Below are positions 1 to 64,000 of a stretch of 64,000 bases of DNA, one piece after another (position 1 is the stretch's first letter; each line of letters begins with the position of its first letter). Both the position numbers and the translations under genes were made by a program. This DNA is from the human T2T-CHM13v2.0 reference genome, Homo sapiens. The notes under the pieces were generated by a model. It saw nothing but the letters and a program-made list of their open reading frames with translations, did no database searches and had not been told where the DNA came from. The DNA lies in NCBI RefSeq assembly GCF_009914755.1, contig NC_060942.1. One strand, 5' to 3'.

Positions 1-212
1 ACCCTGTCTCTACTAAAAATACAAAAATTACCCAGGCATGGTGGCGCATGCCTATAATCCCAGCTACTCGGGAGGCTAAGGTGGGAGAGTCACCTGAACC
101 TAGGAGGTGAGGTTGCAGTGAGCTGAGATTGTGCCACTGCATTCCAGCCTAGGCAACAGAGCGAGAGTGAGACTCTGTCTCAAAAAAAAAAAAAAAAAAA
201 ACAAAAACAAAA
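1..212 (+). mobile_element. Alu, 5' part cut by the window edge
   Basis: TCTCTACTAAAAATACAAAAATTA linker, right monomer GAGGTTGCAGTGAGC...CCAGCCT and poly(A) tail. Confidence 0.95.
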
Positions 213-769
213 ACTCATGTACTCCATAAATATATACACCTACTATGTACCCACAAAAATTTAAAAAGAAAATAATGAAGCACTGCAGATGGAACCAGCC
301 ATTATACAAACAAGCTAACAACCTTTTGGGAAACCATGTCAACCAGACAGTGCAATGAACCAGCCAGTGGGGATGAAAAGGTATCCACAAGGTTTACTAA
401 ATGACTGCCTTTCAAGGCAGTCTGGACTGCCTTGAAAAGGAGAGAAGACTGGCCCAAAGAATGCATAAGTTTAAACAAATCCTCAGATCATCACCACAAG
501 GCTGATGTCACCAAGGCTGAGTCACCATCATACGTGATTCCAGAAGCTAGGGCTTTAAGAAGTCACTGCACTAATGCAAAGGCAAGAAGAACACATGCCA
601 AACATAATGTCTAAGCAGCTGAAGGTGCTGTGGCACTTCCTGCTATTTACCCAGGCCAATTATGTCCGGTTCTAGAAGAAAATGGGATGAACTAGAATAA
701 CTTCTCCAGTGGTAAGGAGTCTGGATTACTAACAGTTCAAGTATAAATGTCTTTATCCAGTTGAATGGA

Positions 770-915
770 CCTCATTCATTCCATGAACAAATATTTATAG
801 AGCACCTACTATGTGCCAGGCACTGGTGTAGGTGCTGAGGATACAACTGTGAATCAAACATAAGCTCTGACCTCTTGGATTTCACATCTTAGCAAGGAGA
901 CAGACAATAAACAAA
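770..915 (-). mobile_element. L2 3' end fragment
   Basis: CATTCATT...AACAAATATTTA.AGAGCACCTACTATGTGCCAGGCACTG, typical of an antisense L2 terminus. Confidence 0.7.
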
Positions 916-1859
916 GACAAAAAGAAAGAACAAAGGGAGGGAGGCAAAATGTATCACTATCTAAAATTAAAAGCTGGGGTCATATGTTAGAGTGACTAGG
1001 TGACCTGAATGACAAGAAGCCAGCCATGCAAACATCTGGGTGACAGCTATGAGTTCTTGCCTCAGGTTTCACAGAATCATGTACTTTTCTTACTGAAAGG
1101 GACCTCAGTGATCAACTTCAACACTCCATTTTTTATATATAATGAAATTGAGACTCAGGCAAGTAGTATGATGTCTCCAAAGCCACTCTGAAAATTACAC
1201 AGGGACTTCCCTGTTTATTTGCGAGAAGGCTTAAACAGACAAAATGATAATTATTCAACAAACATGTATTGAGCCAGTACTTTTTTTTTTGAGCCCTGTA
1301 ATGACCACTCTAAATTCTTCAGAGGAAAATGAGAAATACACAAGTGAAGTAAGCAGAGACCCCTTCTGTACTAACTGCAGGCCTGACCATTTGATACAAA
1401 GTAGCAAGGAGGAAGATTTACATGGGTGATTCACCCCAGAAGGCTGAATAGAGGAGGTGGGATGAGTAGGATTTTGATAAGCAGGAAAGGCAGGAGGGTG
1501 ATCCCATCAGGAGAAACATACTGAATCAGTGCAGAAAAGACAAAGAATGGGGCGGGGAGGACTCAGGGAGTCCCTAGGAAACTAGGGAGTAGTTGAGGAG
1601 GGATGGGGCATCAAGACTGGGGATGGTGACACCTCAAACACAGAGAGAGAGTTGGGGGAAGAGGAGTTGTAAGACATATAAATGTCACCAGGCTCACCCT
1701 TTGCCCATCACTCAGTACCTATCACCTTCCAGCTTGCAGAGGTGCTAACATTTGAGGTACTAAAACTCATCTTGATCCTTTTTTCTCATCCCCTTCACTT
1801 TTTCTTCACAACAGGTGCTGCACTGGGTACCCTATACATATCAGCTCAAAATAATACCA

Positions 1860-2105
1860 GTTATCCACTCATTCATTCAGCACTTCATGCCTCCTATGTG
1901 TCAGGCATGAAGCTAAGCACTTTACAAAGAATATGTCTTGTAAGCCCCACAGTAACCCTATGAGGTAGGTACTTGTCATTACAATCTTAGCTAGCAAACT
2001 GAATCTCAGACAGGTTAAATAAGTTGCCTGAGGTCACTCAGCTGGAAGACAGTGGAGCTAGGATTTTAATCTCTGTCTTTTGAACTCCAAAGCGCAAGCA
2101 CTCTC
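1860..2105 (-). mobile_element. MIR (with adjacent L2-like tip)
   Basis: AACCCTATGAGGTAGGTA...TCAGACAGGTTAAATAAGTTGCCTGAGGTCACTCAGCT, MIR core. Confidence 0.7.
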
Positions 2106-2199
2106 TAATTTTTACTATGAAAATATTCAAATACAAAATTATATAGAAAGCAAAATCAAACTTTGCCTCCTTCATCATCTAGCCATCAGCCAGTCCTAC

Positions 2200-4340
2200 C
2201 TACTTGAAGACTAGAGGTATTTTGGCTCCCTCTGAAATTCTCTTTTTACCTCTTGTCAAATTTCCCAGACATAGCTCAACTATGGACAACTTGTACCAAC
2301 ATTTGTTTCACAAGCTATTACTAAGTCCTCCACACAGGAAATATGGAACGTATTTCCACAGGTTTTTGAGCCTTTGCAGGTGGCATAGTATTATCAGTAT
2401 CACATCTTTCTGAGACACACAAAAAAAGAATTGGTTAAAAGATGGAAGAGGAACAACAGGGATGAGGCATGAGCAAGTTCAGAGGACACATGTAAGCTTC
2501 ATGAACAGGTGGTCCAGGCCCACATATCCTCCACCCCTGTTGCCCCAGCACCATTTCTTCACTGTGAGGGAGGCCTTCAGGACCAGCTGATGTAGGAGAA
2601 AAAAGGCTGAGTTGCTGCTGCACTTCAACACACTCTTGGGTGACCCAGAAGACTGCAATGAAGGCAAATCTTCCCAGTAGTCAGAGCTTCAGGTGTTGCC
2701 CCATCACCCACCTTACGTGGGAAGATAAGTGGTCCAAGGCTAGGCTATACAATAACTCATGGACGATGGCCTAGCTGGTTATTCAGAGGATTGGCAGATC
2801 ATTTGGAAGACTGAGGACAAGGAGGTCTAGGAAGAGGCATGTGAATAACCTATAGGAAAAGAAGATGAATGATAAAAATCTTTATATTATTTGTTGATTC
2901 TCATTACATAGCATCTCTGATGGAAGACACCAAACAACCAAGTTGACAGAATGAATTGGCCAACTGACTTCAGCCTATTTTTTTTCATCAGCCACTCCAG
3001 TGCTGGGATGGTGCCTGATCACATTTAGTAGCAGTGATTGCACGAATGAAGCCTATGCATGGCCCCAGCTTACCAAAGCTACTTGCTGCTGCTGCTGCTG
3101 CTGCTTGCCACTGTCATCACCAAATGTCCACCCTGCCAGCAACAGAGACCAGTGCTGAGCCCCCAGTGGTGGTACCGTCCCTCAAAGAGATCAACCAGGC
3201 ATTTAGTGTCAAGTCAATTACATTGGACCTCTTCTACTCTGAAAAGGGCAGCAATCTATCTTGGCTGAGATAGACACCTGTTGCAGCTATGTGTTTTCCT
3301 TTTCTGCTACTGCTATCCAATGATTTGCAAGGTTTTAATGTGCCAACATGGGATTCCACAAAACACTACCTCAAGACCAAGTGACCCATTTTACAGCAGA
3401 GGTAGTATGACAAAGGGATACGTGACCATGGAATCCACTGGTTCTATCACATACTGCACTACTGAGAAGACACTGGCCTGAAAGACCAGTGGCATGCCCT
3501 CTTAATGATACAGCAAAGGGGCCATTTTGGATATTATACCCTGGAAGGATGGTGCACTATCATCCAGGACTCAACATATACCCTAAATGACCTATATGAT
3601 TCTGTGTCCCCAGCAGGTAGAATACATAGGTCCAGGAACCAAGAGATGGAATGATTTACCAATACTGCAACCAGTAATCCTCCTGAGATATTTGTTTTCT
3701 ATCCACTCAAGGTTAGGCTCTTTAGATCTAAAGATCCTAACTCCCAAAAGAGGAACACTTGTACCTGGGGACATAGTTAAGAGTCCCTTTGAACTTTAAG
3801 CTACAACTGCCACTCAATTACTTTGGGATCCTCATACCAAGAAACCAGCAATAAACTAAATAAATCAACCAACCAACTAGCAAGGGTAATCGACCCTGCC
3901 CATCAGGAGGGGCTTAGCTTCTGCTACACAATAGAAGAAGGGAAGAATATGCTTGGCGGTCAGGTGGTCCACTAAGAGGTCTCTTGATGTTCCCATGCTC
4001 ACCACTTAATGGTAATACACAAGAATAGCAACCATAGACTGAGAAGGGCACAGTAACTTGGGGCTCAGGACCCTCTGGGATGAGGGTTTCATTACTTCCA
4101 GCAGGTAAGTTACCCAGTGCAGCACAGGGAATAGCCAGAGTGGAGGGGAATGAGTGTGTTTAAAAAAAAAGGAGGGGAGCAGTAATAAGCCTTGAGACCA
4201 AACTGCAGCAGCAAGCGCTGTAGTATTTCTTACTAAACTTTCACTTGTAAGCTCTCAGGAAACGAGACCAACCAAAATTCAATAGAAGGCATTCCCAAAC
4301 ATAGTGCAGTTATTATAAGAAGTAAGTGGGTTTGAGCGAC
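2200..4340 (+). mobile_element. Degenerate ERVL-class internal region (RNase H/integrase/dUTPase remnants)
   Basis: Integrase-like TCAAGTCAATTACATTGGACCTCTT (~3209-3233; WQVDYIGPL-like). The dUTPase-like peptide LKILTPKRGTLVPGD is in ORF 3587-3799. Many stops and frameshifts. Confidence 0.7.
3084..3105 (+). repeat. (GCT/CTG)n trinucleotide microsatellite inside the ERVL remnant
   Basis: tgctgctgctgctgctgctgct. Confidence 0.9.
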
Positions 4341-4775
4341 ATGAGGGCTGGATGGGGCACACTAAGGAGATCTCCACCCAGATCCTCTCTTCAGCACAGA
4401 CACACTCAACCCCTTGCTGCTAAGAATACTGAGTGCTGGGGACTCACAGCTGAGTTACTCACCAGCAGTTACCTCAGTTGCAGGGAACTGCCTCATCCAG
4501 GATGACGGCCCCTCCTAGGGGACAGCCTATGGCCAATGACTGGCTTATGAAGGGATACAGACGTCTGACCACGTGCTTCAAACAGGATTAGCTCCAAGAG
4601 GCTCTCCCAGCTCCAAACTTCTGTGTAGAGCCACCTGAGACCTTTTTTGCCACAGGAATACAGGTCAGTTGCTTAATCAGCTTACAGGTGTATCTCCTGA
4701 AAACACCTGCAATAACTTTCTGTGTCAAGTCTATTTCAACTCTGTTTCCAAGTCTGTTTCCCAGTACACAATCTC
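4341..4775 (+). mobile_element. ERVL-type LTR (LTR16-like)
   Basis: Follows the internal region; CCACCCAGATCC...GGCCAATGACTG...AATAA...CTCTGTTTCC layout resembles the LTR16 family. Confidence 0.55.
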
Positions 4776-6490
4776 AGGCAGCCTCACTCACACCCATTAC
4801 CACATGCCCCAAGCAGAACAGCACTGGAACATAGAGCAGGAGAGTTTCTTGTCTTGGCCCCATCTCCTTTAAGTTCTCTATTTATTCAAACCTACCTACC
4901 CTCTCAAAACCTAGGTGGGTAATCCTCCCTCCATGCCTCATTTTGAATCTATGAGGGTACAGAGATTATTAAATATACACTTTGCAAAACACTCTGTTCC
5001 TTCTAACAGAAAAGGCCAGTGAAGACAGTAAGGCAAGGACATTTCTGACATTTTAATGTCAGAAAGTTCACATGCTGGTGTCATCGTAGACTAGTCCATG
5101 AGAAAGGGATAAGAAGACTAGGTCATTAAAGTCAAATGACTCTATGAAGGTCATTTAACCTCCATGACCCTGTTTTCTAATCTATTTTAAAAGCTTGCTC
5201 TGACTACCCTCAAAACTTTCATGAGACTCTTCTTGGTAAAGACAACAATACCTACCTCATGGGTTTCTTAGAAAGACTAGACGAAATCATATATTACAAT
5301 ATCTGGCACATGGTGAACACACCACATATGGCTAAAATCAAATGATAAAATGCCTGCCAATGACTTTGAAAACTCGAACATGCTACAAAAATGACAACAA
5401 TTATGATTACAGTGCAACATATTTAATATATAATGTTTTACATTTTTTCAGAGGATTGGCCTTGTGTCCCTAACATGAATACAGTTCCTCTTTTCCGTTT
5501 CTTTTAACTACAAAGCAACTAGTGCAGTGTATGCCATTTGGTAAATGCTTAAAACCTTTTGCCTGACTTGCAAGGCAGGGATCAGTGAGTAATACCATGC
5601 CTTGGTAACCTGTCACTACTAGAAAGTGCTTCTGTAATGTTCTGTGGAAGAGAGATTTTTTATTTTTTGCATTAGACTGGAAAAGGGGAGAAGGAGCTAC
5701 ATTTCCCCAAACCACCTGAGACATCACCCAATGATTTCAAATGCACTTCTATTTGTCTGAAAGTATTCTATTCAAGAGTTACTTCTAACCACCTGATATT
5801 TCAGGGTGCTGGTGTATGTGCACCCATTTTCCTTTGCATTTTATTAAATGAGAAACCAAGGATTGTATCTAGCCTGTGCTCAAACTTTTTAATGGAATCA
5901 AAATCCTCTAAGATTATCTTAAATCCGGTTAATATTTTTAAGTGGGACCTGAATTTAGCCAAATAGCTGGGTGGTTTAGAAACATGTCTATCTGTCTCCT
6001 TAAAGTGATTCCATGAATTTGGATCTCTGTGTCACTGATCCACTTCAATGTTGGCATATATATTATGAGGAAATACGTTGATAGAAATTCAAGAAACCCT
6101 CAAATAAGTGCCAGCATATCTCTAGATAAGGATATTTTAGACAGCCCTAAGCTATGTATTCCCTTCCCATGAGTGAGGCTTTTTCCCTTATCCCTCATCT
6201 CCCTCTCTTTATCTATTATTAGTGTCCTAATCTCTGCATCAACCAAACAGCTTTCTTTCCCAGAGTTATCTCAAATCTTACTTTCTACTGCCTTCCTAAT
6301 ACACATTAATTTCCAGAACTCATCTCACTTGCAAAACTTGGAATGTCCCTCATATAAATAATCACTGCAAATGCCAGGCCAGGAGCTTTGTTCAGCTTGA
6401 TTTCTCCCCAGAGGACTGAGTCCAAAGCATGCGCTGCCACCTGTTATCATGGAAAAAGTTGTAATCATTATAGAATAACTACCTAAGATA

Positions 6491-6804
<314 letters not shown>

Positions 6805-7599
6805 CTAAGATACTCTGTAGCATTTGGTGTTTGAATGACAGGTCTCTGTTTCACAGAGGAAACATACTACAGAATTTTTTTTTCATTCATTCCTATTATA
6901 AAATGTTGTTTCTTCACATTAATGATCTACATTGATATTACCCTGGAAGACCTATAAGATTCACTCATACTTGATTAATTTGAGACACTGATCCCCATAA
7001 ATCACAGCAGCCATATCTCAAGCTGACTTTTGCATAGAACCTGAAAACATATCCTTGCAGAGTTCCATTCCCTGAGTTACTGCTCTATGCCAGAGCAACA
7101 TGATGGAAGCATTAGTGCTAAAGTTTTGATAGTTGAGTCTATGTTCCTTTTCAGGATAGTGCCTGTTTTTTCATAAGATCTTCACTGGCTGAACTTAAAA
7201 AAAAAATGAGAAGAAACAGAAATTTCAGATGCCATGGAAAGCCAGGTAAAGGGTCATTTTTTAGCAAAAAATTCAGAAACTCTATCAGACCATCCCATGT
7301 AAATGGTCAATTTTATGTCAAGCAAATTCTTCAATCCTCTTCAATGCTGTGTGTACCAACATGCAAATGACCCAGCTGTATAAACAGACAGTGGCTCATG
7401 AGACTTAAAGGTTTCAGGGCTAAAGAGAAACACTCCTCTCACTAGCAAGACCATGAGATGAGACACAGAGTCCAAGCACCCACCATGCTGCTGTCCAAGG
7501 TCTTCATTCCTGCTTCCTCCTCCTCTTATCCAGTCTCCAGATGAATTTCACATCTGATCCTAACACACTTAAATAACAGAACTTGTAACAGAATGACCA

Positions 7600-7790
7600 T
7601 ATAGAGTGGTAATTAGAGGCATGGTCAGGCAGACCTCCATTCAAATCCCAGCTTCGCCATTTATTAGCAGTATGATCAAATTACTTAACCTAATTCTAAG
7701 TTTCCCTTTCTGTAAAATGAGGATAGTAGCAGTTTCTATCTCATAGGTTTGTCGTAAGGATTAAATGAGATCAAACAGGTAAAGTCATTG
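7600..7790 (+). mobile_element. MIR
   Basis: TTCAAATCCCAGCTTCGCCATTTATTAGC...TTACTTAACCT...CTGTAAAATGAGGATA...GGATTAAATGAGAT. Confidence 0.8.
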
Positions 7791-7796
7791 CATGTG

Positions 7797-7996
7797 CTGT
7801 CTTGTCACATTCAGCTTTGCATCCCAATGATCAGCAGAGTAATTTAAAATTTTTTACATCTTGATCAAATGAATAAATAAATCCAAAAGAGAGAGATAAT
7901 TGACCAGGAAGCATGAGAACTATTTCTAGTCCTGTCCCAGACAAGTGACTTAGCCTCTCCAGATGTTATATACCTCATTAGTGAAATGGGGATAAG
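7797..7996 (+). repeat. 200-bp direct repeat, copy 1
   Basis: Matches 8709-8908 with 3 substitutions on manual alignment. Confidence 0.97.
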
Positions 7997-8199
7997 AACA
8001 CACAGTATGGGTTCAGTCATTGCATTGTTATAGCCAACATTTGGCCACTCAGAAATCTAGCCACCACCAAAATATGCCAGCTGCAAAATTATCATCAGTC
8101 TTGTCTTGTCTGACTCTAGTCTTCAACATGGCTGAGGGTGAGGCAGGGGGATCCCTGAGCCAAGACCAGGAACTGGAATAGAATAAGTAATAATTGTCC

Positions 8200-8390
8200 T
8201 TGCTTTGCCACTTACCAGCTGTGAGTTTCAGTAGCCCATTGACCTTTCCTGGCTTCAGTTTCTTCACAGATAAACCATGAATAATAATGTTTTCCCTGTA
8301 TTCTACCCCAGTGAGTTGTAGTGACACATAAATGAGATAAAGTATAACATAATACTTTGAAACTGTAAAGTGATATAAAAAAGTATTATT
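8200..8390 (+). mobile_element. MIR
   Basis: TGCCACTTACCAGCTGTGA...CTTCAGTTTCTTCA...AAATGAGATAA...ACTGTAAAGTG. Confidence 0.7.
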
Positions 8391-8509
8391 ATTAAATTTC
8401 CAGCAATAGGTTCTTATCACAGCCATAGCTGGAAGGATGCTATTCAAACCTAGAGATCCATTTCTTCTCTCACTCTCTCGATCTATTTCTCTATCTATAT
8501 ACTAACTAC

Positions 8510-8535
8510 TTATCTATCTATCTATCTATCCATCT
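8510..8535 (+). repeat. (TATC)n microsatellite
   Basis: tatctatctatctatctatccatc. Confidence 0.85.
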
Positions 8536-8708
8536 CTGTCTCACTAGATAAGGGAAAAGTCTTTCAATTAGAGATTTTTTGCTTCAGAGTTAATGCTATA
8601 TGAGTTGTAAATTATATTCAATAACAATAGTAGTTTGCATTGGTAGAGTCTCCTTCCTATTGCAAAGCACTTTAAAACTGTCACAAGCTGGAATTCTCAC
8701 AGTAAAAT

Positions 8709-8908
8709 CTGTCTTGTCACATTCAGCTTTGTATCCCAATGATCAGCAGAGTAATTTAAAATTTTTTACATCTTGATCAAATGAATAAATAAATCCAAAA
8801 GAGAGAGATAGTTGACCAGGAAGCATGAGAACTATTTCTAGTCCTGTCCCAGACAAGTGACTTAGCCTCTCCGGATGTTATATACCTCATTAGTGAAATG
8901 GGGATAAG
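8709..8908 (+). repeat. 200-bp direct repeat, copy 2
   Basis: Matches 7797-7996 at an offset of 912 bp. Confidence 0.97.
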
Positions 8909-9029
8909 TATAGCTTGCCTCCTAATGCAGAAAGCTGGAAGGGAGTATAAATCCTCTTATTCTATAGATGAAATGAGGATAAGTGACTTTATGGCCTGGA
9001 GTTGGTAAATACTTAACATAAATATATGT

Positions 9030-9690
9030 TACACCCCACAACACAGTATTGTTTTGTGTAATCAGTGTTCACTTATTTACCCACGTATTTGTTCTTCCCA
9101 ATGCTCTTCAATCCTTCCTGCATTTGTTTCCAGATATCATCATTTTCCTTCTGCCTGAAGAACTCTCAAGGTCTGAGAGCAACAAAGTCTCTCAATTTTG
9201 TTTATCTAGAATTGTATTTCTTTTGCCTTCACATTTGAAGGATATTTTTTCACTGGATATAAAATTATAGTTCAGCTTCTTCCCTCAGTACCTTAAAGAT
9301 GCCATTCCATTGCCTCTAGCTTTCATATTATTATTCTGCCAATTATATTTTTGGATTATTTTTAAGCATTGTATTTTTTCACAGGCTTTCTGTAAAATTT
9401 GTTAGAAGCTTATTATGAGAGTTTTCTTTGTATTTATCCTTTTTGAAGATCATAGAGGTTTTAAAACTGTTACTTGATGCATTTCAACTGTTTTGGAGGA
9501 TTTGGGGAATTATGTCTTCAAATATTGCTTCTATCCCATTTTTTCCCTCATTCTATTCTGGACCTCCAATAATACAGGTATTAGGCCTTTTCATTGAGTT
9601 GAGTAAATTTTTTATACATTTTCCTATATTTACATCCTTTTTCCCTTTCATGCTTTAGTGTAAATGTTTTCTACTCACCAGTCTTCCGGC
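9030..9690 (-). mobile_element. Old L1 (L1M) fragment, antisense
   Basis: T-rich TTTGAAGGATATTTTTTCACTGGATATAAAATT...CCATTCCATTGCCTCTAGC, antisense ORF1-region signature. Confidence 0.7.
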
Positions 9691-11249
9691 TCCCCAAAAG
9701 AGTAACTTGGACGTCTACCATCACCTGCCAATAATGAGGCAGTCTTCCTACTCTTCCCTGGGAAATGTCAGAACAAGCTAACTAATGTTTAAATAAAATC
9801 CAAAGTCTCATAGCATAATACTCAAAACATCCATGTTTCAGTGAAAACTCACTTACACAAATAACCAAGAAAATATCAACATTAATTTTAAAATAAGAGC
9901 AATAGTCACATCACTAAGATGACAGAGATGTTAGAACTGTATAACAAAGATGTTAAAGAATCCATCATAACTGTTCTTCACTGAGCAATTATAAACATGC
10001 TTGAAACAAATGAACAAATCACCTCAAGAAAGAAACACAAGATAATCAAATGGATTTTTTAAAACTCAGTGGATGAGCTAGACAACAGAGTGGAGTGGGT
10101 AGAGGAAAGAATCAGTGGAACAGAAGATAAAACAATAGAAATTACCCAATCTGAATAACAGAAAAAAATAGACTGGAGAAAAATAAACAGAGCCCTAGGG
10201 ATACATGGGACTAAAACAAAAGAGCTAAAAATCATATAATTAGAGTCCCAAGAGATAAAAGGGCAGTGCTGAAAAAGTACTTGAAGAAATACAGCAAAAA
10301 CTTCCAAATTTCACAGAAGACATACACCAAAGATTCAGGAAACATGGTAAACCCCAACAATATAAACCCAAAGAAACCCACACTAAGACAAATCATAGTC
10401 AAACTTCTGAAAACTAAAGATAAAGAAAAAATATTGAAAGCACAGAAAGAGAGAAATGATATCTTGCCTATGTAGAAAATACAACTCAACTGGCAGTGGA
10501 TTTCTCATCAAAAATGATGGGAGCCAGAAAAAAACATGGCACAATATTTTTCAAGTGCTGAAAGAAAAGAACTGTCAACCCAGAATTCCATATCTGCATA
10601 AAATATCCTTCAGAAATGAAAGATAAATCAAGGCTATCTCAGATGAACATAAACTAATTTTTTTGCCAGCAGAACTAACCAAAAGGAATGGCTTTTAAAA
10701 ATCCTCTAAGTAGAAATAATATTAGAAAAGAAAAAATATTGGATTATCAGAAAGAAATATACAAAAAGCAAAAATATGAATAAATATACTAAATTTTTCT
10801 TCTACTCTTGATTTCTCAAAATTATGGTTGACGGTTGAAGCAAAAATTATAACACAGTCTGAAGTAGTATTAAGTAAATGTAAATGAAATATTCAAAACA
10901 AATATAAATGGGGAAGGTAAGGTATGTAAAACAAAGTGAAGTTTCTACACTTCATTTGAACTGGTAAAATGTCAACAATAGCAGGCTGTGATAAGTTATA
11001 TATATGTAATATAATACATAGGGCAACTGCCAAAACTATATAAAGATATAAATTTTAAAATGTAGTAGATAAATCAAAATAGAATTTTAATAAATTTTCA
11101 AGCAACACACAAGATATCAGGAACAAACAGAAAAACAGACAACAGAAAGCAAAAAATTAAGCACAATATATCAATAGTTACATTAAGTGTAAATAATCTA
11201 AATACATCAATTAAAAGACAAAGATTGAATGAGTGGGTTAAAAACCATG

Positions 11250-11460
11250 GCTACAGGAATTCGAGTCCAACATGGTGAAACCCCATCTCTTCTAAAATGC
11301 AAAAATTAGCCGGGCATGGTGGTGTGTGCCTGTAATCCCAGCTACTCAGGAGGCTGAGGCAGAATTGCTTGAACCAGGAGGCCGAGGTTGCAGTGAGCCG
11401 AGATTGTGCCACTGCACTCCAGCCTGGGCAACACAGTGAAACTCTGTCAAAAAACAAAAC
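11250..11460 (+). mobile_element. 5'-truncated Alu nested in L1
   Basis: CCAACATGGTGAAACCCC...right monomer, flanked by AAAAACCATG on both sides (TSD). Confidence 0.9.
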
Positions 11461-12021
11461 AAAACCATGACCTAACTATATGCTGCTGTCTACAAGAAAA
11501 ACAATTCAAATATTAACATAATGAAATAGGTTGCAAGTAAAATGATAGAAAAGGATATATCACGTACATATCAATCAAAGAAAGCAGACATGGCTATATT
11601 AATATCAGATAAAGTAAGTTTCAGAGCAAAGAAAATTACCAGCAGGAAGAACATTACATCATGATAAGTTCAATTTAATAGGAAGACATAGCAATCCTAA
11701 AGAGTTTTCACCAGACTCAGAGCTGCAAAATATGTTAAGCAAAAACTGACAGGACTGAAGGACAAATAGATAAGTCCACAATTATATTTGGAAATGTCAA
11801 CACCTCTCCCTCTCTCAGTAATTGATAGAACATCTTTTTAAAATCAGCAAGGATACAAAACTCAATAACATCATCCACCAGTAGGAACTAATCAGCACTT
11901 GCAGAACACACCACTCAAAAACAGGAAGTATATACATTATTTTCAAGCATTTATGGAACATAAACCAACATACAACATATGATGAGCCATAAAACAAACC
12001 TCAAAAAATTTAAAACAATTA

Positions 12022-12537
<516 letters not shown>

Positions 12538-13128
12538 TTACAGGGAAATTTATAGCACTAAATGCTTACATTAGAAAAGAGGAGAAGTTTCAAATCAATA
12601 ATCTAAACTCCCATCCCAAGAAGTTGGGAAAAGAAGAGCAAAATAAACCCAAAGCAAGTAGAAGGGAGGAAATAAAGAGCAGAAGTCAATGAAATTGAAA
12701 ACAGAAAAGCAATAAAGAAAATCAATGAAACAAACAGCTACTTCTTTGAAAACAGATCAATAAAATTGACAAAGCTTTAACTAACAAAGAAAAAGAGAGA
12801 CAAGGTACAAATTCCCAATATCAGGAATGAAATAGTGGATATCCCTTCAGACCCTGCAGAAATCAAAAGTATAATAAGAAAATCATATGAATAATTCTAC
12901 ACCATAAATTTTAAAGCTTAGATGAAATTTACCAATGCCTCAAAAAGCACAAATTAGCATCCAGTATGAAATAGATTGAATAGTGCTTTAATTATTAAGA
13001 AGATTGAATTTACAAGTTTAAAATTCTCAAAAAAGAAATCTGCAGGTCTAGGTGATTTCATCAGAGAATTCTACTAATTGTTCAAAGAATTAACATCAAT
13101 TCCTTTTTTAATTTTTTTATTTTTTTAA

Positions 13129-13472
<344 letters not shown>

Positions 13473-14061
13473 ATACTGTTTTGATATATGTATACATTAC
13501 AGAATGGGTAAACCAAGCTAATTAACATATCTATTACCTCACATACTTATCTTTTTTTGTGGTGAGAATATTTAAACATCTACTCTTTTAGTAATTCTCA
13601 AGTATACAATGCACTGTTATTAAGTACAGTCACCATGTTGTGCAATAGGTCTCCAGAACTTATTCTTCCTAACTGAAATTTTGTATCCTTTGACCAACAC
13701 CCCTCCAGCCCAGCCTCCACAAGCCCTTGATAACCACCATTCTATTTTCTGTTTCTGTAAGATAATTTTTGTAGATTCCATATTTAAGTGAGATCATGCA
13801 GTATTTTTCTATGTCTGGTTTATTTCACTTAGCATAATGTCTTCCAGATCATACAGTATTTATCTTTCTATGTCTGGTTTATTTCACTTAGCATAATGTC
13901 TTTCAGATTTATCCATGTCATTTTATCCATGTCACACACAAATGGCAGGATTTCTCTCCTTTTTAAGGCTGAAGAGCGTTCCATTATATACATTTCTCCG
14001 CTTTTTTAGGATGAATATGTATATATATATTCACACACAAATGCATGCACACACACACACA

Positions 14062-14062
<1 letters not shown>

Positions 14063-14105
<43 letters not shown>
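14063..14105 (+). repeat. (TA)n microsatellite flanked by (CA)n and (TG)n
   Basis: About 21 TA units. Confidence 0.95.
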
Positions 14106-14108
<3 letters not shown>

Positions 14109-14139
14109 TGTGTGTAAGTGTGTGTAGGTATATATATAT

Positions 14140-14477
14140 AGTAGTCTCCTCGTTATCCACAACTTTGCTTTCTGTGGTTTCAGTTACCCACAGTTAACCA
14201 CAGTCCAAAAATATTACATACAATAAGATATTTAGAGAGAGGTAGAGAAAGATCACATTTATATAACATTTATTTAAGTATACTGTTATACTTGCTCTAT
14301 TTTATTATTACTTACTGTTGTTAATCTCTTGCTATGCCAAATTTATAAACTCTATCATAGATATGTATATATAGGAAAAAACATAGTATGTATAGGGTTT
14401 GATAGTATGAAAAGTTTCAGGCATCCATCCACTGGAGGTCTTAGAATGTATGCCCTGCAGATAAGGGGGGACTACTG
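14140..14477. mobile_element. MER44A-like Tigger-derived MITE
   Basis: TIRs AGTAGTCTCCTCGTTATCCAC... and ...GATAAGGGGGGACTACTG, ~338 bp. Confidence 0.85.
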
Positions 14478-17429
14478 TGCCACATTTTCTTTATCCATTC
14501 ATCAGTCAATGGATCCTTAGGTCGATTCTATATCTTAGCTACTGTGAATAATGCTACAATAAACATGAGATTGCAGATATCCCTTTGACATACTAATTTC
14601 ATTTCCTTTGGATATATATTCAGAAATGGAATTGCTGGACTATATGGTCATTCTGTTTTTAATTTTGTGAGGAATACCCATTTTTTAAATAATGGCTGTA
14701 CTAATTTACCTTTCCACCAACAGTATAGAAGTATTCCCTTTTCTTCACATCCTTGTCAAATTTTGTCTCTTGTCTCTTTGATAATAGCCATCCTAATAAG
14801 TGTGAGGTGATGAATTAAACACCAATTCTGTGAAGTCTCTTCAAGAATGAGAGAACAACTCTCAATTCATTGTATGAAGCTAGTATTATTCTGATATCAA
14901 ATACAGACAATGACAATATAAAAAAGGAAAACTACAGACCAATGTCCTCATGAATTTAGATGCAAAAATCCTAGCATCAAAATATGAGCAAATGGAATTC
15001 AGCAGTATATGAAAATAATTAGACATCATGACCAAGTGGGGTTTATTCCAGGGATACCAGCCCAGTCCAATACTAGAAAAGCAAGCAATGTAACCCACCA
15101 TATTAACAGGCTAAAGAAGAAAAATTACACTATTATATCAATCAATGTATAAAAAGTATTTGACAAAATTCAACCTCCATTCATGGTAAAACTCTTACAA
15201 AAATAGGAATATAAGAGAACTTCCTCAACTTGATAAAGAGAATCTGCAAAACCCAACAGCTAACATTATACTAAATGGTGAAAGACAATGTGTTTGCCCC
15301 TAATATTGGGAACAAAGGAAGGATAGTCACTGTCACCACTCTTATTCAATATAGTACTAGAAGTACTAGCCAGTAAAATAAGGAAACAAAAAATTATGCA
15401 GATCAGAAAGGAAGAAATACTTTGATCCTTATTTGCATGTGTCTAAATGTTTATATAGAAAATCACAATGAATCTATTTTTTAAAATTAGAACTAATAAG
15501 TGAGTTCAGCAAAGTTGCAGGAGACAAGGTAAACACACAAAAATCCATTGTATTTCTATAAATAGCAATGAATATATGGCTATCAAAATGTTAAATATAA
15601 TATCATTTATAATTTTTATCACCCAAAACAAAATTATTGGGGAAAATGTAACAAAATATATATAGGACTTGTATGCTGAAAACTATGCAACACTGATGAA
15701 AGAAGATATAAATAAATGAAGACACATATGTACATAGATTGGAAGACTCAACATACTAAAAGATATCAATTCTTCCAAAACTGATATACAAGTTTAACAT
15801 AATTCCAACCAAAATCCCAAAAAGATTTTTGTAGATACACACATGATTATCCTCAAATATATATGGAAAGGTAAAAGAATAAAACAGATAAAACCATTTT
15901 TTAAGGAAAGAATAAAGTGGGAGGAATTAGTCTACCTGATTTCAAGATACTGTCTAGCTACAGTAATCAAGACTGTGTGACATTGGTGAAAAGATAGACG
16001 CATAGATCAATGGAACAAAGTATGGAACCCAGAAACATACCCACATATTTATACCCAATTGATTTTTCACAAGGCTGCGGACACAATTCAACTGAGGGAA
16101 AGATAGCCTTTTGAATGAATGGAGCTGAAACAATTGGTCATCCACAGGCAAAAAATAAAATAAAAAAAGACCTAAACTTCACACCTTATTCAAAATCAAC
16201 TCAAAATGGATCACAGACTTAAATGTAATATGTACAACTAAAAAACTATATAACTACAGAAAAAAATGTGAGAACATCAGGCTCTAGGACCAGGCAAAGT
16301 GCTCTTAGCCTTGAAACAGAAAGAATGGTCCATAAAGAAAAAATTAATAAATTGGACTCCATCAAAATTAACAATGTTTGTTCTGTGAAAGGTCCTGTTA
16401 ACAGGGTGAGTAAACAAGCTGCACACTAGGAGGAAATATTTGCAAATCACACATCTGACAAAGGACTACTATCTAGAACATAAAAAGAATTCTCAAAATT
16501 CAACAGTAAAAAACAAAAACAGTAAAAAAAAAAAAATCCAATTAGAAAATGAGCAAAGGTATGAACATTTACTGAAACATATACACAGATGACAAAAAAG
16601 CACATGAAAAGCTGTCCAACATCATTAGTCACTAGAGAAATGTAAATTAAAACTAAAATAAGACATTATATACTTACCAGAATGACTAAAATGAAAATAT
16701 CAATACCTAAGCTGGCAAAGATGTAGAGAAGTTGAATCACATATTGCTGGTGGGAAAGTAAAATGGTATACTCTGGAAAAAAGTGTGTAATTTCTTTAAA
16801 ACATGAAATATGCAACTACCAAATGACCTAGCAACTGCACTACTGGGCATTTATCCTAGAGAAATGAAGACTTATATTGACACAAAAACCTGTACATAAG
16901 TGTTCATAGCAGCTTTATTCATAAGAGCCAAAAACTGGAAACCACATTCAAATGCTGAATAGTTAAACAAACTGTGGTACATTTGTGCCATGGAATATTA
17001 GCCATAAAAGGGAGCATATTACTCATATACACAACAAACTAGATGGATCTCCAGAGAAGATGAATAAAAAGCCAGTCTCAAGGGGCTACATACTATATGG
17101 TTGCACTTATGTAATATTCTTGAGACAACAAATTATAGAAATGGATAGTAGACTAGTTAGTGGTTTCCTATGGATAATGAGGGAATAGATATGTGAGGGA
17201 AGTGAGCATGGCTATAAAAAGTCAATGTGGGGGATCCTTATGATGATGGACATGTTCTGTATCTTGATTGTATTGATGGTAATATCCTGATTGTGAAATT
17301 GTACTTAGTTTTAAAAGATGTTTTCATTAAAGAAAACTGGATAAAGTGTACAAGGGATCTCTGTATTATCTCTTACAACTACATGTGAATCTACAGCTAT
17401 CTCAAAATTAAAAGTTTAATTAAAAATTG

Positions 17430-17830
17430 GGAAGTACAGAGTTACCAGTTACTTTGATGGGAAGACTGTGAGCGCAATTTTGGGAAGTAGAAATCAAGAG
17501 TGCTTAGACATGTTGAGTTTTAGGTCATTGTTAGAGACCCAAATATCAAGTGAGCAGTTGGATATATTTGACTGGAGTTCAGAAAATAGTTCTGGACTGT
17601 ATATGTAAACATGAATATCATTAGCAAATAAATGTTACTTAATGCTATGGAAGATCTCCTTGCATAAGGAGGAAAAGAATATAGAATCAAAACAAGAGAA
17701 AATCTAAGATCAAGCCTTAAAAAATTCCATCATTTAGAAGTCAAAGGAGACAGAACTAGCAAGTCTGGAAAGACTGACCAGAGATACAAGCAGAAAAGCA
17801 TGTTGTCACAAAACAACAATCGAAGGGTGT
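17430..17830 (-). mobile_element. L2 fragment
   Basis: GACATGTTGAGTTT...CAAGTGAGCAGTTGGATATA...CTGGAGTTCAG, L2-like. Confidence 0.55.
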
Positions 17831-17834
17831 TTTG

Positions 17835-18123
<289 letters not shown>

Positions 18124-18867
18124 TCAAGAATGCAAATGTGTTGTCCACAAACTGTAGTTGAGAAAATACAAGATAATGGGACCAGACTTATAACAATGAA
18201 ATTGCCTAGTCTCTGATTTGCATGATCTAATGCAAAACCGTCTGTGCAATTTTAAGTATTTTTGTTTTTCTCATTTTTTTTTTTCTGGTCATAGGAGAAG
18301 GAGCAAAATCATAGGCTCTCTTTTTGGACCTAGTTTCATTACCTCAACTGACACTACTTCCTAAGAAAAACATTCCATTTTTTTAAGGCAGGGCTTACAC
18401 TTACTCTCCTTCATGTTCATTTATTGGACTCAACCTCTGCTGTCCTCTGCTATTCTTCTACCCTCACTATCTCCTACCATTCTGTCCCTGCTCACACTGT
18501 GTGCAAACATCCTAAGCACATGCCTCACTGGTTTGTTCTTCTCAATCTCTTTTGGTACTCTCCTTACATTTCCAAACAGTTCCAGATCCTTACGTTTTCC
18601 CTATTTAGATACACTCTCTAGATTATCTCAACCAGTCCTATGGCTTTCACATATCACCTATACACAAACAACTCTTAAATTTCTGTCTCTAGCCCCAACT
18701 TCTCACCTTGACTCCTGACTTATATCCAATTGCCTGCCCAATATCTATCTCCTCTTGAATGAATAATAGACACTTATAGTTAACATGCACAAACACTTGA
18801 TTTTTCCCCATTCCCAACTTGTTCCTCTTTGTCTTCCCCAGCTTTCATGGAGCTCCCTAATAAATGG

Positions 18868-19192
18868 TGTGATAGTTTTAAAACATGGTCCCAAATTCTT
18901 TGATGCTCCAATGTCCCCTCCTCCTTGAATCTGGAATGGGCCTGTGATGAATTCTAAACACAGAATATGGTAGAAGTGACGTTATGTGACTTCTGAGGCT
19001 AGGTCATAAAAAACCATGCAGCTTTTTCCTGGTTGTCTTAGAATGCTCATTCTATGGACACTTCCTAATGGAATACTCCTTCTTAAAGCCCAGCCATCAT
19101 GCAGTAAGAAGCCCAAGCCAATGGAGATAGCAAAAATGATTGTTGTTTAAGCTCACTACTTTGGGGCATTTTGTAGTGATAGAGAACTGGAA
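18868..19192 (+). mobile_element. MaLR LTR fragment (MLT1-like)
   Basis: TGTGATAG...GTAGAAGTGACGTTATGTGACTTCTGAGGCTAGGTCATAAAA...TTGTTGTTTAAGC..CTACTTTGGGG. Confidence 0.6.
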
Positions 19193-19984
19193 CTGATGGA
19201 ACCTGATGGTAGCTTTATTGTTTCAATTTTTGAGACCAGAACTCTAAGGTCATCCTTGACGCCTTTCCTTTTCTCACATTCCATATCCAAACCATTAGCA
19301 AATCCTGTCAGCTCTCTCTTCAAATATGCCCCAAGTCTGACCAATTCTCACCAATCTGACCAATTCTGACCAGTATCTCATCTATAAAGTGAATCTCTCC
19401 TAGGCAGAGATTCTTGGTGGGAAACAACAGAAACTGACTCGAGCTAATTTTCACAGAAAAATATTAGGCAAAAGGAACCCAGATTACTCACAGAATAGAC
19501 TGAAAGGGATAAGAACCAAGTTCAGAAAAGGATCTGAAATCAATGGGGGTTAGGTGCAAGAACCACAGCCAGAGAACCAGCTGGGTTGGCGAGCTGCCTC
19601 TGTTGGACACAGAACGCACCACCACACCAGTGCAAGTTGTAGGCTGTCTCCACGCCATGGTCTCTCTGGCATCTGACATCCAAGGAGGTGTATCTTACTG
19701 GTTGGATCTAGATGACATTTCTGAGTCACAGCTATCAGGGGATGGGGAAAAAGAGAGTTTGGGCTTTTTGGATTTCACAGTAAGAAGTAGGATCCTATCT
19801 TCCATAAAAACTCATTTTACATTTCACAGTGCATTTTCTAAACACAATAAGTGGGTACAAATTCTGAGCAGCCAAGTAAAAGTGAATGTCTAAGGGTTGG
19901 GTGAAGAGAAAATGAAGTATTTTCTATTACAAACAGGCTCCCAATGTATGTTAATGTGTTGGAAATATAACTACATTGTGAATT

Positions 19985-20160
19985 AAAGCCTTGGATTCAA
20001 GTCCTGTTCTACCACTTACTGAATGTGTGACCCTTAACCAATTCCTTAAGTTCCCAGAGATTAAGGTTTTTCATCTTCAAAATGGGAACAATAACATCAC
20101 TCCCACTTATCTTACATGCTGTTTTGAGGATCAAATGAGTGTGTGAATACTTTGAGGCAC
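19985..20160 (+). mobile_element. MIR
   Basis: TGGATTCAAGTCCTGTTCTACCACTTACTGAATGTGTGACC...AAAATGGGA..ATAA. Confidence 0.75.
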
Positions 20161-20363
20161 TCTTTTAGTTCTCATTCATCTTTGTAACATGGTTGCCTAG
20201 CTTAAGGCCAGCCTGGAGTAGGTGTTCTATAAATGTTCCATAAAGGTCCAGAATTAGCAATAACTACAGAAAGAATTTGTAAAATGAAAGCCATTAATTA
20301 ATTTATGCAAATAAGTCATCTATGTAGGCCAGAAAAGTATGATATTGTCATCCAGGGCCAGAC

Positions 20364-20668
<305 letters not shown>

Positions 20669-20966
20669 CAGGGCCATTCTTAAGAAATATCAAGTATGGG
20701 AGGAGGCCCTGACACTGATCATTTTTGCCACTGACCTCTTTATAAAATAAATATGGAAATAGAAGAACAACTTATGCTTCATTATATAGTACAAATTTGG
20801 TTCACAGAGAAAACTCCTTCTGTGACAAATTTTAGGGACTCATTAATAGTTCTTGGGAATTATGGTACCATGGGGAAGTTATATAGCTTATTGTCTAGAT
20901 CTCTGGCCAATGGATTCAAGTTATCCTGAGAAACAAGAAATATCAAACTATAGGATAACTAATAAT

Positions 20967-21600
<634 letters not shown>

Positions 21601-21754
21601 CTTTCCATAAAGAAATTGTACTTTTCATAAAGAAATGGTTTTTATAGAGATAGAAAATGCTCCATCATGTACTTTTAACGTCTTTATAAGCTTGAATATT
21701 AATATTAGTCTAACCCTTAAAATTATCTACATAAAATTACGTTCACAATATCAT

Positions 21755-22075
21755 TTTTAAGTTTTATTTTTAATTGAAAAATAACTGTACATATTTACGG
21801 AGTACAACATGATGTTTCAATACATGTTTACATTTTGTAATGATCAAATTAGAGTAATTAGCATATTTGGCAACTCAAAAATTTATCATTTCTTTGTGAT
21901 GAGAATATGCAAAAACCTCTTTTCTATTTTGAAATGTATAATACATTGTTATTAGTTATAGTCGCTCTACTGTGCAATAGAACACCAGGTTTTATTCCTC
22001 GTATCTAATTGTAATTTTGGGCTTATTGACCAATGTCTCCCTTTTCCTCTTCCACCCCTTTCCCCCAACCTCTGG
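21755..22075 (-). mobile_element. L1MA 3' terminal segment (non-inverted part of a twin-primed L1)
   Basis: Reverse complement reads ACCAGAGGTTGGGGG...AATATGCTAATTACTCTAATTTGATCATTAC...TCAATTAAAAATAAAA. Confidence 0.8.
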
Positions 22076-22663
22076 TCACAATAAGGTCATATGTGACAGA
22101 CCCACTACTAATATTACGCTGAATGTAGAAAAGCTGAAAGATTTTCCTCTAAGATCAGGAACAAAACAAGGATACTCACTTTCTCCTCTTCTATTCCACA
22201 TAGCACTGGAAGCCTGGAAGTCTTAGCCAGAGTAGTTAGGCAAAAGAAAGAAATTAAAAGTATCCAAGTTGGAAAGGAAGAATTAAATTGTTCCTGTTTG
22301 CAGAAAACATGATCCTATATATTAAAAAAAAAAAACAAAAAAACCCTAAAGACTGTACTAAAAAACTGTTAGAACTAATAAGCAAATCCACTGAAGTTTC
22401 AGGATACAAAATCAACATACAAAGTTCAGTAGCATTTTCATACACTAATAGCAAAAGATCTGAAAAAGAAATTTAAAAATCCTATTTACAACAGCTACAA
22501 AAAAATAAAATACTTAGAAATAAATGTAATCAAGGAGGTAAAAGATCTTTACACTGAAAACTATAAAACATTGATGAAAGAAATTGAAGAAGATATTAAA
22601 TAAATGGAAAGATATTCCGTGCTTATGGCCTGGAAGAGCTAACATCGTTAAAATGGCCATGCT

Positions 22664-23012
22664 GAAAACCAAACATCGCATGTTCTCACTCATAAGTGGG
22701 AGTTGAACAACGAGAACACATGGACACGGGGAGAAGAATATCACACACCGGGGCCTGTCGGCAGGGTGGCACGCTAGGGGAGGGATAGCATTAGGAGAAA
22801 TACCTAATGTAGATGACAGGTTGATGGGTGTAGCAAACCACCATGGTACATGTATACCTATGTAACAAACCTGCACGTTCTGCACGTGTACCCCAGAACT
22901 TAAAGTATCACAATAAAAAATAAAAATAAAATTTTATTTTAAGTTTGAATAAGGCAGTAAATCAAATAAATCACCTTTAAGATATAATTTAAAAATATAC
23001 CTCCAGGAAAAA
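22664..23012 (+). mobile_element. L1PA 3' end plus ~77-bp extra 3' segment, bounded by a 14-bp TSD
   Basis: CATGTTCTCACTCATAAGTGGGAG...CAGAACTTAAAGTAT. TSD AAAATGGCCATGCT at 22650-22663 and 23013-23026. Confidence 0.9.
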
Positions 23013-23029
23013 AAAATGGCCATGCTACC

Positions 23030-23708
<679 letters not shown>

Positions 23709-25889
23709 CTACCCAAAATGATCTACACATGGAATGCAATCCCTAGAAAAATACCAATGACATTCTTCACAGAAGTAGAAAAAACAATCCTAAAATTTGT
23801 GCAGAACCACAAAAGATCCCAGATAGGCAAATCCATCTTAAGCAAAAAGAAGAAAACTGAAGGTATCATACTAACTGACTTCAAAATATACTACAAAGCT
23901 ATAGTAACCAAAACAGTATAGTACTGGCATAAAAACAGACACACAGACCAGTGGAATATAATTGAGAGCCCAGAAATAAATCCATGTATCTACAGCCAAC
24001 TGATTTTCAACAAAGGTAACAAGAGCACATAAAACTGATATCCACATGCAGATTAATGAAATTAGACTCTTATCTTTTACTACATACAAAAATCAACTCA
24101 GAGTGTATTAAAGATTTAAATTTAAGACCTGAAACTATGAAGCTTCTAGAAGAGAACACAGGGGAAAATCTCCATGACATAGGTCTGGGCAAGGGCTTTT
24201 TGGATAAGACCTCAAAGCACAATCAACAAAAGTAAAAACAGACAAGTGGGATTACGTGATACTAAAAAGCTTCTGCACAGCAAAGGAAACATCAATAGAG
24301 TGAAGAGACAACTAACAGAATGGAAGAAAGTATTTGTAAATCAGACATCTGATAAAGAGCTAATATCCAAAACATATAAGGAACTCAAACTACACAATAA
24401 CAAGAAAATAAATAATCCTATTTAAAAATGGGCAAAAAACTTGAATAGACATTTCTCCAAAGAACACATACAAATGGCCAACAGATACATGAAAAAATGC
24501 TTGAAGCAAGCAAAAACTCTCTAAACATCAGAAAAATGCAAATTAAAACCACAATGATACATCACTTCACACCTGTTAGCTTGGCTATCAGCAAAAACAT
24601 GGAAGAGAACAAGTGTTGCTGAGCATGTGGGGGAAAGGGAACCCTTCTACACTCTTGGTAGTATTGTAAAGTAGTAAAGTAGTAGAGCCATTTTGAAAAA
24701 AATAGTACGGAGTTTCCTCAAAAAAACTAAATATAGAATTACCATGTGATCCAGCAATCTCACTACTGGTTATATACCCAAAGGAATTGAAATCAGTATG
24801 CTGTAGAGATGTCTGTACTCCCATGCTCACTGCAGCATTATTCACAATAGCTAAGATTTGGAAACAACCTTAGTGTTCATCAATGGGTGAATGGATTTTA
24901 AAATGTAGTATATATATGAAATGCAATACTATTCTCCTATTTCAAAAAAATAGAAAATCCTGTCATTTGAGGCAACACAGATGAACCTAGAGGATAATAT
25001 GTTAAATGAAATAGGCCAGGCACAGAGGGACAAATACTATATAATCTCATTCATCTGTGGAAACTAAAAAAGTTGAACTCATAAGAGTAGAGAGCACAAT
25101 ATTATTCTTTTTAATGTCCAATTCAGCAAATCCTGGGATTCAACCAAAGAGATCATCTATTTCAACCTGCTGCCTAATTCAGCTGATTCCTACTAATAGC
25201 ATCCTAGCCAGGTAGTCACTAAGCCTTTGCTAAACAGTCACATGAGTGAAGAATTCACTCCTTCATGGGGCAAGCTGCTGTCCTCTAGACAACTTTAATC
25301 ACTGGAATCAAAATCAGCCCCTCTGTCACTTTTACCCTTTGGTCCTAACCCTGACTTAGAACAGGAAAAACTAACCTCTCTGCCGCGTGACAGCTATGCA
25401 AATATTTGAAGTGGCAGCCATGCACCACATTATTGGCCTCTTCTCTAGGCTAAACATTTGCTCTAACTCTTCCACATAAAGCATGATTTCCTCTTCCCTC
25501 ACATCCTAATGACCCATGTAAGCTCTAATTTATTGATATCTATATTAAAATTAGGTACCTAGAGTTAGATTCATCTCCAGCCCAGAAGACAGGGAATTTG
25601 CTACCTTTCTTGTAAGTTGTATGCCATATTTCTTGTAATGCAGCCTAAAAATGCATTATCTTTTTTTCATGCCGCATAATACTGTTGAGCCATTTGCATT
25701 TATAGTAAATAAATGCTTCCTTCTTTCTCACATGCATTCTTGTCACAATCCAGGAACCTCCCTTGATTTCTATTTTTCAGCCTAAATAAAGGACTTTATA
25801 TTGGTCCTTGTAAAATTACATGATGTTTATTGTAATTCTAACATGCATATTCCATTTTGAATCTTGATTTTGTCTTTCAATATGTTAGC

Positions 25890-26325
25890 TCGAGAATATT
25901 ATATTAAGTGAAATAAGCACAGAAAGACAAATGCCGCATGCTCACTTACATGTGAAATCTAAAAAAGTCAAACTCATAGAAGCAGAAACTAGAATGATGG
26001 TTACCAGGGGCTGGGGAGTGGGAGTGGGGGAAGGGAGACACTGGTCAAAGGATACAAAATTTTAGTTAGACAGGAGAAATAAGCTATAGTGATCCACTAT
26101 ACAACATGGTGACTCCAGTTAATAACGTACATATTGTATACTTGAAAATCACTAAGAGAGTAGATTTTTTAATGTTCTTGACACAAAAAAAAAAAAATAT
26201 GTTAGGTGGTACATATGATAATTAGCTCAATTTAGCCATTCTGCAATATAAACAAATTTCAAAACATCATGTTGTAAACCATAAACATATAAAATTTTTG
26301 TCAGTCAAAAATATAAATGAGAAAA
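25890..26325 (+). mobile_element. L1MA 3' end fragment
   Basis: TAAGTGAAATAAGC.CAGAAAGACAAAT...GGTTACCAGGGGCTGGGG...CATCATGTTGTAAACCATAAA. Confidence 0.85.
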
Positions 26326-26344
26326 AATTCTTTTCCTTCCTGAA

Positions 26345-26465
26345 ATGTGTGTGTATATATATACACACATACATATATTGTGTATATATTACATATATAA
26401 CATATATATATACAAGATATATAACATATATATACAAGATATATAACATATATATACACACACAA
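26345..26465 (+). repeat. Degenerate (TA)n simple repeat
   Basis: ATATATAACATATATATACAAG-type units repeated. Confidence 0.85.
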
Positions 26466-28684
26466 AATCAATTTCCTACTATGGGTCTCACCCAGAAAGT
26501 TTACAAACACAGTATTAAAGTATGAGTGAGATTTGAAGTAGCACAGAGGAGAGTAGAAGACAAGGAAAAATCTTATCCCATTAAGGATGAATAAATTCCT
26601 ATAAAACATAACTCCTTCACTGACCACTGTACTCACCCCACCCCAGCTACCCACCACTGTAAGCCATCCCAACATGCAGAAATCAATATTTTAAGTATAT
26701 ATATTTTTAAGTGATTGTTTGGTATTCCAAGGTATTACTCACTTTTAAAATTGGTCATATGAGGGCTCAGTTACAAGGCAAGTGACTCTGGTTTAATATG
26801 TGTTCATTTGATGGACACCCAGTTTTTTAAAAAACACCAAGAATACAAATACAAAATATCCAGGATTTCTGCTGTTTGCTTATATTGTGTAACAAAACTA
26901 ATGTTAAACATGACCCTTGAAACTGTCTTGGCATCCTTCAGTCAGATACTATAATGAGTATGATGAGCCCATAGTAAATTTCACTATAGTTCCACTTGGA
27001 AGAAAATACTTTTTCCTAAGTTCTTAGATGGGAATAACTTAAAATCTCTTCAGAAGAAATACCCACTCAAAAATCTATAGTAAATTTTAAGAAGTCACGT
27101 AACTCTGAAGCGATTCTGGCTCAGTGATCACTTCAAATTGTGACTGTTTTTTTCCTCTCTCTCTGTTCTGTTTCTTTTGCCTTTCTTGGTCTGAAAATAC
27201 AGAGAGGTACCAAAAACTCAGTACATAATTTGAAACTAAAAGCAACAAACCCATTCATTGAAGTATAATAGGTCATTTGGAAATAAAATTCATTTTTTAA
27301 AAAGAGAATCCTTTTTTGGAATCCATTTTTGGAATATGAAGTCAATCATTATAGCTTTATTCCATCAGAAATAGCTTTTTAAGGCTATAACTCCCAAACT
27401 ATTTGGATTAAGAATTAAAATATCTAAAGAGCCCATAGGAAATTAACCCAATCATCATAAAGGTCCCATTTTAATAAAAGGGGATCCATATCAAATCAGA
27501 CTTTACATGTGGAAGGGACCTTGAAGAGCATCTACAGAAGGAAATGCAGGCTGTCGGTCACACAGCTAGACAATAATAGGATTGGGACCAGAATGCAGGC
27601 CCTGCCTCTTGATCCAGGACTTGTTTTCACTGCACCCTTGACCTTAAGAGGGTGATGGAGTAGACCTAATTCCTCCTAAACCAGTCATTTATAACTTCCT
27701 CTGACCAACATCCAATCACGTCAAAAGAGAACAAGAAAAAACAAACAAACAAACAAACAAAAAACAGGTGGAAACTTAGTCCATTACTTTGAGATGGGAT
27801 CTGACTGTTTTTTCTCTTTATACAGAAAATGGAGTTATCATCATCACCTCACTAAAATGTAAGGTCCATGAGAACAGGGACCACATCTAACTTATTCATG
27901 GTTCTCTTGCGAGCACTTATGTGGTGACATATTTTTGGGTGCTTTTTATTTATTTGTTTTTGTTTTTACTGACCACTATTCAAACACTCTATTTTGAGGT
28001 GACTCCCTAAAGTGTGCAGTACAGGTGAAATGCAGTGCTCCTTTCTCAGTCCCTGGCGGCCAGGACTCTAGTATATGCTCTAGGAGAGGTCACACCCTAA
28101 TTGGCTCTTGTAGAAGTGACACGAAAACATAGGACAGTGTGGACGTTACTCTTGGCTGCGGCAGCAGCAGCAGAGACAAGTGGGTCAGCAGAGGCTTCCT
28201 AAACCAGTCTATTGCAGGGCATGATCTTGGCTTTGTTCCTATTCCTAGTCTCCCTTGGAACTAGGAATTGGTTCCTGCTTCACTCTCCTGCCTTCCTATC
28301 ACTTCTTCCTCATTTATTCTTCCTGAATTATTTGGTTTCTTCCTCAGACGTTCTTTCCTACTTTTTTGTCTAAGGCAGCTTCTGTTGCTTGCAACCAAAA
28401 ATTCTAATAGGCACATAGTAGGCACTCAAATAAGTCTTAAATGAAAATAAAATTAATGAATTATTATCATAATTTTTGTAGAACACTTCACAATTTCCAA
28501 GCACTCTCTCGTATCCTAATTACTGCACCTGGTCACTGTCTCATTTGTCTTCCAGTTAAGTTATAATATTTAACAAGGGCAAATCCTTCTTGATGCAAGA
28601 GTCAAGTTAAAGAAAATTTTAAAAATCTAAACCAGGCTTAGACGTGATTTTTTCCAAAGTATGCTACGCAATCTCATGGTATTA

Positions 28685-29094
<410 letters not shown>

Positions 29095-29151
29095 CTTTTT
29101 TAAGGAAATTTGATATGCAAATAGTTGCACAGAAGAGATGTAGAAGTGATA

Positions 29152-29366
29152 ACTGAAACTTCAAATATGAGCTGGCATTCGCCAGATGAAATAGCATCAA
29201 AGAGCTCTAGAAAAGAGCACTGAAACTTCAGATAGGAAGTTCACCCACCACTCTACCAGGTGCAGTGGGGTAGAAACGGTTCAGTGTAGAGGTCTAGAAA
29301 TGAGCACTGAAACTTCAGATAGGAGCTGGCATTCACCAGGTACAGTGGAGGTAGAAGTGGTTCAGA
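29152..29366 (+). repeat. Imperfect three-copy local tandem repeat
   Basis: ACTGAAACTTCARATAKGA core at 29152, 29219 and 29306. Confidence 0.8.
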
Positions 29367-30429
29367 CGCTGAAGGAGCAACATCTACAAAGGCAAAAACT
29401 ATGTCCCTTCAAAACACAAAGAATATTTGCTTTAATCATATGGCTCTAACCAAGGGGGGGAGGGTTGTGAATTCTTAAAAATATCTTCACCCACCCCATC
29501 TCACTTTACTAGAAATTGAAGTCAACCATAACCCACACCGTTCTCCAAGAATTAAATGGGAAATTTTATAATTACAAATGGTATTTCAAAACTTGATGTT
29601 TCAGAATTCCCTTAATAATTCCACTACCTTGTTATCAAATTATGTTGATAAGGTAAAGAATTTGACACAGGGCATCCTATTTGGTCTCTGTCAACACGAA
29701 GCCCCCAAACCAGGTTTCCTCAGTCTGATAGTTGGAAAACAGTTACAAAATCCATTAGTCCATCTCAGTAAGGGAGAGAGGAACAGCCATTTTGTGTGCA
29801 GTGACCTATCCTCAGCCCCATGGACTATGTAGCAGGAGATGTAGTGGCGAGGTTCCTTTTTTACTCTCTATATCTGATCTCCAAGGAGTCAGTGCTCAAC
29901 TCTTTCCAGGATAAAGTCTGAAGAACACATTTCACCAATAAAAAAAGATAGTAAATACTTGAGTCGTTTCAGAGAGAGAAAAATATGAAACACTGAAGAT
30001 GAAGCGCTTAAATCTTTAATGTTTTTGGACAACACAGTCTATATGTTTTCTGCATAATGTATCATTTCTTTAAACTATAGTATTAAAAATAATTTCAAAT
30101 TGTAATGAAAAGTCATTTGGCTTTAAAACCACCCAGGAAGAGGATATAAAATGCGTATACCAAAAGACTATGATGCGGCTTCCAGTGTTTTTCTGATATA
30201 GATCATAATAATTTAAAAAGGCTTTTGTCAGGCTGTCTGAATACATCAAATACTTTCTCATTTCTGTGTCGGCTGTGAAGCTCTAACTATAGTGGCTTCT
30301 CTAGCAGGTATTCTCCGCACAACTGTGCCAAATCGTTCTGAGGACACCCAGATTCTCCTCCTTCTCAAAACAGACATTCCTGACTGGGTCCTAGGGCAGG
30401 GAGAGGGGCGTTGGACCCCTACTGCCCTC

Positions 30430-31960
30430 TGGGTTCTCCGAGCACCAGGACTTGTTGCTCCGGCGGGAACTCGCGCGGATCCACCGGCTCGGCACATCCT
30501 GCCTACAAGTAGGGCGGCGTGTGCTAGGAGCCGGGCCCCGGGCCGAGTCGTCCGTGCCGCAGCGGAGAGCTCCGACCGGCGCGGCCCCACCATCCGCTGA
30601 CCTTCGCCCGGTCCGGCCTGGAGCCCGGCCGCGGCCTCCCTAGGCCTCTCTAGGCCGGGCGCCGGTTCAGCGAGGACCGGAAGCGCCCGCCGTCCGCCCT
30701 TCCGCCTCCAGGCCGCGGGCGCCAGGCCGGGGGCGGGCTGGGGACGCCCTGGGAGTGCCCCGGGGGCCGCCTTCTTCCCCGCAAGCCCGGAGCGGGCGTC
30801 GCTCCCGCCCCCGCCTCGTCTTCAGTTCCCCCGTCGCTTCCGCCGCCGTGGGTAGAACAGACCCGAGCTGGGAGCCAGGCCTGCGGCCCCTCGAACACTA
30901 GCCACATCTGGCCCGCCGGGCCTAGCACGGAGAGAGGCCCTGGGGCTTGGCGGCCGGGGCCGGGAGAGGTCGCGCGGCCAAGGACACCCGAGGGCCTGGG
31001 CTGCCTCCCCGCCCTTCCCCGCCCCTCCCCTCGGCCCTGGAATCAATAGTGGCCGCTGACTTTTCACGACAATTGCAGCTGTCTAATTCATCAGCGAATA
31101 ATTAAATCAGAGGCCGCCGGGCCTGCCTGGAGTCGGAGACGAGGGGTCGCTCCTCTCAAATCCTGTCAAATTGGGGAGCCAGTGGGCAGCGCGGAGAGCG
31201 GACAGGCCTCGCCCTGCGCCGAGGCTGCGAGAGCCGCCTGGACCCGGCGCCATTCCGAGTGTAGGGGGAAGCAAGCCCCCAGGTGTGGGGAGCAAAAGGA
31301 AGGAGGAGGGCACAGGCGGGGGCCCCGCCGAGGCTGGACTCCCTCGTCAGCAGGGCCCTCCTGGCCGGTGCGTGGTCCGGGTGCCCGGCGTGGGGCAGCG
31401 GCCGTGGGGCCCACAGACACCATCCTCACGCAGACTTCGCGAATGTCGTGGAACTCCATCCTCGGGAGGCGCTTTGCCTTTGAGGAAGATGGAGAGGAGT
31501 CGGGAGAAGCGCCTAGAAACCGCATTGATTTAGACATCAATCCTGGCCGGCTCCCTCCGCCTGCCGAGCTGCGGGGCCGCGCCGCCCCGTCCCCGAGAAG
31601 CGGACCTAGGGTACGCCGGGCTCCGCCGAGCGGGCAAAGGGAGCGGCCTGCGCCGCCACCCCGCGCCCGCGGCCTCGACGCCGCAGCCGCCACGCCAACA
31701 CCGATTCCTCGTGGCCAACAGGTTTCTCGCAGCCCTCCGAGTCGGCAGCGCCGCCCGCGTCCCTCTTCCAGCCGGGCCGGCGGGACGCCCTCAGAGCTTG
31801 TGCTCTCTCGAGGCCGCCGAGCCCACTGAGCCCGGCCGGGGCGCTGGTTCGCGTGGGCCGCGGGGAACAGGTCCCGCTTCTCCAACGACCACGGCCCCGG
31901 CGGCTGCGAAACGGCCACCTCCGACCCTTGAGTCCGCCAGAGTCGCTCTCCCTTTCACAT
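30430..31960. promoter_or_regulatory. CpG island ~7-8 kb upstream of the ONECUT2 ATG
   Basis: Very GC-rich, abundant CpG, no repeats. Confidence 0.9.
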
Positions 31961-33263
31961 TTGCAAGCAAAACAACATACGTAATAGTGACATCGAGGCA
32001 CTTTTCCAAACTAAAATGATCCTAAAATAATCTGAATGTACTGTTACTTTTGATCGTGTTACCCCAAAAGATTAGCTCAGATTCACTTGGTTCTTTTATT
32101 TCTTTGGGAGATGATACTCGAGGAATCTGAAAAAATATACGATTTTTAAAAACGATATGATTCGCATACCTATTTCAACCCCTCGGTTGGTTTTGTTAGT
32201 TTCCAAATAGAAATATTGCCTTTTGAAATCGGAGATCATATTTCTCAAGTTTAAAATCTAGCCAAGTCTTTTTTTTTTTAATACTCCGTCTGAAATTTTT
32301 TTCCATGGTAGCTAGACAATTGAAATTATACACAAAGATTTTTTAACTCTCGGATTTTCATTGGAAGGGGACGTAAATAGTTTTTGTACTAATGCCTAAA
32401 CAATATTGGATCTTCAATCAAAAAGTATTTTCAGGGCAAATAAATGATAGTTTTAAGAGGGTAATAAATAAAAGCAACACCCGTGCTTAGTGTCTCAGGG
32501 CAACTTGAAAACAGCTCCACTTTCAGGGAGTTAAATTTGTCCTTTTTACAATCAACTGCAACTTTTGCCTTCCTTTGGAAAGGACGACAAAAAGATTTCA
32601 CGCACAACTTGACCGGAACAAAGGGACATCATGCCAGTTTTTCTTTTGTGGGGTGACAACTAGAAGAGAGGAAAAGTTTATTTTAACCATACTTGAGTTG
32701 TACTTTTGGAACCCTCCTTTAAAGAGAAAATGTGACGGCAGATCTTTCAACTTAAAAATCGAAGCTATGGGGCTTTGGGGCAGAAGGGACAGATAGCGCG
32801 AGCAAAACTGAAAGTCGGTGAGGGGAAATTTTGTCTTCGTTCTCAGACTAAGTTGCCTATTTAAAATGAAACTTTCTTCTAGAGCAAAATCTCCGTTCCC
32901 CTAAGAGCTGTGCTTCCCCCACCCCTTCCGCAAAAAGAAGCCCTTGGGTATTTGCAGGTTCGAATCCTCAACCTTCCCTCCTTTGAATTTCATTTTCCCA
33001 AAAGAGTAGAATTATTTCTCCCACCAGCTTCTGCAGCGTTAGCATCCGAAAAATCGGGTGGGTGGGGCGTTGCAGAAAGGGTCTGCAGTTGGCCCCGAAT
33101 TCGGAGGAAGGAAAGTCCCTGGAAGGGACCGCAGTCCCAGCCCCCAGTCCTGGGGACCGGTCCGGATCAGAGGCCCGGCCACCCACTTCCACCCAAACTC
33201 CTCACGGGAGGGGGCTGTGGAAACCCTGAGAGGGCAGGGAGCTGGAGAAGCAAAGAAATGTAC

Positions 33264-33291
33264 GTGTGTGTGTGTGTGTGTGTGTGTGTGT
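33264..33291 (+). repeat. (TG)n microsatellite
   Basis: About 14 GT units. Confidence 0.95.
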
Positions 33292-36200
33292 CAGGGAAGT
33301 AAGCGGTTCCCGAAGACACAAAACTTCAACAGTCCCCTATCTATATGGGTAGAGGAGGGCGATCAAGGTCGGCCGCCCTGGTGTTCTTTTAAACTAGACA
33401 GGTGGACGCGCTAGCAGCTTAGCTAGGCAGAGCTGGGATTCCGGTTTCCCCTGCAGACTGACACTCCCTGGAGCAGGTGCCAAAGCCCTTTGGGGTGGGG
33501 TCTCCTCCCCTTTCCCCTCTCTCAAGCCTGCCCACTCTCGGCGTCTGGACTTCGGAGGAAACTATAGTTTGCTTCCCGCAGCCCTACTCCCCCACCTTCT
33601 AATCCAGGTGCTGGGCTTGGGGCTCGGAGAGAACCTTCCCCCAGCACGCAGGGCTCCTGTCGCTTCTTTTTCCTTTCCCTAAGAGGCCGGACAAGGGTGA
33701 GAACAAGACTAACAACCCCATATCTCTCCCTGCCCTCACGCAAAGTATCTTTTGTCAACCAAAAAGTTAAGGGCAGTCCCCTGCCAGCTCTGCTAACCTG
33801 GCGTTTTGAATTTTAACAAGATTAACGAAGAAGAAGGAGACAAAAAAGGACGCGTTTGGCCTCACCACCCAGAAAAACAAACAAACAAAAACTTTCCAAG
33901 ATCCAACTGGCAAATCTGAAAAGTGACGGTGAATTGTGACAGTGAATTTCTGAGCTGAGAGGCCAAAGAGAATTAGTGGGGCCCGGCTTCGGTTTTAGTT
34001 TTATTCTCCCTGGGCTCAGCCAGCCCGAGCTTTCAAACAGAAGAAACCTGAAGCTAATGAAGATCTCAAACAGAGCCACAATTCCGAGGGCCCCTTTTCC
34101 GCCACAAGCACCCACTGTCCATCTGCACGTGTAATCACAGAGACTTGCCCTGTCTTCATTACCAGGGGATCCGAGGAAAGGGGAGAAAATTCTCTGTCGT
34201 GAAAAGGAACCTTGTGTTATCACTACTATTATTTGTGTATAGCGACCTAAGAGTTTCCTTGTCCTCTTCAAATTCCCCTACAATATTGAAACAGCATTTG
34301 TTGCCCCATTCTTACAAACGTTTGAGGCCTTTCTGGAAAACCATTACCATTCAAAGGCTAGAAAATTGCTCTCCTTCCTTTTTTTTTTTTTTTTTTTTTA
34401 AAAAAAAGGCAGGCGCAGCAGCAGCTATAACAGATAACAAAAACTTTCTACCGCATAATCCTCGCCCTCAGAATGACAAAGAAATGATATTGACTTACCC
34501 CCGAACGGATGATGTGTTTGATAAGGGAGGGAAATTTTTTTTTTTTTTTGAAGATTTCTGTTGAGGAGCTGCACAGACAGCTGCAATTCATGGGCGACGC
34601 TGATTGCCAGAAACGCTATGGATTGGCATGGGGTCTGCAGCTCACAGATCCCTGATCAATACCCCTACACTAACACGCCAGATGGTTTGGGGAAGGACAA
34701 AAATAAAATAGTCCAAATCAACCCACCATTATGTTTTTTTGTGTGTGTATTGCTCTGATAACCTAGTTGTAGCATAAATGTGTTCTACCCTGACACAAAA
34801 CCTGACAAGATTTCGAGCATTGGGGTAGAAATTAGCAGCTCTCCTCTACCCTAGATTTGGGTCGTGGTTACTGTTGTATAGTAAAAACAAAGATATTGGG
34901 CCCCTTATGCAGATTGGGTTTACTTGTGGTCTGTTTATCTTTTTCCGTGAATAATTTATAAAATATCTCTTTTAATTGAATGTTCACCTCTCTGTGTGTG
35001 TCTCTCTATACCTAAAAACAATTTTATTGTGGAAAACACATACGAAAAACTCCGATAGTAAATAGTTATTTTCCTGCAATTGCTAACTCAAGTTCAGAAT
35101 GTTTTTCTTTTACAGTGCAATAGCCTATAATAGTCTTGTTGTCGAAGCTGCATTTTATTTTCATGCTTCTTTTGACCCATTTAAGTTTCTGATCTTCAAG
35201 AAAATTGGACCTGTGAATGTGGCATGCTAAGTGAATATCCAGGTCCTGATATAATGCTTGGTACAACTGTTTGTCCAGATTCTAATAGCCGTGAATTAGC
35301 ACTTATCATACCACATTTCTATACAGTGTGTTTGTAAATCAAATGCTGGTGGGGAGGGGGGAGAAGAGGAGTGTAACTTCAAATTAAAAGAAAAAATTCC
35401 AAGTTGCAGAACTTCTTAAGGTTAAAGTATGGATGCTAAACAAGGGGCAGTTAGAAAGCCACTTTCCCTTATATTTTCTTAAAGAACTATAGAGAAAGAA
35501 ACATCAAAAATATTTCAAAAAATACTTGAAAATCGTATTAGTATTGATACTCCAAAAATTGTCTTGAAGTAAAAAACAAATATTGTTCCTTTTTAGAAAG
35601 AAAGAGAAAAGGGCATCCAAACCTAATTCAGTAAAAATTAGGGTGCTCACTAAACAAGCACATCCATTTTCCTTTTAAATGGATTTTGGGTTGAAACATA
35701 AAACCTCAAACCACCATTATAAAAACAACGTGAAAAATCTGCTTTAATTCTAGTCCAATGAAATTATACACAAAGAAGCCAATACGATTTCATGATTTCC
35801 CTGAGATCGCCAATATTGATCGAGGGAAGGCGGAGGGATGGTGGGAGTGAGGGAGGAGGGAGGGAGGAAGGAAGGAAGCGAGGCAGCGAGAAAATGCAAC
35901 TCACCTTTCTGCTCCCAGGCACACCGAAATATAATTCCCAAAAGCAGGTTTATCTCAGTGTCCTGGCAAATGAGTTTAACATTTTGAAAATTTATTTAAA
36001 TGGCAATTTATATACCTAGGTTTCTGTATGGAGGAAGCATCAGCCTAGGGTAACTGGCCACTCCTTGAGACTGAAGCCAGCAGAGCAGCAGAGGCTACCT
36101 TAGCACTGGGGCATATCAGACCCACTACTTCCCAGTTCTGCTTCTCTCCTGCTGTATTTCAGTCCCTGTGCACTCATGGACCAAGAACAGGTTGCACTCT

Positions 36201-37242
36201 CGTGAACTTTTGCTCAACTCAGTATTATATTTCAAACATTAACTGACTCAAATCATCCCAAGTGTCCAGATGCCATATATAAGGTAGGGAGTGCGAAGAG
36301 AGACAGTAGGAGGGGGTGAGGAGGAGAGGAAAAACAGAGAAACCAAAATCTGAGTTATTTTACCTGGCTCCTGTTGTGACACTAGAGATGTGAGCAACCA
36401 GAAAAGTATGTCTGGCAAACCAGAGGATCTGCCGCTTTCTTACTCAGGCTTTGATAACACAGAGAAGACGCTATTTGAAAGAATAATTGGCAGCGTATTG
36501 GCCAGAGCTCAATGAAGTTGATCTATGAATAACGTCACTGTACATTCATGTGACAGGGTGGGGGTGGGGGTGTTGCTCTGAAGCAAGAAGAGAGAGGAGG
36601 GCGGCAGAAAAGGTCACTGAGACTAAGAACTGTTTTCCAAATGAATCAAACCTTTCTCTGGCACCAAGAAGGGACATACAGTATTCCGAGCTCTGCCCTT
36701 GTTTTCTTATCAAGTTTTCTCTAACAGCTGGAAGTGGTTGAAGGGGGCTGTCTTAAGGAGACCCCCTGCTCTTCTTTTGACAGCTGATCAAAAGAAAATA
36801 GGTCACGCTTCTCAAACTTATGTCCACCCTGTCCTTAATTACTGTCTCTTTAAACAAAGGCAACATCTGCGCAACCTCAGCTAGCTTGAATCTTCGGAGG
36901 CAAACAGAGCGCAACCTGCTTTGGAAGAATCTTGTTACGTTTAAGGCTTTATGCCGGGTGTTGGCCTCTCTGTCTTCAACTACCCCTCCACCCCGACTCG
37001 GACTGCAGAAATCTCCAACTCTCTGTCCCCCAGTTCCACTCCCACCTCCAGACCTGGGGTTGCCAAACAACGGAAATTCTAGGAAGACGTAGGTGCGGTT
37101 TTTAAAGCCTTGGCTTGTGAGCGTTCTCAGGCTGGCCGGGGCGCTGGTCTTTTCAGAAACAAGGTTTGAATATGCAGGTGTCAGCCAGGATTCCTTGTCG
37201 TCTGCCCACCGCCGTTTCTCTCCCGGGATTTGAGAGAAGCGG

Positions 37243-37244
<2 letters not shown>

Positions 37245-37283
<39 letters not shown>

Positions 37284-37291
37284 TGTGTGTG
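37245..37291 (+). repeat. (TG)n(CG)n(TG)n microsatellite
   Basis: Alternating purine-pyrimidine tract of ~47 bp. Confidence 0.95.
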
Positions 37292-37589
37292 TCTCGTGTT
37301 AGGAGAAAGGTCCGTGGTTGCCGTCTCAGCTGGTTTGCTTACTCTCTGCCCCCAGGAGAAGTTTGCTCACTTGGGACACCAGCGACCCTCCTCACCTCCA
37401 CCTCACCGGTTCTACACTCTCCCCACTTCTTTCCAAGTCGCTGATGCAGAAAGCACTTGGTCACCTTGAAACGGCAGCTCCCGGAATTCTAGTTTTGTTT
37501 TGCAATCTAGCAGGGCTCTTCGGAAGCCTCATAACTGAGATTTATGGGCTCACCGGGTAATTAAATGATGTTATTGTGTTAACTTTGCA

Positions 37590-38588
37590 TGCATTACTGC
37601 TGCCCGCGCCGCCCGTGGGCCGCCGGCCGGCCGCAGCTCGCTGGCGACGAGGGCACTACAGTTGCTCTGACCGCGTAGATTATGCATGTCCCGGCCTCGG
37701 GAATTTACCATGCATTAGAATACATTAGCGCCTGCATTTTAAAAGGCTAAACTATTGGCTCCCAGCTAGGGACTCTCGGTAAGTGGCTTGTTAGTGACGA
37801 GTGTTTGTCTATACTGGCACATAGCGGAGTCTTTTGCTCCCGGCTTACTCGCCTCCAGGAAAGCTTTGGGGTGAGGCGAAGGCGATTGAAGCAATGCCCC
37901 TTCCCCCAGATCGCAGCTGCTCAGGGGGGACACAGCACGGCATCTTTCACCGAATCTCTCTCGCTCGCTCGCACTCCAGCCTCCCTCTCCCCAGCGACCC
38001 CCCCACCTTCTCCTCCCTCCCTCTCCTTGACGTTTGATTCCAGTAGCAAAGGAGGTAAAAAAGGCACCGAGCCGTCAGCCAAACCTGAAAAGTGCGGCCC
38101 CGCCCCCTCCACAGCCACTGGTAGCTTCCCGTGGAAGGCCCGCCTCCCGGGGCAGCTGCGGCCTCGGAGTGGTTGCGCTTGGCGCCCGTCGGGCGTGGCC
38201 CCGCCCCAGGTCCGGGAGGGTAGGTTGGCTGCCCCGGCGAGCGGCAGAGCCCTTCTGGACAGCTCCCGCTCACCCAAACAGAAGACGTCGGCGCCGGAGC
38301 GGGCTCGGACATGGCGAGGCTGCGAGCCGGCCCGAGCGGCGGGGCCCGGTGATCCCTCCCTCCCTCCCCGTCCCCTCCCCTCTCCCGCACGCACGCCCCG
38401 TCCGCCCCCACCCCGCCCCCACCCCGGGCGAGCCCGCCCGCAGCCCGGGGCGCACACCCGCACGCGCACTCCTCTCCACTCACTCCCGCGCCCGCCCCCA
38501 CTCCCGCAGCCGAGCCCCGCCACGCGCGCCTTGCCCGCCCGCCGGCCGCCCCCGCCGCCCCCGCCGCCCCCGGGCCCTGATGGACTGA
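37590..38588 (+). promoter_or_regulatory. ONECUT2 promoter / 5' UTR CpG island
   Basis: CpG-dense. GC boxes (CCCCGCCCC at ~38098 and ~38199) and an inverted CCAAT (ATTGG, 37755) lie directly upstream of the coding exon. The exact TSS cannot be read from sequence. Confidence 0.85.
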
Positions 38589-39816
38589 ATGAAGGCTGCC
38601 TACACCGCCTATCGATGCCTCACCAAAGACCTAGAAGGCTGCGCCATGAACCCGGAGCTGACAATGGAAAGTCTGGGCACTTTGCACGGGCCGGCCGGCG
38701 GCGGCAGTGGCGGGGGCGGCGGCGGGGGCGGCGGGGGCGGCGGCGGGGGCCCGGGCCATGAGCAGGAGCTGCTGGCCAGCCCCAGCCCCCACCACGCGGG
38801 CCGCGGCGCCGCTGGCTCGCTGCGGGGCCCTCCGCCGCCTCCAACCGCGCACCAGGAGCTGGGCACGGCGGCAGCGGCGGCAGCGGCGGCGTCGCGCTCG
38901 GCCATGGTCACCAGCATGGCCTCGATCCTGGACGGCGGCGACTACCGGCCCGAGCTCTCCATCCCGCTGCACCACGCCATGAGCATGTCCTGCGACTCGT
39001 CTCCGCCTGGCATGGGCATGAGCAACACCTACACCACGCTGACACCGCTCCAGCCGCTGCCACCCATCTCCACCGTGTCTGACAAGTTCCACCACCCTCA
39101 CCCGCACCACCATCCGCACCACCACCACCACCACCACCACCAGCGCCTGTCCGGCAACGTCAGCGGCAGCTTCACCCTCATGCGCGACGAGCGCGGGCTC
39201 CCGGCCATGAACAACCTCTACAGTCCCTACAAGGAGATGCCCGGCATGAGCCAGAGCCTGTCCCCGCTGGCCGCCACGCCGCTGGGCAACGGGCTAGGCG
39301 GCCTCCACAACGCGCAGCAGAGTCTGCCCAACTACGGTCCGCCGGGCCACGACAAAATGCTCAGCCCCAACTTCGACGCGCACCACACTGCCATGCTGAC
39401 CCGCGGTGAGCAACACCTGTCCCGCGGCCTGGGCACCCCACCTGCGGCCATGATGTCGCACCTGAACGGCCTGCACCACCCGGGCCACACTCAGTCTCAC
39501 GGGCCGGTGCTGGCACCCAGTCGCGAGCGGCCACCCTCGTCCTCATCGGGCTCGCAGGTGGCCACGTCGGGCCAGCTGGAAGAAATCAACACCAAAGAGG
39601 TGGCCCAGCGCATCACAGCGGAGCTGAAGCGCTACAGTATCCCCCAGGCGATCTTTGCGCAGAGGGTGCTGTGCCGGTCTCAGGGGACTCTCTCCGACCT
39701 GCTCCGGAATCCAAAACCGTGGAGTAAACTCAAATCTGGCAGGGAGACCTTCCGCAGGATGTGGAAGTGGCTTCAGGAGCCCGAGTTCCAGCGCATGTCC
39801 GCCTTACGCCTGGCAG
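38589..39816 (+). CDS. ONECUT2: One cut homeobox 2 (OC-2), coding exon 1 (409 codons + 1 nt, phase-1 intron); homeodomain exon is outside the window
   Basis: MKAAYTAYRC...MNPELTMESL, poly-Gly/Ala/His tracts, TP box TTLTPLQPLPPISTVSDKF and CUT domain EEINTKEVAQRITAELKRYSIPQAIFAQRVLCRSQGTLSDLLRNPKPWSKLKSGRETFRRMWKWLQEPEFQRMSALRLA (~39576-39816). Ends at the consensus donor CAG|GTAAG (39816/39817). Confidence 0.98.
38697..38750 (+). repeat. (GGC/GGG)n coding repeat, poly-Gly (G3-S-G14)
   Basis: Direct translation. Confidence 0.95.
38868..38891 (+). repeat. Coding poly-Ala (A8)
   Basis: GCG/GCA codons. Confidence 0.95.
39090..39140 (+). repeat. Coding His/Pro-rich tract ending in (CAC)8
   Basis: HHPHPHHHPHHHHHHHH. 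Confidence 0.95.
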
Positions 39817-39900
39817 GTAAGGCCGGGGCTAGCCAGGGGCCAGGCTGCTGGGAAGAGGGCTCCGGGTCCGGTGCTTGTGGCCCAAGTCTGCGCGCCGAGT

Positions 39901-40050
39901 CACTTCTCTTGATTCTTTCCTTCTCTTTCCTATACACGTCCTCTTTCTTCTCGTTTTTATTTCTTCTTCCATTTTCTCTTTCTCTTCCGCTCTTCCCCTA
40001 CTTTCCCTTCTCCCTTTTCTTTTTCTTTCTTACTCTCTCCTTGTCCCTGA
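39901..40050 (+). repeat. CT-rich low-complexity polypyrimidine tract
   Basis: About 150 nt of almost only C and T. Confidence 0.9.
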
Positions 40051-40394
40051 GCTTTCATTGACCGACCCCCCCCCATTTCATTCGCCCTCCCCTCAATGTG
40101 CCAACCTTTGCCCTATTTCCGATCTTCCCAGGTACTGGGAGGCGGGATGGGGGTGTGCGTTTTCCTCTAGGAGCCCTGTCTTTCCAAGACCCACAGAAAC
40201 CAGGACCTGCCCTTATTCAAAACCCCATGCACTTCAAGTCTCTTTTAGACAACACATTTCAATTTTCCGGGCTGACTAGTCTCCCTGTGCAGAGGCAGTT
40301 GAGAGGCTTTGCTCTGCAGAGGGAAAAGAGCTCTCTACTCTCCCACCCACCATATAGGCAAACTTATTTGGTCATTGGCTGAAGGCACAGCCTT

Positions 40395-43300
40395 GCCCCC
40401 GCGGGGAACCGGCGGCCAGGATACAACAGCGCTCCTGGAGCCCATCTCTGGCCTTGGCGTTGGCGCAGGGACTTTCTGACCGGGCTTGAGGGGCTCGGGC
40501 CAGCTCCAATGTCACTACCTACAGCGAGGGCAGGGTGTAAGGTTGAGAAGGTCACATTCACCGCTTTGGGAGGACGTGGGAGAAGAGACTGAGGTGGAAA
40601 GCGCTTTGCCTTGCTCACCGGCCGTCCTTGCCCCGGTCCCAGCGTTTGCTGGGATTTGCCAGGATTTGCCGGGGCTCCGGGAGACCCTGAGCACTCGCAG
40701 GAAGAGGTGCTGAGAAATTAAAAATTCAGGTTAGTTAATGCATCCCTGCCGCCGGCTGCAGGCTCCGCCTTTGCATTAAGCGGGCGCTGATTGTGCGCGC
40801 CTGGCGACCGCGGGGAGGACTGGCGGCCCGCGGGAGGGGACGGGTAGAGGCGCGGGTTACATTGTTCTGGAGCCGGCTCGGCTCTTTGTGCCTCCTCTAG
40901 CGGCCAAGCTGCGAGGTACAGCCCTCTATTGTTCTAGGAGCACAGAAACCTCCTGTGTGGGCGGCGGGTGCGCGAGCTAGAGGGAAAGATGCAGTAGTTA
41001 CTGCGACTGGCACGCAGTTGCGCGCTTTTGTGCGCACGGACCCCGCGCGGTGTGCGTGGCGACTGCGCTGCCCCTAGGAGCAAGCCACGGGCCCAGAGGG
41101 GCAAAATGTCCAGGTCCCCCGCTGGGAAGGACACACTATACCCTATGGCAAGCCAGGGTGGGCGACTTCCCATGGATCGGGTGGAGGGGGGTATCTTTCA
41201 GGATCGGCGGGCGGTCTAGGGGAACAATTCGTGGTGGCGATGATTTGCATAGCGCGGGTCTTGGGATGCGCGCGGTTCCGAGCCAGCCTCGCACAGCTCG
41301 CTTCCGGAGCTGCGAGCTCAGGTTTCCACCCCCGATCCCCCGGGCTTTCCTCGCACCGCTGAGCCCAGCTTGTGGGGTGCACTCGACCAACGCCCGACAG
41401 GGCTGGGGAATGTGACAGGCAGCAGGTTCACCCGGGCTTGGGGAGGGGGAGTTTCCGCTTTGACAGCATTTTCCTTTGCCGTCTGCTGGTGGATTCCTAT
41501 TCCCAGTCGGTAATCGCCCCGCAGTGTTGATCTAAGAAGGTAAAGAAAACTAGGTTTCCCTGCAAAGAGCCTCCCCCAAATCGGCGGACTCCGGATACTT
41601 TGAGTGGATTTAGAAATTTATGTAATCTTTCTCCTTTAGTTTATTTTTCATCCTCTCCTACAGTTTTCTCTGATTTGCTGTTGGTTCGGGGCAAGATAAA
41701 GCAGCCAGTAGAGAGCGATAATAATAGCGGCGGGAAATGAACTGGAGACTGGCTGACAGTTCTTAACATTTTGTCATAGATCCCCCCGAATGTCCCAGGC
41801 TGTCTCTGGTGGGTTTTAGTACCCGCCGGCTTCTTGGGCACCGGGGACCAGAAGGAACTTGGCAGCTGGTCTTAGGGGTACAGTTAAAGGCAGGATGACA
41901 GCTATTCTCCTGCTCATCTCAGAGCGCTGCCGCCCCCTCATGCCGGTCGCGCAAAGAACACAGCTTTTAAAAAACACGTGCCTTCTGCCCATATAGGTCT
42001 GAAAGTGATGAGGAAAGTAATGCTTCGCCTATTAGCGAGTTTCAGCTTTTAAAATGATCCCAAGCGTTGCTGAGATGAGAAAGCGTGGCATCCCGGGGGT
42101 CCTCAGCCCCACCCGCGCCCATGGTGCAAGTCTGCAGGGACAGGCCCGGGACAGCACTGCCCACGCTGCTAGATTTTCCGCAGAGGATCGCTGAAGCTGC
42201 CTTCGTGGGAGACAGAATGCCTCCTCCAGCGAGTGGAAAAGGCCTGCTGAGGACCCCGCTTTGCTCGAGCATTCAAATGTGTGTCTGTTTTATTACCCTG
42301 GGTTGAAAAGGGACAAGAGCTTTAGCCTTTTTATCTGGCCATTTTATCAGCAACTACAAGTGTGTTGAGTGGTTATTATTACATAGGAGGCTTTTCAGTT
42401 TGGGGTCAGTAGATCAGTCTCTTCAGACACTGATGCAGAAGCTGGGACTGGTAAGTAGGTATTATGTGCTCGGAGCGCTAGGGGACAGGAGCAAATGGAG
42501 AAGAAAAGCGGAGGCTTTCTCCGCCCGGAGTATCGATCGGAATCCCCGCCGGTACGCCGCAGAGGGCCCTCGCCGTTGGGCCCCGGGGGTTTAACAAGCC
42601 CAGCCGCTCCGCAGGCGGCTCGGCCGGACTCTCAGACCGGTGCCTGGAAGACACCGTCCCTGCCCCCCTCCCGCCAAACCTGCCTCTTCTCTTTCTCTCA
42701 TAGGTTATAGGTTCCCTTTCTCTCTCATTTTGGCCCCGCCCCCGGGTCCTGCCAAACAGCCAAGCAGGCCGGGGTTTAGGGGGCTCAGAATGAAGAGGTC
42801 TGATTTGGCCAGCGCCGGCAAAGCTCACCCTTAGGCGAGGTCACAACAGAGGCAGGTCCTTCCTGCCCAGCCTGCCGGTGTAGTCACAGCCAAGGGTGGC
42901 ACTTGAAAGGAAAAGGGAGAAAACTTCGGAGAAATTTAGATTGCCCCAACGTTAGATTTCAGAGAAATTGACTCCAAATGCACGGATTCGTTCGGAAAGG
43001 GCGGCTAAGTGGCAGGTGGTTGCAACCCCGCCCGGTCGGGCCTTCGCAGAGGTTCCCCAAGACCAGCCCTTGCAGGGCGGTTTTCAGCAACCTGACAAGA
43101 GGCGGCCAAGACAAATTTCTGCGGGTTCGAGCACACACTCTCGGGCGTTGGGCCCCAGAGACCTCTAAACCAAGCACAAACAAGAAGGGAGTGAGAGAAC
43201 CCAGGCTAGAACTTGCACGGGCATCCCACTGAGGAAAAGCGAGGCCTCGGTGGCAGGCATGTTTTCTTCCGACGCCCGAAAATCGAGCCGAGCGCCCGAC

Positions 43301-44650
43301 TACATTTACTGCAGAGGTTTCCGCCTCCAGTGAGCCCGGATCCCCCAGCGGCCTGCCCGGAGCTGGTCTCCAGTCCCCGCCGTAGTCCGACGCACGGCCC
43401 TCTCCTGGCAGCAAGCTCCCAGCGGCCAGTCTGAAGCCAATTCTGTTCAGGCGGCCGAGGGCCCTTAGCCAACCCACCATGATGTCGCCTGGGCCACCTG
43501 ATGCCCGCAGCGGCGGGACACGGCCCGGGCAGTGCGCAGTGGCTCCTGCTAGGGGCACCGCGTGCGTGCTTGTCTCCCGCTGCGCCGGGGACGTCCTTGG
43601 GTGACACGGGCCGCTGGGCACCTCCCAAGCCGAGGAAACGGACCCCCTTCGCAGAGTCTCGCGCCCACCCCCCAACCTCCCACCTCGTTTCTCGCTGCTA
43701 GGGCTCCCGACTCAGCCCACCTCTCCTGGCGGTTTAGTTAGGGATCAGAGCTGGAGAGGCTGAACGCAACCCGTGCCAGTACGGAACAGACGATATGTTT
43801 GCCTGCTAGCTGCTTGGATGAATAATTGAAAAGTTCGCTGCAGTCTGTGCTTCGTCAAGTCCCGGGTGCCGGGAGAACACCTTCCCAACACGCATCAGGG
43901 TGGGCGGGAGCGGGCAGAGGAGGCGGGACCCGAGGGAGGAGAGTGAACCCGAGCAGGAGAAGCAGCCCAGGCAGCCAGGCGCCCTCGATGCGAGAGGCTG
44001 GGCATTTATTTTTATTCCAGGCTTTCCACTGTGTGGTTATGTCACTTTCTCAAACAAATGTGTATATGGAGGGAGATCGATGCTGATAATGTTTAGAAGA
44101 TTAAAAGAGCATTAATGCTGGCAACAATAACGTAAACGTGTGGACCCAGATTTCATTGATCTGGAACTTGATCCGGCGCGTTTCCAGTAAGCCCGACGGC
44201 GCGCTCTTCCCAGCAGAGCGCTCACCAGCGCCACGGCCCCGCGGTTTTCCAGCGGTGCCGCTTCGCCAGCTCTGCGCGGGTTCTCCCGTCTGACCGCAGC
44301 TCCTCCCCCGCGAGGCCCCAGCCCGCCTTACTTCCCCGAGGTTTTCTCCTCCTCTCGCGGGGCTCTCTGCCCTCTGCACCCCCTCCCCCGACCTCTGCAC
44401 CACCCGCCCCTGTGCGCACACACCGCTACTTGCGCTTCCGGCGATCCGCCTGGGCGGCTGGGTCCGCGAAGCCAATGCGCTGAACGGTGCCCGAGTCTTC
44501 CTAACTATCCTGTGCTTGGCCGTTGCCACTGGGCCCTGGTGACTAAGCCCAAGTTTGAAAATGACGTGGCTAAAGCTGCCTGCTAACGGCAGAGCTTAAT
44601 CAGCCGCAGATCCCCTCCTATCCTCATCGGTTCTCGTACTAAAAAGGCTC
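40395..44650. promoter_or_regulatory. Cluster of intronic CpG islands (~40.4-41.6k and ~42.5-44.6k)
   Basis: High GC and CpG density, no repeats. Confidence 0.85.
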
Positions 44651-47600
44651 ACGCGCAGACTTTTTACGCAGGTGCATTCGTTGGACAATTAAACGTGGCC
44701 CTAGTAACAAAAGCCTGAGCTTCATCCCTCCGAGTAGCAGGCTCTGCGCTGGACTGGTCGGGTCTAACAGGGAGAATCTTGTGTCCTACCTTGGCTGGGA
44801 CAGGAAGTAAGAGAAGCAAACTGGGGAACCCCTGCCCCACCCCTTCCCACCCCCTGGACGTCCTGGGCCGAGGCCCGGGTCACTGGCCCATCGCGGGTAA
44901 GGAGGTGTCCTGTGGAACACCTGCATTGACTGGAAAAGAAAGAACTTTAAAGCTCTTCCTTCCCGCTTGTGGGGGACACCACCACACCCTGCCAACCACT
45001 CCCCTGGCCAAATGGTGGCTTGTTTTTCCAGAAGGAGCACTAAGGTGAATTTTATGGAAAAAAAATAAAAGATCAGGGACCTAAGTGGGAGTAGGATGAG
45101 AACTAATTCTTCTGGGTTTTTTTTTTTTTTTTTTTGAAATTATGAATCCCACCTGTTGAAGAAGGCTGAGCTTTTCCAACAGCGGGTATCAATCGGGAGG
45201 GAAAGCAGTGTTTTCCAGCCCTCTCCAAGAACAGTAATTAATAAGAGGAAGGAAAAGAGAGATGGGAAAGCAAATCGTGCATTGTTCTGCTTTGAGTTGA
45301 GGCAGAGGGTAGGCTGGTGTTTCTTCCTCATCTTCCCACTAGTGTTCTTCCTTAAAGAAGGGAGCTTTGGTACACCACCTTGGTTCCTAGTCAGAAAGTG
45401 CCCTACCGGACCCTTTTAAACTACAATGAGATAGCTGGGTAATCAGATATGTAACTAAGGAGGAGAGCAGGTGGTTTCCCTTTGGTCTGGCGGACAACTG
45501 GCTCCCTCCCCACAGCCCCCACTTGAAAGACTCCTAGGCCCTGGGAGGGGCGAGTGGGCCTTTAGAGGATAGAATCATAGACTCTCTCCTACTCCCATCT
45601 TAGAATTCCAAGATTGGGCAGGATTCCTGGTGAATGGTGAGGTCTGGGCAAAGGATAAACTGATTACCCCAGATTCTCTGTCCCTACAAGGCACCAGCAG
45701 CTGCTTCACTCTCCTTTTGAGCCAGGTCTGCCCTGAGGTAACAGTACCCTAGGCCAGTTTTACCATCCCAAGTGCCAGACTTCAGCCCTGAGGGAAGGAG
45801 AGCCAGCCTCTCCTGCTGTCTTCAAACCAAGGCTTCATTTTACAGTCACCCCCGATATGAGAGAGAGCCTCCCCACCAGGTTTTCTGGCCTTTAGACACT
45901 TCTCTTCAAAGAAGAGACCAGAGGAACAGGACTGAAAAACTCTCAGGAAGAAAGTCCTGGGCTCCACACTCCATGGCTAGTGGCTGGATTTGGCAGAAAC
46001 TGTCTTCATGAAAAGTGGTATCATGGAGGGGGATCCCTGGAGCAAGGAAGACCTCAAGGGAGAAGCAGAGAGATTTAGTTTCTGGGTTCTTGCCAAAGGA
46101 AGGGAAATTAGGAGGGAATAAATAGAAATAATTGCCTGTATAAAGGGCCCTGGGGAGGAGGGTGAAGACAGAGGCACCCTAGGCCTTAAACTTCATCTAG
46201 ACTCCCTGGGCTGTGCTGACTTCTGACCCTTTTAGGGACCTTTGTTTTTGCTGACTTGGGAAAAGTTGCTTCCTCCAGGGAGACAACTCTTCTTAGAGGG
46301 GAGAGTCCATAATGAGGAAGCCCTCTGGGGTGATTTATTTATGCTGTCAGGTATAGAGCTCCGTCAGGCTAACTCACCCTGTGGGGCCCTATCACCCCCT
46401 CTTATCACCCAGGCTTTTTCCCTAACCAACCTCTGTGCCTTTGGGGGAAAGGCTTTTTGATTTCCCAGTCTCATTCAAGGCAATGGCTGAAAAATGTGCA
46501 TAGGTTTTTCTAGGGGCAGGTGGGGAAAAGGTAGGGACGTGGATTGTGTGACCCAGCCCATCTAATGCCTGACATGGTGCAGATGGGCAAGACTTGGAGG
46601 CAGGCTGTGGGCTGTGCAGATAGAGATAGCCTCACTTCGGGAGCAGGATTCCTAGAAGCTGTGGACGTTTATTATGAAAAACTGTCCCACACAAATTGTC
46701 CCAAAGGGCAGGGAGGCTCTGCATTCCACCTCGGCACCTCTTTCACCATTTGAGGACCCATTACTCTTCTGTAGAAAGCAGACTTTGTTTGGGTTGGAAG
46801 CACACCTCCAATGTAATTTAATCAGCATTGGACTTTGGCTCTTGTAATCAAATATACATATACTTTCTCCTGCAAGAAGAAAAATAATTTCTCTGTAACT
46901 GGTATTGACTTGAAGTCATGTAATCTCTGGAAAGCATCACATTTTTAAAGGGAAAGGTAAAATTAAGGGGAAAAGAACCCGCAGTGTTAGTGGTTTGCTT
47001 TGTCATACTAAGAAGAGCCAGTTACCACTTAAGAAAGGGCAGAAGAAGCATTCCTAGAGCATAAATACTTGTGCTGCTCCAATTGTAGATATTTCATTTA
47101 CAGTTTTCTCTGTGCAATCAGCCTTGGAGATGGTTAAGGATAGGAAACTAGGTTGACTGGCTCACCAAATTCTAGAATGTGGGCTTTATTACTTATGTTG
47201 CATTGACATCCTTGAAGGAACCTGTTTGACGGCTCATTTTTCTGCCGTATTTGGAGAGGCCACAGGCAGCAGCAGCTCCTTGAGTTCCAGCAGGATCTGG
47301 GTGGGTAGCAAGCCTTTCCTTTTAAGGGTGATTGGCAGCCATTGGCAGCTTGCTTCCCACTCCACCCCAGTGCCCTTGAGCATGAAGCTGTGCCCTACTG
47401 CGTCCTCCTGGAGCAAGCTTGGAGTCCCCACCCCCCAGGGTGAGGTTCTGGGCTTTGCCCAAGTTGAGTCTGCTAGGGAATCTGTTGTAAACACAGATCC
47501 ATTGATTTGCATTTGTCAGAGAGTAAAGTTAAACCAGTGAAAAGAGAAGCCCTTATCCTTTTATGCAGGGCCAGGGAAACCTTTCATATTGATCCTATTG

Positions 47601-49401
47601 ATCCAACCTTTCCCTTTAAGGAAACCACATAGTTAAAGACCCTCGTTCAATAGATTTACCCTTCGTGCTTGTGATATTCCTTTAAGTGTTCTCATCTAGG
47701 ATAGCTGGGCATTAAGCCCACACTCCAAACCAAACAAAAATGGGAAGGGGGGTGGGAAGAGAGGGGGTCAGGAGGCAGAATTGTGGGAAGTGAAATTAAA
47801 TCAAACTGAAATGTGTAATGACCCAGTTGGGGATGTTTTTCTCATTCTTCTAAAATGACATGCAGGGATAAAGACAAAATAGATGCATTTGGCATCTTTT
47901 TTTTTATGAGAAAAGAAAATCTGTTTATATGCCTAGAGTAAAAATGTCTCAGGAACATCATTTTCTACTGTAAAATTATTTCAATTAAGCCACCAGTTTG
48001 CTTCATTAAGATTGGTTCACTTAAAAGCAGTGATGTTGCCACAATTATTTTGGTTCATTTGTAGCAAATCAGAAAAAGGATTCTCCCCAGAAATGCAATA
48101 TTTTGGACTCTGTATATGAGCATAAACACTGAAGTCACTTGAAAAGAGAGAGGATTTGGAGTTTTTGTGTTCTGCTGGATGTGGGAAGCAACGGGTAGAA
48201 CTTTTGTTGTGGAGCAGAGTAGACGCAATAGGAATTGCCAGATATTGCTCAGTATCCCTCTTGCTTGTAGATATGAAAATGTAAGTCTCATTTGCCTCCA
48301 GAACCATCGGCACAATCCATTTCATTTCTTCCCTGATCCTTTTTTCCTGTCTAAATAACATCCATTTGTGATTTTTTTCAACACGGTACATGACCTGTTT
48401 CTAATTGGCTATCTCTTGGGTTGTTTTTGTACATTCATGTTTGTTTTATGTGATTGAAAAATATTAATGATTTCGTAGGTGAGCTAATGTATTTATCTGC
48501 TGAGCGAGTTCAAAGGGCAGAGTTCAGCTATGGTTCAGGTTAATTGAACAGGAAGCAGTGAGCTCTCCAGGCTGTGTTGAACAAGGGATCAGTCCCTTAA
48601 AATATCACACTCAGCAAACACAATTTCACTGTCTTCATCCTAGAGTCTGATGTAAAAGGCTCAGATCAACTTGGATCACTTGTTTAAAAAACCAAAGCAA
48701 AGCACAGTAACTGCAGCAATACCCTGGAGTCCCCCTCGGGGAAGAAGAGTTTTCTCATTGGCTAATTGCTTTATTGGTAGCACTGACCTGCAGAGCAGCT
48801 GCAGGAGCCTGGATGAAGGCTTAGGCCTCAGAATAATGTGCTCCATTAGAACAGGGCAAGGCATTTTTTGTTTACTCAATTGGAGCTCCCTGCAAAGTGC
48901 CATTAACCCCGGCCCAACTGCTTGTGTGCTGCAAAAGCCAAAGGTCACGCCAGTCAGTCTGTAGGCATAGCAGCTCTGCCCTGGTAGGAAGGTTGGGGTC
49001 GCATCCTGCTGGCACTGCCCTCCCAGGGGCTCGGGCCAGCCCTCTGGGCCCTTTCCAGAGTTTTGACTAAAGCAAGCAATTGCACAACTTGTTTACATTT
49101 CCCAACTGCTGAATCATGTTTTGATGATTAAACAGTTTTGATCTGAGCACCATCAATCACACACATACAGAAAATCCCCCCACTGCCCCTCTATTTTCTA
49201 TTTATGTTCTCTTCATTACTGTGCATTACAGTAAACAGAATTGTGCAAACGGTGCTTTTAGCAGGAATATAGTTCTGATAAGTGCTTGGATCAAGGGGAA
49301 GACAGACCTCCAAACATGGCTGGGGGGCTGTTTGGTGGAAGAAAGGTTTCAAGTGGAGTCGGGGAGCACAGTCAGGGCTTCCACCGCCAGCAGGTGAACT
49401 A

Positions 49402-49420
49402 GAGTGCCACCTGCCGGGAG
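49402..49420 (-). promoter_or_regulatory. Candidate CTCF site
   Basis: Minus strand CTCCCGGCAGGTGGCACTC fits the core CCRSYAGRKGGCRC. Confidence 0.55.
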
Positions 49421-50151
49421 TCTTCTAACTGCACTAAGCCCTGCACCTTCCACAAGGTCCAAGCCCCTTCCTTCACTTTGTTCCTAATATCCTTGTCCCC
49501 ATTCCCCACCCTGCAGATCACTACCCATGCAAGCATTATCTTCCTAGAAGTAGCTTAAAGGGCTTTTTCCTGGTCCTTTGAAACTGTAACCTCTGCCTCT
49601 TCTAATTCATTGCCAAGGAGAAATCAACAGTTCTGCTGTCATAGGTGAGGTGATTTGCCCATCCTGCACATTGAGGTAATAGTCTCCTGCTTAGTTGGAC
49701 TGTGCTTGGGGGAAGAGAAGCAAAGAAAGCAAAAAATAGCCGTGGGAGGGAAAACGAATGATTATGTGTGGAAGAAAAATGGCTCCGTTGATTGTGCCAG
49801 TGAGGGCTGTGCCAACTGTAAGGTGTTCTGCAAAGATAAAATATTGTACAAAGGAGAGAGGATGGGAGAGAATTAGCATCTACAGGGAGGACATCGAGAA
49901 AGAGATATGCCAAATCAGCAAACTCGAGTTTAGGCTTTGTGAAATCCCCTGGAAAGAGAAAAAGTGAACCAGCCGTTTTGCAATTGCAAAGAAGTGAGCC
50001 AGTGAGCTAGACTTCGAGCCAGACTGTGGAGCTGGCTGTAGCTCTGTGGGTGGCAGCTATTTCCACACTTGCTTCACATGGACCCCTGCCTGGAGCCCCT
50101 GGTAGCAGAGCGCCTGTGGGTGGGTTGCTGCCTCCACGCCCCGGCGCAGGC

Positions 50152-50172
50152 TTCAGCACCACGAACAGCGCC
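50152..50172 (+). promoter_or_regulatory. RE1/NRSE (REST-binding element)
   Basis: TTCAGCACCACGAACAGCGCC versus canonical TTCAGCACCACGGACAGCGCC (20/21). Confidence 0.85.
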
Positions 50173-53043
50173 ATGGAGGAACGCTGTTTGAGCGAATTGG
50201 AGATGGACCCTCTACTGCGGTTAAATCCAGGCAAGAGCCTGACCAGTAGCTCTAGCTCTGTAGGTCTCAGCGCCCCAGTGCAGGGCCTCATATTTTCCTC
50301 TGGAGCCCTGTGGCTTTTCAGCTCTCTGTGTGAGATCAGCGATAATAAAGGGAAGAGGAGGCGGCATCTGGGTGAGAAGACAAAAGATGCTGAAAGACTT
50401 TCCCTCTGAAGAGGAAGAGCATTACCACCGCTGGGGGGCGGGGGATTGAACTATTTTTCTCCATGTTGCTGCCTTCTGCAGGCATGATTGCCACCCTCAA
50501 CGGGATGTTTTAGATTTAGGATTTCCTTTCAAGTGTTACTGTCTGCCTGCCCCCACGCCCCACCCCCCAGGTATACACAAACGGATGCTTTTGTTTCCCC
50601 AGATGCATGCTCCTGATTTTTGAAAGCATGACTTTTATTATATTAAACAATATTCTCACATTATAGCAGCAGTAATGTCACAAGGAGAACCAACTGTGGA
50701 GCATCACCACCTTCGATAAATCTAGAAACTGGATTTGATTTCTTGAGAGTCTAGTGATGAGGCTCTTTTTAATAAAAACCTTGCCACTGCTTCTGTCCCT
50801 GACCCCCTACGAAGGGCCAGAGATGTTGAGTGACTTCCTCCAGGCCACACAGTGGAGTCATATGGCACTGGCCAGGGTGAGAACTGACAGTAGGCACTGA
50901 CCCCTGACTCTGGCCTTTTTCAATCAGTTGCTTTGCTTTATTTCTGGTTTTATTCCAGAGAAAAGAGATAGGAGAGTCCTTTTGGTCAATGATTGAGCAC
51001 AACTCACATCTCTTTGGGTTTCGAGTAAAATGGTCCTTGACTTCCCAAAGCTAATTAAAATGTAAAACTCTTGCTTTATTTCAAATAACTTTAGTTCAGA
51101 CCTAATTTATTGCTAAGGTGGTTCTCAGGGAGGTAGAGCATTGGAATAGACAAGTGTGTCTCCTTTAAAAGTCAAGGGTATGATAAATGAGAATTTTTTT
51201 TCCCCTGTGACAATTTATCTTCAAGTTCCAGGTGGCCCTTTGTGTAAAAGGAGGGAAAATCCATCCCAAAACAAAACAAACCTGGTAGAGCATTCAAATT
51301 TGATGTTGAAAAAAATTGTTTCTGTGTGTCTAAATGCCCAAAATTTTGTTCTAAAAATGAGCAGGAACATATCTGAATCAGATATAAAAATGGGTGTTAA
51401 ATGTATTTTGTAAGCTTTGACTAAAGAAGTTTCTTCCAGCTGTGTAGTCTTCGAATCTGTGGACGTGCCTTTCTCAGGAGTTGTTGGGTTCCACTGTCAA
51501 AACCTTTTCCAGTAAAACATGGATTTGGCAACAGTAAGTGTAGCCTTTTTGGCCTACTTTATATGCATCACTGCATCTTACTAAAATGAGGCATTACACT
51601 CTACAAGGACTTGTACTGAATGCATTTCCTTTGTAGTGAACTCAATATGCTTTTGAAAAGATATTTTACAGAACTGCCACATAAACAAGACCTTTTCTAT
51701 TATCTGTTTTGACCCTAAATACTGAAAAGTGTGTGGAGTAAGATAATTTTATGCTTTTCTGAATCAGTGCCATAGATCCCCAAACCTAAAAGATGTAGGG
51801 GAAAAATTCGTCTTGGATGCAATTGCCTCCTAATGTATACCAGAGTTCATTTCTGTTCATGTTCAAGGGACAAGAGTGAATTCTGTATTCACTTTCAATG
51901 ACTAACCCTTCTCATCCTTTCCTTCATTCTTCTGAAGAGGAAGAGGTGGACTTCCTGTTGAAGACCAAATCCTCTCCTGCCTTCTCAGGACCCCATGCTT
52001 CCTGTATATAGATGTCCCTGCTTTTGTGAAGTTTTCTCTGTCCTCCTAAATTGGGATCTCTTTGGACCATCCCTCCCTTTGCATTTAGAACATAGATAGG
52101 TATCGCCTGCTGACTTGTCAGTGTCAGCCCATTAGATTAAGATCCAGAAGAGGAGGTTAGATACAGCATACAGGAGGCAGCCAATAAATATCTGTGAATA
52201 AGTTAATAAATACTTTTCTTTTATATGACACTGTTTCTACCCATTGTATTTCCCCCATATTATTGTAGATGGCATCTGAGTAGGAATCATCAGCCCCAGC
52301 ACATCATTTAGGAGAAGCATTTCACAATGTCAAGTTCTCATCAATGTCATTTTCCTCCCAAATTACGATATTATAACTATGTATTAATTTTAAGGGAATC
52401 TCAAAGTAGGATTGAGTCTTATCCAAATCTTCAGATTATCGCCAATGGAGCAAGAGATGTGAAATGATCATCACTAGACTCTAGACTAAGGACCCATTTT
52501 GCCAATTGGCTCTAGTTACCCCAAAGTAACCCTCCCCAGTCAGTCAGTTCTCCTCGTTTTCCTGCTTAGGCATTGTCCTCACTGTCCTGTCCATGTCTTT
52601 GCACGTTCTGTTCCTTCTGCCTGGAATTCCTTATCTCATCAGTCCTTCTCCAGGTCCTATCATTCCTAGCCACCTCCGATCTGCCTCTGAAATCTTCCCA
52701 GCTAACTTTGGCCCATTCCTTTCTGTTTCTTTCTGAACTCGATTTGCAATCATTGCAAATGACAGAACAGCCTTGTTGGCTCTGGTCTTACACTGCTCTC
52801 TAGGTCTTTTCTGTGTCTCCCTTTCTTCCCCATGGCTCTGGAGGGGAGATAGCATATCTTTGAGCTCCCCATGGACTGCTGGTCCATGGCTGAACCCACA
52901 CCAGGTATTCTTTTTTGAGTAAGTCATTTGGTGGCCTCCTGTCTATCTTTACAGAAGCCCCTATTCTCAACGAGAGAATAGGTTGGGTATGTTTACTTAC
53001 ATCTATCATTCTTTTCTAGCTTCTTCTCTCAAAAGGGGGTATT

Positions 53044-53346
53044 CTTTTCTTATTTTATTTTTTTGATCTGGAGCCGTACTTTGTCACCCAGGCTGGAGTG
53101 CAGTGGTGCGATCTCGGCTAACTGCAACATCCGTCTCCAGGGTTCAATTGATTATCCTGCCTCTGCCTCCTGAGTAGCTGGGATTACAGGCACCTGTCAC
53201 TATGCCTGGCTAATTTGTGTATTTTTAGTAGAGATGGGGTTTCACCATGCTGGCCAGGCTGGTCTCAAACTCCTGACCTTAAGTGATCCACCTGCCTTGG
53301 CTTCCTAAAGTATTGGGATTACAGGCGTGAGCCACTGCACCCAACC
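53044..53346 (-). mobile_element. AluS, antisense to ONECUT2
   Basis: Full dimer; TSD AAAA(G/A)GGGGTATT. Confidence 0.95.
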
Positions 53347-55287
53347 TGAAAAAGGGGTATTGTTTTCTATAAATGCTTTGGTCATTGTTGGAAATATTGG
53401 CTACATAATTTAAAATGGATTTCTATGTTAATCTGAAATGAGACATAAGCTTAATATAGAGAAACAGGGCTTGTGATGTCTTCGTTAATAGCAAAGGTTG
53501 TTCTGCTTCATACAAGGTGGAAAATTTTACCCACCTCAGGGCAATTGTGCCAGCAATTATATCAGCAAATCAGAGGGACTGCTTTCCTATTTTAAGTCAT
53601 TTTAATTATCAGTAAACTAAACTTGCATCTAAACAGCCATTACTTGAGATACTGCAAGTGCTTAGGTTGTTAATAACGTAAAGTTACCTGTGAAGAAAAA
53701 AAACAGAGGTTAATATTTTTATCTTTTTATTTTATTTTAATTTTATATTTTATTATTTTCCTTTGATGAATCCATTGCTGCCTACACTGTACTGAACTAA
53801 GTAGTTGGGAGTGAAAATATATGAACTAGCCCTTGTCCCTTTTTGACTTTACTGTATATTTAAGATTTGAATGGATACATCCTCACTTACCTTTACATAT
53901 CCATATGGAATTGAGTGAGAACAGAGTTTATTACTATGTCAACTTTAGTTGGAAACTGAAACTAAGATCATTTATTTGCTATACATCTTACGTGGAAATT
54001 ATATATTAGCTCGTGATATTTCATCTTTTTTACAGTTATGTTTTGACGTTCATATTACATGAGTAACAAATTATGAAGACTAACCATTTATGAACAGAAT
54101 TTAGTGTTAAATGAAAGCATTCCAGATTTTTATTTTCTGTTGCCTTGAATTGAATGCATTGCTGTGCTGCATGATAACTAGGTAAGCAATTGACCTGTGT
54201 GACTGTCATTTCTGTGCCTTGCATAACCAAACCAAGTTTCCTCTGACACTGAGGCAGAGACAGGCAGGGTTGCGCTGGGCAGGAAGCAGCTCTGAGGCCT
54301 CCCTGAAGGGCCTTAGACTCCCAATGGGGGAGTCAGAGGCCACCCTGTTCTCTGGCTACGGCACCATAGCCTAGACATGGGTGTCACCAAAGGCTATACA
54401 CTTCTTTACCTCCTTTTCTGCCCTCTTCCTAAAGGAAGCATCTGGAACCAGAAGGAGTCCATATCGCTAGCCCCACTCCTCCCTAACCAGTTCTCCATCC
54501 CGAGCCTTAGATTCAGGCTTGCATAGGCAGATTCTGGAAAGTCCATTAAAAGGGCAGGATGTGGAGTAAATAGGTGATTGGATTGGAGGGTAAAGGGCGG
54601 AAAATTCACAGCAGAGACAGGTGGACTTTTCTAACTGGATAAGCTACACCAACTCATGAATCCAAGTATTCCACCCCTGGAAAGCAAGAGGTGAAAGCAA
54701 GTTGGTTCCATTGGTGAAAGCAAGTCACCTGCCTGAGCCCAGAGACAGGGTGGAAAGGCTCTACAAAGTTACATGGCAGGAAGCATGGGCACAGAAAAGG
54801 CAAGCATGAGGAATGGGGGGGGCGGTGTTGGTGTTTTTCTTTGTTTGTTTGTTTTGTTTTGTTTGCATTCTACCTCATGCCATGTATTTTAGCTCATTTA
54901 TTCTTGGAAGCTGCCACTGCTATGGTGATACACAGACATCAAGGATGTCCAATAGTATAGGGCTAATTTTGGCAACACAGAAGATAAGTGTGGGGGTATT
55001 TCACATTCATAAGTAACAAACCTATGCCCACCTGGACAGGAACCACGCCTCTTTGTATTGAGACTGTTTGTGACATGCTTGATCTTCTCGACTAGATCAT
55101 AGCAAGCAGGGACCCTGAGCTTTGTTCTCCTGCATCTTCCCTTTAGCCCCACCACAATGCCTAACACATAGTTTGCACTTAGTAAATATGCAAGGATAAA
55201 TGATCCCCAGAATCCCACTGCTCTAGTGTCCCAATGGGAGATCCCCTCAAGACCCACCAGGTGATTGCTTGTAGCTCAACCTGTATT

Positions 55288-55610
<323 letters not shown>

Positions 55611-57349
55611 TAAAATAGGGTTTCACTTTAAACTTTTAAATTTTGTTCTACTACAATAATTACCAAATTCCAGGGGAGCAAAGGTCCAAGCCTGTTGCCT
55701 ACAGAATTAAGGCATCCAATTCAGATCTCAATTATTTTGTGTTAAGAAAATCTAAACAAAGCAAACACTGCTTAGGGTTTACCAATGAATAAAGAAGCAA
55801 GTTGGAAGGGATATCAAAAAGATCAAAATGTTTGCGCATTTATAACTTTAACAATGTCTAAGTTTTTTTAAACTTAGGTTCTACATCTGGAGCATACTTT
55901 TTTAAAAATCATAAGCAGTGTTAAAAAATACTTGACAGTTTTGTCTTGATTCTTAATGTGGGTGTTAAGGGATGCCGTCCATTAGTGAGTACACCCCAGA
56001 TCATGTGTTTATTGCATCCTCCTTCTTCCCTGCCTGTCCCCTAATGATCTGGTGCACAGAGGGCTACTTGAGCTGAGTTATATGGATCTCAGTTGCTGTC
56101 ATTTGCACATACTTAATTCAGACAGGTGATCACATTGATTTCCAAGACCCAATTTTTAAGACACTGTACTCACGTAGATATCTTAGCTGCTCTGACTATG
56201 TTGTCTGAAAAGGAAAACATTTTAAGCCTTTGGAAGCAATTTTGATGGACATTTCATTGTGTTCTATATTACTCACATAATTAAATTTCCTTCAAGTCAA
56301 AGTCTGTTTAAAATTAAATTGAGAAATATTTTTGAGTTCCATCAGGCAGATAACTTTGTTTAGCTAGATTTGTTCTGCATTCACATGAAATGGCATCCTA
56401 CGAATCAATACCCAGTGCTCACAGTTCCCCTGAATGTGAAGAAATGGCACCCTTAGTAGGCAGTTGTAGTCTCCTGTAATTCATAACAAGCTGTCCCTAG
56501 TTATTGAACGTGTTTACCCTGTAATCCCAGAAAGTTCTTGTGTTTTTATGCCTATGGTTTTGCAGGCTGGTTTATTCAGATTCTGAGCATTGTGAACTAA
56601 ATTCATAACTTCTTTCATGCATTAGCCGGAGTCATAGGACTCTGATTTACAGACTCGCAGTCCAGCTCACAGCGGCTAGCTTTCTTTGGGTCATACCAGA
56701 GTTTCATCTGCATGGCCAAAGGGGTAGAATTCCAACTTGGGTTTGAAAGCAAATAGGATAAATTGTCAGAAGATGTATTCCTGTGTACATCTTTGGAAAC
56801 AAGACATAGGAACAAACCCTTATTTTTCAACTCCACCCACCCTGCTACTGAGGACAGAAGAACAAGCCCTCCTCATCTTTTATCCTGCCTCTCCTTGAGA
56901 CAGCCATTCCATTAAATTCTATGGCGAGGGAATCTATGGTGTTCGAGCTGTAATTGAAGAATTAGCATTCCATAAATGCTGCCTTAATTTTTTTAAAAAA
57001 ATTGTTCCAAAGAACTGCTTTTTGTTGCATTGTTAATTAGCCTTTGAACATTTTTGAATTCATTATAACCTTCAAGGTCTGCCAAGGTCTTTAAGGTTTC
57101 TTCTTTATGGCTTTGCCTCTAAATAACAATAGGTACATTGTAAGGTTATTGTGAGCCTTAAGTAAGTTAATGCATACAGATGCTTAGAATAACTGGTAAA
57201 TAGTAAATACTTGCTAAAATATCTGCCATTATTGATTGATTGATTAATTTTTTGTAACTTCTCCATATATCAGCAGGAAATTTGGCCTGAGTCACCAATG
57301 TTCCCATAGCTTTTATATATTAAGAATATTGCTTGGCATTGTCAATGAC

Positions 57350-57545
57350 AGCATGAGCCAAACAGATCCAGTTTGTATCTGAGCCACCATTTACTAGCTC
57401 TGTGATGTCAGGCAGGGGACGACTCTTGAAGAGCCTCAGTTCCCTCCTCTGTAGGAGGAGGACAAGGTAGGTCCTGACGTTATCTAGTTGGTGTACAGAT
57501 TAAATGAGACGCCATAAGGGTATATGGCACCTGGTACATTGCCTC
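57350..57545 (+). mobile_element. MIR
   Basis: CCACCATTTACTAGCTCTGTGA...GAGCCTCAGTTCCCTCCTCTGTA...GATTAAATGAGA. Confidence 0.7.
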
Positions 57546-58650
57546 CTATCTCCTCAGTTTTACAGCTAACATCCTATTACACATGGGCCACATCTGTACT
57601 TCAACATAAATTTTTTGTCATTTTCTCAGATGAGATTTAGGATGAGTGAGATTGCCAGACTCTACACTCATCACTGGGCATGCTGTTTGCAAACTGGCCA
57701 ACCATGCAGCCGGACTATTTACTCCCCACCCCCAATGTCCTTTTAAGACTCCCTTAACAGTTATGGACATTTTGCTAAGCTCGTGCTTAGAACCCAGAAG
57801 TTGACTGTGCACACAGTAGGTTCTGACTGAATCCCTACAGGCTTAGATTGGAATACAGTCCATTTTGCAAGTGTGGTATGTATTGAGCAGACATTCTGTA
57901 TTTGATGGAAGTTCACATATAAAAATGGCAACTGAGCCAACAAAACTCACATCATCTGTCTCTATAATGATCACAGGTTTGGGGGGCCTTATCAGAAAGT
58001 TATTTTTATAGACACCCCGGTGGTCATGAGATTTAAAATGCTAAGGAGAATGGCTTCCTCTTTAACCTCTTTTCTGTTTTTGATATGTCTGGGCCCTGCT
58101 TCTTTATCTTGTTCCCCAAATCCATTCACTTAGGTTCTGACTTGGCTCCCTGGAGAGCTCCTGTTTTGGTTCACACCATCATCTTTATTCCCAAATTAGG
58201 ATCCTTAACAAGAAAAGAGAAAAGAAAGAAAACCTGTAGACATCCAGATGTTGCTTTTTCTGAAGTAACAACTTTATTTGATAATATTTTGAAGCCATGG
58301 GCCACCGAATTCTCAACATGCAAGTTTATTTAAACAGTCTCTAGTATCCTTTCCTGACCCCAAATTACTTTCAAGCATTAATTGTCCTAGTGGTTTCATG
58401 GCCATATTATTTCATATTCATTAGTGTTTTCATGAAAAATGATAACACTAATTAGAGTGGCTTCCAGTTAATTCACTTGGTGATTCATTACTCTCTCCTT
58501 CTTGGTGATCTGCATGTGGTCATCCTGGAGAAAGCATCCAAGGGTAATTGCAGCTCTATTCCCTGAGTGATTGCCTAATGCCATTAGTTCTGATCCACAG
58601 GAGCATCTCGGGAAGCTCTGATGGGGTCTGGTTACAGCTGCACCCTTGTC

Positions 58651-59208
58651 CTGCCCTTTGGATGCAGGGAGAAAGGGAAGCCTGCAGTGAGGACTGGTCC
58701 TCCGGAGGGGTCTAGGGAAACAGAGGGGAGGGACGTCTTAGGGAAAAGGAAGTAGGGGCAGGGGAGGGAGTTCAGGGATTTGAACATCACTTTAACATCT
58801 TCTAGAACTTGGGTAAGGACAGTATAGAGTAAAATCTGCCCTGAGAACTTGCACGTAGAGTAAGGAAGGTGGTTTCTCTTCAGTTTCAGCAGACTTGTGG
58901 CCAGGCACTGAGCTGGAGTTTGGAAACCCGGTTCCCTCTCAGAGCTCTGACATCCAGTTCTTCCAACTGAAAGTTTATTTGACCTCATTCCCATTAGGAT
59001 GGCTGCTGTAAAGCAAAATGAAAACAAAAAATAACAAATGTTGGCAAGGATGTGGAAAAATTGGAACCTTGTGTGCTGTTGGTGGGACTGTAAGATGGTG
59101 TAGCCACTGTGGAAATAGTATGGCAGTTCCTCAGAAATTTAAAATGTGAGTTATCACATGACCCAGAAATACCACTTCTGAGTATACACTCCAAAAGAAC
59201 TGAAAGCA
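58651..59208 (+). repeat. Inverted repeat, left arm (558 bp)
   Basis: Reverse complement of 59971-60530; the mirrored ORFs 58632-59027(-), 58994-59233(-) and 59910-60389(+) give near-identical peptides. Confidence 0.97.
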
Positions 59209-59760
59209 GGGTCTGAAAGAGATATTTGTACACCCGTGTTCACTGCAGTGTTATTCACAACAGCCAAAAGGTGGAAGCAACCCAACAGTTCATCAACAGG
59301 TGAATGGATAAACAAAATATGGAGTTTTCATACAGTGGAATATTATTTAGCCTTAAAAAGGAAGGAAAATCTGACATATACTATGGTCTGAATGAGTCTT
59401 GAGGATATTAAGCTAAGCTAAGTGAAATAAGCCAATCACCAAAAGACAAATACTATATGATTTCACTTATATGAAGTGTCTAGAATAGTCAAACTCATAG
59501 AAACGGAAAGTACAATGGTGCTTGCCAGGTGCCTGAGAGAGGGAAATGGAAACTTGTTTAATGAGTATAGAGTTTTAGTTCTGCAAGATATAAAAGTTCT
59601 GGAGATTGTACAAGAATGTGAATATACTTAACACTATGGAGCTATAACCTTAAAAGTAGTTAAGATGGTAAATTTTGTTGTGTATATTTTACCATAATTT
59701 CAAAGAAAGATTGTTTGTTATTTATATTGTATTGCTTGCTCAATTTTTAAAAAAAATTAA
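58982..59760 (+). mobile_element. L1MB-like 3' fragment
   Basis: CCCATTAGGATGGCT...AAATGTTGGCAAGGATGTGGAAAAATTGGAACC...GTTAAGATGGTAAATTTT. Confidence 0.85.
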
Positions 59761-59777
59761 AAATAGAAAAACAAAAA

Positions 59778-59950
59778 GCCAGGTGCGGTGGCATGTACCT
59801 GCAGTCCCAGCTACTGGGGAAGCTGAGGTGGGAGGATTGCTTGAGCCTGAGTTCTGGACTGTAGTGCCCCAGGCCCATCAATGTCCTCACTAAGTTCACC
59901 ATCAATACGGTGACTTCCTGGGAGTGGGGTATCACCAGGTTGGTGAGGGA
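59778..59950 (+). pseudogene. 7SL (SRP RNA) pseudogene, 5' part
   Basis: Alu-domain start followed by S-domain sequence absent from Alus: GTTCTGGACTGTAGTG...CACTAAGTTCACCATCAATACGGTGACTTCCTGGGAGTGGGG..TCACCAGGTTG. Confidence 0.88.
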
Positions 59951-59970
59951 AAAAACAACTACTGCCATGT

Positions 59971-60530
59971 TGCTTTCAGTTCTTTTGGAGTATATACTCA
60001 TAAGTGGTATTTCTGGGTCATGTGATAATTCACACTTTAAATTTCCGAGGAACTGCCATACTATTTCCATAGTGGCTACATCATCTTACAGTCCCACCAA
60101 CAGCACACAAGGTTCCAATTTTTCCACATCCTTGCCAACATTTGTTATTTTTTGTTTTCATTTTGTTTTGACAGCAGCCATCCTAATGGGAATGAGGTCA
60201 AATAAACTTTCAACTGGAAGAACTGGATGTCAGAGCTCTGAGGGGGAACCAGGTTTCCAAACTCCAGCTCAGTGCCTGGCCACAAGTCTGCTGAAACTGA
60301 AGAGAAACCACCTTCCCTACTCTATGTGCAAGTTCTCAAGGCAGATTTTACTCTATCCTGCCCTTACCCCAGGTTCTAGAAGATGTTAAAGTGATGTTCA
60401 AATTCCTGAACTCCCTCCCCTGCCCCTACTTCCTTTTCTCTAAGACGTCCCTCCCCTCTGCTTCCCTAGACCCCTCCGGAGGACCAGTGCTCACTGCAGG
60501 CTTCCCTTTCTCTCTGCATCCAAAGGTCAG
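59971..60530 (-). repeat. Inverted repeat, right arm (560 bp)
   Basis: About 26 differences from the left arm on manual alignment. Confidence 0.97.
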
Positions 60531-60532
60531 TT

Positions 60533-60608
60533 GTGTTTGCTCAGTAGTGGGATACTGCCTGTGAATAGCCACTGTACTCCAGCAGCTTAAAACTCCATTT
60601 CTTAAAAA
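60533..60608 (+). pseudogene. 7SL pseudogene, 3' part
   Basis: TCAGTAGTGGGATACTGCCTGTGAATAGCCACTGTACTCCAGC matches 7SL TCAGTAGTGGGATCGCGCCTGTGAATAGCCACTGCACTCCAGC. Confidence 0.85.
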
Positions 60609-60635
60609 CATTTTTTATCAAAAGTTCTGCCACTC

Positions 60636-61076
60636 CACTATTCACAATAGCAAAGACTTGGAACCAACCCAAATGTCCATCAGTGATAGACTGGATTAAG
60701 AAAATGTGACACATATACACCATGGAATACTATGCAGCCATAAAAAAGGATGAGTTCATGTCCTTTGCAGTGACATGGATGAAGCTGAAAACCATCATTC
60801 TCAGCCAACTATCGCAAGGACAGAAAAGCAAACGCTGCATGCTCTCACTCGTAGGTGGGAGTTGAACAATGAGAATACATGGACACAGGGCGGGGAACAT
60901 CACACACTGGGGCCTGTTGTGGGGTAGGGGGCTGGGGGAGGGATAGCATTAGAAGAAATACCTAATGTAAAAGACGAGTTGATGGGTGCAGCAAACCAAC
61001 ATGGCACATGTATACGTATGCAACAAACCTGCACGTTGTGCACATGTACCCTAGAATTTAAAGTATAATAATAAAA
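60636..61076 (+). mobile_element. L1PA 3' end (5'-truncated) with 16-bp TSD
   Basis: CTATTCACAATAGCAAAGACTTGGAACCAACCCAAATG...TAAAGTATAATAATAAAA. TSD AAAAGTTCTGCCACTC at 60620-60635 and 61077-61092. Confidence 0.95.
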
Positions 61077-61099
61077 AAAAGTTCTGCCACTCAAAGAGA

Positions 61100-62060
61100 A
61101 CCACATTAATATTTTGCTTTTATTAAAATTATTTTTAATTATTTAAGCAATGCATTAAAACATTCTACTTATAAAAATCAAAACATTAATGATCAGAATA
61201 AAGTCCTCTTTGCCTATCTCCTTTAATACCAGTCTTCTTCATTACTTCCCAGCAGTAACCACTCTTCTGGCTACAAAGAGTGGGTCTGCCAATCCAGGCA
61301 CTTCCAGTGCATTTATTTACCTACATATGTACTCATATAAATTGTATAAATAGGTAGAAAGACAGATAGATAGATCGATAGGTATCTTAGGTTTGCGTAT
61401 TGTTTTCACATAAGTGGCATCACACTGCATGCATCATTCCAAAGCTCCTTCTTTCCTTTGATAGTATGCCTACCCAGCTTCTACATATAAATGAGGTTCT
61501 TGCAACCCACATTTATTGCATAGTGTCCTATGGCATGACTATTTTCATTTATTTAGCCATTTCTGTTTTGATGGGCAATTAGGCTGTTTACCATTTTTGG
61601 TTGTTTGCATTATTTGCTAAGCAGTGATGAGTGAACATCCTTGTACACACCTCCCTGTGTACCCATGGGAATGTTTCCTAGGGTGGACACCGAGAAGCAA
61701 AATGAGAGGTCATGGAGATGCACATACTGTAATTTTGATAGGCACTACCACACTGTCTTCGAAATTGGCTCCCCATCAGCAGTGGAGGAGAGAGCTCCTA
61801 TTTCCCTGACACTTGCCAGAAGTTAATATATTAGCCATTTTACTTTTTTTTGCATAGTTGCTGGATTTAAAAATAACATTTTGTGGTTGCTTTATTTTGT
61901 TATATTTTTATGATTTCTAATGAACCTTGATATAATCATATACTTGCTGGTCATATATATTTCCTTTTCTGAGAATGTCCTGTTCATATCCTTGTTTGGC
62001 ATTGTTTTTTATATATTCTGGATGCAAATTTTTGCTTTACAAATTACAAATGTGGTCTCA
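61100..62060 (-). mobile_element. Old L1 (L1ME-like) antisense fragment
   Basis: TTGATGGGCAATTAGGCTGTTT...GTGAACATCCTTGTACA...TTTCCCTGACACTTGCCA. Confidence 0.65.
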
Positions 62061-62064
62061 GTTC

Positions 62065-62445
62065 TCCAGTTAAAAGGCATAAAGTGATTGAATGGTTAAA
62101 GAAACAAGACCCATCTATATGTTGCCTTCAGGAAACCCACTTCACCCATAAAGACACACATCGACTGAAAGTGAAAGAGTAGAAAAAATATTTCATGCAA
62201 TTGGAAACCAAAGAAGAGTGGGAGTAACTATACTTATATCAGATAAAATAGACTACAAATCAAAGACTGTGAACAAAGATGAGGAGGGTCACTACGTAAT
62301 GAGAAAAGGGTCAATACAGCAAGGGGATATAACAATTATAAATATCTATGTGCCCAACACTAGAGCTCCCAGGTATATAAAGCAAACATTAATAGATCTA
62401 AAGGGAGGGATAGACTATAATATATTGAAAACATTTTATCCCATG
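62065..62445 (+). mobile_element. L1 ORF2 endonuclease-region fragment
   Basis: ORF 62218-62457 GVTILISDKIDYKSKTVNKDEEGHYVMRKGSIQQGDITIINIYVPNTRAPRYIKQTL. Confidence 0.9.
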
Positions 62446-62500
62446 GTATTATTTTGAAACTTAATAAGGCTTCTTTTAACTTTGATGTATCAAATTCATC

Positions 62501-62810
<310 letters not shown>

Positions 62811-62862
62811 TAAATATTTTTGTTGCTCTTCCTTTACTTTATGTGTTTTGCTTCTTGGGTCA

Positions 62863-63170
62863 TTTTTATTTATTTTATTTATTTTTTAGAGGCAGGATCT
62901 CACTCTGTTGCCTAGGCTGAGATGCAGAGCCCCAATCATAGCTCACTGCAACCTCGAACTCTTGGGCTCAAGCGATCCTCCTACAAAAGCTTCCCAAGCA
63001 GCTAGGACTACAGGTGCCTGCCACCTCATCCAGCTAATTTTATTTTATTTTTTTCATACAGATGGAGTCTTGCTATGTTACCCAGGCTAGTCTCAAACTC
63101 CTGAGCTCAAGCAATCCCCCCACCTCAGCCTGTGTGCTGGGGTTATAGGCGTGAGCCACCATGCCTGGCC
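62863..63170 (-). mobile_element. AluJ, antisense
   Basis: ATCATAGCTCACTGC...GGGCTCAAGCGATCCTCC; TSD TTGGGTCATTTTT. Confidence 0.92.
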
Positions 63171-63635
63171 TTGGGTCATTTTTAAACATTTGAATCTTTA
63201 TTCTTTAATTTTTCTGAAGTTGCTTTTTATAAATTATGTGAAATTGGAATCTATTTTTTTAAAATCTCAAATGGATAGCCAACTAATCCAACAGTTTCTG
63301 AACAATTCATCTCTTCTCACTATTTGAAATGCAATACTTTCTTTATAATATATTATATTCCCTTATGTACTTGGGTCAGTTTCTGCACTCCATTCTGTTC
63401 CATGGATCTATTAAATTCTGTGTCAACGTCATACTATTTAAATTATTTTTGCTTTATGATATATCTTGAGCTCTAATAGGATATATATTTTCTCTCCTCA
63501 TCTTCTGTTTCTACATCTTCTTAGCCTTCCTTGTATTTTCACTTTTCCATAGGAATTATAGAATCAGCTTGAATTTATATATTATTTTGATCTTCTCAAT
63601 TATACATAGGGCACAGAGTTCTATTCATTCAAATC

Positions 63636-63932
63636 TTTTTTTTTTTTTTTTTTTTTGAGATGGGGTCTCACTCTGTTGCTCAGGCCTGAGTGCAGTGGCA
63701 CAATCACAGCTCACTGCAGCCTTGACCTCCCTAGCTCGGGTGATCCTCCTACCTCAGCCTCCTGAATAACTGGGACTACAGGCACACCCACCACACCTGG
63801 CTAATTTTTTTGTATTTTTTGTAGAGACAGGGTGTCACTCTCTTGCCCAGGCTGGTCTCAAATGCCTGAGTTCAAGTGATCCTCCCACCTCAGCCTCCCT
63901 GGCATTATGGCGTGAGCCACCACGCCTGGACC
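63636..63932 (-). mobile_element. AluJ, antisense, within an old antisense L1
   Basis: CACAGCTCACTGCAGCCTTGACCTCC; TSD CAAATCTTT. Confidence 0.92.
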
Positions 63933-64000
63933 CCAAATCTTTATTTATGTCCTCAGCAAGTAAAAATAAGTTTTAGTTTTGGCCTTTTGATCTTTTGGTT

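What the first reader, a model, noticed from the sequence alone, without database searches (positions are those of the whole stretch)
58651..60530. ~560-bp inverted duplication in ONECUT2 intron 1: potential long pre-mRNA hairpin
Seen: 58651-59208 is the reverse complement of 59971-60530, with a 762-bp spacer. Manual alignment gives ~26 differences (2 single-base indels, mostly transitions), about 95% identity. Each arm spans ~330 bp of apparently non-repeat sequence plus the first ~225 bp of the L1MB fragment, so this is a local duplication and not two independent insertions. Established: long intramolecular dsRNA in introns is an ADAR substrate and can affect splicing or yield small RNAs, and close inverted repeats mediate micro-inversions. 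Inference: the ONECUT2 pre-mRNA can fold into a stem longer and better paired than a typical inverted Alu pair, and the spacer may be inversion-polymorphic. Function is unproven.
Basis: partly seen in the sequence, partly recalled or inferred. Interest (0 to 1): 0.8.

Follow-up and report, generated by a model that had tools for sequence, protein, structure and literature searches.

The report
Inverted local duplication in ONECUT2 intron
A 558-base piece of the first ONECUT2 intron was copied backwards into a dead 7SL RNA gene 0.76 kb downstream, which gives the pre-mRNA a very long potential hairpin and supplies the splice site of an annotated alternative last exon; no function is shown.

Summary
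Window 58651-59208 is the reverse complement of 59971-60530: 534 matches, 24 mismatches and 2 one-base indels, 95.4% identity, with a 762-nt spacer.

It is a local duplication. The 334-nt non-L1 part has only these two copies in the whole genome. The 224-nt L1 part is 96% identical between the arms and at most 80-83% identical to any other L1 copy.

New here:
- **Direction of copying.** The left arm is the source. The right arm is an inverted copy inserted into a 7SL (SRP RNA) retro-pseudogene, whose two halves flank it.
- **Mode of insertion.** There is no poly(A) tail and no target-site duplication, roughly 12-25 nt of target are lost, and one junction has a 3-nt microhomology. This fits a templated inverted insertion during break repair or template switching.
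- **Age.** My estimate is roughly 10-45 Myr (K2P 0.045).
- **Hairpin.** The sense RNA folds at -1232 kcal/mol, against -524 for shuffles, with 544 of 558 left-arm nucleotides paired.
- **Alternative exon.** The annotated alternative terminal exon 60175-61216 takes its acceptor, 71-codon tail and stop codon from the right arm. The stem would bury that acceptor.

Function is untested. Genome-wide surveys have already described this class of structure.

The parts
58651..59208 (+). Left arm, the source copy of the duplication. The true copied stretch may start at about 58655.
   Evidence: Contiguous with its flanks on both sides. L1 continues from 59208 into 59209 and onward without a break. 95.4% identical to the reverse complement of 59971-60530.
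58651..58984 (.). Unique (non-interspersed-repeat) part of the left arm, 334 nt
   Evidence: The whole-genome DNA search finds only this stretch and its inverted copy (2 matches, 100% and 95%).
58985..59777 (+). Old 5'-truncated L1 fragment (C-terminal part of ORF2, 3'UTR and A-rich tail). Its first 224 nt lie in the left arm.
   Evidence: 59191-59379 translates to L1 ORF2p residues 1181-1243 of 1275 (8sxt_A, E 5.2e-14). 58985-59208 has 5373 genomic candidates, the best non-arm copies 80-83% identical. The 3' end is read from the sequence: an A-rich run directly precedes the 7SL start. Pfam gave no family.
59209..59970 (+). 762-nt spacer (hairpin loop): the rest of the L1 fragment plus the 5' part of the 7SL pseudogene
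59778..59970 (+). 5' part of the 7SL (SRP RNA) retro-pseudogene, gene positions 1 to about 185-195
   Evidence: Rfam RF00017: 57.8 bits, E 1.9e-14, model 1-215, cut at the 3' end. 139 matches, 26 mismatches and 3 gaps against a functional 7SL gene (L010, 293 bits).
59958..59970 (+). About 12 nt at the inner junction of uncertain origin: diverged 7SL, or filler copied from 60551-60562
   Evidence: A 7-nt exact match, 59959-59965 = 60552-60558, reached by 53 of 2000 shuffles. Marginal.
59971..60530 (-). Right arm, the inverted copy inserted into the 7SL pseudogene. The last 3-4 nt may belong to 7SL.
   Evidence: Flanked on both sides by collinear 7SL sequence. At 60527 the window carries the 7SL base, not the source base.
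60531..60623 (+). 3' part of the 7SL pseudogene (gene positions about 208/220-299) with its A-rich tail
   Evidence: Weak as a structure match (RF00017 7.4 bits, E 5.8, model 209-299). 43 matches, 5 mismatches and 3 gaps against the functional gene over 60538-60585. In 3 of 5 uninterrupted paralogous pseudogenes this piece follows the 5' piece on the same strand, 45 nt downstream in L006.
60145..60174 (+). Pyrimidine-rich tract and AG acceptor of the annotated alternative exon, made from the antisense of the L1 A-rich stretch in the right arm
   Evidence: 73% pyrimidines, ends in CAG just before 60175. The exon start 60175 comes from the hub's RefSeq table. In the predicted fold 40 of 41 nt of 60140-60180 are paired to 59000-59039.
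60175..61216 (+). Annotated alternative terminal exon of ONECUT2 (other transcripts). It is built from the right arm, the 7SL 3' part, a younger L1 fragment and unique DNA.
   Evidence: Hub annotation. Spliced in silico to exon 1 it adds 71 codons and stops at 60387-60389, inside the right arm. AATAAA at 61197 lies 19 nt before the exon end.
60636..61076 (+). Younger 5'-truncated L1 3' fragment with a poly(A) end, flanked by a perfect 16-nt target-site duplication (60620-60635 and 61077-61092)
   Evidence: The translation in frame 60602 resembles the L1 ORF2p C-terminus as read by eye; this was not searched separately.

Best explanation
This is a relic of one DNA-level mutation: a templated, inverted, short-range insertion.

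**Origin.** A break or stalled fork arose inside an old 7SL (SRP RNA) retro-pseudogene that sits just after the tail of an old L1 fragment in ONECUT2 intron 1. Repair copied about 555 nt from roughly 1.3 kb upstream (334 nt of unique intron plus the first 224 nt of the L1 fragment) onto the opposite strand. Synthesis was probably primed at a 3-nt AGG microhomology. The other end was joined without homology, and about 12-25 nt of the 7SL target were lost. The two copies have since drifted apart neutrally to 4.5% divergence, which points to roughly 10-45 Myr, most likely in the ape or Old World monkey stem.

**Consequences (inferred, not shown).**
1. Any ONECUT2 pre-mRNA carries a 558-bp, about 97% paired hairpin with a 762-nt loop. 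This is an expected nuclear ADAR and dsRNA-helicase substrate that is normally discarded with the intron.
2. The inversion placed the antisense of an A-rich L1 stretch (a pyrimidine tract plus AG) in the sense orientation of the gene. RefSeq annotates an alternative terminal exon starting exactly there. Its 71-codon tail and stop codon lie in the right arm, and the product would keep the CUT domain but lack the exon-2-encoded part.
3. The parental arm can base-pair over that acceptor, so hairpin formation should repress the exon.

The confidence given is for the origin (local inverted copy, right arm inserted into the 7SL pseudogene by a DNA-level templated event). The RNA-level consequences are less certain.
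For: - **Real duplication:**. Only two genomic copies of the unique part. The L1 parts are 96% alike, against at most 83% to other L1 copies.
- **Direction of copying:** the left arm is continuous with the L1 reading frame beyond 59208. The right arm splits a 7SL pseudogene: RF00017 positions 1 to about 195 lie on its left (E 1.9e-14) and about 208/220-299 on its right. The two pieces are adjacent and collinear in 3 of 5 uninterrupted paralogues and in the functional genes.
- **Junctions:** at the outer junction the source reads AGGGCA, 7SL reads AGGTCA, and the window carries the 7SL T. The inner junction shares at most 1 nt. There is no poly(A) or poly(T) at either end and no adjacent direct repeat.
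- **Neutral drift:** differences are spread as randomly placed ones would be (the largest clean interval of 85 nt is reached by 1629 of 5000 random placements). Of 8 polarised L1 substitutions, 3 are derived in the left arm, 4 in the right and 1 is ambiguous.
- **Fold:** -1231.6 kcal/mol, against -523.6 +/- 12.6 for 8 dinucleotide shuffles and -517.4 when the right arm is flipped. 544 of 558 left-arm nt are paired, and the longest helix is 123 bp.
- **Exon:** acceptor, reading frame, stop codon and poly(A) signal. The CUT domain lies in exon 1, aa 331-406.
Against: - No orthologous empty site could be examined because no primate genomes are in the tools. The pre-insertion target sequence is inferred from a pseudogene only 84% identical to its gene.
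- The exact breakpoints, the size of the deletion and the 3-nt microhomology are therefore uncertain, and a 3-nt match is weak evidence on its own.
- Break repair and replication template switching cannot be told apart from the sequence.
- The age rests on recalled substitution rates. Gene conversion between the arms would make the event look younger, although no conversion tract is visible.
- The hairpin is a thermodynamic prediction only. No editing, duplex or expression data were available.
- The alternative exon is known to me only from the hub's annotation table, and its transcript support and abundance are unknown.
Confidence: 0.8

Rival explanations
1. Selected regulatory hairpin. The stem is maintained because it does something: it gates the alternative exon, feeds ADAR or Dicer, or marks the intron.
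For: The stem is exceptionally stable and buries an annotated splice acceptor. Long, highly paired dsRNAs are rare in genes (Andrews and Bass preprint, section read; Barak et al., passages).
Against: The arms differ at 26 positions spread like random placements. Changes are derived about equally in both arms. Only 9 of the 24 mismatches are G:U in the sense RNA, against 10 on the antisense strand, so there is no strand preference. Nothing suggests constraint beyond young age. Three searches for ONECUT2 paired with 'inverted repeat', 'A-to-I' or 'intronic polyadenylation' listed 8, 10 and 1 papers; none concerns this structure by title or abstract.
Confidence: 0.1
2. RNA-mediated (L1 machinery) insertion of an antisense transcript of 58651-59208 into the 7SL pseudogene.
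For: The site lies among retroposed elements: a 7SL pseudogene and two L1 fragments, one with a perfect 16-nt target-site duplication. A 7-nt identical word lies on both sides of the insert.
Against: There is no poly(A) at the copy's 3' end, which would be a poly(T) run before 59971 on the + strand. The 7-nt word is not adjacent to the junctions and 53 of 2000 shuffles reach it. Target sequence is lost rather than duplicated.
Confidence: 0.04
3. Two independent L1 insertions in opposite orientation, or L1 twin priming.
For: Both arms contain the same L1 segment.
Against: Each arm also holds 334 nt found nowhere else in the genome. The L1 parts are 96% alike against at most 83% for other copies. 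The arms duplicate the same L1 segment rather than being adjacent segments, as twin priming would give.
Confidence: 0.01
4. Assembly artefact: a spurious fold-back in the T2T assembly.
For: None found.
Against: The arms differ by 4.6%, with changes derived on both sides; artefactual copies would be identical. The right arm sits precisely inside an old pseudogene. An annotated transcript exon runs from inside the arm through its outer boundary (hub table).
Confidence: 0.01

Closest known systems
Long, highly paired intramolecular dsRNAs / inverted duplicated sequences in human pre-mRNAs (Barak et al. 2020, PMC7006430; Andrews and Bass 2025 preprint, PMC11838218)
   Same: Both arms lie in one transcription unit. 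The stem is over 300 bp and nearly perfect. It pairs an intron with an alternative exon, which is the situation Andrews and Bass describe for 57 of the 58 long, highly paired dsRNAs that overlap coding exons (section read).
   Different: Most catalogued cases pair two separate LINE or Alu insertions; here 60% of each arm is unique DNA and the pair arose by one local duplication. Identity of 95.4% is just under Barak's >96% cut-off, so it should be absent from their list of 197. Their supplement has no 'ONECUT2' and 4 'chr18' rows, of which I saw 2, at 12.96 and 45.80 Mb. Whether dsRNAscan lists it I could not see, because bioRxiv supplements are closed.
Templated or inverted insertions at DNA breaks and microhomology-mediated template switching (foldback, MMBIR, polymerase-theta end joining; PMC11724301 and PMC8421209, abstracts seen in the listing only)
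   Same: The donor is nearby and intact, the orientation is inverted, one junction has a short microhomology, there is possibly a second short filler, the target has a small deletion, and retrotransposition hallmarks are absent.
   Different: The copy is about 555 nt long. The yeast foldback insertions in that abstract are mostly about 5-34 bp. Here the event is a fixed germline one and millions of years old.
Inverted Alu pairs in introns (ADAR substrates; their effects on splicing and circular RNA are recalled from general knowledge)
   Same: An intronic inverted repeat that can form dsRNA close to a splice site.
   Different: About twice as long and much better paired than the Alu-type pairs in this window (at most 261 nt, 72-90%), with a far shorter loop.
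Exonisation of antisense transposable-element sequence as alternative terminal exons (recalled from general knowledge)
   Same: The acceptor is a pyrimidine tract plus AG that arises from the antisense of an A-rich L1 stretch, and the poly(A) signal lies downstream.
   Different: The antisense orientation was produced by a local inverted duplication of an already resident L1 piece, not by an antisense insertion. The exon therefore has a perfectly matching cis partner upstream.

Membership tests
Long nearly perfect inverted duplicated sequence in a pre-mRNA (Barak et al. 2020 definition) | Arms longer than 300 bp | tested here: met
   558 and 560 nt
Long nearly perfect inverted duplicated sequence in a pre-mRNA (Barak et al. 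2020 definition) | Identity between arms above 96% | tested here: not met
   95.4% over 560 columns and 95.7% over ungapped columns; just below the cut-off quoted
Long, highly paired dsRNA (Andrews and Bass 2025 definition) | More than 300 bp and more than 96% of nucleotides base paired | tested here: met
   544 of 558 left-arm nt (97.5%) pair with the right arm in the RNAfold minimum-energy structure, G:U included. This was computed with ViennaRNA, not with dsRNAscan.
Long, highly paired dsRNA (either definition) | Both arms in one transcript | tested here: met
   Both lie in intron 1 of NM_004852.3 according to the hub table (exon 1 ends at 39816, the gene runs to 94260). This rests on annotation, not on RNA data.
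ADAR-edited dsRNA | Clusters of A-to-G mismatches in RNA over both arms | not testable with these tools
   No RNA-seq or editing database is available. Three ONECUT2 literature searches found nothing on it.
Templated inverted insertion (break repair or template switch) | An intact donor nearby, with the copy in inverted orientation interrupting an unrelated sequence | tested here: met
   The donor is continuous with its flanks. The copy splits a 7SL pseudogene.
Templated inverted insertion (break repair or template switch) | Microhomology at the junctions | tested here: inconclusive
   The outer junction shares AGG (5 of 6 nt, AGGNCA) and the inner junction at most 1 nt. The target is inferred from a degenerate pseudogene.
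L1-mediated retroposition (target-primed reverse transcription) | Poly(A) tail at the 3' end of the insert | tested here: not met
   No T-run before 59971 and no A-run after 60530
L1-mediated retroposition (target-primed reverse transcription) | Target-site duplication flanking the insert | tested here: not met
   The best shared word is 7 nt, is not adjacent to the junctions, and is reached by 53 of 2000 shuffles. 7SL positions are lost, not duplicated.
7SL (SRP RNA) retro-pseudogene, the target of the insertion | Match to Metazoa_SRP including the S domain that Alu elements lack, plus an A-rich tail | tested here: met
   RF00017 model 1-215 at 57.8 bits, E 1.9e-14. This is below the gathering score of 70 because the match is cut off and decayed. 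84% identical to a 293-bit functional gene. The A-rich tail at 60604-60623 is read. That Alu lacks the S domain is recalled.
L1 twin-priming inversion | The inverted and direct segments are adjacent parts of one L1 RNA and consist of L1 sequence only | tested here: not met
   The arms are duplicates of each other and 334 of 558 nt are non-L1

The most novel reading that the evidence does not exclude
One mutational event created both a new alternative terminal exon of ONECUT2 and its own cis-acting mask. The exon would give a protein with the CUT domain but without the exon-2-encoded part. The acceptor lies in the inverted copy, and the parental copy 1.1 kb upstream pairs over it in a 558-bp stem. 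Use of the truncated isoform would then depend on dsRNA-unwinding or dsRNA-editing activity (DHX9, ADAR1) and on transcription speed. That would make this a primate-specific switch on a developmental and neuroendocrine-cancer transcription factor.
Probability: 0.1. Interest if true: 0.6.

Novelty: new member of a known kind. Interest (0 to 1): 0.3.

Why it matters
If the hairpin forms in cells, it is one of the relatively few long, almost perfect dsRNAs inside a human protein-coding gene. Published surveys count about 2,000 genome-wide with 88% intergenic, and 197 within RefSeq transcripts at >96% identity.

Most such structures pair two repeat insertions. This one has a fully readable birth record: donor, target, junctions and relative age. 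That makes it a clean natural example of a several-hundred-base inverted templated insertion fixed in the germline. It also shows how such an event can exonise sequence while creating the exon's antisense partner.

For ONECUT2 biology it matters only if the alternative isoform is made in meaningful amounts, which is unknown. Otherwise this is a neutral structural relic.

Tried and rejected
- **Target-site duplication.** MAFFT suggested that 7SL-like sequence lies on both sides of the insert. The direct test found only a non-adjacent 7-nt word, reached by 53 of 2000 shuffles, so a duplication is rejected. I keep the word only as a possible filler.
- **Gene conversion between the arms.** No unusually long clean tract was found: the largest is 85 nt, reached by 1629 of 5000 random placements.
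- **Error-prone copying.** Among the 8 polarisable L1 sites the copy shows no excess of derived changes: 3 left, 4 right, 1 ambiguous. The numbers are small, and the 15 substitutions and 2 indels in the unique part could not be polarised.
- **Pfam on three stop-free L1 translations.** No family was found (0 of 3). The L1 origin was shown through the PDB ORF2p chains instead.
- **Rfam over the whole region.** The scan forces the 3' half of the SRP model into the right arm (32.8 bits). Scanning the two flanks separately was more informative. The weak mir-1268 match at 59776-59827 (26.5 bits, gathering score 83) is the Alu-like 5' domain of the 7SL pseudogene, not a miRNA gene.
- **Search of the own genome with family RF00017.** It returned an error. 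Functional 7SL genes were reached with a DNA query instead.
- **Primate orthologues, pangenome haplotypes, and editing, duplex or small-RNA data.** No tool holds them, so dating, polymorphism and RNA-level behaviour remain inference.
- **Strand bias of the transitions.** There are 15 purine and 4 pyrimidine transitions on the left-arm strand in the list, and the arm is 58% purine. I ran no formal test and draw no conclusion.
Full report
**1. The observation**

The inverted repeat is real and sits at the stated coordinates.
- The repeat finder reports three ungapped inverted blocks: 163 nt at 96%, 224 nt at 92% and 199 nt at 96%. They tile 58651-59208 against 59971-60530, with 762 nt between the inner ends.
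- A global alignment of the 558-nt left arm with the reverse complement of the 560-nt right arm has 534 matches, 24 mismatches and two 1-nt gaps, which is 95.4% identity and K2P distance 0.0446. Of the mismatches, 19 are transitions, 5 are transversions and 3 lie at CpG.
- With 60 nt of flank added on each side, the similarity ends abruptly at both boundaries.
- In the whole 64-kb window there are 72 inverted pairs of 80 nt or more. The 25 longest are listed; among these, the ones outside the finding are at most 261 nt, 72-90% complementary and at least 2.2 kb apart, the pattern of dispersed repeats.

**2. What each arm is made of**
- The outer 334 nt (58651-58984) match only themselves and the other arm in the 3.1-Gb genome that holds the window: 2 matches, at 100% and 95%.
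- The inner 224 nt (58985-59208) are a high-copy repeat, with 5373 first-look candidates of which 40 were scored. The other arm is 96% identical, and the next best copies are 80-83% identical.
- The sequence running on from the left arm translates to residues 1181-1243 of the 1275-residue human L1 ORF2 protein (8sxt_A, E 5.2e-14). The repeat is therefore the 5'-truncated 3' end of an old L1, in + orientation.
- This settles that the pair is one local duplication and not two insertions.

**3. Which arm is the copy, and where it landed**

The left arm is continuous with its surroundings: the L1 reading frame crosses 59208/59209. The right arm interrupts a 7SL (SRP RNA) retro-pseudogene.
- Left of the arm, 59778-59975 matches Rfam Metazoa_SRP model positions 1-215 (57.8 bits, E 1.9e-14, cut off at the 3' end).
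- Right of the arm, 60521-60603 matches model positions 209-299. As a structure match this is weak (7.4 bits, E 5.8).
- I fetched other 7SL copies from the same genome. In 3 of 5 of them (L005, L006, L007) the two pieces lie on the same strand in the right order, 45 nt apart in L006. The other two copies (L004, L008) lack the 3' piece.
- Three loci on contig 14 score 293, 293 and 286 bits as full-length SRP RNA. Against one of them the left flank aligns to gene positions 1 to about 195 (139 matches, 26 mismatches, 3 gaps over 59778-59942). The right flank aligns from about 220 onward (43 matches, 5 mismatches, 3 gaps over 60538-60585).
- The order of events is therefore: old L1 fragment, then the 7SL retro-pseudogene just after its A-rich tail, then the inverted copy inserted into the pseudogene.

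**4. How the insertion happened (inference from the junctions)**
- **Outer junction.** The source reads ...CCAAAGGGCAG and the 7SL gene reads ...GCAGGTCAAAAC. The window reads ...CCAAAGGTCAG followed by 7SL-like sequence. The window base at 60527 is the 7SL base, so the copy probably ends at AGG, a 3-nt microhomology (5 of 6 nt over AGGNCA).
- **Inner junction.** Source and target share at most one base.
- **Target loss.** About 12-25 nt of 7SL are missing, roughly positions 196-207 or more.
- **No retroposition hallmarks.** There is no A-run or T-run at either end of the insert and no flanking direct repeat.
- **Possible filler.** The only shared word is 7 nt (59959-59965 = 60552-60558). It is not adjacent to the junctions and 53 of 2000 shuffles reach it. 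It may be a second short templated filler, or chance.
- **Geometry.** The 3' end on the right side of a break in the pseudogene can anneal at the AGG-containing site on the minus strand 1.9 kb upstream. It would then be extended rightwards for about 555 nt and be end-joined to the other side.
- **Pathway.** This is the pattern of templated inverted insertions at breaks and of microhomology-mediated template switching. I saw only the abstracts of PMC11724301 and PMC8421209 in the listing. I cannot tell break repair from a replication-fork switch.

**5. Age and mode of evolution**
- K2P between the arms is 0.0446. With recalled primate substitution rates of about 0.5-2.2e-9 per site per year, this gives about 10-45 Myr. 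I read that as the ape or catarrhine stem.
- The 7SL pseudogene is 84% identical to its gene and so is several times older.
- The 26 differences are spread as randomly placed ones would be: 17 in the 334-nt unique part and 9 in the 224-nt L1 part.
- I used 20 other L1 copies as outgroup for the 8 L1 substitutions. Three are derived in the left arm, 4 in the right and 1 is ambiguous.
- Nine of the 24 mismatches are G:U in the sense RNA and 10 in the antisense RNA.
- Nothing here indicates selection for pairing, gene conversion or a mutagenic copying step. The arms look neutral.

**6. RNA-level potential**
- The 1880-nt sense RNA folds with a minimum free energy of -1231.6 kcal/mol.
- 544 of 558 left-arm nucleotides pair with the right arm, and the longest uninterrupted helix is 123 bp.
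- Eight dinucleotide shuffles give -523.6 +/- 12.6, and a control with the right arm flipped to direct orientation gives -517.4.
- By established knowledge, such a stem is an ADAR and dsRNA-helicase substrate if it forms. Being intronic, it would be nuclear and short-lived.
- No RNA data were available, so this remains a prediction.

**7. The annotated exon**

The hub's RefSeq table lists an exon of other ONECUT2 transcripts at 60175-61216.
- Its acceptor is a 73% pyrimidine tract ending in CAG at 60174. This is the antisense of the A-rich L1 stretch, so it lies inside the right arm.
- Spliced in silico to exon 1 (409 codons, phase 1), it adds 71 codons and stops at 60387-60389, still inside the right arm.
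- AATAAA at 61197 lies 19 nt before the exon end.
- Exon 1 encodes the CUT domain, aa 331-406 (E 4.8e-34). The product would lack everything encoded by exon 2, which from general knowledge includes the homeodomain; I did not check this because exon 2 is outside the window.
- The rest of the exon is the 7SL 3' part, a younger L1 3' fragment (60636-61076) with a perfect 16-nt target-site duplication, and unique DNA.
- In the predicted fold 40 of 41 nt of 60140-60180 are paired with 59000-59039. The stem should therefore hide this acceptor. This is a testable model, not a result.

**8. Inversion polymorphism**
- In this assembly the spacer is in its original orientation, shown by L1 continuity on the left and 7SL collinearity across the right arm.
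- The longest perfectly identical run between the arms is 84 bp. From recall, this is below the identity tracts usually needed for efficient homologous recombination in mammalian cells.
- I consider recurrent inversion unlikely, but it is untested.

**9. Comparison with what is known**
- Andrews and Bass (preprint PMC11838218; I read sections 7 and 10 and found passages) predict 5.1 million human dsRNAs. Of these, 2,018 are over 300 bp and over 96% paired, mostly between inverted LINEs, and 88% are intergenic.
- In the same study 58 overlap protein-coding exons, and all but one of these pair an exon with an intron. The present structure fits that description (97.5% paired, exon-intron).
- I could not check whether it is in their tables because the supplements are closed. 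The main text mentions neither ONECUT nor chr18.
- Barak et al. (PMC7006430; passages) list 197 human inverted duplicated sequences over 300 bp and over 96% identical within RefSeq transcripts. At 95.4% this one falls just below the cut-off.
- Their supplement holds no 'ONECUT2' and 4 'chr18' rows. I saw two of them, at 12.96 and 45.80 Mb, which are not this locus.
- Searches for ONECUT2 with 'inverted repeat', 'A-to-I' and 'intronic polyadenylation' listed 8, 10 and 1 papers. None concerns this structure by title or abstract (listings only).

**10. Verdict**

The kind of object is known and catalogued genome-wide, and nothing in the sequence points to selection. It is a new, well-documented member of a known kind. 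Its interest is modest unless the exon-masking model proves true.

Noticed in passing
window 60620-61092: A 441-nt 5'-truncated L1 3' fragment (60636-61076, poly(A) end) is flanked by a perfect 16-nt target-site duplication (60620-60635 and 61077-61092). It inserted just after the A-rich tail of the 7SL pseudogene and now lies inside the annotated alternative exon.
   Followed up: partly
window 59776-59827: Weak Rfam match to mir-1268 (26.5 bits, gathering score 83). It coincides with the Alu-like 5' domain of the 7SL pseudogene and is most likely not a miRNA gene.
   Followed up: partly
window 41997-44233: A second annotated alternative exon. Spliced in silico to exon 1 it adds 18 codons before a stop, giving 427 aa, again without the exon-2-encoded part. 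The acceptor reads ...CCCATATAG just before 41997.
   Followed up: partly
window 61311-61342: A short AT-rich imperfect palindrome (21-nt overlapping arms, 81% complementary) just downstream of the alternative exon's end.
   Followed up: no
L010, L011, L012 (contig 14 of the same genome): Three full-length SRP RNA genes (293, 293 and 286 bits) lie within about 0.3 Mb of each other. I used them as the reference for the pseudogene. L010 and L011 differ at 4 of 300 positions.
   Followed up: partly
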